NCBI GenBank assembly: GCA_963828165.1
Contig: CAWHDR010000001.1
Coordinates: forward strand, 1,760,001-1,824,000
DNA from: an uncultured Chloroflexia bacterium
GTDB taxonomy: Bacteria; Chloroflexota; Limnocylindria; Limnocylindrales; CSP1-4
Direction: 5' to 3'
Length of the DNA stretch: 64,000 nt
Shown: one piece after another, positions 1-64,000 of the stretch
Layout: every line of letters starts with the position of its first letter
How positions within the stretch are numbered: the stretch's first letter is position 1
Translations under genes and position numbers: made by a program
The notes under the pieces: model-generated
Told to the model about the DNA's origin: nothing
Databases searched by the model: none
Seen by the model: the letters and a program-made list of their open reading frames with translations, nothing else

Positions 1-498
1 TCGTCGGATCTCGAGGAGCTCGGCCGCACCCCGATGGCGGTCGTCTGCGCCGGGCCGAAGGCCATCCTCGACGTGCCCGCAACGCTCGAGTACCTGGAGA
101 CACGGGGCGTGCCGGTCCTGTCGATCGGGCAGGCGGAGCTGCCCGGGTTCTTTGCCCGTTCCGCGGGGATCGCGGCCCCACATCCGGTCGCGGACCTGGC
201 CGGAGCGGCGGCGGTCGTCGGCCTTCACCTGGGTCTCGGGCTGGGGAGCGGCGTGCTCGTGTGCGTGCCGGTACCCCGGGAGGCGGCACTCCCCGAGGAC
301 GTTGCCCGCGATGCCGTCGACCGAGCGACCGCCGACGCCGAGACTGCCGGCGTGCGTGGGCCCGCGCTCACCCCCTGGCTCCTTGCACGGATCGCCGAGC
401 TCACCGGTGGCGCGTCCCTCCGGGCGAACACGGCGCTCATCGTCAACGACGCTCGGGTTGCCGCGGAACTGGCGGCGCACCTCGTCGGCTCCGACTAG
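1..498 (+). CDS. psuG: Pseudouridine-5'-phosphate glycosidase, 3' part (gene starts upstream of window)
   Basis: Frame open from base 1; SDLEEL..VVCAGPKAILDVPATLEYLETRGVPV..PGFF and LTPWLL..T.G.SL.AN.ALI.N match the PsuG C-terminal half. Confidence 0.9.
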   Translation, partial: SSDLEELGRTPMAVVCAGPKAILDVPATLEYLETRGVPVLSIGQAELPGFFARSAGIAAPHPVADLAGAAAVVGLHLGLGLGSGVLVCVPVPREAALPEDVARDAVDRATADAETAGVRGPALTPWLLARIAELTGGASLRANTALIVNDARVAAELAAHLVGSD

Positions 499-660
499 CA
501 TCGCGACGAGGCCCATCCGCCCCGACCATCGGCGTCTTGCTGGCAAACGGACCGCTCGCTACACTCCCGCGACGGGGGTCATCCGCCTGTCCGAGTGCCG
601 GGTCGCGGAACTCACCGAAGCTCGACCAGACCATCGGTTTCCTGAGGAGGACGGCTGCGC

Positions 661-1200
661 ATGCGGATCTACGAGGGCAGCCCGCGCCAGGACTTCGAGG
701 AGGTCTTTCGCTCGATCGGCGCGTTCCTCGATCAGCGTGGCATGAAGGACGTCCTGCTGGTCGAGGCGCCCGACGGTTTCATCGTGCAAGGGCTCGTGAC
801 GTCGGGCGCGGGCGGCGGCTCGTGGTCCGAATCGCTCGGGACCCAGGTCAAGGAGACCCTTACGTTCCTCGACGACGACATCGCGCGGTTCATGGAGGAG
901 GCCGCCGCCCGGCGCGGTCTCGCCGAGGCCGCTCCACCGCCACCCGCCCACCAGGCGGGCTACTATGAGACCGCGTTCCGAGTGCTCGGCCGCTACGTCG
1001 ACGAGCAGAAGCCACGCGACGTGTTCTTCTTCGAGCAGGACGGCGCATTCGTCCTCCGCCTGCTGCTGGGCACGCAGGCCGGCAACCGCCACGAGCTCGC
1101 CGAGTTCACGCGGGAAGACATCACGAACATGGTCGCGCGCGGACCCAACCTTCGCCATCCGGTGACCAGTCCCGGATCCGGCAGCACGACCAGCGCCTGA
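661..1200 (+). CDS. Hypothetical protein with an internal two-fold repeat
   Basis: GAGGAGG RBS upstream; halves FEEVFRSIGAFLD..DVLLVE..DGFIV..F..DDI and YETAFRVLGRYVD..DVFFFE.DGAFV..F..EDI resemble each other. Confidence 0.8.
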   Translation: MRIYEGSPRQDFEEVFRSIGAFLDQRGMKDVLLVEAPDGFIVQGLVTSGAGGGSWSESLGTQVKETLTFLDDDIARFMEEAAARRGLAEAAPPPPAHQAGYYETAFRVLGRYVDEQKPRDVFFFEQDGAFVLRLLLGTQAGNRHELAEFTREDITNMVARGPNLRHPVTSPGSGSTTSA

Positions 1201-1255
1201 CGACACAACGACCCTGTCCGACGTCCACCATCCGCAGACCACAGGAGGCCCACGC

Positions 1256-1411
1256 ATGAAGGCTCTCAAGACCGTCGCCGTCGCGCTCGGCATCACGCTC
1301 GCCGCGCTGATCGTCATCCCACTCGCCGTGTTGGCCGGGCTGTTCGTCTGGCTGAAGCTGACGGAGGAGGCGGACGAAGAGCTCCTCGAGCTCGACCGCG
1401 ACGGCGCCTGA
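1256..1411 (+). CDS. Small single-pass membrane protein, 51 aa (not in ORF track)
   Basis: AGGAGG at 1243; MKALKTVAVALGITLAALIVIPLAVLAGLFVWLKLTEEADEELLELDRDGA: basic N-terminus, TM helix, acidic tail. Confidence 0.7.
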   Translation: MKALKTVAVALGITLAALIVIPLAVLAGLFVWLKLTEEADEELLELDRDGA

Positions 1412-1431
1412 GCGACCCCCAGCCCGCCTCG

Positions 1432-2421
1432 GTGGCGGGCATCGACTCGCGCCCGAACGATCCGACGCAACCGACGCCCGCCGGCAGACCGGCGGGCGTT
1501 CGATTGTTCCGCGACCGACGCCTGACGGAGATCGCCGTCATCGCCGTCATGGTGTTCTGGGCGGCGAACTTCATCGTCGTCAAGGACATCATCGGCGTCC
1601 TTCCACCGGTCGCGTTCACGTTCCTTCGTTACTTCCTGGCGGCGCTGGCGCTGCTGGCGATCCTGCGCTGGTCGGAGGGGGAGGTCCGGTTACCGCGGCC
1701 TGGAGCCGGACGGATCCTGTTGCTCGGTGGCCTCGGGTTCGGCATCTACCAGATGCTGTGGACGGTGGGCCTGCAGTCGATCCCGGCCGGTGATTCCGCG
1801 CTGCTGATCGCGGCCAGCCCGGTCCTCACCGCAGTGATCGCCGTGATGATCGGGACCGACACCCTCAACGCCCGCAAGGCGGTCGGCGTGGTCCTGTCGT
1901 TCGCCGGTGTCGTGCTGGTCATCGCGGCCGGCGTGGGCATCGAGCTGACCGGCTCACCCATCGGGTTCGCGTTGACGATGGGGGCCGCCCTGTGCTGGGC
2001 GACGTACACGGCATTCGGCGCGAAGGTGCTGCGCCGGCACTCCCCGCTCGTGCTGACGACCTGGGCCACGATCGGGGGCACGCTGGTCCTCGCGCCCGTG
2101 GGGCTGGGTCAGCTCCTCGCGCCGGGGGCGCTCGGCCCGGAGCAGGCCGCCAGTCTGCCCAAGATCGTCTTCGCGGTCGCCTTTTCCGGGTTGCTGGCCG
2201 CGGCGCTCGCGAACGTCGTGGTCTTCGAGGGCGTCGGGTTGCTTGGCCCGACCCGGGTGATGACGCTGCAGTCGCTCGTGCCCGCGATGGCCGTGGTCCT
2301 CGCGTTCATCTTCCTGAGCGAGCCGATCCGGCCGGTCCAGATCGTGGGTGGCGCCGTGATCATCGTCGGCGTGGCCCTGACGCGGTGGCATTCGCGCGGG
2401 CCGGCGGTGGCACCCCGGTGA
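1432..2421 (+). CDS. DMT/EamA family transporter
   Basis: About 10 hydrophobic helices; FWAANF..K, LPP..F..LR, FL.EPI...I.GG..I..GV; start uncertain. Confidence 0.9.
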   Translation: MAGIDSRPNDPTQPTPAGRPAGVRLFRDRRLTEIAVIAVMVFWAANFIVVKDIIGVLPPVAFTFLRYFLAALALLAILRWSEGEVRLPRPGAGRILLLGGLGFGIYQMLWTVGLQSIPAGDSALLIAASPVLTAVIAVMIGTDTLNARKAVGVVLSFAGVVLVIAAGVGIELTGSPIGFALTMGAALCWATYTAFGAKVLRRHSPLVLTTWATIGGTLVLAPVGLGQLLAPGALGPEQAASLPKIVFAVAFSGLLAAALANVVVFEGVGLLGPTRVMTLQSLVPAMAVVLAFIFLSEPIRPVQIVGGAVIIVGVALTRWHSRGPAVAPR

Positions 2422-3281
2422 CGGACGAGATCGGCCCCGGTCGCTCGCCGGCCGATCCGCCATCGCCGGCGGTGCGGCCACCTGCGGATGGCGAGCCGCC
2501 CCTTGCGATCCTGATCGACTACGACGGGACGATCTCGCTCACCGATGTGACCGACATGGTCATGGCTGAGCACGTTCCAGGCGTCTGGGAGGAGGCCTCG
2601 GCGCTGTACGACGCTGGGGGCATGGGTTCGCGGCGGTTGATGACCTGGGAGATGTCGCTGGTCGAAGCGGATCCCGCCGCGCTCCTGGCCACGGCCGCCC
2701 GCCAGCCGCACGACCCGAGTTTCGTCCCGTTCGTGCGAAGCACCCAGGCGGCCGGGATCCCGATCGAGATCGTCTCCGACGGCTTTGGCTTCTTCATCGA
2801 GCCGGCCCTCGCCGTACTGGGCGTTCCCGAGCTGCCCGTCGTGACCGCGCGGACCACGTTCACGGGGCGTCGACCATCGATCGCCTTCCCGAACGGCCAT
2901 CCGGCGTGCTTCGTGTGCGGGACGTGCAAGCGCGAGCGCGTGCTCGCCTATCGCGCGACCGGCCGACGCGTCCTGTTCATCGGCGACGGCGAAAGCGACC
3001 GCTACGCGGCGGGTTACAGCGACTTCGTGTTTGCCAAGCGCTCGCTCGAACGGATCTGCCTGGAGGCCGACTGGCCATTCCACCGCTGGACCGCGTTCAG
3101 CGAGATCGAGACGTGGCTGGCCGACCTGCTCGCCGCATGGCGCGCCGATCCCGGCACGCTTCAGCCCGTAGCGCCGGGCGAGCCGCCACCCAGGGGCTAC
3201 TTCTGCGGCCCCGAGGCGTGGGGCGAGGGTCTCGTTGATCCCCCGCCGGGGTCGTGGCCACCGACGTCGGCTCTGGGCTGA
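2418..3281 (+). CDS. HAD-IB family phosphatase (MtnX-like)
   Basis: DYDGTIS motif I, VSDG motif II, CGTCK, FIGDGESD motif IV; GTGA overlap with upstream stop. Confidence 0.8.
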   Translation: MTDEIGPGRSPADPPSPAVRPPADGEPPLAILIDYDGTISLTDVTDMVMAEHVPGVWEEASALYDAGGMGSRRLMTWEMSLVEADPAALLATAARQPHDPSFVPFVRSTQAAGIPIEIVSDGFGFFIEPALAVLGVPELPVVTARTTFTGRRPSIAFPNGHPACFVCGTCKRERVLAYRATGRRVLFIGDGESDRYAAGYSDFVFAKRSLERICLEADWPFHRWTAFSEIETWLADLLAAWRADPGTLQPVAPGEPPPRGYFCGPEAWGEGLVDPPPGSWPPTSALG

Positions 3282-3295
3282 CCCACGCAGGCTGA

Positions 3296-3982
3296 TCAGC
3301 CTGGGTTGTCCGTCCCCGCAGGGGTTGGCTCAGGCGTAGTCGGCGGCGCAACCGGATGGTCCACCAGCGCCGCGAACGCGTCACGGCTCAGGGTGCCATC
3401 GAACTCGGTGGCGACGGATCCCTCGGCAGCCACGGGATACGCCGCCACGATCAATGGCAGTTCCGGACGACGGACGCCATCCTCGTCGGGGCTGGGTTGC
3501 AGGAAGAACGCGTAGGTCCTTCCCTTCTCGAGTCGAGCGGCATTGTCCACGATGTGCTCCACGCAGTCGGCGGACCCGCCGGCGTTGACCACCCGGATGG
3601 CGCCGGGTCCGTGGTCGCCGCGGAGCGACTGCGTGATCTGAAGGTTGATCGGCGTCTGGATCCCAGGATTGAATCGCGGTCCGTTCGCACGTTCGGGCTT
3701 CGCCCCGTTCTTGGTGTTCCAGACGCCGCGTTCGATGGCCTTGACCTGGGCGATGACCACGGAGTCGGTGAACTCCGATAGGGCAGCGACCGTTCGTGGC
3801 GGCGTGTCAACGCTTTCATGGATCTCGTAGCAGTCTGCCCCGGCCGTCGCTGCGGGCGCCGGCACCACAGGCACCGCGGTGGATGGGGGATCGTTGGGAG
3901 CTCCGGGCCTGGCCGTGCATGCCATTAGCGCTCCGGCTACCAGAAGCAGCGAGGCGGCGAACGGGACGTTGATCTTTCGCAT
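3296..3982 (-). CDS. Putative lipoprotein, hypothetical
   Basis: MRKINVPFAASLLLVAGALMA-C lipobox-like signal, Pro/Ala linker, RBS GAGGGA. Confidence 0.7.
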   Translation of the reverse strand: MRKINVPFAASLLLVAGALMACTARPGAPNDPPSTAVPVVPAPAATAGADCYEIHESVDTPPRTVAALSEFTDSVVIAQVKAIERGVWNTKNGAKPERANGPRFNPGIQTPINLQITQSLRGDHGPGAIRVVNAGGSADCVEHIVDNAARLEKGRTYAFFLQPSPDEDGVRRPELPLIVAAYPVAAEGSVATEFDGTLSRDAFAALVDHPVAPPTTPEPTPAGTDNPG

Positions 3983-3996
3983 GTGGATCATCCCTC

Positions 3997-5028
3997 TCAG
4001 CTCGGCGCCAGCGGCGTGGAGTAGATCCTGGTGAGCAGGAACTGGTCGTCGATGTGCGGCCCCTGGAACTCGGCTCCGTGGCATGTCGCCTTAGACCCGA
4101 CAAAGCCGCCAGTTGTGATGTGCATCAACCCAAGGACGTGGCCGACCTCATGACAGATCAGCGGGTTCCAGTTGTTACTGGAGCCCGTGGTGGCGTTGTT
4201 GATCTTGACGAAGCCTGAGTTGTAGTACTGGGGAAACGTCGACTGGGCGATCGACTGCGCTCGTGCATAGGCATCGTCGTTGGGGTCGTTGTACTCGAAG
4301 AAGATGACGGCGTGATCGCCCCCCACCGTCGCGGTCCAATGGGGGCTGGGCCCGGTCAGATCCTCGTACGCCTGCAGCACCGCGTTGATGTCCGAGTTCG
4401 GCGAATTCTCGAGGTTCTGGAGGCTCTGGTCGAGGTGATACTTGATCGTGATGGGGCCGCCCGTCGCCGTGGTCCGCCATCGATGGCAGTAGTCACCGGG
4501 TGTGTCATCGCAGGTGTACGGGGAGTTCGGGTAGTTGCCGTCGTACTGCGCCCACATCAGCGAGCGTTTCGTGATGGCCGTCCGCCATGCACCTCCGTGG
4601 AAGATCTCGCCCTTGGCGAGGAAGGCGGGCCGATCCCGGTACTGCTTGCTCCAGCCGCTGTCCGTCGCGCCGCCCCTTGCGCTGAGCCGGTCGGTTTCGG
4701 TGTAGATGGTGGGCGTCGCGTCGTTGGGCGTGTCGTACGTGTACAGCCGCTCGCGCGAATCCACGGCACTCGAGGTCAGGTTGTAGACGCGAGACCAGAC
4801 CGTCGCGCAGTGCACGGACTGGCGGAGTTCGACTCGGCCGATGACGGCGCCTGACGACGACAGGATGTTGGCGCTACTGAGGACATACACGGTGTGGCTG
4901 CCATCGCCGCAGACCGTCGTACCCGGATTCGTGCCGTCATATGGCAGCGCGAGCGCGGGGGTCGCTGATCCGGCCAGGGTGGTTCCGGCGATGGTCATGG
5001 CGAGCAACAAACGCCGTGCGGTCCTCAC
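3997..5028 (-). CDS. Secreted zinc metallopeptidase (metzincin-type) with DUF2690-like N-terminal domain
   Basis: Sec signal ending ALA; YDGTNP..C..VELRQS..C..WSRV; HEVGHVLGLMH (HExxHxxGxxH). Confidence 0.75.
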   Translation of the reverse strand: MRTARRLLLAMTIAGTTLAGSATPALALPYDGTNPGTTVCGDGSHTVYVLSSANILSSSGAVIGRVELRQSVHCATVWSRVYNLTSSAVDSRERLYTYDTPNDATPTIYTETDRLSARGGATDSGWSKQYRDRPAFLAKGEIFHGGAWRTAITKRSLMWAQYDGNYPNSPYTCDDTPGDYCHRWRTTATGGPITIKYHLDQSLQNLENSPNSDINAVLQAYEDLTGPSPHWTATVGGDHAVIFFEYNDPNDDAYARAQSIAQSTFPQYYNSGFVKINNATTGSSNNWNPLICHEVGHVLGLMHITTGGFVGSKATCHGAEFQGPHIDDQFLLTRIYSTPLAPS

Positions 5029-5148
5029 GGTTCCCCTCCGCTGCTGTCATCTCCGCTTCACAATGAGGCTGCCGCGGACCTTAGCAGCGCCGCGTCGCGT
5101 TCCTGTCGCGGTACCGGTTTCCGATCGCCTGTGGTTTCGCGCTGGAGA

Positions 5149-8823
<3,675 letters not shown>

Positions 8824-8944
8824 GGGCGGCTTCGAAACGCTCCTGTCGCGTCGAGCGCGACGCGCGCCGCGAAGGTGTGCGCCCGCTCGGAGGTAGAATC
8901 CCTCCCCACGCTGACCGCTGACCGTTGATCGGAGCCCGCCCGCC

Positions 8945-9658
8945 ATGAAGATCTTCCTCGACACCGCCGACATCGAAGAGATCCGCACCGTCGCCCGCTG
9001 GGGCATCCTCGACGGGGTGACCACGAACCCCACGCTGTTCTCGAAGACCAGCGGCATGAGCTACGAAGAGGTCCTCAAGGAGATCTGCTCCATCACGAGC
9101 GGACCCGTGTCGGCCGAGGTGGTCGCCGAGGACGTCGACGGCATGCTCACCGAGGGTCGGGCCTTCGCGAAGCTCGCCCCGAACATCGTGGTCAAGGTCC
9201 CGATGAGCGAAGAGGGCCTCGAGGCGATGAGCCGCTTCGCCGACGAGGGCATCAAGACCAACTGCACGCTGATCTTCACCGCCAACCAGGGACTCCTGGC
9301 CGCGAAGGCGGGTGCCAGCCTGCTCTCACCGTTCGTCGGGCGGCTCGACGACATCAACCAGGACGGGATGATCGTGGTCCGTGAACTGGCGGAGATCGTC
9401 GCCATCCACGAGCTCGATACCGAGGTGCTCGCGGCCTCCATCCGTACCCCGGTGCACATGACCCAGGCGGCCCTGGCGGGCGCCCACGTTGCGACGCTCC
9501 CGTTCAAGGTCCTCAAGCAGATGGTCCGCCACCCGCTCACTGACAGCGGCATCACCCAGTTCCGCTCCGATTGGGAGAAGGCTCGCGAGGCGCTGGCAAC
9601 ACAGGACGGCGGCGAGAAGAAGGAAGTCGCGGCCACGGCGGCCAAGCCCGGCGAGTAG
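8945..9658 (+). CDS. tal: Transaldolase / fructose-6-phosphate aldolase (short TalC/FsaA type)
   Basis: MKIFLDTAD, GVTTNPTL, VVKVP, SPFVGRLDD, AASIR. Confidence 0.93.
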   Translation: MKIFLDTADIEEIRTVARWGILDGVTTNPTLFSKTSGMSYEEVLKEICSITSGPVSAEVVAEDVDGMLTEGRAFAKLAPNIVVKVPMSEEGLEAMSRFADEGIKTNCTLIFTANQGLLAAKAGASLLSPFVGRLDDINQDGMIVVRELAEIVAIHELDTEVLAASIRTPVHMTQAALAGAHVATLPFKVLKQMVRHPLTDSGITQFRSDWEKAREALATQDGGEKKEVAATAAKPGE

Positions 9659-9724
9659 CTCGCGCCGGCGGATCGGTACCGAGCGTCCGGCCGTGCCATC
9701 ATCGATGATCGAACGAGGTCAGCG

Positions 9725-11545
9725 GTGAGCTCGGATCAGGACCGCTCGGAGGACCCGCCCGTGGCAGTGACAGAGGAGATACTCGGGCAGTTCCTGGGCG
9801 ACGAGGCGTTCCCCGTGACCTGGGAGTCCGACGTCGAGAAGGACTTCTTCTGGGTCTACGACGACCTGCATTGCCCCCACCCGGTCAGCCCGATGTTCTT
9901 CGACATCGGTGGTTGGTGGCTGAGCTGCGACCACATGTTTCGTCGGTTCGGCACGCCGTTCGCGGTCGACTGGCTGGCCAAGAACGTCAACGGCTACGTC
10001 TACACGACGGCCATCCCGGCCGATCCCGATCTCCGTATCGACGCCACCGAGTACAGCTCGCGCTACCAGGCCCGCGTGCCGCGCGACACCTCGTTCGCCG
10101 ACAACATGGGCGCCTACCTCGACACGGTCCTGCCCGTTTATGGCGAGCAGTTCGCCGGCTGGTGGCACGACCGGCTCGTGCCCGAGATGCAGCGCAACTT
10201 CGCGTCGCTCGAGGAGCGCCTCGACGCCGCCGCCGGGATGTCGCTCGCCCAGGTGTCGGTGCTGCTCGAAGACGCGATCGACATGCACGATCGCCACTGG
10301 AAGATCCACTGGATGCTCAACTTCGCCCAGCTGTCGGCGACGCTGAACCTGCGCGCGGTGATGGAGAAGCACCGCGGTGGAGTCGATGAGCAGTTGCTCG
10401 GGCGACTACAGAATTCCGCTTCCGACCGCAACTGGGACTCGATCGAAGCGCTCTGGGAGATGAAGAACGAAGTCCGTGACGACGCCGAGCTGCGGACGGC
10501 ATTCGCCGCCGGCGGGGTCCCCGAGATCGTCCGGAACCTCAAGGGGACGGAACGGGGCAGGCGGTTCATCACGGAGCGCGTCGAGCCATATCAGCGAGAG
10601 TTCGGCTGGCACGCGGTCTGGAGCCACGAATTCATCTTCCCAACCGTGCGTGAGCACATGGAGCCGGCCATCGAGCTCGTTCGCGGCTACCTCCTGACGG
10701 ACTACGACTACCCGACTGCGATCGAGGCGATGCGCGCCGACATCGAAGCCGCATCGCGCGAGATCCTCGAGGGCCTCAGCGGGGACGCCCTCGAGGAGAT
10801 GCGTGCGGCGAACGCCGTCAACCTGCGGATGGCGCCACTCACGCCCGACCACCACTTCTACATCGACCAGGGGGCCAACGCCCACGTTCGACTCGTCCTC
10901 ATCGAAGTGGGGCGGAAGCTCGTCGACGCCGGCCGCCTCGATCAGCCGGACGACGTGATGTTCCTGCGCTACTACGAGCTCCGCAGCCTGATCGGGAGCG
11001 CGAGCGCCCTCGATGGGCGGTCTCTGGTCGCGGCGCGACGCTCCGAGCGCGAGGCAGCCGCCCGCCTGCACCCGCGCGACTGGGTCGGCACGGTGACGCC
11101 GTCGCAGCTCGCCTTCCCGTATCTCGTCAACTGGGGCTACCCGGACCGCTTCTACCAGACGCAGTCGAGCGATGAGCGATTGATCACGGGGATCGGCGGC
11201 TCGCCAGGCGTGATCGAGGGCGTCGCCCGGGTGGTGCGAACCGTCGACGAGTTCGATGAGGTCCGTGACGGCGACATCCTGGTCTGCCAGATGACGAACC
11301 CGGCCTGGGTCGTCCTGTTCACGAAGATCGCGGGGCTCGTCACCGACACCGGCGGCACCACCTCGCATCCAGCCGTGCTCTCGCGCGAATTCGGGATCCC
11401 CGCGGTCATCGGCACATCGGTGGCAACGCAGCGCATCGTCACCGGCGACCGCATCAAGATCGATGGGACGGCCGGCAGCGTGGAGATCCTGCGCGCCGAG
11501 GCGGCCCGACCAACGGCCGCCGCGGCGTCCGCGATCGGGTCATAG
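9725..11545 (+). CDS. PEP-utilising enzyme: helical substrate-binding region plus C-terminal phospho-His swivel domain, no ATP-grasp domain
   Basis: C-terminal GSPGVIEG..R..GDILV...T.P.W...GG.TSHPAVLSREFGIPAV..G; upstream region with G.L.QPDDV.FL resembles phenylphosphate synthase alpha / rifampin phosphotransferase; start 9725 or 9761. Confidence 0.8.
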   Translation: MSSDQDRSEDPPVAVTEEILGQFLGDEAFPVTWESDVEKDFFWVYDDLHCPHPVSPMFFDIGGWWLSCDHMFRRFGTPFAVDWLAKNVNGYVYTTAIPADPDLRIDATEYSSRYQARVPRDTSFADNMGAYLDTVLPVYGEQFAGWWHDRLVPEMQRNFASLEERLDAAAGMSLAQVSVLLEDAIDMHDRHWKIHWMLNFAQLSATLNLRAVMEKHRGGVDEQLLGRLQNSASDRNWDSIEALWEMKNEVRDDAELRTAFAAGGVPEIVRNLKGTERGRRFITERVEPYQREFGWHAVWSHEFIFPTVREHMEPAIELVRGYLLTDYDYPTAIEAMRADIEAASREILEGLSGDALEEMRAANAVNLRMAPLTPDHHFYIDQGANAHVRLVLIEVGRKLVDAGRLDQPDDVMFLRYYELRSLIGSASALDGRSLVAARRSEREAAARLHPRDWVGTVTPSQLAFPYLVNWGYPDRFYQTQSSDERLITGIGGSPGVIEGVARVVRTVDEFDEVRDGDILVCQMTNPAWVVLFTKIAGLVTDTGGTTSHPAVLSREFGIPAVIGTSVATQRIVTGDRIKIDGTAGSVEILRAEAARPTAAAASAIGS

Positions 11546-12420
11546 CCCTGCGTCCCTTCGAGTACGAGCGGCCGACCCGCCTCGGCGACGCCATCGCGCT
11601 GCTCGCCTCGGGGGATTCCGAGGCGCGCCCCCTGGCGGGCGGCACGGACCTGATCATCCGACTCCGCGATGGGACGATCCGACCGCGAACGGTGGTGGAC
11701 ATCAAGGGGCTCGCCGAGCTCGATGGCGACATCCGAGAGGACGACGAATCGCTGAGGATCGGGGCTCGGACCGTGATGACGGACATCGTCGGCGACGAGC
11801 GCATCCGGCGTGACTATCAGGCACTCGCCGAGGGGGCGGCCGTAGTGGGTTCCGCCCAGATCCGGAACCGGGCGACGCTGGCCGGCAACATCTGCAACGC
11901 CTCGCCGGCGGCCGACACGGCGCCGGCACTCCTCGTGTACGGCGCGGTGGTCACCGCGGCGGGACCGACGGGCAGGCGGCGCATCGCGATCGACGACTTC
12001 TTCGTGAGCTCCGGCGTCACGACGTTGGCTCCCGGCGAGCTTGTGACCGCGATCGAGTTGCCACGCTCGCCGATCCGGCAAGGGGCCGTCCATGTTCGGC
12101 GGACCCGACGGCGTGGCCACGACCTCGCGTCGGTCACGCTGGCCTGCGCGGTCCTGGCCGACAGGGTCACCCGGCTGGCCTTCGGAAGTCTCGGGCCCCG
12201 GCCGGTCCTGGTCGTCGACGAGACGGGTGTCCTGGCCGATCCAGCAGCGCCGGACGACGCAAAGATGCGGCGGCTCGAGGAGCTGTTCGTGGATGCCAGC
12301 CCGTCCGCGCGTTCGATGCGAGCCAGCCCGGAGTACCGGCTGGCGATGCTGCGCGTGCTCGGCCTTCGGGCGGTTGAGAAGGCGATCGCGCGGCTGGCTG
12401 ATGGGACCGGCCGGGTATGA
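11542..12420 (+). CDS. Xanthine dehydrogenase family FAD-binding (medium) subunit
   Basis: PFEYERP..L..A, PLAGGTDL, QIRNRATLAGNICNASPAAD, ASPEYR; no ATG/GTG/TTG before the conserved N-terminus, probable ATA (11542) or CTG (11548) start. Confidence 0.9.
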   Translation: MALRPFEYERPTRLGDAIALLASGDSEARPLAGGTDLIIRLRDGTIRPRTVVDIKGLAELDGDIREDDESLRIGARTVMTDIVGDERIRRDYQALAEGAAVVGSAQIRNRATLAGNICNASPAADTAPALLVYGAVVTAAGPTGRRRIAIDDFFVSSGVTTLAPGELVTAIELPRSPIRQGAVHVRRTRRRGHDLASVTLACAVLADRVTRLAFGSLGPRPVLVVDETGVLADPAAPDDAKMRRLEELFVDASPSARSMRASPEYRLAMLRVLGLRAVEKAIARLADGTGRV

Positions 12421-12980
12421 CAACGACACGACGGATCGAGATGGCGGTCAACGGCCGCGCTCGCTCGATCGAGGTCGCGGCGCACCACACGCTCCTCGAG
12501 GTCCTGCGGGACGATCTCGGGCTCACCGGGACGAAGGAGTGCTGCCTGGTCGGCGAGTGTGGCGCCTGCACGGTCCTGATCGATGACGTCAGTGCCGATT
12601 CGTGCTTGGTCCTCGCAGCCGAGGTGGACGGCGCGAGCGTCACGACCGTCGAGGGTCTCGCCGACGGCGGTACGCTCCATCCCCTGCAGCAGGCCTTTCT
12701 GGATACGGGCGCCGTGCAGTGCGGTTTCTGCATCCCGGGCCAGCTGATGGCGGCGCGGGCACTGCTCGCCGAGAATCCGCACCCATCGCGCGCTGAGATC
12801 GAGGAAGGGCTAGCCGGAAACCTTTGCCGGTGCGCCGGGTACGAGCAGATCATCGAGGCGGTGTCGGCAGCGGCCGCCGTCGGGGAGACCGGCGGCCACG
12901 CTGTGCCTGCCGCGCGAGCCCAGGCGCCAGCAACCAGGGATCGATCATCGACCCCTGACGCCGACGTCGCGCCGCAATGA
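12417..12980 (+). CDS. Xanthine dehydrogenase family 2x[2Fe-2S] (small) subunit
   Basis: GTKECCLVGECGACTV..C; QCGFCIPG; GNLCRC. Confidence 0.95.
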   Translation: MTTTRRIEMAVNGRARSIEVAAHHTLLEVLRDDLGLTGTKECCLVGECGACTVLIDDVSADSCLVLAAEVDGASVTTVEGLADGGTLHPLQQAFLDTGAVQCGFCIPGQLMAARALLAENPHPSRAEIEEGLAGNLCRCAGYEQIIEAVSAAAAVGETGGHAVPAARAQAPATRDRSSTPDADVAPQ

Positions 12981-15233
12981 CGGGGAGCGTTGGCACGTCG
13001 CCCTCCAGGGTCGGCGGCATCGGGCGCGTGACGGGTCAGCAGGCGTACGTCGCGGATCTCGACCTCGATGACGTCCTCCACGTGAAGCTCGTCACGGTCG
13101 ATGCGGCCCGCGCGCGGATCGGGGAGATCGACGCTCGCGCGGCCCTGGACGTACCCGGCGTCCGGCTGGTGATGACCGCCGCCGATCTGCCGCAACCGCA
13201 TGCCGCGCTTCGGGCCGCAACGTCGAGACCGTCCGGTCCTGGCCGTCGGCGAGACGAAGTACCACGGTGAGCCCGTGGCGGCGGTCGCGGCCGAGACGTC
13301 CGATGCGGCCGAGGAGGCAGCCCGACTCGTCCGCATCGCCTGCGAGGAGCTGCCCGCCAACTACACCCTCGCCGCGTCGCTGGCGGATGGGGCACCGCTC
13401 GTCCAGGACCCGTCCATCCGGCCGGACGATCCGCACGCCGGGACGAACGTCCTCAGCGAGCACCGCTACGGCTGGGGCGATCTCGACGCGGCGATGCGCG
13501 AGGCGGACGTCGTCACCGAGGGCACGTACACCTTCCCGATGGTGACGCAGTTCGCGATCGAGCCCCACGCGTTCATGGCCGCACCCGATGGCGACGGCAT
13601 CGCGATCTGGAGCGCGATCCAGCACCCGTACTGGCTGCAGCGTGTCATCGCAGACCTGGTCGACCTGCCACTCGCCAAGGTCCGGGTATTCGCGCCAGAC
13701 CCCGGCGGGGCGTTCGGTGGCAAGCAGCACGCGAAGTACGAGCCGCTGCTCGCGTTCATGGCGCTCAAGACGGGCCGCCCCGTTCGGCTCGTCCTGACCC
13801 TCGAGGAGACGTTCCAGGCCGTTCGTCGCGGGGCCGCGCAGGTGCGCGTTCGGTCCGGGTTCCGCCGCGACGGGACCCTCGTCTTCCGCGAGATCGACGC
13901 GGACTACCTGATCGGGGCGTATGCGGACATCGCCGACCGAACCGTCGCCAAGGGCAGCTACACGTCCGGCGGACCCTATCGATGCCCGGCCACAAGGATC
14001 GTCGCCCGGAGCGTGCTGTCGCACACCGTCCCGTCCACCGCGTTCCGGGGCTTCGGCAATCCCCAGCAGATCTGGGCCGTCGAATCGAGCATGGACGAGG
14101 CGGCCGTGCAGCTCGGGATCGACCCCCTGGCGCTCCGTCTCATGAATCTCGCCGGACCCGGCGAGGTCTTCCTCCCGGATGACCGGCCCGCCGACGGCGA
14201 CTGGGCCCAGACCGTGAACCGCGCCGCCGAGCTGATCGGCTGGGGGACACCGGTGCCGCCAGGTCGCGGGCGAGGGCTCGCGGTCGGTCTCAAATCCGGT
14301 CCGACGACCGGTCTGTCGTACTCCACGGTCCGACTGCTCGCCGACGGCAGCGTCGTCGTCAACGCGGGCACGTCGGACATGGGCCAGGGCGCTCGGACGA
14401 TCTTTGCCCAGATCGCGGCGGGGGAGCTCGGCGCGCCATTGGAGTGGGTCCGAGTCGTCATGGGCGACACCGCCGTCGTCCCGTACGACCAGCAGACGTC
14501 GGCGAGCCGTTCGTCCGTGCTGATGGGCAACTCGGTCCTTCTCGCCTGCCAGGACGTCCAGACCAAGATCCGGGCGATGGCGGCACGGCTCGAGTCCGTC
14601 GAGGCGGACGCCGTCGAGGTGTCGCGCGGCGAGGTCCGGATCGGCGACCGGGTCTCGCCGATCCGCGACATTCTGGTCCGAGGTCTGGGTCGACTCGGCG
14701 GGGAGCTCATCGGGATCGGCGAGGCGCGCAAGGAGGCCGAGCCGGAGCATCCCCTCGGGGGGACTGCCGCGTTCTACGAATTCAATTGCACGGCGGTCGA
14801 GGTCGAGGTCGACCGGGACACCGGCGATGTCGTCGTCGCCCGCTACGTCACCGTTTCGGACGTCGGCAAGGCGCTGAACCCAACGCAGGTCCGCGGCCAG
14901 GACGAGGGCGCGGCGATCATGGGCCTCGGTCATACGTTGATGGAGCAGTACATCTACGACGACACAGGGCGGCTTCGGAACCTCGGTGCCATCGATTACC
15001 GGATCCCGACGAGCATGGACCTGCCCCTCCAGATGGAGAGCGACATCGTCGAGAACGAGGACGGTCCAGGGCCGTATGGCGCCAAGGGCATGAGTGAGGG
15101 CGCGCTGCTCCCGGTCGCTCCGGCCGTGGCAGCCGCGGTCCGTGACGCGACCGGCGTCGTCATCCGCGACCTGCCACTCACGCCGGAGCGCGTCTGGCGC
15201 GCGCTTCAGGACGCGGACGTGGAAGCCTCGTGA
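12977..15233 (+). CDS. Xanthine dehydrogenase family molybdopterin-binding (large) subunit; +1 frameshift near 13199
   Basis: RVTG...YVAD N-terminus joins PRFGP..GGAFGGK, FRGFGNPQ, GQG, SASRS, GAKGMSE after removing one base. Confidence 0.9.
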
Positions 15234-17383
15234 CCTACGCCTTTCCCCTCGACGGGTCGCATCCCGGCACGCTCGACGACGCGAAGGCACTCGTCGGTGG
15301 CAAGGCCGCGAACCTCGGCGTCATGGCGCGTGACCTCGGCCTCCCGGTGCCGCCGGGCTTCGCGATCACCACGGCGGCCTGCCGCGAGTTCCTGGCCACC
15401 GGCTGGCCAGCCGGCCTCGACGATGAGATCCGCGCCCGGATGGCCGACGTCGAGACCGCGGTCGGGCGGCGCTTCGGCGACCCGTCGGACCCGCTCTTGG
15501 TCAGCGTCCGGTCGGGAGCCCCTGTTTCGATGCCCGGGATGATGGACACGGTCTTGAACCTCGGGCTGAACGACGCGACGACCGAGGGCCTGGCTCGGGC
15601 CGTGGACGACGCCTTCGCCCGGAGCTGTCGGGAGCGCTTCGTCGCGAGCTTCCGTTCGATCGTCGGCGTGGCCCACGTCCCCGAGGATCCCTGGCTCCAG
15701 TTGCGCTCGGCGATCGAAGCCGTCTTCCGTTCCTGGAACAGCGATCGTGCCAGGACGTACCGCCGCAAGGAGGGCATCCCCGACGACCTCGGGACGGCCG
15801 TCACGGTCCAGGCGATGGTCTTCGGCAATCGGGGTCCGGATTCGGCCACCGGTGTGCTGTTCACTCGCAACCCGGCGACCGGGGAGTCCGCGCCATACGG
15901 CGACGTGATGTTCGACGCCCAGGGTGACGACGTCGTGGCCGGAACGCATCAGACCGAGCCGATCGCCGTTCTCGACGAGCGCATGCCGTCAGTCGCCGCC
16001 GAACTACGCGATCACGCGGCGCGGCTGGAGCGGCACTACGCCGATCTGTGCGACATCGAATTCACGATCGAGGACGGACGGCTGTGGATGCTCCAGGTCC
16101 GGGTCGGCAAGCGCAGTCCGCAGGCGGCGCTGCGGATGGCCGTCGACATGGCCGAGGACGAGTCGTTTCCGCTCTCGCGAGCTGAGGCGGTCGACCGGGT
16201 CGCGTCACTGCTCGCCGATCCGCCCGAGGTCGCGACGGGTCGCAGCGGCGTGGCCGCGCCCTTGACCGTGGGGCTGCCGGCCTCGCCAGGAGTGGCGAGT
16301 GGCCCGATCGTCACGAACCCCGAAGCGGCCGTGGCCGCCGCAAGCGAAGGACGCGCCGCGATCCTCGTCCGTGCCGAGACGTCCCCCGACGACGTGCACG
16401 GCATGGCCAAGGCGGCGGGGATCCTGACATCGCGGGGCGGCCTCGCGAGCCACGCTGCGGTCGTCGCGCGCGGGTGGGGCATCCCGGCGGTGGTCGGTGC
16501 TTCTGGGATCGAGGTCCGCGATGGCGCAATGGTCGTGGGCGACCGGACCCTCAAGGCCGGCGAGGTCGTCACGATCGACGGCGGCACCGGTGAGGTCTTC
16601 GAAGGCTCGGTCGCCGGCGCGACGGAGCCGATGCCGGAGGCGCGGACGCTGCTGGCCTGGGCGGAGGAGCACGGGATCTTCGTCGACGACGCCACGGCCG
16701 TCATCGCGGAGCCCACCGAAGCGGCCGCGAGCGAGCCCTCAGGGGCTTCCGCGGCGGCACACGACGTCTCGGCGGACGACTGCGTCCGGGCCCTCGCGAT
16801 CAAGGGCCTCGCCCAGGTCGAGGCGGTCGCCGACGTCGTCTTCTCCACGGCTGACGACGCCCGCCCGATCCTGGACCAGCTCGTCGCCGACGGGCTGGTC
16901 GCCTCGGTCGCCGGCGCCTACAAGCTGACCGAGTCCGGTACGAGCCGGGCGGCCGACGTGCTCACCGCAGAACGAGAGGCGTGGGGCACGGAACCCGCCG
17001 CTGCCGCGCTCGATGCGTTCCTGGGCCTCGACCACCGGGTGAAGGTCATCGTTACGGCCTGGCAGCTCCGCGGCGACCCGGACAGCGGCGTCGTGAACGA
17101 CCATTCGGACACGGACTACGACCGCGATGTGCTCGAGCGCCTCGCCGCCCTCCACGCGGATGCGATGTCCTGGCTGACGCCCCAGGCCGAGGGCCTCAGC
17201 CGACTGGCCGACTATGGCGTCCGGCTCGGTCGCGCGGTCGAGGCCGCCGCGGGCGGGGATAACCGGTACGTGGCCTCACCGCGCGTCGACAGCTACCACG
17301 GCATCTGGTTCGAGCTCCATGAGGACCTCATCCGCCTCGCCGGTCGTACGCGCGAAGAGGAGTCGGCCGCCGGCCGCGCGTAG
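15230..17383 (+). CDS. PPDK-like protein: ATP-grasp and phospho-His domains fused to a winged-helix/helical C-terminal domain instead of the PEP/pyruvate TIM barrel
   Basis: GGKAANL, VPPGF.ITT, LVSVRSGA..SMPGMMDTVLNLG, DIEFTIE, RGGLASHAAVVARG; C-terminus L..L...GLV....Y.LT..G and SYHGIWFELHEDL. Confidence 0.85.
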   Translation: MTYAFPLDGSHPGTLDDAKALVGGKAANLGVMARDLGLPVPPGFAITTAACREFLATGWPAGLDDEIRARMADVETAVGRRFGDPSDPLLVSVRSGAPVSMPGMMDTVLNLGLNDATTEGLARAVDDAFARSCRERFVASFRSIVGVAHVPEDPWLQLRSAIEAVFRSWNSDRARTYRRKEGIPDDLGTAVTVQAMVFGNRGPDSATGVLFTRNPATGESAPYGDVMFDAQGDDVVAGTHQTEPIAVLDERMPSVAAELRDHAARLERHYADLCDIEFTIEDGRLWMLQVRVGKRSPQAALRMAVDMAEDESFPLSRAEAVDRVASLLADPPEVATGRSGVAAPLTVGLPASPGVASGPIVTNPEAAVAAASEGRAAILVRAETSPDDVHGMAKAAGILTSRGGLASHAAVVARGWGIPAVVGASGIEVRDGAMVVGDRTLKAGEVVTIDGGTGEVFEGSVAGATEPMPEARTLLAWAEEHGIFVDDATAVIAEPTEAAASEPSGASAAAHDVSADDCVRALAIKGLAQVEAVADVVFSTADDARPILDQLVADGLVASVAGAYKLTESGTSRAADVLTAEREAWGTEPAAAALDAFLGLDHRVKVIVTAWQLRGDPDSGVVNDHSDTDYDRDVLERLAALHADAMSWLTPQAEGLSRLADYGVRLGRAVEAAAGGDNRYVASPRVDSYHGIWFELHEDLIRLAGRTREEESAAGRA

Positions 17384-17403
17384 TTAACCCAGCCTTGGGA
17401 CAT

Positions 17404-17424
17404 GACACTTTGCGACGCTTGCGT
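17404..17424 (+). repeat. 21-bp imperfect direct repeat, copy 1
   Basis: GACACTTTGCGACGCTTGCGT, 19/21 identical to 18755-18775. Confidence 0.6.
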
Positions 17425-17507
17425 CGCCGGGACGTGCCCACCACGACGATGATCCGGATCACGCTTGACTCACGACCGGCGAGGGGCACGCTGCTAGGCT
17501 CATCGCG

Positions 17508-18032
17508 ATGGCGAACGTGAAGAATCCTCGCTTGACTGCGTCTGACGGGTGGCTGCTCGCGGCGCTCACTGAGAGCTCCCGCGACGGACGACCGGTGACG
17601 TTGCGCTGGTTCATCCACGATGCCGACTGGCTGAACCGGGCGATCCCGACGTTCGACGAGATCAGCTACGGCATGCCGCGGCTCGTGGCCGCCGGGTACG
17701 TGACTGTCGACGGGCTATCCTTTCGAGCCACGCCCAAGGCCACGAAACTGCGGGAGCTCGTGGACGCGGGGACGGTAACACTCGGCGGCGTTATCGTCGG
17801 GATGGAGCGAGCCGTCGAGGCCCTTGGCGATGCCTCTCAGGAGCCCGAGGATCGCTCGCTTGGCAGGTTGCCGGGCTTTTCGCCTGGCGACCTCGCAGCG
17901 GCCGTGCACGAGCACGGAGCCTGGGTGGAGCGGTGGTCGCGCGTCGTCGTCCTGCCGGCTGTCGCCGCGATGAGGCTCGGCACCGCGATCGGTTCGGTGC
18001 TCGTTCGCATCCGCGACCGCCGGGCCCGATAG
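17508..18032 (+). CDS. Hypothetical protein (possible winged helix), probably leaderless
   Basis: TAGGCT 7 nt before ATG; AD..NRAIPT.DEI..G..RL...G. Confidence 0.7.
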   Translation: MANVKNPRLTASDGWLLAALTESSRDGRPVTLRWFIHDADWLNRAIPTFDEISYGMPRLVAAGYVTVDGLSFRATPKATKLRELVDAGTVTLGGVIVGMERAVEALGDASQEPEDRSLGRLPGFSPGDLAAAVHEHGAWVERWSRVVVLPAVAAMRLGTAIGSVLVRIRDRRAR

Positions 18033-18186
18033 AACATTCCGGACGCTGAGCGACCTCTCTATTGTCATTGACGCACGCTTTGCGAGCCGACCGACTTCGC
18101 CCTCGAACCGAGGTTCCCCTATGCGGATACATTGCCGGTCGATGACATCTCCCATGCCTCGTTCGTCTCGATGCACGACCCGCAAC

Positions 18187-18725
18187 GTGGCTAGCCGTAC
18201 GACGAAGGCTCATCGCGGATCGATCGGTTTCCGCATCTTCTGTGGTCTCATCGGGGTATCTGTCGCCTGCATCGCGTTCGGTAGCGTCGTCGCGATCGCG
18301 TCCGGCGGGTATCGACCCGAGGTCTATGCCGGCGGGTTCGATCCGATCCGTGCCAGCATGGTGCTGGCGTTCGTGCTGTTGACCGTCGGCTTTGGCCTTC
18401 CGTTGGGCGCAGCGCCCCTCCAGTGGCTTCGCGAGGGTGAGCGGCCCAGTCTGGCAGCCATGGCCTTCTGGGCTGGGCTCACGATCGCTGGCGTCTCGAT
18501 CGTCTCGGTGCTCACATCACCGATACGGCCAAATGGGACGCTGGCGGCACCCGAGTGGTCCCGAGCCGGGTCCTTCTCGGCCTGGGTCTGCTGGTCGCGG
18601 GGATGCTCACAGCCGCGGCCAGCAGCGTCATCGAGTCGATGCGGCGGCGGGACTGGTTCCATGTGACTTTGGCGCTCGTCGCGGCCGGGTTGATCGGACT
18701 GTTTGTCTGGTATCGGCTGACCTAG
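18187..18725 (+). CDS. Hypothetical multi-pass membrane protein, frameshifted near 18550
   Basis: Hydrophobic helices in the 18121 ORF frame continue in another frame as VVPSRVLLGLGLLVAG..ALVAAGLIGLFVWYRLT*; start uncertain. Confidence 0.5.
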
Positions 18726-18754
18726 CATCGTCGTCCGCTCCGGTGTCATTGGCG

Positions 18755-18775
18755 GACACAGTGCGACGCTTGCGT
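18755..18775 (+). repeat. 21-bp imperfect direct repeat, copy 2
   Basis: GACACAGTGCGACGCTTGCGT. Confidence 0.6.
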
Positions 18776-19039
18776 GCTCTACGCCCGAAGGTGATGACGA
18801 GGTGAGCCGATGACTCTGGTTGCGATCGAACCAGCGGGCGAGCTCCCGAACCTCCGCAGGGCGCGTGGCTCAGGTGGTCTCGATCCGTCCTCCGAGCGGT
18901 TCGATGGCCCGATCCAGGTCCGCGCGGGACTCGATCACTGCGAGGTCATCCCGAAAGGGCGGCTGCGGAACGGACCAGAGTGATCCCATAGTGGCCCACT
19001 GGAGCCGCGCTCGAGGCGCCTCGTTCTAGCATGGTGGCC

Positions 19040-19357
19040 ATGACGTCCTCGCCCGCCCGACCCGCCATCACGAATGCCGTCGCGCGCGAGCGTTACGAGG
19101 CGCATCTCGACGGTGAGCTCGCGGGCGTCCTCGAATACAAGGTCAAGCGCGGGCGGATCGCGCTCATCCATACGGAGGTGCTGCCCGTTCATGAGGGCCG
19201 CGGTGTGGGGTCTGCGCTCGTCCGCTTTGCGCTCGATGACGCTCGTCGGCGCAACCTGCGGGTCTTCGCGACCTGTCCGTACGTCAAGGCCTATCTGACG
19301 CGACACCCGGAGGTCGCCGACATCGTCGTCGGGAGCGGTCGCGCGAGCAACGAGTGA
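19040..19357 (+). CDS. Small GNAT acetyltransferase (YjdJ-like), probably leaderless
   Basis: HTEV...EGRGVGS.LV..AL...R......CPYV..Y; TAGCAT 7 nt before ATG. Confidence 0.88.
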   Translation: MTSSPARPAITNAVARERYEAHLDGELAGVLEYKVKRGRIALIHTEVLPVHEGRGVGSALVRFALDDARRRNLRVFATCPYVKAYLTRHPEVADIVVGSGRASNE

Positions 19358-19375
19358 CGCCGTTGCGCCGGAGGC

Positions 19376-20269
19376 TCAGCGGCCCTTCGAGTACCCCGTG
19401 GCGGTCAGCTTGTCCCAGAGCGAACCGGCGTTGTTGTTCTGGATGTGATCCATCATGTAGCCCTGCCCGACATCGACCGGGCCGAAGGCATCGTCGAACC
19501 GGACCCGCTCGACGGTTTCCTCCCGTGTCCAGCCCTTGGCGACAGCGTCGGCGACGGCGGCCTTCCAGACAAGCAGCACGGCCCGCTGGGTGTCCACGTA
19601 GCTGAGTGGCTGCACCGGTCCGTGCCCAGGCACGACGTGGTCGACGTCCAGCTGGCGGATGCGCTCCAGCGCCTCGATCCACTGGTCCACGTCCGACGTC
19701 ATCAACCATGTCTGACACTCGCTGAAGATCGTGTCGCCGGTGAACACGACGCGCTCCTCCGGCACATGGACGGCCAGCTGGCCCGGCGTGTGGCCGGGGG
19801 TATGGAGCAGGTGGAACGTGTGGTCGCCGACACGAAGCGTCAGGTCGCCGGTGAAGACGACGGTGCCCTTGTTCGGATCCTCGTAATAGACGTCACGGTC
19901 GGGAATCAGCGGCGCGGCCTCGGGATCATCGGTCGGGATGGCCTCGAGCGCGTAGGCGAACGGGTCCAGCGCGGCACTCGGGTCCATGAAGTTGTCGTAC
20001 AGGCCTTGGTGGTTGACCACCGGCACGCCCTTGAACCAGTAGTTCCCGAAGATGTGGTCGACGTGATGTTCCGTGTTGATGAGGTAACGGATCGGCCCGT
20101 GCGTCTCCGCTTCCGCGCGCATCGCGATCGCTCGCGTCGGCAGCTGGGGCGTGTCGATGTGGACGACCCCATCGGCCGTCGTCACGAAGCTCGGATTGCA
20201 GCCGCGCAGCTTGGTCGTCGTGTAGACATTGGGCGTGACGCGCTCGAGCTCGATGGCGGCGGTCGCCAT
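19376..20269 (-). CDS. Metallo-beta-lactamase-fold hydrolase (cyclase/lactonase-like)
   Basis: INTEHHVDHIFGN (first His of HxHxDH replaced by Glu), PGHT, FTGD, VPGHG. Confidence 0.85.
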   Translation of the reverse strand: MATAAIELERVTPNVYTTTKLRGCNPSFVTTADGVVHIDTPQLPTRAIAMRAEAETHGPIRYLINTEHHVDHIFGNYWFKGVPVVNHQGLYDNFMDPSAALDPFAYALEAIPTDDPEAAPLIPDRDVYYEDPNKGTVVFTGDLTLRVGDHTFHLLHTPGHTPGQLAVHVPEERVVFTGDTIFSECQTWLMTSDVDQWIEALERIRQLDVDHVVPGHGPVQPLSYVDTQRAVLLVWKAAVADAVAKGWTREETVERVRFDDAFGPVDVGQGYMMDHIQNNNAGSLWDKLTATGYSKGR

Positions 20270-20271
20270 CG

Positions 20272-21057
20272 CTACTGGGTCGCCGTCAGGCCGCCGTCGA
20301 TCCCCAGGATCTGGCCGGTCACGAACGAGGCGGCGTCGGAGCACAGGAAGATCGCCGGGCCGACGATGTCGCGCGTCTCACCGACCCGCCCGAGCGGGAT
20401 CCGGTTGACGATGCCCGCCTTGAACTCCGGGTCGGCCAGCAGCGACGCGACCTGCGGTGTATCCACGAAGGTCGGCATGATCGCGTTGACGCGGATGCCG
20501 TGCGGCGCCCACTCCGTCGCCCACTGGCGGGTGAGCGAATTGATCGCGCCCTTGGCCGCCACGTAGGCCGAATAGCCGGCCTTGATCCCGAGGTTGCCGC
20601 GGACCGACGAGATGTTCAGGATCCGGCCGCCGCTGCCCTGGGCGATCATCTGGCGCGCCGCGGCCTGGGTCGGGACGACCGTGCTGCGCACGTTCAGGTC
20701 CATGATCCAGTCCCAGTCCGAGCGGGGATAGGTCTCGGCGTCGTGCAGGACCTTGCCGGCGCCGCCGCCGACGGCATTGATCAGGATGTCGAGCCGGCCG
20801 AATCGCTCGACCGACTCGCGGACCAGCCGATCGGCGTCCGCCTCGTCCGTCGCGTCCGCCACGACCGCCAGACCTTCGCCGCCGGCGGCCTCGACCTGCG
20901 AAACAGTGGTGTCGAGCGACTCCCGCGTCCGCCCCCCGACGACGACGTTCGCTCCGGCCCCGGCGAGGGCCACCGCCAGCGCCGATCCGATGCCACCGCC
21001 ACCACCCGGGACCAGGGCGACGAGGCCGTCCAGGCTGAAGTCGTCGAGTCCGGCCAT
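20272..21057 (-). CDS. SDR family oxidoreductase
   Basis: PGGGGGIG, YVAAK, IRVNAI.P, FVTGQIL..DGG. Confidence 0.92.
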   Translation of the reverse strand: MAGLDDFSLDGLVALVPGGGGGIGSALAVALAGAGANVVVGGRTRESLDTTVSQVEAAGGEGLAVVADATDEADADRLVRESVERFGRLDILINAVGGGAGKVLHDAETYPRSDWDWIMDLNVRSTVVPTQAAARQMIAQGSGGRILNISSVRGNLGIKAGYSAYVAAKGAINSLTRQWATEWAPHGIRVNAIMPTFVDTPQVASLLADPEFKAGIVNRIPLGRVGETRDIVGPAIFLCSDAASFVTGQILGIDGGLTATQ

Positions 21058-21159
21058 CGTGCTCCCTTCAGGTTTTGGTCGATTATCGCGTAGCGCCACT
21101 GCGGAGCGCCGCGAACGAGCGGGTCGGTCTGACGCCGACGTGGCCTTCCGGCGTACGAT

Positions 21160-21173
21160 AGTAAACGGTTACT
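21160..21173. promoter_or_regulatory. Putative LacI-family operator
   Basis: AGTAAACGGTTACT near-palindrome with central CG, directly after a TACGAT -10 box in a divergent intergenic region. Confidence 0.6.
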
Positions 21174-21205
21174 GGTCCCGCCCCCACGACCCCACGGAGC
21201 GCGCC

Positions 21206-22147
21206 ATGACGCTGAACCTCGACGGCCTGATCCCCGCCACCGTGCTGCCCATGGACGCCGACGGTGGCATCGATGAGCCGGCCCTGCGGTCGTACATCGG
21301 CTGGGTCGTGGCCCAGGGCCCCGTCGCCCTCGCGATCAACGTGGACACCGGCGAGGGGCCGCACCTGACCCACGACGAGAAGGTGCGCATCCTCGAGATC
21401 GTCCGCGACGTGACCGACATCCCGATCGTGGCAGGTCTGGCGGGACCGTCCACCGACGCGGCCGTGCGCCAGGCTCGCGACTTCCGAGTCGCGGGCGCGG
21501 ATGCCCTGCTCGTATTCCCGATCCCGGCCTACCTGAGCCAGCCGCTCGACCCCCGCGTTCCGGTCGCCTATCACGAGGCCATCGCCGACGTCGGCCTGCC
21601 GCTCATCCTCTTCCAGCTGCAACCGGCCCTGGCCGGGGTGAATTTCGAGACCGACACGCTCCAGGCCATGGCGTCGGTGGAGGGTGTCGTCGCGATCAAG
21701 GAAGCGTCCTTCGACGCCCGGCGCTTCGTCGATACCGCCCGGTTGTTGGAACAGCTCCCGCGCAAGATCACCCTGCTGACCGGCAACGACAACTTCATCC
21801 TGGAGTCGTTCCTGCTCGGCGCGACGGGCGCGCTCATCGGCTTCGGCGCGGTGATGACGCGCGAGCAGGTGGAGATGATCGCCGCCTGGCAGGCCGGTGA
21901 CACCGAGACTGCGATGGCGCTCGGGCGCCGGGTCCAGCGCCTTGCCGACGTGGTGTTCGCCGCGCCGGTCGGCGACTACCGGGTCCGGCTCAAGGAATGC
22001 CTGCGCATCCTCGGCGTGCTGGACTCCGCGCACGTGCGCCGCCCGCTGCTGCCGATCAGCGACGACGAGCGCGCGTTCCTTGCGAACGTCCTGGCCGAGG
22101 TCGGCCTGCAGGAGGACGCCCCGGCGGCACCGGTCCTGGCCCGATGA
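21206..22147 (+). CDS. Dihydrodipicolinate synthase/N-acetylneuraminate lyase family aldolase (not DapA)
   Basis: L.G.IPA...P, DTGE...LT.DE, Schiff-base Lys in VVAIKEAS. Confidence 0.85.
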   Translation: MTLNLDGLIPATVLPMDADGGIDEPALRSYIGWVVAQGPVALAINVDTGEGPHLTHDEKVRILEIVRDVTDIPIVAGLAGPSTDAAVRQARDFRVAGADALLVFPIPAYLSQPLDPRVPVAYHEAIADVGLPLILFQLQPALAGVNFETDTLQAMASVEGVVAIKEASFDARRFVDTARLLEQLPRKITLLTGNDNFILESFLLGATGALIGFGAVMTREQVEMIAAWQAGDTETAMALGRRVQRLADVVFAAPVGDYRVRLKECLRILGVLDSAHVRRPLLPISDDERAFLANVLAEVGLQEDAPAAPVLAR

Positions 22148-23757
22148 CCGCCGAACCGGCCGACGTCCTGATCGTCGGCGCCGGAGCCTCGGGCGGGGTC
22201 GTGGCGCTGCGTCTGGCCGAGGCCGGCTTCTCCGTCGTGTGCCTCGAGCAGGGTGGCTGGCTCGACCGCGCGGACTACCCGGGTAACAAGCTCGACTGGG
22301 AGCTGAAGGCTCGCAAGGACTGGGCGACCAGCCCGAACATCCGGGGCCTCGCGGCGGACTACCCGATCGTCGAGGACGACACGCCCGTCTCGCCGCTGAT
22401 GTACAACGCCGTCGGCGGCTCCACGATCATCTTCGCGGGGGCCTGGCCGCGGGCGCTCCCGTCGGACTTCCGTGTCCGTTCGCTGGACGGGGTCGCCGAC
22501 GACTGGCCGATCGACTACTTCGAGCTCCTGCCGTACTTCTACCGGACCGACCGGCAGTTCGGCGTGTCGGGCCTGCCGGGAGATCCGGCCTACCCGCCGG
22601 ACACCGAGGACGCCCCGATGCCGCCGCTCCCCATCGGCGCGGCGGGTCTTCGCGTCGCCCGCGCGCAGACGAAGCTGGGCTGGCACTGGTGGCCGGAGTT
22701 CAATTCGATCAATTCGGCGCCCTATGACGGCCGGCGAGCGTGCGTCCAGCGCAGCACCTGCCAGTCGGGCTGCAACGAGGGCGCCAAGGCGTCGACCGAT
22801 CTGACCCACTGGCCGAAGGCCATCGCCCTGGGCGCCCGGCTGGTCACGGGCGCTCGCGTCCGCCGCATCGAGACCGACGCTTCGGGCCTGGCCACCGGCG
22901 CGACCTGGCTGGACGTGGACGGCGGCGAGCACTTCGAGCCGGCCAGGGTCGTCGTCGTCGCGGCCAACGCGATCGGCACGCCGCGCCTGCTGCTGAACTC
23001 CGCCAGCCCGGGCAACCCCGACGGCCTCGCGAACTCGTCCGGCCTCGTCGGGAAGCGGCTGATGATGCATCCCTTCGCCAACGTCGCCGGGCTCTTCGAG
23101 GAGCCGCTGATGAGCTGGCAGGGCCAGTTCGGCGACCTCATCGAGTCGCTCGAGTTCTACGAGACCGACGAGAAGCGCGGCTTCGTCCGCGGGGCTCGGT
23201 GGGGCCTTGCGCCCACCGGTGGGCCGATCAACACGGCGCTTCCCAGCCGGGCCGGCGAGCAGGCCTGGGGTCCGGATCACCATACCCACGTCAAGAGCCA
23301 TCTCGGCCACGGCGCCAACTGGGGTCTGTTTGCCGAGGACCTGCCCGACGAGGCGAACCACATCACCATCTCGACGACGGTCACCGACTCGTCGGGGATC
23401 CCGGCGCCCGAGGTCCACTACCGGATGTCCGACAACTCGCGCCGGATGCTCGACTTCCATATCGAGCGGGCGAAGGAATCGATGGATGCCGCCGGCGCCT
23501 ACAAGATCGAGGTCGATCGGCTGATGCGCTACTCCGGCTGGCATCTCCTGGGCACGGCGAGGATGGGCGACGACCCGAAGACGTCCGTGCTGGACCGCTG
23601 GAACCGGGCCCACGACGTCGCGAATCTGTACGTGGTCGACGGCTCGTGCTTCGTCACGTCGACGGGCGTGAACCCCACGTCCACGATCGTCGCGATCGCC
23701 CTGCGGGCCGCCGACCACATGATCGAGACCCGCTTCGAGCAGCAGGTGCCGGTATGA
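22144..23757 (+). CDS. GMC family flavoprotein oxidoreductase
   Basis: IVGAGASGG, VGGST, C..C..GC, TPRLLL.S, HLLGTARMG, NPT. Confidence 0.92.
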   Translation: MTAEPADVLIVGAGASGGVVALRLAEAGFSVVCLEQGGWLDRADYPGNKLDWELKARKDWATSPNIRGLAADYPIVEDDTPVSPLMYNAVGGSTIIFAGAWPRALPSDFRVRSLDGVADDWPIDYFELLPYFYRTDRQFGVSGLPGDPAYPPDTEDAPMPPLPIGAAGLRVARAQTKLGWHWWPEFNSINSAPYDGRRACVQRSTCQSGCNEGAKASTDLTHWPKAIALGARLVTGARVRRIETDASGLATGATWLDVDGGEHFEPARVVVVAANAIGTPRLLLNSASPGNPDGLANSSGLVGKRLMMHPFANVAGLFEEPLMSWQGQFGDLIESLEFYETDEKRGFVRGARWGLAPTGGPINTALPSRAGEQAWGPDHHTHVKSHLGHGANWGLFAEDLPDEANHITISTTVTDSSGIPAPEVHYRMSDNSRRMLDFHIERAKESMDAAGAYKIEVDRLMRYSGWHLLGTARMGDDPKTSVLDRWNRAHDVANLYVVDGSCFVTSTGVNPTSTIVAIALRAADHMIETRFEQQVPV

Positions 23758-24359
23758 CCGCCGGGGCCGAGCAGACCGGAGCGCCGACCGACCTGACCGG
23801 CGGCATGCCGGCGACGGACGGCGCGGGCGAGCGGACGATCCTCAGCGCCGAGGAGCGCGCCACGTTCATGGCGATCGCCGACCACCTCATCCCGGCCGCG
23901 CACGGGATGCCGTCGGCGGCCGAGATCGTCACCGACGAACGGCTCCAGTTCGTGCTTCGCTCGAGGCCGGACCTCGGCGAGCCGCTCAAGGCCGCCCTCC
24001 GGACGGAGCTCGGCTCGGACGTGGCGGATCGCCTGGCCAAGCTCGCAGACGAGCCGACCAACCTGGCGGCGGCGCAGCTGACCATCGTCGCCGGCTACTA
24101 CACGGACAAGCGCGTTCGCGAGCTGATCGGCTATCCGGGTCAGATGGCGCTCGAGATCCGATCGTGGGAATACCCGGTCTATCTCGAAGAAGGGCTGATC
24201 GACGCCATGCTCGCTCGCGGGCCGGTGTGGCGTGACCCGGCGACCGGGCAACGGGCCGTTGCCACGGGCGCGCCGCGGACCTACGCAGAACGCTGGTCGG
24301 ATGCGAAGACGGACGCGACGTCGTCCGAAGGAGGAACCGATGGCCGCGATCGCCCCTGA
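23754..24359 (+). CDS. Gluconate-2-dehydrogenase subunit-3-like partner of the GMC enzyme
   Basis: AIADHLIP....PSA, GYYT...V...IGYPG; translationally coupled to the GMC gene. Confidence 0.7.
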   Translation: MTAGAEQTGAPTDLTGGMPATDGAGERTILSAEERATFMAIADHLIPAAHGMPSAAEIVTDERLQFVLRSRPDLGEPLKAALRTELGSDVADRLAKLADEPTNLAAAQLTIVAGYYTDKRVRELIGYPGQMALEIRSWEYPVYLEEGLIDAMLARGPVWRDPATGQRAVATGAPRTYAERWSDAKTDATSSEGGTDGRDRP

Positions 24360-25818
24360 CGCCACGGAGTCCGCGACACCGCGCTGGCTCGGGTCCTTCC
24401 TCGAAACGTGGGAGCCCGGCACGGGCGCCCCGATCGAGGACCGCGAGCCGGCGACCGGCCGGCATCTCGCGACCATCCCGGGCTCCACGCCCGACGATGT
24501 CGCGCGCGCGGCCGAGGCGGCGAAGGCCGCCCAGCCCGCCTGGGCCGCGACGAGCTACCAGGAACGGGCCCGCGTCCTGCGCCGGGCGGCCGAGATCTAC
24601 GAGGCGAACCGCGACGAGTTCGGGACGTGGACGCAGCGCGAGACCGGCGCGTCCCACAGCAAGATGCACCACGAGTCGAACTTCGCCTACCACGAGATCC
24701 TGAACGCGGCCACCCTGCCGTCGCAGGCCTACGGCTCCTTGATGCCCTCCGCGGTGAAAGGCCGCCTGTCGATGGTCCGCCGCGTACCCGCGGGCGTCAT
24801 CGGCGCGATCACGCCATGGAATTCCCCGTCCGTCCTCGGGATGCGCGTCGTTGCTCCGGCGCTCGCGCTCGGCAATGCGGTCGTGCTCAAGCCCGATCCG
24901 CAGACACCGGTCGTGGGCGGCGCGATGTTCGCGGCGGTCTTCCGAGAGGCGGGGCTGCCCGAGGGCCTGCTCCAGGTCGTGGTCGGCGGCGCGGACGTCG
25001 GCGAGGCGCTGGTCACCGACCCGAACATCCCGGTCGTGTCGTTCACGGGGTCGACGGCCGTCGGGCGGCGGGTCGGCCAGCTGGCCGGCGGCATGTTGAA
25101 GAAGGTGTCGCTGGAGCTCGGGGGGAACAACGCGTTCATCGTGCTCGACGACGCGGATCTCGACGCCGCGACGTCCGCGGGCGCGTTCGCGGCATTCCAG
25201 TTCCAGGGCCAGGTCTGTTTCGCCGCGGGACGTCACCTCGTCGACCGCAGGCTCGCGGACGACTACACCGGTGTCCTGACCGAGAAGGCGAAGCGCCTGC
25301 GGACCGGCGACCCGTTCCGCGAGGACGTGCAGCTGGGGCCGATCGTGAATGAGCGGCAGATCGCCCGCGTCGATGACATCGTCCAGCGCTCGATCGCCGC
25401 GGGCGCCGTCGTCTCCGAGGGCGCCACCCGCGAAGGCCTGTTCTATCGACCGACCGTGCTCACGTCGGTCACGCCGGACATGGCCGCGTTCACCGACGAG
25501 ATCTTCGGCCCGGTGGCGCCGATCACGGTCTTCGACAGCGACGACGAGGCGATCGAGCTTGCCAACGCGAGCTCGTACGGCCTCGTGGCGTCGATCTACA
25601 CACGCTCCCTCGGTCGCGGCCTGGCGATGGCCGACCGGATGCGGACCGGCATGGTCCACATCAATGACGGCACGCTCAACGACGAGGCGATCATCCCGTT
25701 CGGCGGGATGGGCGATTCCGGCAACGGCAGCCGCTACGGGGGAGAGGCGAGCCTCGACACGTTCACCGAATGGCAATGGGTCACGGTGCGCGACGAGCCG
25801 CCGACGTTCCCGTTCTGA
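24340..25818 (+). CDS. Aldehyde dehydrogenase (benzaldehyde dehydrogenase-like)
   Basis: ITPWN, FTGST, LELGGN, QGQVC, EIFGPV, PFGG.G.SG. Confidence 0.92.
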   Translation: MAAIAPDATESATPRWLGSFLETWEPGTGAPIEDREPATGRHLATIPGSTPDDVARAAEAAKAAQPAWAATSYQERARVLRRAAEIYEANRDEFGTWTQRETGASHSKMHHESNFAYHEILNAATLPSQAYGSLMPSAVKGRLSMVRRVPAGVIGAITPWNSPSVLGMRVVAPALALGNAVVLKPDPQTPVVGGAMFAAVFREAGLPEGLLQVVVGGADVGEALVTDPNIPVVSFTGSTAVGRRVGQLAGGMLKKVSLELGGNNAFIVLDDADLDAATSAGAFAAFQFQGQVCFAAGRHLVDRRLADDYTGVLTEKAKRLRTGDPFREDVQLGPIVNERQIARVDDIVQRSIAAGAVVSEGATREGLFYRPTVLTSVTPDMAAFTDEIFGPVAPITVFDSDDEAIELANASSYGLVASIYTRSLGRGLAMADRMRTGMVHINDGTLNDEAIIPFGGMGDSGNGSRYGGEASLDTFTEWQWVTVRDEPPTFPF

Positions 25819-25829
25819 GCGCGATCGAC

Positions 25830-26894
25830 ATGGCATCGATCACCGACGTCGCCAGGCTGGCCGGGGTCTCCACGGCCACGGTCTCAAGGGTCGTCTCGTC
25901 CGCGCCGTACGCCGTCAGCGACGGCACACGCAAGCGGGTCCTGGACGCGGCGCGCGCGCTCGACTACGTCCCGAACGCGCTGGCACGCGGCCTGCACAAG
26001 AGCCACGTGCCGGTCGTCGGCGTCATCGTCCACGACATCACGGACCCGTACTTCGCCGAGGTCGTGCGCGGCGTCGAGGACGCGGCGTCGGTCGGTGGTT
26101 TTCTGGTCGTCACCTGCAGCTCGGACCGGATCGCGGAGCGTGAGCTCTCGTATGTGCGGCTGCTTCGATCGATGCGTGCGGCGACCGTCATCTTTGCGGG
26201 CAGCGGCCTGACCGATCCGGTGCTCAACGCGGAAGTGGCCCGGCACGTGGCCGCGATGCGCGGGTATGGCGCAGCCGTCGTGCATCTCTCGCCGCATGCC
26301 GCAGGGAACGCCGACATCGGCGTGGACAATGCCGCCGGGATCGCGGGGATGGTCGCCGCCTTGGTGGAGCTGGGCCATCGCCGCATCGCGTTCCTCGCCG
26401 GCCCGGCCTCGCTGTACGTGTCGCTCCGCCGGCAGGAGGGCTACCGCCGCGGCCTCGCCGAGGCCGGCATCGCCTACGACGAGCGACTGGTCGTGAGCAC
26501 TGAGTTCAACCAGGACGGGGGCTCCCTTGGCATCGATGCGCTGCTCGCGGGCGAGGCGCCATTCACGGCGGTCTGCGCGGCCAACGACCTGCTGGCGCTC
26601 GGGGCGATGGAGCGGCTGGGCGCCGTGGGCATCGACGTTCCGAGGGAGGTCTCCGTCGCCGGGTTCGACGACATCCAGATCGCGGCGATGGCCACGCCCG
26701 GCCTGTCCACGGTGCGGCTCCCCCTGCACGAGATCGGTCGTCGCGCGTTCGGCTTCGCGGAGAGCCTGCTTGCCGGGGGAGAGCCCAAAGGCGAGGTGCT
26801 CCCGACCGAGCTCGTCATGCGCGGATCGACCGCGCCGCCGCCTGACAGCCCGGTCGAGCGGCGCGAACGCGGCACCCCCGTCGTGGTCGGCTGA
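25830..26894 (+). CDS. LacI family transcriptional regulator
   Basis: SITDVARLAGVSTATVSRV, Y.PN..A..L, VSVAGFDD. Confidence 0.95.
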   Translation: MASITDVARLAGVSTATVSRVVSSAPYAVSDGTRKRVLDAARALDYVPNALARGLHKSHVPVVGVIVHDITDPYFAEVVRGVEDAASVGGFLVVTCSSDRIAERELSYVRLLRSMRAATVIFAGSGLTDPVLNAEVARHVAAMRGYGAAVVHLSPHAAGNADIGVDNAAGIAGMVAALVELGHRRIAFLAGPASLYVSLRRQEGYRRGLAEAGIAYDERLVVSTEFNQDGGSLGIDALLAGEAPFTAVCAANDLLALGAMERLGAVGIDVPREVSVAGFDDIQIAAMATPGLSTVRLPLHEIGRRAFGFAESLLAGGEPKGEVLPTELVMRGSTAPPPDSPVERRERGTPVVVG

Positions 26895-27649
26895 TGGCCG
26901 GAGCGCTGGCGGGTCGGGTCGTCCTGATCACCGGGAGCAGCCGCGGCATCGGTGCCGAGGTGGCCGTGAAGGCCGCCGCCGAAGGCGCGTCGGTTGCCGT
27001 CCACTACCACCGCTCGGAGGACGGCGCCAAGGACACCCTTGCGCAGGTCCGCGACGCCGGCGCCGATGGCGCGATCTTCGACGCCGACGTGGCCGACGGC
27101 CGGCAGGCGGGTCAGCTGGTCGAGCGGGTGATCGCCCACTTCGGGCGGGTGGACGGCCTGGTCAACAACGCCGGTCTGACGCAGGTGGGTCCGTTCCTCG
27201 AGATCGAGCCAGAGCAATGGGACGAGGTGATCCGGACCGACCTCACCGCCGCGTTCCACACCTGTCAGGCCGTGCTGCCGTCCATGGTCGAGCGGGGCAG
27301 CGGCACCATCGTCAACATCGCCTCGCGCCTGGGCCAGATGGGGGTCCCCGAGACCGCCGCCTATAGCGCCGCGAAGGCCGGCCTGATCGGGCTCACCCGT
27401 GCCCTCGGCCGCGAATTCGGCCCGCACGGCATCCGCGTGAATGCCGTGGCGCCCGGCGTGACGATCACCGAGATGACGACCGACCTCGTCGACAGCGAGG
27501 CGGGCCGGCAACGGCTGCGTGACATGCCGTTGGGCCGCTTCGGGCGCGCGGACGAGGTGGCGGACACGGTCATCTTCCTGCTGTCCGATGCCTCCAGCCT
27601 GTTCCTCGGGCAGACCCTCAACCCGAATGCCGGGGGCTACATGCCGTGA
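26894..27649 (+). CDS. SDR family oxidoreductase (FabG-like)
   Basis: TGSSRGIG, NNAG, YSAAK, VNAVAPG. Confidence 0.92.
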   Translation: MAGALAGRVVLITGSSRGIGAEVAVKAAAEGASVAVHYHRSEDGAKDTLAQVRDAGADGAIFDADVADGRQAGQLVERVIAHFGRVDGLVNNAGLTQVGPFLEIEPEQWDEVIRTDLTAAFHTCQAVLPSMVERGSGTIVNIASRLGQMGVPETAAYSAAKAGLIGLTRALGREFGPHGIRVNAVAPGVTITEMTTDLVDSEAGRQRLRDMPLGRFGRADEVADTVIFLLSDASSLFLGQTLNPNAGGYMP

Positions 27650-29205
27650 CCAAGATCATCGACGTCCGGGAGGCAGTCGGCTGCGTCAAGGACGGCAGCA
27701 CGGTCGTGATCGGCGGCTCCGGCGCGGGCCACGCCTTGCCGCAACGCTTCATCGACGAGCTGGCTGCGGTCTATGCCGCCGAGGGCCGGCCGCGCGACCT
27801 CACCACGGTCCGCGTCGTGGGCATCGGCGATTTCGCGGACCGCGGGTTCTCGCAGCTCGGCCTGCCGGGCCTCATGCGACGCACGATCGGCAGCAACATC
27901 GGGAACGAGCCTCGCCTCGGCGCGCTCGTGGAGGCGGACGAGATCGAGTCCTACTCGTTCCCGCAGGGCGTGCTGTCGCAGCTGATGCGCGAGATCGCGG
28001 GCGGACGGCCGGGCCTCGTGACCCAGGTCGGCCTGGGCACGTACGTCGACCCGCGCCAGACCGGCGGCAAGCAGAACGCGTCCACGACGGACGACCTCGT
28101 CGAGGTCGTCACGCTGCGTGGCCGCGAGTGGCTCCTCTATCACGCGTTCCCGATCGACGTCGCCGTCATCCGGGGCACGACCGCCGACGAGGACGGCAAC
28201 ATCACGATGGAGGGCGAGGCCGTCCAGGGCGAGATGCTCGCCATGGCCATGGCCGCTCGCAACAGCGGCGGCATCGTCATCGCGCAGGTCCGCCAGCTCG
28301 CGACCCGCGGCAGCCTGCGGATGCGCGACGTGAAGGTGCCGGCGGCACTGGTCGACCACGTCTACGTCGATCCCGATCAATGGCAGACCTACATCACCCA
28401 GGACTCGCCGTACTACTCGGGCGCGGCTCGCCGGCCGGTCCGGCCGGAGCCGCCACTGCCGCTCGACGTCCGCAAGGTCATCGCCCGGCGCTCGCTGCTC
28501 GAATTCCCGCGCGGGGCCATCTGCAATCTCGGTTTCGGGATCAGCCAGCTCATCGGCCGCGTCGCCTGGGAGGAGGGCATCACCGATCAGCTGGTGCTGA
28601 CCGTCGAGCAGGGCATCTTCGGCGGCGTGCCTGTCGCGGGGAACGAGGGCGGTGCCGGCTTCAACTACCAGGCGATGATCGACCAGCCGTACATGTTCGA
28701 CTTCTACGACGGTGGCGGCCTCGACGTCGCCAGCCTGTCCTTCGCGGAGGTGGACCAGGAGGGCAACGTCAATGTCCACGCGTTCGAGGGGCGGGTTCGC
28801 GGGCCGGGCGGCTTCCCCAACATCAGCGCACGGACGGGCAAGATCAATTTCGTCGGGACGCTGACCGCGCGGGGCCTCGAGATCGAGATCGACGGCGGGG
28901 TGCGGATCGCGACCGAGGGCAGCCTCGGCAAGTTCGTGCCGAAGGTCCGCGAGATCTCGTTCAACGCCCGGCTCGCGCGCGAGCGCGGGCAGCAGGTCCG
29001 CTACATCACCGAACGCGCGGTGTTCGCGCTCGAGGACGACGGGCTGGTGCTCATCGAGGTCGCACCCGGCATCGACATGGAACGTGATGTCCTCGGTCAG
29101 ATGGGCTTCGTGCCCCGGGTGGCCGAGGACGTGCGGCCGATGGACCCGCGGATCTACGCGACCGGACCGATGGGCCTCGCGGCCGATCTCGGGGCTGGCT
29201 CGTGA
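27646..29205 (+). CDS. Family I CoA-transferase (YdiF/propionate CoA-transferase-like, fused alpha-beta)
   Basis: PQG, VGLGTYVDPR..GG, NLGFGI, catalytic Glu in TVEQG, GNVNV, YITERAVF. Confidence 0.9.
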   Translation: MTKIIDVREAVGCVKDGSTVVIGGSGAGHALPQRFIDELAAVYAAEGRPRDLTTVRVVGIGDFADRGFSQLGLPGLMRRTIGSNIGNEPRLGALVEADEIESYSFPQGVLSQLMREIAGGRPGLVTQVGLGTYVDPRQTGGKQNASTTDDLVEVVTLRGREWLLYHAFPIDVAVIRGTTADEDGNITMEGEAVQGEMLAMAMAARNSGGIVIAQVRQLATRGSLRMRDVKVPAALVDHVYVDPDQWQTYITQDSPYYSGAARRPVRPEPPLPLDVRKVIARRSLLEFPRGAICNLGFGISQLIGRVAWEEGITDQLVLTVEQGIFGGVPVAGNEGGAGFNYQAMIDQPYMFDFYDGGGLDVASLSFAEVDQEGNVNVHAFEGRVRGPGGFPNISARTGKINFVGTLTARGLEIEIDGGVRIATEGSLGKFVPKVREISFNARLARERGQQVRYITERAVFALEDDGLVLIEVAPGIDMERDVLGQMGFVPRVAEDVRPMDPRIYATGPMGLAADLGAGS

Positions 29206-29984
29206 CCGAACCGCTCATCGACCTCCAGATGGGACGGGTCGCGCGGCTGACGCTCGTCAACCCGCCACTCAACCTCGTGACGCGCGAGTTGCTGGAGGCG
29301 TTCGGGGCGGCACTCGACGCGCTGGAGGCCGCCGAGCCCGGCGACGTCCGGGCCGTCGTCGTGACCGGGACCGGCGAGCGGGCCTTCTCCGCGGGCTCGC
29401 ACGTCGGCGAGTTCGAGAGCCAGCGCGGCCCTGCCGGGCGCGCGCGGCACGAGCTGGAGTCGGGCGTCGCACGGCGGCTGGCCGAGCTGCCGATGCCGAC
29501 CATTGCCGGGATCGAGGGCAACGCCCTGGGCGGCGGGCTCGAGCTCGCCCTGTGCTGCGACCTTCGGATCGCGTCCGAACGCGCCCGGCTCGGGCTGCCG
29601 GAGGTGCGCCTCGCAGTCACACCGGGGGCCGGCGGTACGCAACGCCTGCCGCGGGTGGTCGGAGCCGCGCGGGCCAAGGAGCTGATCCTGACCGGCCGGG
29701 TCCTGAGCGCCGCCGAAGCCGAGCGCATCGGCCTCGTCAATGAGGTCGTGCCGGCCGGCGAGGCCGTTGCCCGAGCCACGGCGATCGGCGAGGAGATCGC
29801 CCTGCGCGGCCCCCTCGCCGTGCGCGAGGCGAAGCGCCTCATCGACCAGGCCACGGAGCTCGACCTGGACGCCGGCCTGGCCGCCGAGCTGGACGCGTCC
29901 GACCGGATCTTCGCGACCGACGACATGCTCGAGGGCGCCGATGCGTTCTTCGCCAAGCGCGACCCGGACTACCGCGGCCGATGA
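29202..29984 (+). CDS. Enoyl-CoA hydratase/isomerase
   Basis: AFSAG, ALGGGLELAL.CD.R, LPEV, GGTQRLPR. Confidence 0.92.
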   Translation: MTEPLIDLQMGRVARLTLVNPPLNLVTRELLEAFGAALDALEAAEPGDVRAVVVTGTGERAFSAGSHVGEFESQRGPAGRARHELESGVARRLAELPMPTIAGIEGNALGGGLELALCCDLRIASERARLGLPEVRLAVTPGAGGTQRLPRVVGAARAKELILTGRVLSAAEAERIGLVNEVVPAGEAVARATAIGEEIALRGPLAVREAKRLIDQATELDLDAGLAAELDASDRIFATDDMLEGADAFFAKRDPDYRGR

Positions 29985-30017
29985 GGCCGCTCCCCATCAC
30001 TCGGAGGTGGCTCGTTC

Positions 30018-31082
30018 ATGGCTGACGTGGGCCGATTCGGCGTCTTCCTGCCGTCGTACATCTGGGAGGGCGACGGACCGGAGCGCGCTCGCGGCATCAA
30101 GGACTTCGCCCGCACGGTCGAGGACCTGGGCTTCGATTCGCTGTTCATCACCGACCACCTGCTGGTCGGCAAGCGCTTCTACTCGGTCAACTGGCTCGAA
30201 CCCCTGACCACCCTGGCGGTGGCGGCGGGTGCGACGGAGCGGGTGCGACTCGGTACGTCGGTCCTCGTGATGCCGCTGCGCAACCCCGTGATCCTCGCCA
30301 AGGAGCTGGCGACCCTCCAGTTCCTCAGTGACAACCGGGTCATCCTCGGCGCCGGGGTCGGCTGGAACGATGCCGAGTACGAGGCCGTCGGCGTCCACAA
30401 GTCGGAGCGAGGCAAGCGCACTGACGAGATGCTCGACATCATGATGCCGCTGCTCGAGGGCGAGCGCGTCACCTACCATGGCCAGTTCTACACGGTCGAC
30501 GACGTGTTCATCGAGCCGCGCACGACACAGCGCCCCCTGCTCTGGATCGGCGGCGGCTCGCAGCTCGCCTCGCCCAAGTCACCGGACCTGCCGAAGTTCG
30601 TCGAGTCGGTCAAGCGCAGGACCGTCCGCTCCGACGGCTGGATCCCGCGGCCGACGTGCCCGCCACCCGACATCGCCCGCGACTGGTTGGAGCTGCAGGC
30701 CGCGATGCGCGAGTCCGGCAAGGACCCGAGCGAGACGCTCGTTGCCCACGAGAACTTCCTGCACCTGGTCATGACCGACGACCCGGCCGAGGCTCGCCGC
30801 CAACAGCACGAGGCGTTCCTCAAGGTCATGAGCGCGGAACGCGGGCCCGAATACCTTGAGTCGGTCTACCTGTTCGGGACACCGGATGAGATCGTGGCCT
30901 CCCTCCAGGCTCGCGTGGACGCCGGCGTCGAGTACTTCTTCCTGCACACGATGACCCCCGACCCGGCGCAGCTCCAGCTGTGGGTCGACCACATCATCCC
31001 GAACGTCACGTTCCCGGCGACCGCTGGCCCGGTCCGTCGGCCTCCGACGCCGTGGCGGCGCTCGGCCGCCGCCATCGGATGA
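30018..31082 (+). CDS. LLM class flavin/F420-dependent oxidoreductase
   Basis: EDLGFDS....DH, EP..TL...A..T.RV.LGT.V, G.G.GW...EY. Confidence 0.88.
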   Translation: MADVGRFGVFLPSYIWEGDGPERARGIKDFARTVEDLGFDSLFITDHLLVGKRFYSVNWLEPLTTLAVAAGATERVRLGTSVLVMPLRNPVILAKELATLQFLSDNRVILGAGVGWNDAEYEAVGVHKSERGKRTDEMLDIMMPLLEGERVTYHGQFYTVDDVFIEPRTTQRPLLWIGGGSQLASPKSPDLPKFVESVKRRTVRSDGWIPRPTCPPPDIARDWLELQAAMRESGKDPSETLVAHENFLHLVMTDDPAEARRQQHEAFLKVMSAERGPEYLESVYLFGTPDEIVASLQARVDAGVEYFFLHTMTPDPAQLQLWVDHIIPNVTFPATAGPVRRPPTPWRRSAAAIG

Positions 31083-31086
31083 TCCG

Positions 31087-31941
31087 ATGACCCGTCGGGT
31101 CGGCCTCATCGGGAAGCCGCTCAAGCGCCGCCACTCGCAGGTCATGCATGACGCCGCGTTCGACGCGGCCGGCATCGATGCGCGCTACGTCCTGCTCGAA
31201 GTGGAGCCCGAGGCGGTCGAGCCGGCCGTCCAGGAAGCGCGCGGCGAGGGCTGGCTCGGGCTTGGCGTGACCGCGCCGTACAAACGCGTCGTCGCCGGCC
31301 TCGTCGACACCGTCGAGGACGACGCCGAGCGGATCGGCGCGGTCAACAACGTCGTCCGCGAGGACGACGGTCGGCTGATCGGCATCAACACCGATGCGCC
31401 GGGATTCCGGGCCGGGGCCGAGCTTGCGATGGGGCGATCGCTCTCGGGCGCTACCGTCGTCGTGGTGGGTGCGGGCGGCGCAGCGCACGCGGTCGTGTAT
31501 GCCTGCCTCGACGCCGGCGCGCGCTGGGTGACGATCGCAAATCGCACCGATTCGACCGCGAAGGCCCTCGCCGATCGCTTCCTCGGCGTCGGGCAGGGGA
31601 GTGTGGCCATCCCTTCATCGGGACTCGTCTTCGAGGCGGCGCTCGCGGGGGCCGACCTGGCCGTCAATGCGACGACCGTCGGCATGCTCGATCCCGGCAT
31701 GACGATCCCGGTCGAGCTCCTGCCGGATTCGGCGACCGTGTTCGATCTCGTCTACGTGCCGGCCGAGACCCCGCTCGTCGCCGCGGCCCGGGCTCGCGGT
31801 CTGCGGGCGGCCAACGGGTCGGAGATGCTCATCGCCCAGGCCGCGATCGCCTTCCAGCGATGGACGGGGGTAGGCGGCATGGCCGACGTCATGCGCACGG
31901 CCGTGGCGCCGCTCCTCGCCGACCCCACGGTCCGGGCCTGA
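31087..31941 (+). CDS. Shikimate dehydrogenase family protein (divergent AroE-like)
   Basis: VT.PYK, GAVN, NTD, GAGGAA, NRT, D.VY.P.ETP, NG..ML..QA. Confidence 0.85.
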   Translation: MTRRVGLIGKPLKRRHSQVMHDAAFDAAGIDARYVLLEVEPEAVEPAVQEARGEGWLGLGVTAPYKRVVAGLVDTVEDDAERIGAVNNVVREDDGRLIGINTDAPGFRAGAELAMGRSLSGATVVVVGAGGAAHAVVYACLDAGARWVTIANRTDSTAKALADRFLGVGQGSVAIPSSGLVFEAALAGADLAVNATTVGMLDPGMTIPVELLPDSATVFDLVYVPAETPLVAAARARGLRAANGSEMLIAQAAIAFQRWTGVGGMADVMRTAVAPLLADPTVRA

Positions 31942-31945
31942 CGCC

Positions 31946-32791
31946 GTGCGCCTGGCCACCATCCTCGTCGAAGGGCGGCCGCAGGCGGCCGTGGTGCGCG
32001 ACGACGACCGGGTCGTCCCCATCGACACGCGGGCGACCGGGCTCGCCGGGATGCGAGCCATCGCGGCCGGCGGCGCCCCGGCCCTCGACCGCCTCGGGGC
32101 GTGGCTGGACGCCCAGCCGGCCGAGGCCGGTCGGCCACTCGACGCGGTCACGCTCGGCCCGGCCGTCGCAGACCCCGGCGCGATCTACACGGTCGGCCTC
32201 AACTACGACGGTGCTGGGGCGTCACCCCGGCCCGAGCGCCCGCTCATCTACGGCAAGGCCGCTGCCTCGGTCGCCGGCCATGGCGCGACGCTCACGTGGG
32301 ACCGCGCCGTCACGGACGACGTCGATGCCGAGATCGAGCTCGGCATCGTCATCGGGGCACCGGCCTTCCGGGTCACGTCGGAGGAGGCGATGCGCCACGT
32401 CTTCGGCTACACCTGCATCAACGACGTTTCGGCGCGCGACGAGCGCCTGGACGGAGACCAATGGATGCTTGGCAAGTCGATGCCCGGGTTCTGCCCGGTC
32501 GGCCCGTGGATCGTGACGGCGGATGCCTTCGATCCCGCCAACGTCGCGCTCCGCTGCACGATCGACGGTGAGCCGATCCAGGAGGGCCGAACCTCGTCGA
32601 TGCGTTTCGGCATCGCGGAGATCGTCGCCTACCTCAGCCAGCACCTGGAGCTGCGGCCGGGGGACCTCATCGCGACCGGTACGCCGGTCCGGCTGGCCAC
32701 GCCGCCCGGACCCGAACGCCGCCTGCGAGCCGGCGATACCGTGACCGTCTCGATCGAGGGGATCGGACGCCTGACGACGACCATCGCCTGA
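31946..32791 (+). CDS. Fumarylacetoacetate hydrolase family protein
   Basis: GLNY, D.E.ELG.VIG, NDVSARD, GKS...F.P.GP, PGDLI.TGTP. Confidence 0.9.
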   Translation: MRLATILVEGRPQAAVVRDDDRVVPIDTRATGLAGMRAIAAGGAPALDRLGAWLDAQPAEAGRPLDAVTLGPAVADPGAIYTVGLNYDGAGASPRPERPLIYGKAAASVAGHGATLTWDRAVTDDVDAEIELGIVIGAPAFRVTSEEAMRHVFGYTCINDVSARDERLDGDQWMLGKSMPGFCPVGPWIVTADAFDPANVALRCTIDGEPIQEGRTSSMRFGIAEIVAYLSQHLELRPGDLIATGTPVRLATPPGPERRLRAGDTVTVSIEGIGRLTTTIA

Positions 32792-32813
32792 CCGGGCACG
32801 AGGAGGACCATCG

Positions 32814-33602
32814 ATGAAGCCAGCCACCGTGTTCCTGGGCGAGATGACCGATCCCGAGGTGCGCGCCGCCCTGGAACGGACCCAGACGATCATCATCCCG
32901 ACGGGCTCGACCGAGCAGCACGGACCGCACGGCCCGCTGCTGACCGACGCGATCGTCCCGACCGAGGTGGGGCGCCGCGTCGCGGAGCGGATCGGGGCGC
33001 TCGTCGGGCCGGCCATCAACTACGCCCTGTCGTATCCCCACGTCGGGTTCACTGGCGTCGTCCATATCCGTGTGGCGACGTTCATGTCGCTGATCGAGGA
33101 CCTGTGTGCGTCGTACGCGTCGATCGGCTTCACGCGGATCGTCTTCCTCAACGGCCACTACGACAACACGTACGCGATCGCGTACGCCTGTGCCACCGCG
33201 GCCGAGCGGATGCCCAGTGGCGTCGCGGCCTTCCCGGTCAACTACTGGGACGGCATGACCGCCGAAGAGGCGGGCGAGTTCTTCGGGCCGACGACTGGTC
33301 TCCACGCGAACCGCGGCGAGACCTCGGCGGTCATGGCCATCGACCCCGACCTGGTCGACCTCGACGCCGCGAATGCCGAGCTGCCGCCCTTCCCGGAGGT
33401 CACGAACCAGGCACCCGTCCACACCGCGTTCTTCTTCTCGGCGCCGGGATCGGTCCACCGGGCCACCAAGTCGGGAACCTGGGGCGATGCCCGGGAGGCG
33501 TCGGTCGAGTACGGCCAGCGCTATCTCGATGTCGTGACCGACGCGACCGTTCGAGTCCTCGACGACATCGAGCGGACGTTCGCGGCGATGCCGCCGCGCT
33601 AA
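32814..33602 (+). CDS. Creatininase family amidohydrolase
   Basis: GSTEQHGPH..L.TD, NGH..N, HA...ETS. Confidence 0.9.
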   Translation: MKPATVFLGEMTDPEVRAALERTQTIIIPTGSTEQHGPHGPLLTDAIVPTEVGRRVAERIGALVGPAINYALSYPHVGFTGVVHIRVATFMSLIEDLCASYASIGFTRIVFLNGHYDNTYAIAYACATAAERMPSGVAAFPVNYWDGMTAEEAGEFFGPTTGLHANRGETSAVMAIDPDLVDLDAANAELPPFPEVTNQAPVHTAFFFSAPGSVHRATKSGTWGDAREASVEYGQRYLDVVTDATVRVLDDIERTFAAMPPR

Positions 33603-34743
33603 TCGGCGAGCTGGACCCATGCTCCGGCACGCATGACGCGCCGGATGGAGAGGTCACCGTCGAGCTCCACGATGTCGGCGCGCTGGCCGACGGCGAGGCG
33701 GCCGCGGTCGGTGATGCCGAGCAGCGCGAGCGGAGCGCGGGTTGCGGCGGCGATGGCGGCCGGGATCGGGATGCCGGCCCCCACGAGCCTGCGGATCGCG
33801 ACATCGAGGGCGAGCGCGGACCCGGCGAGGGTCGTGGTACCCGCGAGGGTCACTCGCTCGCCGCGCACCTCGACGTCGAGCGAGCCCAGCCGCCCGAGGC
33901 CGTCGCCGGTTCCGGCGAGCGCCACGGCGTCACTGACGAGGACGATCCGACCCGGCTGCTTCATCCGTTCGATCAGCCGCCAGAGCCCGGGATGGACATG
34001 GATGCCATCGGCGATGAGCTCGACGAAGGCGCGCTCATCGAGCAGGGCCGCGAGCGCGAGCCCGGGTGCGCGGTGGTCGAGCCCAGTCATCGCGTTGAAC
34101 AGGTGCGTCGTCCCGGTCGCGCCCGCCGCATATCCCGCGTCCGCCTCGTCGAGCGTCGCGGCCGAATGGCCGAGCGAGACCGTTGCCCCGTGATCGTGGA
34201 ACCAGCGGATGAGGTCCGGACGCGCCGGGGAGCTCCGGGGCGATGGTGATCAGCCGCAGCCCGTCGAGCAGCGGCTCGAGATCGCTCTTGGCGACTTCGC
34301 TCGGAAGGACGAGCGCAGCCAGGTCGTGGGCGCCGCGCTTCGGAGCAGCGAGGAACGGGCCCTCGAGGTTCAAGCCCAGCGGCTCCGCCCCATCGGCCGG
34401 GGCGTCGGGCAGCCACGCCGCGGACGCGGTCGGCGAACGCGGTTAGGGCGGGGAGGGGTGCGGAGACGGCGGTCGGCAGGAAGGACGTGACGCCGCGACG
34501 AAGCAACGCCCGGGCCATCCCGTCGAGGGCGGCACGGTCGCCCATCGCGTCGTGACCGCCCCAGCCGTGGACGTGGACGTCGACGAAGCCCGGCGCGATG
34601 AGCGGTCCGGCTCCGCTGGCTTCGCCGTCGTCGAGGTCAACCGCCCCGATCACTCCGTCCCGGACCGTGATGCTGCCCGCGGCCAGGCGATCGTCGAGGA
34701 CCAGGCGGCCGCTGATGGTCGTAGCGGTCGGTCGGCCGCTCAT
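33599..34743 (-). CDS. nagA: N-acetylglucosamine-6-phosphate deacetylase; two +1 frameshifts near 34420 and 34217
   Basis: PGFVDVHVHG..G, LEGPFL...RGAH, TIAPE, LGHS, THLFNAM, IADGIHV, LAGS spread across three frames. Confidence 0.85.
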
Positions 34744-35519
34744 CGCTCACCGCGAGCGGTCCCACCGCCGGCCGCATCGGCCGCCTCGAGATCCGGTCCC
34801 TCGATGTCGAATCCGACGACAAGGCCGTAGCGGTCGGCCGCGTAGCGCGACTCGGTCGCCTCGATGCGACGGCCGTGCCCGTCGGCGATGACGCGCCGCT
34901 CGACCAGCAGCGGGTCGCCGATGCGGACATCGAGCAGACGGGCGTCGTCGGGCGTCGCGGCGGCCGCGCCGATCGTGCTGGTCCCGCCGCGCAGCACGAT
35001 GCCGGCCCGACCAAGCGTTTCGTGCAGCGAGCCCTTGGCGAGGTCGGCCGTCATGACGGCGTCGGCGCATTGCCCGAGCAGGACGGTCGATTCGAGGACG
35101 ATCGGCTCGTCGTCGGCCTGCCGCAGTCGGCGCAGGTGGACGACCGGCTGCCCGGTCGGGATGCCGAGGCTTTCGGCTTCGGCGGGCGAGGACGGGCGGA
35201 TGGCCCGGGTCAGCACGCGCGAGCTGGGAACGCGACCGGCGCGGCGCATCTCCTGCGTGAACGTCATGAGCCGATTGGCCCGACGGTGCACGGGCGGATC
35301 TGCCACGAAGCTCCCTCGGCCGGGCTTCCGCGTGATCAGACCATCCTCGGCGAGGCGCTGCATGGCATTACGAGCGGTCATCCGGCTCACACCGAACTCC
35401 GCACACAGCTCTGCGTCGGACGGCAGTCGGGCCCCCGGCACCAGGGTCGAGATCCGTTCGCGCAGGGCTTGCTCGATCAGGCGGTAGTGATGCTGGGGTG
35501 GGGTGCTCGCCTGGATCAT
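34740..35519 (-). CDS. GntR family regulator (HutC/UTRA subfamily)
   Basis: RLPS..EL..EFGVSRMT.R.A...L, GRGSFV, UTRA-like C-terminus. Confidence 0.92.
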   Translation of the reverse strand: MIQASTPPQHHYRLIEQALRERISTLVPGARLPSDAELCAEFGVSRMTARNAMQRLAEDGLITRKPGRGSFVADPPVHRRANRLMTFTQEMRRAGRVPSSRVLTRAIRPSSPAEAESLGIPTGQPVVHLRRLRQADDEPIVLESTVLLGQCADAVMTADLAKGSLHETLGRAGIVLRGGTSTIGAAAATPDDARLLDVRIGDPLLVERRVIADGHGRRIEATESRYAADRYGLVVGFDIEGPDLEAADAAGGGTARGER

Positions 35520-36478
35520 CGTGCCTCGACCGGTGCGTGGGCGGCCGCCGGGTCGTCTCGACCTGCCCTTTCGGCGCCGTGGAGGGCCGCCCCGATGGCG
35601 CCGGCCCACGTTCCGAGCTCCGCTGGCACGACTCGGACGCGATCGAGCGCGGTCGTGTAGACCCGCTCACGCAGCTCAGCCTCGATCGGGCCCTGTAACA
35701 GGTCGAACGCAGCCGAGATGCCGCCGCCGATGACGACGACGTCCGGATTGACGACCACGATCATGTTGGCGATGCCGATCCCAAGGTATCGCCCGACGGC
35801 GACCAGCCCGGCGACCGCCGCCGGTTCGCCGGCACGAGCCGCAGCCATCGCCTCCTCGGCGGTCGCGGTCCCGCAGGCTGCGGCGATGCGGTCGGCCCGC
35901 GCGAATGCCTCCAGGCAGCCGCGGTTGCCGCAGCCGCAGGGAGGTCCATCCGGCTCCAGTGTCTGGTGACCGAGCTCGCCGCCCGTGCCGTCATGCCCCA
36001 GGTGGACGCGGCCATCGATCGCGATGACGCCGCCGATGCCGGTTCCAAGCGTCAGCCCGATCATCGAAGCGGCCCCGCGCGCGGCGCCGAGGCGCAACTC
36101 GGCGAGCCCGAACGCCCGCGCGTCGTTGATCAGCGTGGTCGGCAGACCCAACGCCTCGCCGACCGGGCCTGCCACGGGTACGCCGGGCCAGCCTCCGGGG
36201 AAATTGACCAGGAACCGCGTCGTGCCGGTCGCCGGGTCATACAGGCCGGGAACCCCCACGCCGACCGACGTGACCCCCGGACTGCGCTCGATCGCGTCGG
36301 CCCCGACGGCCCCGAGTCGCGGCACGACGTCATCAGGACCCTTGGGCATGGGCGTCTCGACCTGACCCCGGTCGAGGACATGCCACTCGTCGGCGTCCCG
36401 CTGGACGACAACCCACTTGATATTCGTCCCGCCAAGATCGAGCCCGAGATGGCGACTCGTGGGCGGGCCGTCCCGCAC
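35516..36478 (-). CDS. ROK family sugar kinase
   Basis: GLDLGGT, NDA, LGTGIGG, ELGH, CGCGNRGCLE; no HTH. Confidence 0.9.
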   Translation of the reverse strand: MRDGPPTSRHLGLDLGGTNIKWVVVQRDADEWHVLDRGQVETPMPKGPDDVVPRLGAVGADAIERSPGVTSVGVGVPGLYDPATGTTRFLVNFPGGWPGVPVAGPVGEALGLPTTLINDARAFGLAELRLGAARGAASMIGLTLGTGIGGVIAIDGRVHLGHDGTGGELGHQTLEPDGPPCGCGNRGCLEAFARADRIAAACGTATAEEAMAAARAGEPAAVAGLVAVGRYLGIGIANMIVVVNPDVVVIGGGISAAFDLLQGPIEAELRERVYTTALDRVRVVPAELGTWAGAIGAALHGAERAGRDDPAAAHAPVEAR

Positions 36479-36483
36479 GTCGA

Positions 36484-37482
36484 TCAGGACTCCGCCGTGA
36501 CCCGGGTGTAGGCGGCTGCGACGACGACGATGATCGAGCCGAACAGGATCTGGCGAAGGGCCTCGGGCAGCCCGAGCGTCGTGAGCAGGGACGTCAGCAC
36601 GGTCAGGATCAGGGCCCCGACCAGTGTCCCGCCGTAGCCACCACGGCCACCCATGATCGAGGTCCCGCCGATCACCGCCGCGGCCACCGACGGCAGCACC
36701 GCACTGTCCACGAGGGTCACGCTGGCCACGTTGTTGAGGCCCGTGTACAGGAACCCGGCGATGGCGGCGATCAGGGCCGAGATGACGTACAGCACGATGA
36801 GGACCTGCCACGACTTGGTGCCGGCAAGGCGGGCGGCGATCGGGTTGTCTCCGACCGCGTACAGCAGCCGGCCATAGCCGGTCCGCCGCAGCAGCAGCAG
36901 GACGAAGGCGACCAGGGGCAGGAAGACCAGCAGGCTGTTCGGCAGCACTCCGAGGAACGTGCCCGATCCGAGCGTGCGCAGGAGCGCCGGGACGCCTGCC
37001 CCGGTCTGGACCATGACGATCTGCCAGACGTTGGCCAGCCCGAGGATCACCAGGCTCATGCCCAGGGTCATGATCAGCGGGTGGACCTTGAAGACCCCGA
37101 CACCGATGCCCGTCAGGAGGCCGGCGAGCGCCGCGATGACGAGCGCGACGATCAGGGCGACCGCGAGCCCCTGGCCACCGACGAGCGTCGCGACCACGAA
37201 CCCGCTCATCGACGCGACGGCGCCGACAGACAGGTCGATGCCGCCGGTCAGGAACGTGAGGGTCTGGCAGGCGGCGAGGAGCGCCAGCGGGATCGCCGAA
37301 CGGACGATTCCCGCCGCCCACCCCGGGTTGACGGAATCCGGCCTGACGAGAAAGACCAGGGCGACCAGCAGCACCAGCAGTCCGATGAGCGGGATGAGTG
37401 GCTGATCGCGGAACAGGCGACGCCACGCGGCCACGGTGAGCCACGGGTTGCGGGCGCTCGAGGTGCCGGCCACGCCGGTCAT
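36484..37482 (-). CDS. Sugar ABC transporter permease (RbsC type)
   Basis: GGIDLSVG, GR..YAVG.N..AA..AG, AAAVIGGTS..GG.G. Confidence 0.92.
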   Translation of the reverse strand: MTGVAGTSSARNPWLTVAAWRRLFRDQPLIPLIGLLVLLVALVFLVRPDSVNPGWAAGIVRSAIPLALLAACQTLTFLTGGIDLSVGAVASMSGFVVATLVGGQGLAVALIVALVIAALAGLLTGIGVGVFKVHPLIMTLGMSLVILGLANVWQIVMVQTGAGVPALLRTLGSGTFLGVLPNSLLVFLPLVAFVLLLLRRTGYGRLLYAVGDNPIAARLAGTKSWQVLIVLYVISALIAAIAGFLYTGLNNVASVTLVDSAVLPSVAAAVIGGTSIMGGRGGYGGTLVGALILTVLTSLLTTLGLPEALRQILFGSIIVVVAAAYTRVTAES

Positions 37483-38483
37483 GCGCGATCCCGCCGGATC
37501 TGGATCAGGCTGCCGAACATGACCACGCCGATCAGGATGACGCCCTGCAGCACGACCGAGAGGTTGGTGTTGACGTTGAGGAACGTCATGTCGGTCCGGA
37601 TCAGCTGGAGGATCACGACGGCGACGATCGGCCCGAACACGCCACCGCGGCCACCCGCGAGGCTCACGCCCCCGAGGACCACGGCCGCGACGCTCAGCAA
37701 TGTGTAAGGCCCGGGCACCGGGGTCGCGATCCCGGTGCTCGCCGTGAGCGCCAGGCCGCCGAGTGCGGCGAACAGGCCGGTCAGCATGTAGGCGACGAGG
37801 CGTGTCCGGTCGACCGGCACGCCGCTTCGGAACGCGGCCAGCCGGTTGCTGCCGATCGCATAGATGGACAGCCCCACGCGAGTTCGTCGGATGGGGATCC
37901 AGATCAGCGCCACGACGAGGATCAGGACCACCGCACCCTTCGGGATCCACTCGTTGACGAGGGACCCGGTGACCAGGTCCTTGAGCCACGTCGCGGAGGC
38001 GCCGCCGGGGGTCTTCAGCACCAGCAACGCGGCGCCCGCCCACACGAACGACATCGCGAGGGTCACGACGATATCGGGCACGCGCGTGAGGACGACCACG
38101 CCTCCGTTGATGGCGCCCACGACGAGCCCGAGCAGGAGGACGCCGAACACGACCGCGACCGCGAACTCCTCGGTCTGGCCCTTCATGAGCGTGGCCGAGA
38201 CGACGCTCGTCAGAGCCATCACGGCGCCGATCGAAAGGTCGATCCCGCCGGAGATGACCACGATCGCCTGCCCGACGGCAGCCAGCGCGAGGGGTAGCAC
38301 GGAGATCGCCAGGCCCTGGATGCCGGCCACCCCGTAGCTCGGCTGGATGAGCTTCGTGAAGACCAAAAGCAGCGCCAGGAAGCCGACCAGTCCAATGACC
38401 CAGCCGTTGCGTTGCCCAAAGGAGACCAGAGCGTCCGAGGGACGGGGACGGAGGTCGTCGGCCGGGGCCGTCGTGGCGCTCAT
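37479..38483 (-). CDS. Sugar ABC transporter permease (RbsC type)
   Basis: GGIDLSIG, YAIGSN..AA..SG, AAVVLGGVSL.GG.G. Confidence 0.92.
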   Translation of the reverse strand: MSATTAPADDLRPRPSDALVSFGQRNGWVIGLVGFLALLLVFTKLIQPSYGVAGIQGLAISVLPLALAAVGQAIVVISGGIDLSIGAVMALTSVVSATLMKGQTEEFAVAVVFGVLLLGLVVGAINGGVVVLTRVPDIVVTLAMSFVWAGAALLVLKTPGGASATWLKDLVTGSLVNEWIPKGAVVLILVVALIWIPIRRTRVGLSIYAIGSNRLAAFRSGVPVDRTRLVAYMLTGLFAALGGLALTASTGIATPVPGPYTLLSVAAVVLGGVSLAGGRGGVFGPIVAVVILQLIRTDMTFLNVNTNLSVVLQGVILIGVVMFGSLIQIRRDRA

Positions 38484-40087
38484 CGGTCGCTCTCGGGCGG
38501 CGGGAGCTCGCGGTCTGGCTCCACATCGGCCGGCGCGGCTGCCTCGGCGACCGCGTCGGCGGCGACCAGCTCGGCGGCGATCTCCTCCGGCATCTGGGCG
38601 TCAGAGCGCAGGTTGTACGCAGCCCGCAGGAGGGTCGGCTCGTCGGCATCGGCGACATCGATCTCCGCGACCACCCGGCCGCCGAAGATGACGATCGCCC
38701 GGTCGCAGGCGAGCCGGATCTCCTTCAGTTCCGAGGTGTAGAGCAGGACGGCTGCCCCGGCCTCCGCCAGATCCCGGAGCAGCACGTAGATCTGCTGCTT
38801 GGTGCGGATGTCGATGCCGCGGGTCGGGTCGAAGCAGAGCATCGCGTGGACCCCGCCGGCCACCCAGCGCGCGATCGTGACCTTCTGCTGGTTGCCGCCC
38901 GAAAGCCGGCGAACCTCGCCCTGCGCGCGCGTGTCGATCTGCAGCCGCTCGATGCCGCCGTCCACCTTGCGACGCTCTTCTCCGGTATTGATCGGGCCCC
39001 AGCGGCTCATCCACGCGGTCCACGGCAGCGCGATGTTCTCGCGTACCGAGCGCTGCATCAGCAGCGCTTCGGCTCGGTCGGCAGGCACGTAGACGAGACC
39101 CGCGCGGATGGCATCCGCGGGATGACGGAAGGTGACCGGCGAGCCGTCGACGAGCAGGTCGCCGCTCGACGGGCGTTCGGAGCCGGCCAGGATGTCGAAC
39201 AGCTCGTCCTGCCCCTGGCCCTCGAGCGCGACCACGCCGAGCACCTCGCCAGGGTAGAGGTCGAACGAGACATCCTGTAGCTTCGTCCGCGCCGCCAGGT
39301 TTCGCGCGGAGATACGGGGCTTCACATCGGCCGACCGAGCCGCCGCGGGCGTCCGCTCGTCGACCGCTGCCATGTCTTCGACGATGTGGCCGAGCATGAG
39401 CTCCACGATCCGCTCTTCGGAGCCCTCGGTCACGTCCACGACGCCGACGGTCTCGCCCTCGCGCAGGACGGTCGCGCGATCGCAGACGGCGGCGATCTCG
39501 ATCATCCGATGGGAGATGAAGATGACCGAGCGATCGCCGCCCCGCTGGCGGCCGATCACCTCGAGGACGCGCTCGGTCAGGTTCGCGGGCAGAGCCGCGG
39601 TCATCTCGTCGAGCATGAGGACGTCGGGTTCGATCGCCATCGCTCGGGCGAGATCGATGACCCGGAGCGAGGCCAGCGGCACGCGCCGCGCCATGCTCGA
39701 CAGGTCCAGGTTGTCCAAACCCAGTTCATCCAGCCAGTGGCGGAAGGGCTCGACCGGCGTCTCGGTCAGACGGAGATTCGCCCGGATGTCCAGGTCCGGG
39801 ATCAGGGCCGGTTCCTGGTAGACCGACACGATGCCGCCGCGGCGCGCCTCCGCAGGGGAATGGGCGGTGAACGCCCGGCCGCGGACCGACAGGGTGCCGG
39901 CGTCCGGACGGACGGCCCCGGTCAGGATCTTGACGAGCGTGCTCTTGCCGGCGCCGTTGGCGCCCATGAGCGCATGGACTTCCCCGGGGCGCACCGCCAG
40001 GGAGGCGTTCTTCAGCGCGAGGACCGCGCCGTACGCCTTCCTGATGCCCGTGGCCTCGAGCAGGAGCTCCGTCGTGGTGAGGGTCAT
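38480..40087 (-). CDS. Sugar ABC transporter ATP-binding protein (RbsA type, two NBDs)
   Basis: GANGAGKST, LSGGNQQK, DPTRGID. Confidence 0.95.
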   Translation of the reverse strand: MTLTTTELLLEATGIRKAYGAVLALKNASLAVRPGEVHALMGANGAGKSTLVKILTGAVRPDAGTLSVRGRAFTAHSPAEARRGGIVSVYQEPALIPDLDIRANLRLTETPVEPFRHWLDELGLDNLDLSSMARRVPLASLRVIDLARAMAIEPDVLMLDEMTAALPANLTERVLEVIGRQRGGDRSVIFISHRMIEIAAVCDRATVLREGETVGVVDVTEGSEERIVELMLGHIVEDMAAVDERTPAAARSADVKPRISARNLAARTKLQDVSFDLYPGEVLGVVALEGQGQDELFDILAGSERPSSGDLLVDGSPVTFRHPADAIRAGLVYVPADRAEALLMQRSVRENIALPWTAWMSRWGPINTGEERRKVDGGIERLQIDTRAQGEVRRLSGGNQQKVTIARWVAGGVHAMLCFDPTRGIDIRTKQQIYVLLRDLAEAGAAVLLYTSELKEIRLACDRAIVIFGGRVVAEIDVADADEPTLLRAAYNLRSDAQMPEEIAAELVAADAVAEAAAPADVEPDRELPPPESDR

Positions 40088-40105
40088 CGGTCCCTCGATG
40101 GTAGT

Positions 40106-40139
40106 ACGAGAGATGCCGGACGAATCCGGCATCTCTCGT
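40106..40139 (-). terminator. Perfect 15-bp stem-loop after the solute-binding gene
   Basis: ACGAGAGATGCCGGA-N4-TCCGGCATCTCTCGT, UUCG loop on the mRNA strand, no U-tract. Confidence 0.65.
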
Positions 40140-40165
40140 TCCGTGGGTCTATGGCTCGGGGAAGG

Positions 40166-41344
40166 CTATTCGCCCGGGCCCTTGCAGGCGACGGCCTGCT
40201 CGGGGGTGTACGTCGTGTAGCCCTCGATCTGGAGACCGAGCGGCCAGAGCGGATCGAGACCGTCGACCTTCCACGACTCGAGAAGCGCCTTGCCCTCGTC
40301 CGTGACGTTGTCGGCGACGACCGGGTCCAGGAGGACCGTGTTCGCGCGAGCGGGCGCGGCCGCCGTCTCGATGGTTTCACCGTTGAGGAGCTTGAGCGCC
40401 AAGCCGATACCCGCGCCGCCGACGGCGGCGGTGTTGGTGACGGCGGCCCCCGTGAGGCCCTCGTATTCCGTCGGGTTCGTGAGCTGGCCGACGAACGCGC
40501 CGAGGTCAGCGCCGACGATCGGCACGTACGGCTTGGCGGCGGCCTTCACGACATCGACGACCTGCGAATCCATGCCCGACGTCCAGATGCCCTGGACGCC
40601 GTCGTATCCGCCGCTATTGACGAAGTCGTTCGCGATCTGGGTGGCCTTGGCCGGGTCCCAGTCGGTGTGGACGCCCTCGTCGCTCGGGACGAGCTTGATG
40701 CCCGGATTCTCCGCGAGTGCGCGCTTCATGCCGGTGTCGCGGTCGGTGTCAGCCGGGTTGCCGGCGATGCCGCGCGTGTACCAGACATTGCCGGTGCCGT
40801 TGAGCTGCTTGAACAGCCACGACGCGCCGAGGTACGCGTACTCTTCCTGGTTGTTGTAGAGGTTGTAGGTGTCCGGATCGGTGACGAAGGCGTCGACCGA
40901 GACGGTGATGATGCCCGCGGCCTTGGCCTCGGCGAGTGCCGGGTTGAGCGCATCGGGGTCGTTCGGGTTGAACACGATCGCATCGACGTCCGCGGCGATG
41001 AGGTCGCGGATGTCCTGCAACTGGCCCGCGGCGTCCGTGTTGCGGTGGCTGGTGATGAGCTTCGTGACCTGGCCCGAGGAGAGTGCCTCGGCCTTCGCCG
41101 TGCAGACCTGCTCCTCGCGGAAGCCGTTGCCGACGCCGCCACCGTTGGAGTATCCGATCGTGTAGCTGCCGCCCGCCGCGCTCGGCGCGGCGTCGCTCGG
41201 CGCGGCGTCGCTGGGGGCCGCCACGCTGGGGGCCGCCACGCTCGGGGCCGCGCTACCGGCCGGCGTGGAGCAGGCAGCCGCGAACACCGCGGCCGCTGCG
41301 AAGACCGCGAGCAATCTCGCCCGGGTCGTCTTCTTTTCCGTCAT
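40166..41344 (-). CDS. Sugar ABC transporter substrate-binding lipoprotein
   Basis: Lipobox FAAAC; RBS GAGGAGGAG; periplasmic-binding-protein type I features. Confidence 0.9.
   Translation of the reverse strand: MTEKKTTRARLLAVFAAAAVFAAACSTPAGSAAPSVAAPSVAAPSDAAPSDAAPSAAGGSYTIGYSNGGGVGNGFREEQVCTAKAEALSSGQVTKLITSHRNTDAAGQLQDIRDLIAADVDAIVFNPNDPDALNPALAEAKAAGIITVSVDAFVTDPDTYNLYNNQEEYAYLGASWLFKQLNGTGNVWYTRGIAGNPADTDRDTGMKRALAENPGIKLVPSDEGVHTDWDPAKATQIANDFVNSGGYDGVQGIWTSGMDSQVVDVVKAAAKPYVPIVGADLGAFVGQLTNPTEYEGLTGAAVTNTAAVGGAGIGLALKLLNGETIETAAAPARANTVLLDPVVADNVTDEGKALLESWKVDGLDPLWPLGLQIEGYTTYTPEQAVACKGPGE
41177..41254 (-). repeat. 15-bp coding tandem repeat, (S[A/V/D]AAP)-type linker
   Basis: SAAPSVAAPSVAAPSDAAPSDAAPSAA. 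Confidence 0.8.
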
Positions 41345-41429
41345 GCGTTCTCCTCCTCGATCGATGGTGCGCCATGGTGGAGCACCGTAGGACGACGACA
41401 CCCCCACCTACGGGGGTTGTTGATCCTCA

Positions 41430-42272
41430 TCAGCTCGGCTTCACCTCCTGGCCGGGGCTCGCCTCGCCGTCATCCGTAGCGCGGATGATGGCACGTGCGA
41501 TGCGCCGTGCGTGCTCCTCATAGGCTCGTTCGAACAACGACCGCGAGCGCTCGGCGCCTACGACCGATGCTCGGGTGATGACAGGTGGCATCGCACCCCG
41601 CTCCACGAGGAGCTGGGCGGTCCGCACCTTGATGGAATTCACGATCGCAACGGCCGTGATGGTCGAGCCCGGGCCGACCGGGGTATCGAGCCCGTCGATC
41701 TCGACGAGGGCGTCGGCGTGGGGGGTGCACAGGTCGATGACGAGGTCGGCCTCGTCGAGCAAGCGCGTGCCGACGATGGGATCCGGATCGGACGACAGCG
41801 ACTGGTCGACCGAGGTCACCGCGATGACTCGAATGCCGCGCCGCCGCGCGCCACGGGCCATCTCGACCGGCACCGCCGACGTGCCCGAGGCCGAGAAGAC
41901 GATCATGACGTCTCGGGTCCCGAAGCTGAAGTTCTCGAGGATGACGTCGGCGAGGCCCGGCATCCGCTCGATGAACATCGCCTGGCGCTGGCCGTTGGCG
42001 CCGACGATCTGAGTGTGGAACGTCATCGACAGCTCGGCGATCGGGTTGAACCCGGGGTACGACCCATAACGCGGGAACATCTCCTCGAGCGGGATGCGCG
42101 AATGACCCGTTCCGAAGAGGTGGACCAGGCCGTTGTCGGCGATCGCGTCGGCGCACCACTGGCTGGCTTCTTCCAGCGCGTCGCCCTGGGTCGCGGCCAG
42201 CCGGTCGAGGAGAGCCCGGGCCTCGGCCAGGAACGGCGGAGCGTTGACGGGGGCGACGGTCCTCGCGCTCAT
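41430..42272 (-). CDS. SIS domain sugar-phosphate isomerase
   Basis: FGTGHS...EE.F.R.G, FS.SG, IAVTS, GPGST. Confidence 0.85.
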   Translation of the reverse strand: MSARTVAPVNAPPFLAEARALLDRLAATQGDALEEASQWCADAIADNGLVHLFGTGHSRIPLEEMFPRYGSYPGFNPIAELSMTFHTQIVGANGQRQAMFIERMPGLADVILENFSFGTRDVMIVFSASGTSAVPVEMARGARRRGIRVIAVTSVDQSLSSDPDPIVGTRLLDEADLVIDLCTPHADALVEIDGLDTPVGPGSTITAVAIVNSIKVRTAQLLVERGAMPPVITRASVVGAERSRSLFERAYEEHARRIARAIIRATDDGEASPGQEVKPS

Positions 42273-42294
42273 CGCGCGCCCATGAGGTCGACCA

Positions 42295-43044
42295 TCAATA
42301 CCCGCCTTCGGCGCCCGCGCCGGCCGCGGTCGTGACCGGTGCCTGACCGGCTTTCCGCGCTCGGAAGTCGTCGATGATCGTGCTGGTCGCCGTAGCGCCG
42401 ATGCGCGTGGTGCCGAGCGCCATGACCTCGAGGAGGGCATCCAGGGTCCGAACGCCGCCGGCGGCCTTGACCCCGATGTGCGGCCCCGTGTTCGCGCGCA
42501 TGAGCCGAAGGTCGTCGTGGGTGGCCCCACCCGGCGCGAACCCGGTGGACGTCTTCACGAAGTCGGCGCCGGCGGCCTCTGACAGCCGGCAGGCGCGGAT
42601 CTTCTCGTCGTCGGTCAGGTAAGCGTTCTCGAAGATGACCTTGACGATCGCGCCGGCCGCATGGGCGACTTCGACGATGGCGGCGATGTCGGCCCCGACA
42701 TCGGCGTCGCGGCCGGCCTTCAGGGCGCCGATCTGGATGACCATGTCGAGCTCGGTCGCGCCATCGGCGAGGGCCTGCTTCGCCTCGAACACCTTGGTCT
42801 CGGTGCGGTGGTTGCCGTGCGGGAAGCCGATGGTGGTCCCGACGGCCACGTCCGTGCCGGCGAGGATGGCCGCTGCGCGGACGACGTCTGCCGGCCGGAC
42901 GCACACGCTCGCGACGTCGTAGTCGGCGGCCAGCCGGCAGCCATCTTCGACGAAGGCGTCGTCGAGCTCGGGGCGCAGCAGCGAGTGGTCGATCGCCTTG
43001 GCGATGTCCCGTTCCGTCAGCGCGTCGAAGTCGATGGTCGACAT
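42295..43044 (-). CDS. deoC: Deoxyribose-phosphate aldolase
   Basis: IDHSLLRP, IGFPHG, ELDMV, VKVIFE, FVKTSTGF, VKAAGGVR, RIGA. Confidence 0.92.
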   Translation of the reverse strand: MSTIDFDALTERDIAKAIDHSLLRPELDDAFVEDGCRLAADYDVASVCVRPADVVRAAAILAGTDVAVGTTIGFPHGNHRTETKVFEAKQALADGATELDMVIQIGALKAGRDADVGADIAAIVEVAHAAGAIVKVIFENAYLTDDEKIRACRLSEAAGADFVKTSTGFAPGGATHDDLRLMRANTGPHIGVKAAGGVRTLDALLEVMALGTTRIGATATSTIIDDFRARKAGQAPVTTAAGAGAEGGY

Positions 43045-43052
43045 GGGTTCGC

Positions 43053-43967
43053 TCACTTGATGTATGGACGAAGGACGTCGCGGGCGAGCAGGAATCCGCG
43101 CTTGATCAGGTCGTCGGTCTTCTCGAAGTCCCGATCCTCGTGCTCGATGATCACGTCGCCGTCGAAGCCCGCTCGCCACAGGCCGGCGAACAGCGGGGCC
43201 CACTCGACGTCGCCGAGCCCGGGCAGGCGCGGGATCTGCCAGCCGATCCCGAGCGCGAACACGCCGCGTTCGTAGAGGGCCTCCCGGTCGATCGTCAGGT
43301 CCTTGGCCTGCACGTGGAGGATGTGCGGCCCGAACTCCCGGATGAACCTCGGGATGTCGATCATCTGCAGGATGAGGTGCGACGGATCGAAGTTGAGCCC
43401 GATCGTGCCGCCCCACTCCTCGAGGATCCGGCGCCAGATGCGCGGCGTCGTCGCGAGGTTGTGCCCACCGGGCCACTCGTCGTCGCTGAAGAGCATCGGG
43501 CAGTTCTCGATCGTGATCTGGCGGCCATGGTCCTTCGCGAATGCCACGATGTCCGGCCAGACCTTGAGCGCCTCCTGCCAGTTCGCGTCCTGGGTCTTTG
43601 CGGCGTCGGCGCCCATGAACGTGTTCACGAGGGGGACGTTCATCTTCTCGGCCGCGGTGATCACGTGCCTCAGGTGGCCGATGACGGTCTCCCGATGCGC
43701 CGCGTCCGGATGCAGCGGGTTCGGGTAGTAGCCCAGGCCGGAGATCGTCAGGCCCTTGCCCTTGATCTCGTCGACGATCTCGGTCGCCTGTGACGCGGAG
43801 AGGTCGGCGACATCGATGTGGGACGTGCCCGCATACCGTCGCGTCTGCCCGCTCGAGCGCGGCCAGCACGCGATCTCGACGCTTTCGAATCCGTTGGCGG
43901 CCGTCCAGTCGACGACCTCGGTGAGTGGCGTCTCGGGGAAGGGCGCGGTCAGCAGACCGAGCCTCAT
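43053..43967 (-). CDS. Sugar phosphate isomerase/epimerase (AP_endonuc_2 TIM barrel)
   Basis: IENCPM, GLNFDPSH, HVQAKD, PGLGDV.W, IEHED. Confidence 0.88.
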   Translation of the reverse strand: MRLGLLTAPFPETPLTEVVDWTAANGFESVEIACWPRSSGQTRRYAGTSHIDVADLSASQATEIVDEIKGKGLTISGLGYYPNPLHPDAAHRETVIGHLRHVITAAEKMNVPLVNTFMGADAAKTQDANWQEALKVWPDIVAFAKDHGRQITIENCPMLFSDDEWPGGHNLATTPRIWRRILEEWGGTIGLNFDPSHLILQMIDIPRFIREFGPHILHVQAKDLTIDREALYERGVFALGIGWQIPRLPGLGDVEWAPLFAGLWRAGFDGDVIIEHEDRDFEKTDDLIKRGFLLARDVLRPYIK

Positions 43968-45181
43968 CGGACGGGTTCCGAGGTGACGCGGTCCGAGGTG
44001 ACGCGGTCCGCGGTGGCGGCCGTCCCGCTGCGGTCCACCTGGACCCATCGACCCTCGCGGGCGCTCCGCGCGATCGCATCTCCCACGAGCATCTCGTCAT
44101 GGCCGTCTGCGAACGTGGGATAGCTGGGGCGGGAGGAGGGCGCCCCGGCCACCACGTCCGCGTAGACGGCCCGGAAGTGGGCGCAGAAGGTATCGAAGAA
44201 CCCCTCGACGTGACCGGCCGGCAGCGACGAGGCTGCCTGCCCCGCGGCCCCCATCAAGGCTGGGTTGCGGATCAGGATCTCGTTGGGGCGCTCGCGGTGC
44301 CCGGCCCACGCCTGGTCTGGCTGCTCGGAATCCCATCCCCAGGCGCCCTCGGAGCCGTCGATCTCATAGACGAGCGAGTTCTTCCGGCCCGGGCTGATCT
44401 GGCTGATGCTCACCGCGCCCCTGGCACCGCCATCGAAGCGGAGCAGGATGGACGCCGTATCCTCGGTCGAGATCTCGCGCTCCAGGGTCTCCGCGGAGCG
44501 AGCCGTCGAGAACGTTTCGACGGGACCGGTGGGCTCGTGCCGCGTGCCGATGAACGTCGACAGGTCGGCCATGACCTCGCTGACGTGCTGGCCGGTGACG
44601 AACGTCATCAGATCGAGCCAGTGGGACCCGATATCGCCGACCGCGCGCAAGGCGCCACCGCGGTCTGGCTGCAGCCGCCAGTTCCAGTCGCTCTCGAGGA
44701 GCAGCCAGTCCTGGAAATAGCGACCGGTCACCAGGCGTACCTCACCCAGACCGCCATCGGCGATGAGCTCGTGCGCGTGCTGGTTGAGGGGGTAGTAGCG
44801 GATGTTGAAGTTCGTCGCATTCACGAGGCCGCTCGACGAGGCCAGGCGGACGAGCTCGGCCGATTCGTGGGCCGTCATGGCGAGCGGCTTCTCGCAGACG
44901 ACATGCTTGCCGGCTGCGAGGATCTCCCGGCTCTGGCTCACGTGCAGGTCGTTGGGAGAGGTGACGTGGACGACGTCGACGGCGTCGTCTGCCAGCAGGG
45001 CCTCCAATGATGGGTAGGCATGGCTGACGCCGAGCGCCTCGGCTCGCGCCTTGCCACGTTCCGGGCTGCTGCCCAGTACGCCCCGAACCTGGACGCCGAT
45101 CCGCCGCAGTGCTTCCACGTGGACCGTGCCGATGAACCCTGTACCGATGACGGCGGCGCCGATGTCGGCGATCGATCCCAT
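43964..45181 (-). CDS. Gfo/Idh/MocA family oxidoreductase
   Basis: IGTGFIG, GKHVVCEKPLA, DIGSHWLD. Confidence 0.93.
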   Translation of the reverse strand: MGSIADIGAAVIGTGFIGTVHVEALRRIGVQVRGVLGSSPERGKARAEALGVSHAYPSLEALLADDAVDVVHVTSPNDLHVSQSREILAAGKHVVCEKPLAMTAHESAELVRLASSSGLVNATNFNIRYYPLNQHAHELIADGGLGEVRLVTGRYFQDWLLLESDWNWRLQPDRGGALRAVGDIGSHWLDLMTFVTGQHVSEVMADLSTFIGTRHEPTGPVETFSTARSAETLEREISTEDTASILLRFDGGARGAVSISQISPGRKNSLVYEIDGSEGAWGWDSEQPDQAWAGHRERPNEILIRNPALMGAAGQAASSLPAGHVEGFFDTFCAHFRAVYADVVAGAPSSRPSYPTFADGHDEMLVGDAIARSAREGRWVQVDRSGTAATADRVTSDRVTSEPVR

Positions 45182-45318
45182 CGTTCCTGATTCACCCACT
45201 GGCTGATGCGCACAAACGTCTAGACATTCTAGCGGACGATCCTCGCCGGTTGGAAGCTGCGCCCGCGTTGGCGCACCAAAGGGTCCCTCCCGGTCCCTCT
45301 GACCCCTGCCGCCGCATC

Positions 45319-45347
45319 ATCCTAGTTTGTCCTGTCAAGTGCAAAAG
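45319..45347 (-). promoter_or_regulatory. Putative ROK operator / promoter for the leftward operon
   Basis: Reverse strand CTTTTGCACTTGACAGGACAAACTAGGAT aligns with the 45456-45484 site. Confidence 0.55.
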
Positions 45348-45453
45348 AGGTGCGCCTCGCCACCGTCGTTCGGTGTCTTCCCGAAGGGGACTGACCCCTC
45401 CCAGACCGGATCGCTTCAACACGCGGCGTCATGCGTTATGCACATCGTGGCAG

Positions 45454-45484
45454 TACTTAAGTTCTTGACAGAGATAAGTATAGT
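45454..45484 (+). promoter_or_regulatory. Putative ROK operator / promoter for the rightward operon
   Basis: TACTTA-N15-TAAGTA inverted repeat containing CTTGACAG and overlapping TATAGT. Confidence 0.6.
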
Positions 45485-45577
45485 GGCCGAGGACGCCAGG
45501 TTGCCAGCCCAGCGGGACGTGCTACCACCAACGCGCCACGGAGACCGCGGGCCGACCTGACCGTCGAAGGAGGCACG

Positions 45578-46837
45578 ATGGTGCTCGACAGGAAGCTCAG
45601 TCGGCGACGATTGCTTCAGGCTGGCGCAGCAGGCGCCGCAGCGGCCGCGCTCCTACCGCTGGGCCCCTCGGGGGTCTTCGCGGCCGGCAATGGCCGACTC
45701 ATCCCAGCCGGCAAGGTCGGTACGATCACCTTCACCCAGCGAGACGTGCCGGGCCGCATGGGCATCTCGACCGGGAGCGCCACCATGGGGTTCCTCGGCG
45801 GAGACAACTTCCCGGAGGATCCCAACGATCTCGGACCGCTCGTCCCGCTGCCGGGCGGCTGGAAGGAGCTCTTCGAGTACCTCAGCGCGGTGGGCTTCAC
45901 CCAGATCGAGTTCGCGGGCTACGGGCAGAATGCGGCCAACCCGGGTGGCGCACAGCCGAATCCGACGACGAATCGGGCCGGATACCTCTCGTACGCCGCC
46001 ACGCTGCGTGGATTCCTCGACGACAACGGTCTCGAGGCCATCGGCAATCACGGCTTCATCCCGAACACGTGGCCCGGCCCCAATAGCGCCGGCGGCGCGA
46101 TGTCCACGGCCGACTACGACCGGTACCAGACGGAGCTCGAGTTCGCCTCGATCCTCGGGATGCCATTCATGGGCACGGGCAACGATCCGACCAGTGCCAA
46201 CAACCGCAACATCGAGCCATGGACGATCGCCGGCGAGAAGTGGGACGCGCTCAACACGCTCAGCCTGGCGTGGGGCATCCACCTCTATCCGCACAACCAC
46301 TCGCCCGCCTACAACTTCCTCCAGGACGGCCCGACCGTGATGGCAACCCAGGACCGCCTGACCGGCGCCCCGATCGCCCCGACACCCGTCCGCGGGGAAT
46401 CCGGCAAGCGGCTGATGCAGCACTATCTCGACATCACCAACCCCGAGCTGTGCCTCATCGAGATGGACATCTTCTGGGCGTACGTCGCGCAGCACCAGCA
46501 TCGCTGGCGCTACGACTGGGAGGGCAACCGCGTCGAGGACATCTTCGATCCGCTGGCCACGGTCGCGATGCAGACCAAGCGCTTCCCGCTGTACCACGCC
46601 AAGGACGGCGACAAGGTCGACGGCGCTCCGCCGTCGCAGAACGGCTACAACATGATCCCGTTCGGCGACCCTCGAAGCGACATCGACTTCGCGACCTTCT
46701 TCAAGAAGCAGGGCGCGAAGGGCTCCCACAATCCCAACTACGAGCAGGACAACGCTCCGGGCGGCGGTGCCGATCCTGGTCGGTCCTTGCGGTTCTCCCA
46801 CATCAGCGCAGCGAATATGAACGCCCTTCGCGGGTAG
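45578..46837 (+). CDS. Tat-exported sugar phosphate isomerase/epimerase-like TIM barrel protein
   Basis: SRRRLL signal; QIEFAGY, YPHNH, EMDIFW, YHAKD, EQD. Confidence 0.8.
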   Translation: MVLDRKLSRRRLLQAGAAGAAAAALLPLGPSGVFAAGNGRLIPAGKVGTITFTQRDVPGRMGISTGSATMGFLGGDNFPEDPNDLGPLVPLPGGWKELFEYLSAVGFTQIEFAGYGQNAANPGGAQPNPTTNRAGYLSYAATLRGFLDDNGLEAIGNHGFIPNTWPGPNSAGGAMSTADYDRYQTELEFASILGMPFMGTGNDPTSANNRNIEPWTIAGEKWDALNTLSLAWGIHLYPHNHSPAYNFLQDGPTVMATQDRLTGAPIAPTPVRGESGKRLMQHYLDITNPELCLIEMDIFWAYVAQHQHRWRYDWEGNRVEDIFDPLATVAMQTKRFPLYHAKDGDKVDGAPPSQNGYNMIPFGDPRSDIDFATFFKKQGAKGSHNPNYEQDNAPGGGADPGRSLRFSHISAANMNALRG

Positions 46838-46863
46838 CGCTCACTCGACCCCCGCGACCGGTA

Positions 46864-46898
46864 GGGGCGCCCGGGGCCGTCACGGCTCCGGGCGCCCC
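46864..46898 (+). terminator. GC-rich stem-loop
   Basis: GGGGCGCCCGGGGCCG-TCA-CGGCTCCGGGCGCCCC. Confidence 0.55.
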
Positions 46899-46994
46899 CG
46901 TTCGTATCGGCCAACGACCCATCGTCCGCCCGCGCTCCTTGGCGCGTGCGAGCCGTCCGATTCGCTCTGTTCAAGGGACTGGAGGCAGGATCCG

Positions 46995-49900
46995 TTGCGC
47001 AAGGCCATCACGTTGTTGGGCCTGCTGGCCCTCGTCGGCTCGCTCGCTGCGCCCGCCGTGGCGCTGGCGGCGCCAGCCGACAAATACCGGATCTTCGTAT
47101 TCACGAACGGCGCACCGGCCTACGCCCAGAAGGGCGTCAAGGCGATCAGGGATCTCGGCAAGGCCAACGGGTTCGGGGTCCAGTCGAACGGCGACGCCGG
47201 CTTGTTCACGGAGGCCGACCTCGCGCGGTTCCGCGCGGTCGTCTTCCTCGATACCACCGGCAGTCCCCTGAATGCTGCCCAGGAAGCCGCCTTCCAGGCG
47301 TACTTCCGCAACGGCGGTGGGTTCGTCGGCGTCGGGTCGGCGGTCGAGACCGAGCCCGACTGGCAGTTCCTCACGGACGTCCTCGGGACGCGCTCTGCGG
47401 GCAAGCTCGGTGCCCAGACGGTCACGAACAAGGTCGCAGACCGTCTGCACGACGCGAGCAAGAACCTGCCGGAGTACTGGAACCTCAACGACACGTACTA
47501 CAACTGGACCTCCAACGTCCGCGGCCTGAGTCACGTGCTGACGACGGTCAGCGGCGCCCCATTCAACCGAACCGGCGACGGGCCCACGATCAACGCCCTG
47601 ACCGGCGGCACCATGGGCGCCGATCATCCGGTCACGTGGTGCAAGGACTACCAGGGTGGACGCTCGTACTACACGAACCACGGCGCCTCCTCCGCGGCGT
47701 GGAACGACGCCAACCTCCTCAAGGAGCTGCTCGGCGCGATCAAGTGGGCTGCCGGCGACTCCGATCCGATCTTCAGCGACTGCGGCGCGACGGTCCGCGC
47801 GAACTACCAGCAGTCATTCGTTGCCGCTCCGCCAAACCTGAGCGAGCCGATCGGGTTCGACGTGCTACCCGACGGCTCCGGCCGCGTGATCCAGACCGAT
47901 CGCCGCGGTGGCGTCCGGCTCCACGACCCGGCCACGAACTCGACGACCCTCATCGCCCAGATCCCGGTCTATATCGCGAATGAGGACGGGATGTACGGGC
48001 CTGAGGTGGACAACGACTTCAATACGAACAAGTGGGTGTACCTGTTCTACTCGCCGCCGACAGTCGAGGACGTGAAGTTCGCGGACGGGACGCTCCATAC
48101 CGTGACATCCCCGCTGAACGATCCGGCGACGCCGCAAAACGAGCAGAACGCGCCCAACTTCGCAGCCGACCTCAGCGCCTGGGATCAGTACCTTGGGTAC
48201 TTCCAGCTCTCGCGCTTCAAGTTCGTCGAGGCGAGCGGCGGCACGGCGGCCCATCTCGACCTGGCAAGCGAGCAGCAGATCCTGCGCGTCCCGCAGAATC
48301 GCGGCGCGTGCTGCCACGTCGCAGGCGACATCGACTTCGACTCGCAGAACAACCTGTTGCTGGTCACGGGTGACGACACGCCGGCCGGCGGGGGCAACTC
48401 CGGCGGCTTCGGCCCCTTCAACGGCCAGAAGACGAACGAGGTCCAGCAGGTCAACGTCACCGGCGCGAGCGGCGGCACGTTCACGCTCACGTTCGATGGC
48501 CAGACCACGGCTCCCATCGCCTTCCCGCTCGTCAACACGGCGATCGAGACCGCCCTCGAGGAGCTCGACAACCTTACCGACGTCGCCGTGACCGGCAACG
48601 CCGGCACGAACCGCCAGGTCAACTTCGCCGGCAACAAGGAGGGCCTGGACGTCCCGCTCATGACCGCGGACGCGTCGGGCCTGACCGGAACGGCCCCGCA
48701 GGCGAGCGTTGCGCTGGCGACGATCAACAACGGCCAGGGCATCCAGATCCCGGCCGAGGCCGGGCTCTACAACAGCCCGCACGTCGACGCCCGCCGCAGC
48801 GCGCTGAACACGAACGACCTGCGCGGCAAGCTGCTGCGGATCACCGTCAAGGACGGAGATATCACGCCCGCGGAGAGGAACACCTTCGGGGACGCGTACA
48901 CCGTGCCCGCGGGCAACCTGTACCCGGTCGGGACGGCACTGACGAGGCCGGAGGTCTACGCGATGGGCTTCCGCAATCCGTTCCGTCTCACGCTGGACAA
49001 GGACGACGTCGCCTACATCAGCGACTACTCGCCGGACTCGCCGGTGCCACAGCAGTTCCGCGGCCCGGCCGGGACCGGCCGCTACATGGTCGTCCGGGAG
49101 CCCTCGAATTACGGCTGGCCGCTCTGCTACAAGACCGACCTCCCGTACTACAAGTGGGACTTCAATACGTCGACCCCGCTTCCGAGCTTGGCCGCCCCTG
49201 AGACGCACGAGTGCGACAACCCGGGGCACGGGCCGGAGAACACGTCTCCATGGGTCGCGAACGGCGGTCCGACCGTCGAGGCCGGGCTCCAGACGGTGCC
49301 ATCGATCACCAACCCGGAGATCTGGTACTCGGGCCGCGACAACTCGGCGCCACCGAATGGCCCGCAGGGGACGCAGTGCTTCGCGAGCTACGGGCCGGGC
49401 GCTCCTGCCGATCCGGTCGGCGCCTGCCCGCAGCTCTTCCCGGAGCTCTACACCGGGGGCATCGGCCCGCACGGGACCGCCCCGTACGACTACGACCCCC
49501 TCAACCCGAATCCGACGAAGTTCCCGCCCTATTGGGACGGGGCGTTCATGGTCGGCGAGTTCACGCAGGACACGATGCGCGAGATCCGACTGGACTCGGC
49601 CGGCAACGTCCACAAGATCAACAACACGCTCCCCTGTGGTCCGGTGCCCGCGACCCCCGCGCGGCCGTGGCTCTGCGACAACCCCATGGACATGGAGTTC
49701 GGGCCGGACGGCACGTTCTACCTGCTCACCTACGGTGACGGCTTCTTCGCCATCAACCCCGATGCCGGGATGATGCGTTGGGAGTACGTGAAGGGACTGC
49801 GCGCGCCGGTCGCGGTCGTATCAGCCACACCGACCGATGGGCCGGCTCCAGTCACGGTGGCCTTCTCGAGCGCGGGCTCGAACGACGCCGACCCTGGCGA

Positions 49901-50813
49901 CTCGATCCGCTTCGAGTGGGACTTCGATGGCAACGGGACGGTCGACTCGATCGAGCCGAACCCGACCCACACCTATACGACGACCGGGCAATTCACCGCG
50001 AAGCTCTCGGTGATCGACTCGAGCGGCAAGATCGGGTCGGCCAACACGACGATCACGGTCGGCAACACGGCGCCGGTCGTGACCGTGAACGCCCCGGTCG
50101 AAGGCGGGACGTTCGCCTTCGGCGAGGACATCCCGTTCACGGTGACGGTCACGGACCCGGAGGATGGTGCCATCGACTGCGCCGACGTCCAGGTGACGTT
50201 CGTCCTCGGCCATGACACGCACGGGCACGCCGAGGCATCGACCTCCGGCTGCTCGGGTGTCCTGCCGACGGACGAAGGTGACGTGTCGCACGGCGGCAAC
50301 GTCTTCGGCGTCATCAGCGCCTCGTACACCGACGGTGGAGGCAGCGGCGGCGTGCCGGCGCTCACGACCGTGGACCAGAACCAGGTCCGCCAGAAGCGCC
50401 AGGAAGTCGAGCACGTCGTCAACCAGTCCGGCACGAATACGGCGTCGTCAACCGATGTCGGTGGCGGCCTCCAGCGAGGCGGCCTCAGCGCCGGTGACTG
50501 GCTCCAGCTCAACGGCCCCTTCAACCTCCTCAACCTCGACACGATCACGTTCCGTACGTCCGGGGGCACCAACGGTGCCGCCACTGGCGCGGTCGAGATC
50601 CATCGCGACGCGGTCGACGGACCGATCGTGAGCACCGTGACCATCGTCGGTACTGCCGGCGGCGGGACCTACGCCAGCCAGACGTTCCCGATCGCGGACA
50701 GCGGGACCCACGAGTACTTCCTGGTCTTCCGTGCCGTCCCGACCGGACCCGGGAACAACTTCTTCAATCTCAACTGGATCGAATTTGGAGGGGCGGGGGT
50801 CTCGATCCCCTGA
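46995..50813 (+). CDS. Large secreted protein: ThuA-like domain + glucose/sorbosone dehydrogenase-like beta-propeller + PKD + CBM6-like domain
   Basis: Signal peptide; GGGFVG, MG.DHP..WC....GGRS.YT; CCHVAG, LRGK.LRI, YAMGFRNPFR, NYGWP; WDFDG.G...NP.HTY; NLNWIEF. Confidence 0.85.
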   Translation: MRKAITLLGLLALVGSLAAPAVALAAPADKYRIFVFTNGAPAYAQKGVKAIRDLGKANGFGVQSNGDAGLFTEADLARFRAVVFLDTTGSPLNAAQEAAFQAYFRNGGGFVGVGSAVETEPDWQFLTDVLGTRSAGKLGAQTVTNKVADRLHDASKNLPEYWNLNDTYYNWTSNVRGLSHVLTTVSGAPFNRTGDGPTINALTGGTMGADHPVTWCKDYQGGRSYYTNHGASSAAWNDANLLKELLGAIKWAAGDSDPIFSDCGATVRANYQQSFVAAPPNLSEPIGFDVLPDGSGRVIQTDRRGGVRLHDPATNSTTLIAQIPVYIANEDGMYGPEVDNDFNTNKWVYLFYSPPTVEDVKFADGTLHTVTSPLNDPATPQNEQNAPNFAADLSAWDQYLGYFQLSRFKFVEASGGTAAHLDLASEQQILRVPQNRGACCHVAGDIDFDSQNNLLLVTGDDTPAGGGNSGGFGPFNGQKTNEVQQVNVTGASGGTFTLTFDGQTTAPIAFPLVNTAIETALEELDNLTDVAVTGNAGTNRQVNFAGNKEGLDVPLMTADASGLTGTAPQASVALATINNGQGIQIPAEAGLYNSPHVDARRSALNTNDLRGKLLRITVKDGDITPAERNTFGDAYTVPAGNLYPVGTALTRPEVYAMGFRNPFRLTLDKDDVAYISDYSPDSPVPQQFRGPAGTGRYMVVREPSNYGWPLCYKTDLPYYKWDFNTSTPLPSLAAPETHECDNPGHGPENTSPWVANGGPTVEAGLQTVPSITNPEIWYSGRDNSAPPNGPQGTQCFASYGPGAPADPVGACPQLFPELYTGGIGPHGTAPYDYDPLNPNPTKFPPYWDGAFMVGEFTQDTMREIRLDSAGNVHKINNTLPCGPVPATPARPWLCDNPMDMEFGPDGTFYLLTYGDGFFAINPDAGMMRWEYVKGLRAPVAVVSATPTDGPAPVTVAFSSAGSNDADPGDSIRFEWDFDGNGTVDSIEPNPTHTYTTTGQFTAKLSVIDSSGKIGSANTTITVGNTAPVVTVNAPVEGGTFAFGEDIPFTVTVTDPEDGAIDCADVQVTFVLGHDTHGHAEASTSGCSGVLPTDEGDVSHGGNVFGVISASYTDGGGSGGVPALTTVDQNQVRQKRQEVEHVVNQSGTNTASSTDVGGGLQRGGLSAGDWLQLNGPFNLLNLDTITFRTSGGTNGAATGAVEIHRDAVDGPIVSTVTIVGTAGGGTYASQTFPIADSGTHEYFLVFRAVPTGPGNNFFNLNWIEFGGAGVSIP

Positions 50814-50827
50814 GCTTCCGTAAGGCC

Positions 50828-50858
50828 CGGGGACGGTCCGGCTCACGGACCGTCCCCG
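50828..50858. terminator. Perfect 13-bp hairpin between convergent genes
   Basis: CGGGGACGGTCCG-GCTCA-CGGACCGTCCCCG. Confidence 0.7.
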
Positions 50859-50863
50859 CCGGA

Positions 50864-51607
50864 TCACGTCAGCCGGCGGATCCGGATATTTCGGAACCAG
50901 ACCTCCTCGCCGTGGTGCTGGAGGACCACGCCGCCGGTGTCGGCGGCCATGAAGCCCGGCAGATCCCGGAACTTGCTGGCGCCGACGAGCGTTCGCGCGT
51001 CGGCGCCGTTCCACTCATAGTCGATGACTCGGCTGCCGTTGAGCCAATGCTCGACCCGTTCGCGGTCGACCACGACCCGCCCCGTGTTGAACGTCCCGAC
51101 CGACTCCAGCCGCTTGTCGGCGTTCGGGGCGATGAGCCCGTACAGCGCCGCGGCCGAGGTGAGCGGCTCGCGGCCATCTGGATGCTCGCCATCGTCGAGC
51201 ACCTGGTATTCAGGGCCGGTCGTCCACGATGGCGCGTCGCTCTCGACGACGCGGTACAGGACGCCACTGTTGCCGCCCGGGCTCACGCGCCATTCGAATT
51301 CGAGCTCGAAATCGCCAAACGTCTCGCGCGTGACGAGGTCCATGCCGGTACCCGGCACGGCACGGAGCTCCCCGCCCTCGACGACCCAGCTGGTCGGGAA
51401 GGCGTCGGCGCCGTAGCCGCGAAGCGCGGCCGTGGACGAGCCGTCGAACAGGGCGATCCAGGGACCCTCCATGGGCGTGACCTCCGGCGTCGTGGCGATG
51501 GGTGCTGGGGAGTCGATCGTGCCGGCGCACGCCGTGACCGCGAGCACCATCGCGAGCATCGCGGCGCTTGCCGTCCGGATCGCATCGGGCCCCGCCGACT
51601 CCGTCAC
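50864..51607 (-). CDS. DUF1080 / 3-keto-disaccharide hydrolase-family lipoprotein
   Basis: Lipobox AVTAC; W..LFDG, FGDFELEFEW, GNSG, EYQVLD, LQHHG..V.FRNI.I. Confidence 0.88.
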   Translation of the reverse strand: MTESAGPDAIRTASAAMLAMVLAVTACAGTIDSPAPIATTPEVTPMEGPWIALFDGSSTAALRGYGADAFPTSWVVEGGELRAVPGTGMDLVTRETFGDFELEFEWRVSPGGNSGVLYRVVESDAPSWTTGPEYQVLDDGEHPDGREPLTSAAALYGLIAPNADKRLESVGTFNTGRVVVDRERVEHWLNGSRVIDYEWNGADARTLVGASKFRDLPGFMAADTGGVVLQHHGEEVWFRNIRIRRLT

Positions 51608-51677
51608 CCGGCCATGGTCCCCCAAACGCCCGATCCCGTCCGTTCAGGGCGTGACGTGCGGGCGCTATCATCGCGTG

Positions 51678-52994
51678 GTGACTGAGGGGCCGGCGGAGTT
51701 GGTACGTGCGCCGGTCATCGGGCCGCATCAGCCGCTTCCGGATGAGGTCCTCGACGCCCTCGTCACCGTGCTCGACGAGGTTCGCCTCGGACGGTCGCGT
51801 TCCCGCTCCGAGCTCGTGGAGCGGACCGGCCTCGGCCGCGCGATCGTCGCGCGGCGGGTCCAGGAGCTGATCGATCGCGGGCTGTTGAGCGAGGGCGAGG
51901 TTGGCCCGAGCACCGGCGGTCGGCCGCCACGACAGCTCGCCTTCTGTGCGGACGCCGGGCACGTCCTGGTCGCCGACCTCGGCGCGACCAGTATCGACGT
52001 CGCCGTCACGGGCCTGGATGGCCGGATCCTCGGCCACCACGACGAGCCCGCCCGGATCGAGGACGGTCCCGAGCGGGCGCTCGAGCGCGTCGACGCGCTG
52101 TTCGATTCCTTGCTGCGTACCACGCAGGAGATCCCCGGCCGGCTGTGGGGGATCGGCATCGGCGTGCCTGGCCCCGTGGAATTCGACTCGGGGCGGCCGA
52201 TCTCGCCGCCGATCATGCCGGGCTGGGACGGCTACCCGATCCGGGAACGCCTCACCCAGCGTTATCGGGCGCCGGTCTGGGTCGATAACGACGTCAACCT
52301 GCTGGCGCTCGGGGAGTGGCGATCCGGTGTCGCGTCGGGTCACGACAACGTCGTGGTCGTCAAGATCGGGACCGGGATCGGCGCCGGCATCATCTCCGAC
52401 GGCCGCCTGCATCGAGGGGCCCAGGGAAGCGCCGGCGACGTGGGCCACATCCAGGTCACGGACGACCCGGCGATCGTGTGCCGGTGCGGCAATATCGGAT
52501 GCCTGGAGGCGCTCGCGGGTGGCGCGGCGCTCGGGCGCGCCGGGGAGGCTGCAGCACTCGACGGCCGGAGCCCCCGGCTGCAAGCCGCCTTCGACCTGCA
52601 CGGCAGCCTGTCGGCGGAGGATGTCGCCCGGGCCGCGTCATTCGGTGATCCGGTCGCCGTCGCGCAGCTGCAGGCCGCCGGTCGGCTGGTCGGCTCGATG
52701 CTGGCGGGCATCGTGAACTTCTTCAATCCATCGCTGATCGTCATCGGCGGCGGCGTGGCCAACAGTCCGGACCAGCTCATGGCTGCGATCCGCGGGACGA
52801 TCTATCGACGATCCCTGCCGCTCGCGACACGCGACCTGTCGATCCAGCGCTCCTCGCTCGGGGCGCTCGCCGGCGTCATCGGGGCTTCCTCGATGGTCGT
52901 GGACCAGCTGTTCGCCCGGGGGGCGATCGCCCGCTGGATCGAAGCCGGCGACCCGGCATCGATGCCGGACCTGCCGCTGGCGCGCGCGGGCTAG
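51678..52994 (+). CDS. ROK family transcriptional repressor
   Basis: HTH SRSELVERTGL....V...V.EL, STGGRPP, DNDVN, GTGIGAG, C.CG..GCLE. Confidence 0.92.
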   Translation: MTEGPAELVRAPVIGPHQPLPDEVLDALVTVLDEVRLGRSRSRSELVERTGLGRAIVARRVQELIDRGLLSEGEVGPSTGGRPPRQLAFCADAGHVLVADLGATSIDVAVTGLDGRILGHHDEPARIEDGPERALERVDALFDSLLRTTQEIPGRLWGIGIGVPGPVEFDSGRPISPPIMPGWDGYPIRERLTQRYRAPVWVDNDVNLLALGEWRSGVASGHDNVVVVKIGTGIGAGIISDGRLHRGAQGSAGDVGHIQVTDDPAIVCRCGNIGCLEALAGGAALGRAGEAAALDGRSPRLQAAFDLHGSLSAEDVARAASFGDPVAVAQLQAAGRLVGSMLAGIVNFFNPSLIVIGGGVANSPDQLMAAIRGTIYRRSLPLATRDLSIQRSSLGALAGVIGASSMVVDQLFARGAIARWIEAGDPASMPDLPLARAG

Positions 52995-53007
52995 GACTCG
53001 CGCGGGG

Positions 53008-53370
53008 TCAGTCGGCCGGTCGATCGCCGGCCGGGGCGCGGCGCTTCGCGACGAACGCCTCCGACTCCGTCGCGAGATCCAGCCAGGCATCGTCGGACGC
53101 CCGCTCCGAGACCGACAGCCACTCCTTCATCGGCCGGCCGTGACCCGGATCGAAGCGCTCGCCCTCACCCGCCGCGACCAGCGCGTCGACGCGTCCCCGG
53201 TCGAGCTTGACCACCAGCCGGTCCTTCACGAGCATCGCGAAGATCTTGCCGTTGGTCTTGAGCGACGTCGAACCGAACGCCTGCTGGGGTCGCGACTCGT
53301 TTCCGTACGTCGTGGCACCTTGAGCGAGGATCTTCTCGACGAGTGCCGCCCACCGTTCCTCCGCCGTCAT
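53008..53370 (-). CDS. TfoX/Sxy N-terminal-like small protein
   Basis: FG...L..NGKIFA....LVVKL, FDPG.GRPMKEW. Confidence 0.7.
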   Translation of the reverse strand: MTAEERWAALVEKILAQGATTYGNESRPQQAFGSTSLKTNGKIFAMLVKDRLVVKLDRGRVDALVAAGEGERFDPGHGRPMKEWLSVSERASDDAWLDLATESEAFVAKRRAPAGDRPAD

Positions 53371-53577
53371 GAGCCAGCCTCCAGGTGCCGGGTGGTCGCG
53401 TCACTCCGAGTGACGCACGCGTCACGAACCTGCATGAGTCGCCACCGACCTGGGCGATCTGGGCCCTCGACCACGCTCATTCATTCCCTACGTGCCACTG
53501 ATGGTGCCGCCGCAGGTCGCGCGATGCCGCCGAGGTTCATCGCCGGCCGAACCCCTCCCCGGCGCGCTCGACGAGCA

Positions 53578-54777
53578 TCACGCGCCCGCCACGACCCGGT
53601 CACTGAAGTCGCCCGAGCCCTCGTCCTTGAGGATCAGCTTGTGCCGCCCATCTGGCAGGATCTCGCGCTTGATCACGACCAGCCCGTCGTACAGCTCAGG
53701 CGTAGACGCGATGCGTGCCGTCGTGCCGCCACGCCAGTCCAGCTCGACCCCCTCCCACAGGCCGGACTTCGCCGACCGGTAGCACGCGTCCATGATCGCG
53801 TTGACGACGTACCCGTCGTAGAACGTCTCCTGGGGTGCACCACCAGCATCGATCGCGCGGAACATGTCGCTGAACATGTCCACGTAGCCGAGTTCGGACA
53901 CCTCGTCGCCGACCGGGAACAGCCACCCGGCTGACGTCTCCGCCTTCTCCGCAACGTAGCCGCCCCCGCCCCCGGCCGTGAACATCTCGAACCCGGTCCG
54001 CAGGAAGTGGTTCAGCCAGATCGTGCCGTGGGTACCGGCCACCTCGTCGCGCAGGTCCATGCCGCCGCGGAACGTCCAGCTGACCTCGAACTGCCCGATC
54101 GCTCCGGACTCGAAGCGGATCAGCGCCACCGCGTTGTCCTCGTCGGCGATGGGATGGACGAGCGTGTCGGTGTGGCACATGACGTCGACCGGCCGGTTCC
54201 CCTTGCCGACGAAGTTGCGGACGATCTCGATGCAGTGGCAGCCGAGGTCGATGATCGCCCCGCCGCCGGTGAGCCGTCCGTCCCAGAACCATGCGGAATG
54301 CGGCCCCGGATGCGTCTCGCGTGACCGGACCCAGGTCACGTCGCCGAGGGCGCCGTCCTGGACGGCCTTGATCGCCTTGAGCGTCTTGGGCGTGTAGCAC
54401 AGGTCCTCGAGATAGCCACCGAACACCCCGGCCGCCTCGACGACATCGAGCATGCGCTTCGCCTCTTCTGCGGTTCGTCCGAGGGGCTTCGTACAGAGGA
54501 TGGCCTTTCCGGCCTTCGCGGCCAGCCCGACCGCCTCCTCGTGGAGGAAGTTGGGCAGCGCGACGACCACGACGTCCGTTTCGGGATGGTTCACCGCCGC
54601 GGCCAGGTCGGCCGTCGACTCGGGGATCGACCAGCGCTCGCGGAACGCCGACCCGCGCCCCTCGCTGCGCGAGTACACGACCCGGACCTGGTCGCGGCCG
54701 CGCTGGCCGTGCAGGGTCATCGTGTAGAAGTCGGCGATGAGCCCGGTTCCCAGCATCGAGATGCGATGGCCGTCCAT
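53578..54777 (-). CDS. Gfo/Idh/MocA family oxidoreductase
   Basis: LGTGLIA, LPNFLH, CTKPLG, GGGA..DLGCH; own RBS GAGGAGG. Confidence 0.9.
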
Positions 54778-54800
54778 GTGGTCCTCCTCGGGGTGAGCGG

Positions 54801-55779
54801 TCAGGTGAGGGCTCGACGGCGCGGCCGCGAACGTGAACGCGCGCGCCGGATTGGTCACGAACAGGCGGTGGCGCACCGGACTCGTCCACCCCGCCGTCGG
54901 CCAGGATGCGGGTGAAGCCAGTCGAGCAGCCACACGAGCCCCGGGTCCACCGCCGTGGACCTTGTAGTAGCGACGACGGGCAGCATCCATCCCGAGGACG
55001 ATCCGTTCGACGTGCCCATCCTCGACCATCCAGCGGATGAGCTGGAGGGTCCCGTTCGGCTCGTCGTCCTCCCAGCGGAACGAGCCGTCGTACTCGCCGT
55101 AGGCCCCGGAGGCCAGCAGCTCGCGGTGATAGCCCCGATCGACGACCTTGTCGACGTGGCTCAGCACGATGTGTCGCGCCGCGACGCCGTGGTCGCGCAG
55201 GACCCGGATCTGCTCGAGCGCGCCCGCCCCGTGCTCGCAGTGGGTGAGGATCGGGACGCCCGTTCGGCGATGGGTCTCGGCGGCGGCCTCGAACACTCGC
55301 CGGTCGCGGGGTGACAGCCCGCCCTCGGACCCGGCGACCTTCACGACGCCGGCACGGAACGCGGTCCGGCGCACGACCGGCCCGGCGTAGTCATAGGCAT
55401 CGATGCCTTCAGTGACGTCCGCCGTGAACAGGTCGGCGAGCTCCTCGACCGAGACCCGGTGGCTCCAATGCGCCGGGCCGTAGTAGCGGTCGTGATGCAG
55501 TCCCGTGGGCGCAACGACCTGCACCCCGGTCCGCTTCGAGAGGTCCGCCAGCTTGACGACGTTGCGGCCTGCATCGCACGGCATCGCATCGACCACGGAG
55601 CGCAGCCCCAGCGCGGCCGCCTCGGCCAGCTCGGTCGCCATCGCCTCGACGTCCCCGAGATCGAATTCCGGCTCGAGCTCGACCGGCCGCCCGCCGTCGA
55701 TGACGAGGTGCTCGTGGGCGTAGGTCACCCCGAGCTCCTCGGGGGCGATGTCACCGAGCACGGTCCGGACGGAGGTCAT
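54801..55779 (-). CDS. Phosphotriesterase-family (PHP/aryldialkylphosphatase) metallohydrolase; 3' end disturbed by indels
   Basis: VRTVLG....LG.T..HEHL, GRN, THC, LSH.D, L..D, NPAR; stop position uncertain. Confidence 0.85.
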
Positions 55780-57128
55780 CGCACGATCGCCTCCGGCGCG
55801 TCGGCGACTTCCAGGATCGCGCCGTCGGCCCGCAGTCGATCGCGCAGGGCGCTCACCTCGACCTCGCGCGGATCGCGCCCGCCGGCCACCGACAGGGCCG
55901 CCGCGGTGCCCGCCGCCTGGCCCATCGCCATGCACTGGGCCATCGAGCGGACCGACGCGTGCGCGTCGTGGGTCGCGCTGAAACAACGGCCGGCGACCAG
56001 GACGTTCGCGGCGTCGCGGACCACGAGCGTCCGGTACGGGATCCCGACGGCCGCGCCGTCCGGCAGGTACTGCCAGACAGTGCCCGCGCCGCCGTGGTGG
56101 TCCTCGATGGGCGCACCGCACAGGCCGATGCCGTCGTCGAAGGCACGCGCGCCCAGGACGTCGTCCCGGGTCAACCGGTAATCGCCGTAGACGCGCCGGG
56201 TCTCGCGGACCCCGATCTGCGTCCCGAGCGCGACCAGTGACGCACCTTCGTACCCGGGCACGCGATCGACGAGGAACCGGACGTACTCGAGCGCCTGGCG
56301 CCGGCCGGCGATCTCAGCATCGGTCAGGAACCACGGGTCCGTCGCGTTGACGAGGCGGCCGTCGGTTTCGCGCCGGACCGAATCGAGTCTGGTCATGATC
56401 GTGGCCGTCACGCCGTCGATCGGGGTGATGTGGTCGCTGCCCTCGCGCCGAGGCAGGTCGTAGTCGCCCGAGTCCGCGGCCTCGGCCATCAGCCGGTGGA
56501 AATCGGCCTTGGGGATCGCGCGCCGCCGCTCGAGGTCGACGTTGGCCATGCGGAACGTCGTCGTCAGGGTCTGGGCCGGATCGACCTCACCCGCCGTCTC
56601 GTAGCCGAACCCCGCGAATGCGCACAGGTCCGCGTCGCCGGAGGCATCCACGAAGGCCTTCGCGCGCACGCGTGCGAGGCCGGCCCGCGTCGCGACGACG
56701 AGCGCCTCGACGCGCCCATCTCGGACCTCGGCCGCCTGCACGAGCGCGTGGAGCAGGGGGCGGGCGCCGGTTCCGGTCACCAGGCGCTCCCACACGACCT
56801 TGAGGTGCTCCGCGAGATAGGTCACGCCGGTCCCAGCGCCGTACGTGTTGGGCCGCTCCACGACCGGGCCCAGCTCCCGCAGGCCCGCCACGACGTCGTC
56901 GCCGATGCCACCGACCACCTTGCGCGCGGACGAACCCGGGGTGTAGAAGCCATAGAACGTGTCGAGGACCGCGGTGCTGGTGCCGCCGAGGAACGGCAGC
57001 CGGTCGATCAGCAGGACCGAGGCGCCACCTCGGGCAGCGGCGATGGCCGCCGTCGATCCGGCGGAGCCGGAGCCCACCACGCATACGTCGACGTCGGCGA
57101 TCGTGGGTGCCCGCGTCGTGAAGGTCAC
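55776..57128 (-). CDS. FAD-dependent oxidoreductase (FAD_oxidored family)
   Basis: [42 protein letters not shown]. Confidence 0.88.
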
Positions 57129-57937
57129 GGCTCGGCCGTGGAAGCGGGTTCGGGGGACACGGACGTCACCGACCAGCCGCCATCGACCTTGAGCATCTGG
57201 CCCGTGACGGCCCGCGATTCGTCGGAGAGGAAGTAGATGGCCGCCTGTGCCACCTCGTCGGGGTCGAGCATCTCGCCGGCGAGCGGCTGCTTCCGGCGGG
57301 CGTAGGCGAGGATCGCCGCATCGTCGGCCGCACGCTTGGCCATCGGCGTCCGCGTCAGCGACGGTGCCACGATGTTGACCCGGATGCCGTCGGGCGCGTA
57401 GGTCGCGGCCATCGTCGTCATCAGCGCCGTGAGGGCACCCTTGGCGGCGGCGTAGGCATGGGTCGCGAACAGGTCCGGCGCGGGGTCCGTGGTCGTGACG
57501 CTGCCCATCAGCAGGATCGAACCGCGCGTCCCGGAGGCGTTGGGTGATTGCTGGAGCATCTGGCGGACGACGGCGGAGCAGACCAGCACCTGGGTCCGCA
57601 GGTTGAGGGCAGCCGTGGCCTCCCAGGCGTCGCCGCTCACCGTGTGGATCGGGCCGTCACCGAACCGACGGCCGCTGCCACCTGCGACGGAGAACAGGCC
57701 ATCGATCCTGCCGAACCGTTCGACCGTCGCGGTCACGGCGGCGCCCACCTCGGCCTCCTCGGTCAGTTCGGCCCCCGCCCACGCGGCACCCAGGCGCTCC
57801 GCGAGGCCGCGGGCGTGGTCGGCCGTGCGCGACGTGACGAAGACGCTGGCTCCTTCGGCGACGCAGCGTTCCGCGGCCGCGGCGGCGATGCCGGTGGAAC
57901 CCGTGATGAGGATCACGCGATGGCGCAGGCGGTCCAT
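57125..57937 (-). CDS. SDR family oxidoreductase
   Basis: ITGSTGI, YAAAK, IRVN, TGQ...VDGGW. Confidence 0.9.
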   Translation of the reverse strand: MDRLRHRVILITGSTGIAAAAAERCVAEGASVFVTSRTADHARGLAERLGAAWAGAELTEEAEVGAAVTATVERFGRIDGLFSVAGGSGRRFGDGPIHTVSGDAWEATAALNLRTQVLVCSAVVRQMLQQSPNASGTRGSILLMGSVTTTDPAPDLFATHAYAAAKGALTALMTTMAATYAPDGIRVNIVAPSLTRTPMAKRAADDAAILAYARRKQPLAGEMLDPDEVAQAAIYFLSDESRAVTGQMLKVDGGWSVTSVSPEPASTAEP

Positions 57938-58037
57938 GCGTCAATGATGACTCGGCGGCCGAGTCGGGACGCAGTCGCGCGGGCCCTGCCTGGCCGCGGT
58001 GCGTCGCCGCACGTCCTGCGCTAGCATCGCTGGCATC

Positions 58038-59498
58038 ATGGAGGCACTCGCTACACCCCTTCTCGAAGAGGCCACGGGCGGTCGGGACGTCCTCCTCGAG
58101 ATGGACCTCCGCCGCGGCCAGCTCCGTCGCAACCTGCGTTGCGCCATTCGCGAGGCGATCCAGGACGGCCGGCTTGCCACGGGCACGCGCCTGCCTTCCT
58201 CGCGCCGGCTCGCCACGGACCTGCGGGTGTCGCGCGGGGTCGTCGCCGACACCTATGACCAGCTGACCGCGGAGGGCTATCTCGAGACCCAGCCGCGCCA
58301 GGCGCCCCTCGTCGCGGGCGTGGGTGCCGCGCCGCCGATCGCCGCCGAGCCGGCCCGCCCTAGCTGGGCCGTCGACTTCATCGCCACCACTCCGGACGTG
58401 GAGCTGTTCCCTCGTCGGGCCTGGATCCGCGCCGCGGAGCGAGCGCTGCGAGACGCCCCCAATGAAGCGTTCGACTACGGCGATCACCGCGGTCGCATCG
58501 AGCTCCGTCGGGCGCTCAGCGGCTACCTCGGCCGAGTTCGCGGCGTCCGTATCGAACCCGAGCGGATGGTCATCACCCAGGGCTTCACCCAGGGTCTCGA
58601 TCTCCTTGCGCGGGTGCTCCTGGCGCGCGGCTCGATGGAGATCGCGTTCGAGGCTCCGTCCCAGCCGACCGGCTGGGCCACCCCGGAGGCGGTGGGGCTG
58701 CGCGTGGTGGGTGTCCCGGTCGATGGCGATGGTGTCCGGACGGATGCGCTGGACGCGCTCGGCGCGGCCGCCATCGTCGTGACGCCGGCGCACCAGTTCC
58801 CGACGGGCGCCGTGATGGCGCCGGAGCGGCGCGCGGACCTCGTCGCGTGGGCCAACCGAGCGGACCGGCTCATCATCGAGGACGACTACGACGCCGAGTA
58901 CCGCTACGACCGCAACGCCATCGGCGCGATCCAGGGCCTGGATCCGTGCCGCGTGATCCACATCGGGACGGCCTCGAAGACGCTGGCGCCGGGCATCCGC
59001 CTGGGCTGGATGAGCCTGCCGGACACGCTGATCGACGAGGTTCGCGCCGCGAAGGCCGCTCAGGACTCCGGTTCTCCGTCGATCGAGCAGCTCGCGCTCG
59101 CCGCGCTCATCGACAGCGGCGACTACGACCGCCACGTGGCGCGTGCACGCCACGTCTACCGGCAGCGGCGCGACGCGCTGATCGCGGCGCTCGGCCGGCA
59201 CCTGCCCGGGCTCACCATCCAGGGCGCCGCGGCGGGACTGCACGTCCTGCTTCGATTGGCCGACGACGTGGACGACGTCGCGATCGCGGCCGCAGCCGCG
59301 GAGCGCGGGATCGGGATCAACCCGCTCTCGCCGATGTCACGCTCTGGCGCGCCGAGACGCGGGCTCGTGCTGGGCTACAGCCGATTGACGGTGGAACGGA
59401 TCGAGACGGCGGTGGGCGCCCTGGCGGTCGTACTCGCGGATGCCGGGGTGACCGCGCCGGGCCGCCCGGTTGCCTCAGCTCAGGCCTCGTCCTCGTAG
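58038..59498 (+). CDS. MocR/PdxR family regulator (GntR wHTH + PLP aminotransferase domain)
   Basis: LPSSR.LA..L.VSR..V...Y.QL..EGY, TP.HQFPTG, EDDYD, SKTLAPG.RLGW. Confidence 0.93.
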   Translation: MEALATPLLEEATGGRDVLLEMDLRRGQLRRNLRCAIREAIQDGRLATGTRLPSSRRLATDLRVSRGVVADTYDQLTAEGYLETQPRQAPLVAGVGAAPPIAAEPARPSWAVDFIATTPDVELFPRRAWIRAAERALRDAPNEAFDYGDHRGRIELRRALSGYLGRVRGVRIEPERMVITQGFTQGLDLLARVLLARGSMEIAFEAPSQPTGWATPEAVGLRVVGVPVDGDGVRTDALDALGAAAIVVTPAHQFPTGAVMAPERRADLVAWANRADRLIIEDDYDAEYRYDRNAIGAIQGLDPCRVIHIGTASKTLAPGIRLGWMSLPDTLIDEVRAAKAAQDSGSPSIEQLALAALIDSGDYDRHVARARHVYRQRRDALIAALGRHLPGLTIQGAAAGLHVLLRLADDVDDVAIAAAAAERGIGINPLSPMSRSGAPRRGLVLGYSRLTVERIETAVGALAVVLADAGVTAPGRPVASAQASSS

Positions 59499-59899
59499 TC
59501 CCAGGCCCGGATGACACCGGGCTCGACCCGGATCACGACCCCGGGCGCATAGGAGGAGACCATCCGCTCGGCCGCCTCGGGGCCGTCGTAGCGCAGGGCC
59601 GTCCGCCCGAGCACGTCGTAGAAGTCGTCCCCGGACACGGTCGCCTCGCCGCGGATCTCGAAGCCCTTGTACGGCCATTCGCTGTTGGCCACGACGACCG
59701 TGACCCGCGGGTCGCGCTGGACATGGGCGACCTTGCCGCCCTCCGGGGTTGGCACCCACACGTTGATGCCCCCGTCGCGCCACTCGAACCAGACCGGCGA
59801 GAGCATCACGGTGTCGTCCTTGCGTCGCGTGGCGAGGACCGCGATGAGTGGCTGCTCGAGCAGGTCGGCGACATCTTCGGCGCGGAGGTCAGTTCGCAT
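59480..59899 (-). CDS. PPOX class (pyridoxamine 5'-phosphate oxidase-like, probable F420-dependent) protein
   Basis: LAT.R.D....SPVWF, K....RDPRV, E.RG.A. Confidence 0.85.
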   Translation of the reverse strand: MRTDLRAEDVADLLEQPLIAVLATRRKDDTVMLSPVWFEWRDGGINVWVPTPEGGKVAHVQRDPRVTVVVANSEWPYKGFEIRGEATVSGDDFYDVLGRTALRYDGPEAAERMVSSYAPGVVIRVEPGVIRAWDYEDEA

Positions 59900-60839
59900 C
59901 GGTCGGGACTCCACTGGTGGGGGAGGAGAGCCGGTTCGGTCCAAACCGTCCGAACCCGATCCGGCTGTTGACGAGCGCGATGCCCCCGACGATCAGCCCC
60001 AGCCCGGCGAGCAGGCGCCCATCGAGCGGCTCGTGGAGCACGAGCACGCCAAGGGTGACACCGAACACCGGCAGCAGGTACGCAACGACGGCCGTCCCGG
60101 CGGCACCGCGCCGGCCGAGGAGCCCGAAGAAGACGAGGTAGGCCACGCCGGACCCGAGCAATCCAAGCCACACGACCGCCAGGAGCGCCTCCGGCTCCAG
60201 GGTCAGCTCGAACGGGCGCTCAAGGACGAAGGCGAGCACGCTCGTGATCAGCAGCCCGAACCCGACCTGGAACAACGCCGGGATCATCGGCCGCAGGCCG
60301 CGCACGTTCCGCCGTGCGTAGACGGCGCCTGCCGCGTAGGAGATCGTGGCCGCGATGACGGCGAGCGCCCCGAGGAGGTCGACGCCAGCCGTAGCGGCCG
60401 GGTCGAAGCCCACGAGCAGCGCCACGCCCACGAAGCCAAGCAGCACGCCGACGACGCGTCCGACCGTCAGCGGCTCGTCGCGTAGGAAGATCGCGCCGAT
60501 CGGGATCACGAAGATCGGCACGGCGGCGTTGAGGACGGACGTCAACGTCGAGTCGACGTGCATCTCGGCCCAGGTGATGAGCGTGAATGGCACGGCGACG
60601 TTGATGGCGCCCATGACGAAGAGGTGACCGTAGATCCGCGCATCGCGCGGCAGCTGCTCACGGGCAGCGGCCACGACGACGGCAAGCAGCCCGAACCCGA
60701 TCAGCAATCGGAGCATCACGAGCGTGAATGGGGGAAGCCCCGCCTCGACGCCGATCTTGATGAACAGGAAGCTGCTGCCCCACAGGAACCCGAGGAGGAT
60801 GAAGAGGAGCCAGTCCGTGCGTGAGGTCGAAGCGGTCAT
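59889..60839 (-). CDS. DMT/EamA family transporter
   Basis: LWGSSFLFIK, P......RL, Y..PV....G...L.E. Confidence 0.9.
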   Translation of the reverse strand: MTASTSRTDWLLFILLGFLWGSSFLFIKIGVEAGLPPFTLVMLRLLIGFGLLAVVVAAAREQLPRDARIYGHLFVMGAINVAVPFTLITWAEMHVDSTLTSVLNAAVPIFVIPIGAIFLRDEPLTVGRVVGVLLGFVGVALLVGFDPAATAGVDLLGALAVIAATISYAAGAVYARRNVRGLRPMIPALFQVGFGLLITSVLAFVLERPFELTLEPEALLAVVWLGLLGSGVAYLVFFGLLGRRGAAGTAVVAYLLPVFGVTLGVLVLHEPLDGRLLAGLGLIVGGIALVNSRIGFGRFGPNRLSSPTSGVPTDAN

Positions 60840-61100
60840 GCCGCCATCGTCGCGGGCGGCTGGCTCCATGCCTAGGACCACGGAGCATGGCCTTGATGGG
60901 TCCAGTTGCCCGGACCATCCGGTCCACGTGCGTGCCGTTGACGGCGCTCCCGCGGCGGTCTATGCTCGGCGTATCCCGACGGTATCTGCGCTGCGGCGAC
61001 GCCTGCGCGCACCCCGCTCGGTCCCATGCGACCCGGACGCCCTCGCCCCAGGAAGAGTGCATCCGTCCCGCCTTCACCCATACAAGGTGACCCTGTTCAG

Positions 61101-62498
61101 ATGCCCGGACCCGGCCCCGACCAGCGCGACCGCTCCCGTAACCGACGACCCCGTCGACGTGCGCCCTTCGCCGGCGGCGGACGCGCGCCAGTAACCGAAT
61201 ACGAAGAGCAGCAGGAGCTCGAAGCCGCCAAGGAGCGGAACGACCTCGAGGTCAGCGATCTCCGCGAGATGAGCGTGACCGAGCTCAAGGCGATCGGGCG
61301 CGACCTGGAGCTCGAGACCGGATCCGCCGATCGCAAGGACGAGCTCGTCGATCAGATCCTCCAGCGCCAGACGGAGCGCGCCGGCCACGCCTACGCGACC
61401 GGCATCCTCGACATCGTCGACGAGGGCTTCGGGTTCATGCGCCGCCACGGCCTGCTGCCGAGCCCGGAGGACGTGTACGTCAGCTCCAGCCAGGTGCGCC
61501 GCTTCGGCCTGCGCATCGGCGACCGCATCTCCGGTGCCGTGCGCGCACCGCGCGAGGCGGAGAAGTACTGGGGCATGCTGCGGGTCGACGCGGTCAACGG
61601 CGTCGACACGGATACGGCTCGCCGTCGCCCGGTCTTCGGCGACCTGACCCCGGTCCACCCCGACGTCCTCATCAACCTCGAGACGGATTCCAAGAACCTC
61701 AGCCAGCGGCTGATCAATCTGGTCAATCCGATCGGCAAGGGCCAGCGTGCCCTGATCGTCAGCCCGCCCAAGGCCGGCAAGACGATGCTCCTCAAGCAGA
61801 TCGCCAACGGCGTGAGCGCGAACTACCCGGAGATCCTGCTCATGGTCGCGCTCATCGGCGAGCGCCCCGAGGAAGTCACGGACATGCGCCGCAGCGTCAA
61901 GGGCGAGGTCATCTCCTCGACGTTCGACGAGCCGACCGAGAACCACACGCACGTCGCCGAGATGGCCCTCGAGATCGCCAAGCGCCAGGTCGAAACCGGG
62001 CGCGACGTCGTGATCCTGCTCGACTCCATCACGCGACTCGCACGTGCCTACAACCTCGCGCTGCCGCCCAGCGGCCGAACGCTGTCCGGTGGCATCGACC
62101 CGATCGCGCTGTACCCGCCCAAGCGGTTCTTCGGTGCCGCCCGGAACATCGAGGAGGGCGGCTCGCTCACGATCATCGGCACCTGCCTGGTCGACACCGG
62201 ATCGCGCATGGACGACGTGATCTACGAGGAATTCAAGGGCACCGGCAACTCGGAGCTCATCCTCGATCGGAAGCTCGCCGAGAAGCGAATCTTCCCGTCG
62301 ATCGACGTGCAGCGCTCGGGCACCCGCCGTGAGGAGCTGCTGCTCGAGGAAGGCACACTCAAGATGGTCTGGACGATGCGCCGGATGCTGTCGGCGGTCG
62401 GGACCAACGAGGGCATCGAGATCCTGCTCAACCGCCTTTCGAAGACGCAATCGAACGCGGATTTCCTCGCGTCGCTCACGAAGAACCTCGACGCCTGA
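61101..62498 (+). CDS. rho: Transcription termination factor Rho
   Basis: GFGF.R, DVYVS.SQ.RRF.L, PIGKGQR.LIVSPPKAGKT, ERPEEVTD, DSITRLARAYN, EFKGTGN; start uncertain. Confidence 0.98.
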   Translation: MPGPGPDQRDRSRNRRPRRRAPFAGGGRAPVTEYEEQQELEAAKERNDLEVSDLREMSVTELKAIGRDLELETGSADRKDELVDQILQRQTERAGHAYATGILDIVDEGFGFMRRHGLLPSPEDVYVSSSQVRRFGLRIGDRISGAVRAPREAEKYWGMLRVDAVNGVDTDTARRRPVFGDLTPVHPDVLINLETDSKNLSQRLINLVNPIGKGQRALIVSPPKAGKTMLLKQIANGVSANYPEILLMVALIGERPEEVTDMRRSVKGEVISSTFDEPTENHTHVAEMALEIAKRQVETGRDVVILLDSITRLARAYNLALPPSGRTLSGGIDPIALYPPKRFFGAARNIEEGGSLTIIGTCLVDTGSRMDDVIYEEFKGTGNSELILDRKLAEKRIFPSIDVQRSGTRREELLLEEGTLKMVWTMRRMLSAVGTNEGIEILLNRLSKTQSNADFLASLTKNLDA

Positions 62499-62697
62499 CC
62501 TCTGGGAGGTTTGCAACCTCCGTGATCAGCGTGTTACGGTGTCTAACGATGTCGTAAGCCCGTTGTGATGCGGGCGCGGCCGCGAAGAGAGACCCCCAGC
62601 TCGATACCGCGACCCCGGACGGACCCATTCACGAGTCCCCCCACCCCACGCGCGTCCCCCAGCGCCTCGGGTTCGTCCAAATCGTCAGGAGACCGTA

Positions 62698-64000
62698 TTG
62701 CTGAACGCGTCGGTCGGCGTCCAGCGCGTCATAGGACGCGTGCGTCGATCCTCGAGCCAAGAGTCCACGCGAGTGGTTCGCACTCCCACTCGCATCCGGG
62801 TCAGTCACCCGACCCGCGACCCGATGGCATCGACTCATCTCTACCACCGATCCCAGGCGCGCCGCAGCACCTTCGCGCTGCCGGCCCTGGCGATCCCTCG
62901 TCACCTCGCGATGCCGGCCCTGGCGATGCCACGCCAGCTGGCCATCCCGCGTCATCTGTCGATCCGCACGACTCTGCGACGGCTCGGTCATGAGCGCACC
63001 ACGGCGGTCGCGGTCGCCGGGATCGTGCTCGCCGCCTCGTTCCTGAGCGTCTCCCCCGGTCGTCCCAGTGGGGACACGGGTGGCCCGACCGGCGATGGGC
63101 CGGGACCGCGGCTCGCCATCGGTGGTCCGGGCGGTGACGGCGGCACCGAGTACGGGAACGTCGTGTCCTCGTACGAAGAGGAACCGGCCGACGAGACCAC
63201 GGATGCGGCGGCCGCAGGCCCTGCCGCCGCCGATCCCGCGGAGGTCGTCGAGATCCCCGTGCGACTCGAGCACGTCCAGGACGGCGCCGCCGTGGCCGCC
63301 GCCCTTGCCGCCCCCACGACCGTCGAGGGTCCGTTCCTCGACGACGGCACCCTGCTCAAGCCCGTCGCGGTCGACACCTCCGTCCCTGACGGCAGCGACC
63401 TCATCCGCACGTACAAGGTCAAGGCCGGCGACACGCTCGCCGGCATCGCCGCGAAGTTCGACGTGACGACGATGACGTTGTGGTGGGCCAACAAGCTCAA
63501 GGCGAAGAACGCCCTCGTGCGCGGCCAGGAGCTCAAGATCCCGCCGGTGACCGGTCTCGTCGTCGAGGTCAAGTCGACCGACACCCTCGCGTCGCTCGCC
63601 CGTCGCTACAAGGTCGCCGAGACCGAGATCCTCACGACCAACCAGATCGACGATCGCAACCTCGTCGTCGGCCAGGTGCTCGTCCTGCCGGATGCGAAGG
63701 GCGCCCCGATCAAAACCCCGAAGCCCAAGCCGAAGGCCACATCGCGGCCGGCCGCGCGCAGCGGCGGCGGCTCCGGCAGCCGTGCACCGGTGCGAGCGCC
63801 CAAGACCTACTCCGGCGGCAACTTCGCCTGGCCGGCACCCGGCGGTCGAATCAGCCAGTACTACCACTACGGCCACTACGGTCTCGACATCGACGGCAGC
63901 TCGGGCGACCGCATCATCGCCGCGGCGTCGGGCACGGTCACCTTCGCCGGCTGGAAGAGCAACGGCGGCGGCTACCAGGTATGGATCTCGCACGGCAGCG
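62698..64000 (+). CDS. LysM x2 + M23 family peptidase, truncated by window end
   Basis: AGGAGA then TTG (alternative ATG at 62824); TM segment; YKVKAGDTL..IA..F.V....L..AN; DTL.S.A.RY; WP....ISQ.Y...H.G.DI......I.AA..G.V. Confidence 0.88.
   Translation, partial: MLNASVGVQRVIGRVRRSSSQESTRVVRTPTRIRVSHPTRDPMASTHLYHRSQARRSTFALPALAIPRHLAMPALAMPRQLAIPRHLSIRTTLRRLGHERTTAVAVAGIVLAASFLSVSPGRPSGDTGGPTGDGPGPRLAIGGPGGDGGTEYGNVVSSYEEEPADETTDAAAAGPAAADPAEVVEIPVRLEHVQDGAAVAAALAAPTTVEGPFLDDGTLLKPVAVDTSVPDGSDLIRTYKVKAGDTLAGIAAKFDVTTMTLWWANKLKAKNALVRGQELKIPPVTGLVVEVKSTDTLASLARRYKVAETEILTTNQIDDRNLVVGQVLVLPDAKGAPIKTPKPKPKATSRPAARSGGGSGSRAPVRAPKTYSGGNFAWPAPGGRISQYYHYGHYGLDIDGSSGDRIIAAASGTVTFAGWKSNGGGYQVWISHGS

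Follow-up and report, generated by a model that had tools for sequence, protein, structure and literature searches.

We analysed a 64,000-nucleotide stretch (the window) of a soil Chloroflexota genome, in which five forward-strand genes, A to E, form a dikinase-coupled molybdenum hydroxylase gene cluster at positions 9725-17383 (Table 1). A xanthine-oxidase-type (XDH-family) Mo enzyme and an ATP-driven phospho-histidine kinase pair are joined here in one conserved cluster, and profile matches in Pfam and NCBIfam bear out the five genes and the domains that a first-pass annotation had assigned to them. The stop/start overlaps described there are present at B/C (ATGA, 12417-12420), C/D (ATGA, 12977-12980) and D/E (GTGA, 15230-15233), and absent at A/B.

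Table 1. Coordinates of the cluster genes, their parts and two accompanying genes within the window.
Feature	Position	Strand	Description
Gene A, PpsA/HpeH/CreH-like dikinase component	9725..11545	+	606 aa; helical substrate-binding and C-terminal swivel domain
Gene B, FAD subunit, XDH family	11548..12420	+	Pfam FAD_binding_5 (6e-49), CO_deh_flav_C; presumed CTG start
Gene C, two-[2Fe-2S]-cluster subunit	12417..12980	+	Pfam Fer2_2 (3e-32), Fer2; ATGA overlap at each end
Gene D N-terminal piece, first half of a/b-hammerhead	12977..13198	+	Pfam Ald_Xan_dh_C profile positions 1-60
Extra base shifting the Mo-subunit frame by one	13199..13199	+	blastn against L024
Gene D main piece, remaining hammerhead and both molybdopterin-binding domains	13200..15233	+	MoCoBD_1, MoCoBD_2, Ald_Xan_dh_C 68-110
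Gene E N-terminal two thirds	15230..16666	+	PPDK-type ATP-grasp and own swivel domain (Pfam PPDK_N, PEP-utilizers)
Gene E C-terminal domain, ~210 aa	16706..17383	+	Weak winged-helix region and helical part; variable-length linker before
MBL-fold (metallo-beta-lactamase) hydrolase	19376..20344	-	Pfam Lactamase_B; accompanies cluster in relatives
Short-chain dehydrogenase	20272..21099	-	Pfam adh_short_C2; accompanies cluster in relatives

The swivel domain of A matches the Pfam PEP-utilizers mobile domain over residues 514-584 (E 9e-25) and carries the catalytic His548 in the motif TTSHPAV (codon 11366-11368), a residue invariant in 23/23 aligned sequences. Three kinds of domain are shared with rifampin phosphotransferase (RPH) and with two prodigiosin ligases, PigC and RedH; A aligns to the substrate and swivel parts of these enzymes over residues ~185-590 (NCBIfam). 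They are single chains of ~860-880 aa, whereas the window's domains are split across two proteins, and A scores far under their cut-offs and reaches no other in NCBIfam. PDB entry 5fbs_A matches residues 389-589 (3e-26). The GTG at 9725 is the presumed start of A, since relatives begin with MIDD... where the window has ATC.

Gene E as a whole (15230-17383, 717 aa) is like pyruvate, phosphate dikinase (PPDK) and its truncated 'PRK05878' form in its first 480 residues, which show 43-49% identity to many PPDKs. It passes the cut-off of the NCBIfam model NF004531 (507.9 bits against 456) and scores 521 against the cut-off of 843 for the full-length PPDK model TIGR01828. Its own swivel histidine, His408 (codon 16451-16453, within GGLASHAAVVARGW), lies in the motif LASHAAV, and residue and motif are invariant in 20/20 E orthologues. 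Unlike PPDK, E has an extra C-terminal domain and, in Pfam, no PEP/pyruvate-binding barrel; lacking this barrel it cannot be a pyruvate dikinase, a candidate function that we ruled out. Neither PEP-utilising protein had been considered complete in the first-pass annotation; E indeed lacks the barrel, and residues 1-492 of A have no match in Pfam. The helical part of the E tail holds the invariant motifs NDHxD (17096-17110), SPRVDSYH (17276-17299) and WFELHE (from 17306). A stand-alone 206-aa protein is 34% identical to the tail (2e-30), and its gene sits on plasmid NZ_CP049906.1, with the gene of a PEP-utilizing enzyme on one side and that of a 506-aa PPDK on the other.

The products of B, C and D have the three-subunit build of HcrABC and quinoline 2-oxidoreductase, the two solved structures most similar to the Mo subunit. 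Pfam recognises MoCoBD_1 (1e-66) and MoCoBD_2 (5e-67) in D, and the conserved Glu that had been read from the sequence is indeed kept, in KGMSEG (Glu codon 15096-15098). Of the solved chains, 1rm6_A, which is the alpha subunit of 4-hydroxybenzoyl-CoA reductase, comes nearest to an intact D orthologue (3e-98), and the second-nearest structure is quinoline 2-oxidoreductase (8e-76). In contrast to HcrABC, D lies under the HcrA family cut-off (436.9 bits against 994.55 in NCBIfam), the XdhA model scoring equally well, and B (290 aa, two Cys) has no cysteine-rich insertion. We know of no kinase working with HcrABC or quinoline 2-oxidoreductase.

The window copy differs from its relatives in ways that the first-pass annotation, which mentions neither the two lesions nor the two extra genes of the relatives, had passed over. 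It took D for one open frame, but Pfam Ald_Xan_dh_C positions 1-60 and 68-110 fall in different frames, and D is in a single frame in relatives L013, L015, L017, L021, L022 and L023. The extra base at 13199 is the sole uncompensated single-base indel from pyrG to E in a blastn comparison with the nearest relative, L024; the site was covered by no read or contig. At the A/B junction a canonical overlap is contradicted by the sequence: after the TAG of A (11543-11545), the frame of B contains no ATG, GTG or TTG before 11692, and this first candidate canonical start is already inside the FAD domain. At 11548 the window has CTG where relatives have ATG, their B reading MRAF.... Most relatives also carry two more genes, one for a GntR regulator and one for a PEPCK/HprK-like P-loop protein; both are deleted in the window, and B abuts the stop codon of A as a result.

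With a frameshifted Mo subunit and an FAD subunit lacking a normal start, the window copy may be without activity; alternatively, an assembly error may account for the frameshift. We consider it possible, though doubtful, that the cluster in the window is a decaying remnant in which D is truly frameshifted, the start of B is lost and active enzyme is not made. Three independent differences from relatives inside 1.7 kb point that way, namely the deletion that leaves the A stop 2 nt from B, the replacement of ATG by CTG in B and the extra base at 13199, as do the altered ATG of A (now ATC) and a 270-nt contig from a public run that bridges the A/B junction gap-free. Yet one extra base is a typical error in assemblies of few long contigs, and sister genomes assembled in this way have many frame breaks in these genes too; L015 and L024 combine a compact A-B junction, free of the GntR and P-loop genes, with a good ATG; and CTG is usable as a start when a stop closely precedes. 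The remaining residues of D, the catalytic motif included, are intact, and its third-position G+C (0.88) is like that of neighbouring genes. Decay of this kind concerns the window copy rather than the function of the family, and is compatible with the reading that we prefer below, against which the broken D and the B without canonical start of this copy nevertheless count.

The family is better judged from its relatives. The gene-neighbourhood comparison that the first-pass annotation had proposed favours linkage: with A as query we found 80 related loci, from genomes that are themselves related and are not independent samples, and all five genes occur together in 49 of them, the majority of the remainder being cut by contig ends. 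Alongside A, gene B is present in 70 loci, C in 61, D in 59 and E in 50; in the 10 loci that lack B, either the sequence stops a few hundred bases or less from the last recognised gene, or under 1.7 kb remains on the side expected to hold B. Three arrangements retain the cluster, which is co-linear, or has A divergent from B-E, or has E detached or inverted. The MBL-fold hydrolase is found in 31 of the 49 five-gene loci, at three different positions relative to the cluster, and the short-chain dehydrogenase in 28.

Gains and losses within the genus affect the cluster as a whole. Among the 24 genomes searched, 16 have an A orthologue, and all carriers of D (12) or E (11) are among those 16; neither D nor E occurs in the eight genomes that lack A, three of which have a completeness of 91-95%. 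Of 401 genomes sampled across the phylum, 31 have an A orthologue. Ten further loci from six families all (10/10) have a PpsA-like A with XDH-family genes for FAD, Fe-S and Mo subunits on its flanks. The ATP-grasp partner is a PPDK-like fusion in five of them; the other five have a stand-alone ATP-grasp protein unrelated to it, and XDH subunits just 29-51% identical to those of the window. A plasmid of Thermomicrobium roseum has the layout with the stand-alone protein. That the ATP-grasp partner is swapped while A and the XDH enzyme stay paired suggests that A plus any ATP-grasp protein makes up a kinase that works for the Mo enzyme.

The earlier remark that a characterised pathway with this layout is not known no longer holds, for the 3hpd cluster of Ensifer adhaerens HP1 comes close to it. 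According to the available text of that study (bioRxiv 10.1101/2020.01.08.898148), the XDH-family enzyme HpdA1-4 converts 3-hydroxypyridine to 2,5-dihydroxypyridine only together with orf9 ('pyruvate-phosphate dikinase') and orf10 ('PEP-utilizing protein mobile subunit'), which adjoin hpdA, and disruption of orf9 or orf10 abolishes growth; its authors left open the mechanism by which HpdA needs the two proteins. The hosts given in this text are Actinobacteria, Rubrobacteria, Thermoleophilia and Proteobacteria, Chloroflexota not being among them. Both clusters place an XDH-family Mo/FAD/2Fe-2S enzyme beside PEP-utilizing and PPDK-like proteins and have a GntR regulator, in our cluster that of most relatives, orf9 and orf10 being compared by annotation. 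In contrast to the window, HpdA as described there has a fourth subunit, a separate SRPBCC protein with signal peptide, and 3hpd includes the maleamate-pathway genes hpdBCDE; neither an SRPBCC subunit nor maleamate-pathway genes were found among the genes annotated in 3997-25818, and this counts against the reading that we prefer below.

By analogy, the two-component dikinases HpeHI, CreHI and PpsAB (phenylphosphate synthase) would explain the kinase chemistry. The portion of the published account available to us (PMC12167813) describes HpeHI as a two-component RPH homologue whose swivel His is essential, has HpeH by itself also shuttling phosphate among phenolic compounds, and gives the mechanism of all three as proceeding via a beta-phospho-histidine. 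Like their H/A component, A combines a substrate domain with a near-C-terminal swivel His, and a second protein supplies the ATP-grasp function. The resemblance to a split phenylphosphate synthase or RPH, already proposed, is supported by these family matches and, as far as its text goes, by the published work. Unlike its counterparts, E is a truncated PPDK with its own conserved swivel His and a fused ~210-aa domain of no known family. HpeI is described as a ~40 kDa protein without a swivel domain, and the path of transfer may differ from that in HpeHI, given the additional His and domain of E. The downstream enzyme also differs, being a Mo hydroxylase in the window and a carboxylase or P450 in the three known systems.

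Our preferred reading, to which we give a probability of roughly 55%, is that the cluster encodes a catabolic module that phospho-activates a hydroxy-(hetero)aromatic substrate before Mo hydroxylation, the small-molecule dikinase and the molybdenum hydroxylase of three subunits sharing one substrate. We infer that ATP would be bound by the PPDK-type ATP-grasp domain of E, that the phosphoryl group would pass, directly or via His408 of E, to His548 of the A swivel domain, and that it would then be transferred to a hydroxyl or enol oxygen of a presumably (hetero)aromatic compound held in the RPH-like helical domain of A. The phospho-ester, rather than the free compound, would be hydroxylated with water by B/C/D, and the phosphate would subsequently be removed by a hydrolase or returned to the histidine of A. 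Co-operation of the kinase pair with the Mo enzyme, as the first-pass annotation had it, is supported by co-conservation, by family matches and by what is available of the published work. According to the same 3-hydroxypyridine study (bioRxiv 10.1101/2020.01.08.898148), a phosphorylated intermediate was not seen, which counts against our reading and makes direct substrate phosphorylation a proposal even in the precedent. No dedicated phosphatase was identified. The MBL hydrolase is our guess for the phosphate-removing enzyme, against which counts HpeD, in the available account of the Hpe pathway a NagD-like and not an MBL protein.

ATP-driven reductive dehydroxylation, in which a phenolic OH would be turned into a phosphate ester and removed reductively by the Mo enzyme with phosphate as the leaving group, seems unlikely to us. 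The enzyme would then run in the direction of 4-hydroxybenzoyl-CoA reductase, whose alpha subunit is the nearest solved relative of D, and XDH-family dehydroxylases have been reported for urolithins, as far as the source consulted goes; against this stand the score of D, less than half the HcrA cut-off and equalled with the XdhA model, and the make-up of B. The beta subunit of the reductase carries an extra [4Fe-4S] loop, which B, with its 290 aa and two cysteines, cannot carry. Moreover, the sole genetic precedent for a kinase-dependent XDH-family enzyme, to the extent that its published text covers this, is a hydroxylation.

It appears more improbable still that the target of the kinase pair is a protein rather than a metabolite, the Mo enzyme or a regulator being phosphorylated or otherwise controlled and the E tail sensing or binding DNA. 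Such a role would fit the weak profile matches of the tail to winged helices of the MntR/IdeR type (E 0.008-0.3) and MarR type, its homologues in 22 plasmid records, where annotations are MarR or hypothetical and stand-alone forms are called MarR regulators, the extra PEPCK/HprK-like P-loop protein of many relatives, and the intermediate that the available 3-hydroxypyridine text gives as undetected. However, conservation of the tail peaks in its His/Asp/Glu-rich helical part and not in the winged helix, a separate regulator of the GntR type is already there in most clusters, and A retains a large RPH/PigC-like substrate domain, which binds small molecules in all characterised relatives covered by our sources. 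That the kinase and Mo-enzyme genes are mere neighbours of unrelated function is very hard to credit: the lineage has no experiment, a weaker A-like paralogue in the same genome (29% identity) lacks XDH and ATP-grasp neighbours, and plasmids of Diaphorobacter, Mycobacterium and Rhodococcus carry A-like, PPDK-like and tail modules unaccompanied by XDH genes, but the linkage survives rearrangements, the genes are lost together, six families show the pairing again, built from non-orthologous parts, and the 3hpd genetic precedent exists in the text at hand.

Domain content, conserved catalytic residues and tight co-inheritance of kinase and Mo genes stand beside a genetic precedent. In the available account of 3-hydroxypyridine breakdown, the pairing of a kinase pair with an XDH-family enzyme is already essential by genetics, and this pairing is now seen in Chloroflexota.

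Pfam matches agree with the domain content that the first-pass annotation gave for the five plus-strand genes at 9725-17383, in a window whose G+C content is about 70% and which is most closely related to metagenome-assembled Chloroflexota labelled Limnocylindria or Limnocylindrales. Folds are assigned throughout from sequence and profile matches. The first gene, A, encodes a PpsA-like protein of 606 amino acids with a PEP-utilizers mobile domain at residues 514-584, where the motif TTSHPAV carries His548, a residue invariant among the aligned relatives. A Pfam search of residues 1-492 gave no family match, and over approximately residues 185-590 the protein aligns to the substrate and swivel parts of RedH, PigC and RPH; the Pfam accession PF27448 is given for its homologues in a large protein database. 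The last gene, E, encodes 717 amino acids comprising a PPDK_N ATP-grasp domain (3e-51), its own swivel domain with the motif LASHAAV and His408, invariant in 20 of 20 orthologues, and a further domain. Pyruvate, phosphate dikinase (EC 2.7.9.1) has a C-terminal PEP/pyruvate-binding TIM barrel, and neither A nor E matches it, as had already been noticed for E. E scores above the cut-off of the NCBIfam model for truncated PPDK, 'PRK05878' (507.9 bits against 456), and below that of the full-length model TIGR01828 (521.4 against 843.45). A has an RPH-like substrate domain and a swivel histidine within about 50-60 residues of the C-terminus, as is characteristic of two-component dikinases, and E supplies the separate PPDK_N ATP-grasp component that such dikinases require.

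The start of A is probably the GTG at 9725, with a GAGG about 9 nt upstream, because the ATG codon at which the gene opens in relatives (MIDD...) reads ATC in the window (9698-9727). Upstream of the cluster lie a CTP synthase gene and a short transaldolase/FSA gene, and antisense to both runs an open frame of 1302 amino acids that does not pass the filter on G+C by codon position and is probably an artefact of high G+C rather than a gene. Downstream, on the opposite strand, are genes for a metallo-beta-lactamase-fold (MBL) hydrolase and a short-chain dehydrogenase (SDR). The interval between the cluster and the MBL gene (17384-19375) may be strain-specific DNA; two ORFs there match nothing in Pfam or NCBIfam and are without a counterpart in the 80 related loci described below, and G+C falls to 0.66 over 18001-20000. 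Rfam and tRNA scans of the window found nothing, no promoter-like sites were found in 8700-19500 and the single terminator-like site there is within chance, and comparison with PHROGs gave nothing useful. The same genome has a distant second A-like gene (29% identity over 583 amino acids), with no XDH-family or ATP-grasp neighbours within 9 kb on either side.

Coordinates of the genes, related loci and neighbouring features discussed in the text
Feature	Sequence or locus	Position	Strand	Remark
A, PpsA-like dikinase component	window	9725-11545	+	
B, FAD subunit	window	11548-12420	+	
C, 2Fe-2S subunit	window	12417-12980	+	
D, Mo subunit	window	12977-13198; 13200-15233	+	two frames
E, PPDK-like protein	window	15230-17383	+	tail from 16706
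MBL-fold hydrolase	window	19376-20344	-	
SDR	window	20272-21099	-	
Antisense open frame	window	5149-9057	-	
ORFs without match	window	17508-18032; 18121-18666		
Distant A-like gene	G000 (window's genome) C1	2527191-2528795		L142 9207-10904 (-)
Cluster copy in G016	C5 (L017)	255000-272000		
Cluster copy in G016	C1 (L022)	222000-240000		
P-loop gene	L014	6874-7776		
P-loop gene	L046	12528-13427		also at 54 other loci
PF04199 gene	L134	16607-17488		
PF04199 gene	L138	3672-4559		
PF04199 gene	L139	2924-3802		
PF04199 gene	L104	9397-10119		
PF04199 gene	L132, L133, L140, L141			
Plasmid dikinase module, Diaphorobacter/Mycobacterium/Rhodococcus	L105 (NZ_CP049906.1); L107 (NZ_CP076857.1); L106 (NZ_CP079228.1)	10227-15027; 7275-13530; 4939-10979		

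By their Pfam matches, B, C and D make up an XDH-family enzyme: B is its FAD subunit, C carries two [2Fe-2S] clusters, and D is the Mo-pterin subunit, with a hammerhead domain and two MoCoBD domains. The active-site motif is kept, as first described: KGMSEG in D aligns with the AKEASEG segment of 1rm6_A, and its glutamate is presumably the catalytic base. Stop/start overlaps had been proposed to couple all five genes; they are present at B/C (ATGA), C/D (ATGA) and D/E (GTGA) and fail at A/B, where a CTG lies 2 bases past the TAG of A. Nor is D a single open frame, since an extra base at 13199 splits the hammerhead domain between two frames. In a nucleotide alignment with L024, the closest relative used (87-91% nucleotide identity), no other 1-nt indel between pyrG and E is left uncompensated. 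A programmed frameshift was rejected because D lies in a single frame in six relatives. In the frame of B, the first ATG, GTG or TTG comes only at 11692, already inside the FAD domain, and the CTG at 11548 occupies the position of the relatives' ATG (MRAF...). In most relatives A and B are separated by a GntR gene and a P-loop gene, both of which are deleted in the window (11540-11550); in L024 a 72-nt spacer is kept (11818-11895) and resembles the first codons of the lost regulator.

The extra base at 13199 is plausibly an assembly error, as frame breaks in these same genes are numerous in sister assemblies built of few long contigs. The public runs that match the window are soil and rhizosphere metagenomes with shares of only 0.05-0.13, among which one search listed no RNA run; public contigs from four runs give patchy cover, with none usable at 13199 and one of 270 nt spanning 11317-11586 without a gap. 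That the copy in the window is a decaying remnant seems to us somewhat unlikely, and it is a separate question from the function of the family.

The first-pass annotation had made its proposal depend on co-conservation of the five genes, and this is borne out. When species-representative genomes were scanned with aligned A sequences, 582 relatives were confirmed. Of the best 80 loci, 49 contain all five genes, and the individual counts are 70 for B, 61 for C, 59 for D and 50 for E (minimum 40% identity and 30% query cover). Three arrangements occur: co-linear, A (with the regulator, SDR and MBL genes) divergent from B-E, and E detached or inverted. In the 10 loci without B the sequence ends just past A, the regulator or the P-loop gene; in L098, one of these, the sequence towards the place of B in the divergent arrangement is just 1.7 kb long. 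Ten loci have D and no E, eight of which stop in or just past D; L097 and L102 have room for E, yet it was not found there. A GntR/FCD regulator is present in 53 of the 70 loci with A and B, in 44 of them together with a P-loop gene, and five loci have neither; the window and L015 are of this last kind. Of the 49 loci with all five genes, 31 also have the MBL gene and 28 the SDR gene, at three different positions. Within the genus, 16 of 24 genomes have an orthologue of A, those of D (E<=1e-150) and E occur in 12 and 11 genomes, all within these 16, and both are absent from the eight genomes without A (59-95% complete); since related genomes are not independent, such co-occurrence counts describe a pattern and are not a statistical test. 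One genome, G016, holds two diverged copies of the whole cluster, respectively 82% and 68% identical to the window's in A, 81% and 75% in D, and 70% and 65% in E, which fits, as expected, a catabolic module diversifying towards different substrates.

Across the phylum, an even sample of 401 genomes contained an orthologue of A (E<=1e-80) in 31, representing 17 of 217 genera. In all ten loci that were fetched, from six families, A has genes for FAD, Fe-S and Mo subunits as neighbours, and eight of the loci have a GntR gene. Five are of the window's type, with the order B-C-D, E fused with its tail and the P-loop gene in four. In the other five, A is 50-59% identical, a stand-alone ATP-grasp protein of about 320 amino acids replaces E, the order is FAD-Mo-FeS, and the subunits are only 29-51% identical to those of the window; the Thermomicrobium roseum plasmid NC_011961.1 has this second layout, annotated. 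On these comparisons, the pairing of a PpsA-like protein with an XDH enzyme appears to have been assembled independently in two versions. Both the ATP-grasp protein and the lineage of the XDH enzyme change between the two versions, yet A keeps an XDH enzyme beside it; of the comparative arguments, this one speaks most strongly for a kinase, formed by A and the ATP-grasp protein, that would serve the Mo enzyme. A PF04199 'cyclase' gene (formamidase/isatin-hydrolase type), sometimes accompanied by a Zn-dependent alcohol dehydrogenase, occurs in four of the five second-type loci and in three first-type loci of other genera; it was not found near the window, where MBL and SDR accompany the cluster instead. 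A 205-amino-acid protein of the Thermomicrobium cluster was considered as an equivalent of the tail of E and rejected, as it is DUF4202-like and has no similarity to the tail.

An alignment of 20 orthologues of E has an invariant GGLASHAAVVARGW followed by a linker of very variable length and then the tail, whose winged-helix-like part is moderately conserved and whose helical end is almost invariant (NDHxD, SPRVDSYH, WFELHE and a C-terminal AAGRA). A profile of the tail yielded weak winged-helix matches only (MntR/IdeR/MarR). On a Diaphorobacter plasmid, a stand-alone homologue of 206 amino acids (34% identity, 2e-30) is encoded between a 572-amino-acid PEP-utilizing enzyme and a 506-amino-acid truncated PPDK that is 45% identical to E. 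Homologues of the tail were found in 22 plasmid records, mostly from Rhodococcus, Streptomyces and Mycobacterium, where they are annotated as MarR or hypothetical and, where inspected, again lie beside truncated PPDK and PEP-utilizing genes. E thus joins in one chain two members of a broader dikinase module, which occurs in the absence of XDH genes as well. The plasmid module consists of a PEP-utilizing enzyme, the roughly 200-amino-acid tail homologue, free or fused to another enzyme, and a truncated PPDK of about 460-540 amino acids, often with a DUF7065 protein; it adjoins genes for ring-hydroxylating dioxygenases, acyl-CoA dehydrogenases or P450s, with no XDH genes.

The P-loop protein (290-300 amino acids, P-loop GGESNHGKS, mean column identity 80%) belongs to no Pfam family; in profile comparison, the kinase-1a/P-loop segment of ATP-dependent PEP carboxykinase is matched only marginally (E 0.01). 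Its gene separates the FAD subunit gene from A, or from the regulator, in 56 of the 70 loci, and a search of the window's genome (87.7% complete) did not find it. Our guess is that it might be a regulatory kinase for the TSH motif, like the PPDK regulatory proteins. The 'hypothetical' genes of about 300 codons beside PEP-utilizing enzymes on Diaphorobacter and M. avium plasmids were discarded as counterparts, as their products have no similarity to it; these are DUF7065 proteins, 35% identical to each other.

Among known systems, HpeHI phosphorylates hydroxyphenylethanones and is made up of HpeI, the ATP-grasp part, and HpeH, the RPH-like substrate and swivel part. According to its published description, the swivel histidine of HpeH is essential, HpeH alone shuttles phosphate among phenolic compounds, CreHI and PpsAB are homologues, and a beta-phospho-histidine mechanism is established for such dikinases (PMC12167813). 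Dikinases of this type use ATP to phosphorylate a phenolic or enolic small molecule, with AMP and phosphate as products, and their ATP-grasp component is characteristically that domain only, of about 40 kDa; E has its own swivel and a further domain. HpeD, the phosphatase of the Hpe pathway, is NagD-like in PMC9618137, the accessible text of which nowhere contains the word 'lactamase', so that the conserved MBL hydrolase is unsupported as a counterpart of the dikinase-pathway phosphatase.

The first-pass annotation knew of no characterised pathway with this layout, but one is already in print, the 3-hydroxypyridine (3hpd) cluster of Ensifer adhaerens HP1. In that study, HpdA1A2A3A4 alone gave no conversion of 3-hydroxypyridine, which was converted once orf9 ('pyruvate-phosphate dikinase') and orf10 ('PEP-utilizing protein mobile subunit') were added, and disruption of either orf prevented growth; the authors saw no intermediate and did not settle what the kinase does (10.1101/2020.01.08.898148). 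The study also places a GntR gene beside the cluster and reports 3hpd-like clusters in 21 genera of Actinobacteria, Rubrobacteria, Thermoleophilia and Proteobacteria. Judged by gene descriptions, the cluster of the window resembles 3hpd in joining an XDH-family enzyme to adjacent PEP-utilizing and PPDK-like genes; a hydroxylase of the XDH family that needs a dikinase pair is already in print, so the kind of system is not categorically new. The window's cluster differs in host phylum, in a PPDK-like partner with its own histidine and a fused tail, and in the optional PEPCK/HprK-like P-loop gene. HpdA3 is described as a separate SRPBCC subunit essential for activity; no counterpart was recognised at the window's cluster, and none of the scanned genes in or beside it has an SRPBCC/CoxG match in Pfam or NCBIfam. 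Maleamate genes of the hpdBCDE type were not recognised in a general annotation of the genes of 3997-25818.

Domains, conserved histidines and glutamate, and co-inheritance are directly seen here, and the reading that we consider best, with a probability of roughly 55%, is that A and E would phosphorylate a (hetero)aromatic compound ahead of its hydroxylation. In the order that we infer, the ATP-grasp domain of E would charge a swivel histidine, A would phosphorylate a hydroxyl or enol oxygen of the compound, the Mo enzyme would hydroxylate the phospho-ester, and the phosphate would then be removed or handed back to A. By our own reasoning, the O-phosphate would draw away electron density that a free phenolate-like oxygen would donate, so that the Mo-bound hydroxide could attack the ring carbon more readily. 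Later steps such as lactam opening might conjecturally fall to the conserved SDR and to the MBL or cyclase-type hydrolases.

A more elaborate scheme, which we entertain as an unlikely one, is a multi-histidine phosphorelay of a kind undescribed in the PEP-utilising superfamily. The truncated PPDK would charge its own His408 from ATP, the His/Asp-rich helical domain with the almost invariant motifs NDHxD, SPRVDSYH and WFELHE would dock on A or relay the phosphoryl group to His548, and A would make an aryl or heteroaryl phosphate that is the true substrate of the Mo hydroxylase. The phosphate would go back to His548 after hydroxylation and ATP would be needed only for priming, which would explain the absent intermediate in the 3-hydroxypyridine system. 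Reductive dehydroxylation, with phosphate as the leaving group, we find improbable: the nearest solved relative of D is 4-hydroxybenzoyl-CoA reductase, but D falls far under the cut-off for that family (alpha 436.9 against 994.55), and the beta (124.5 against 404.55) and gamma (178.1 against 257.8) cut-offs are also missed. The FAD subunit of 4-hydroxybenzoyl-CoA reductase has a cysteine-rich insertion for a [4Fe-4S] cluster; B (290 amino acids, 2 Cys) lacks this insertion and would be unable to hold the extra cluster. A regulatory or protein-directed kinase would suit the winged-helix-like tail of E and the missing intermediate of the 3-hydroxypyridine work, but it is at odds with the large small-molecule-binding domain of A and strikes us as highly improbable. 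That the kinase and Mo genes are mere neighbours is contradicted by the comparative data and deserves hardly any weight.

The need of a Mo hydroxylase for a dikinase pair was established in the 2020 genetic study, and our literature searches found no follow-up, no paper explaining the kinase dependence of HpdA and none on the cluster in Limnocylindria. The pairing of dikinase and Mo hydroxylase is not a one-plasmid oddity, the PpsA-like protein being linked to XDH-family enzymes in several Chloroflexota families; intact copies elsewhere in the phylum are clonable, and the lineage offers many intact natural variants for testing the mechanism. If phosphorylation does precede hydroxylation, as we favour, it would be a new way to ready electron-rich hydroxy-heteroaromatics for nucleophilic attack by Mo-OH, and a function could be assigned both to the widespread 'truncated PPDK' proteins and to a family of domains of about 200 amino acids now called MarR or hypothetical. 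Should the histidine relay prove true, 'phospho-activated molybdenum hydroxylation' would be a general strategy in soil bacteria. In practice, the catabolism of N-heterocycles and phenols could be annotated better in soil bacteria that are abundant and uncultured.
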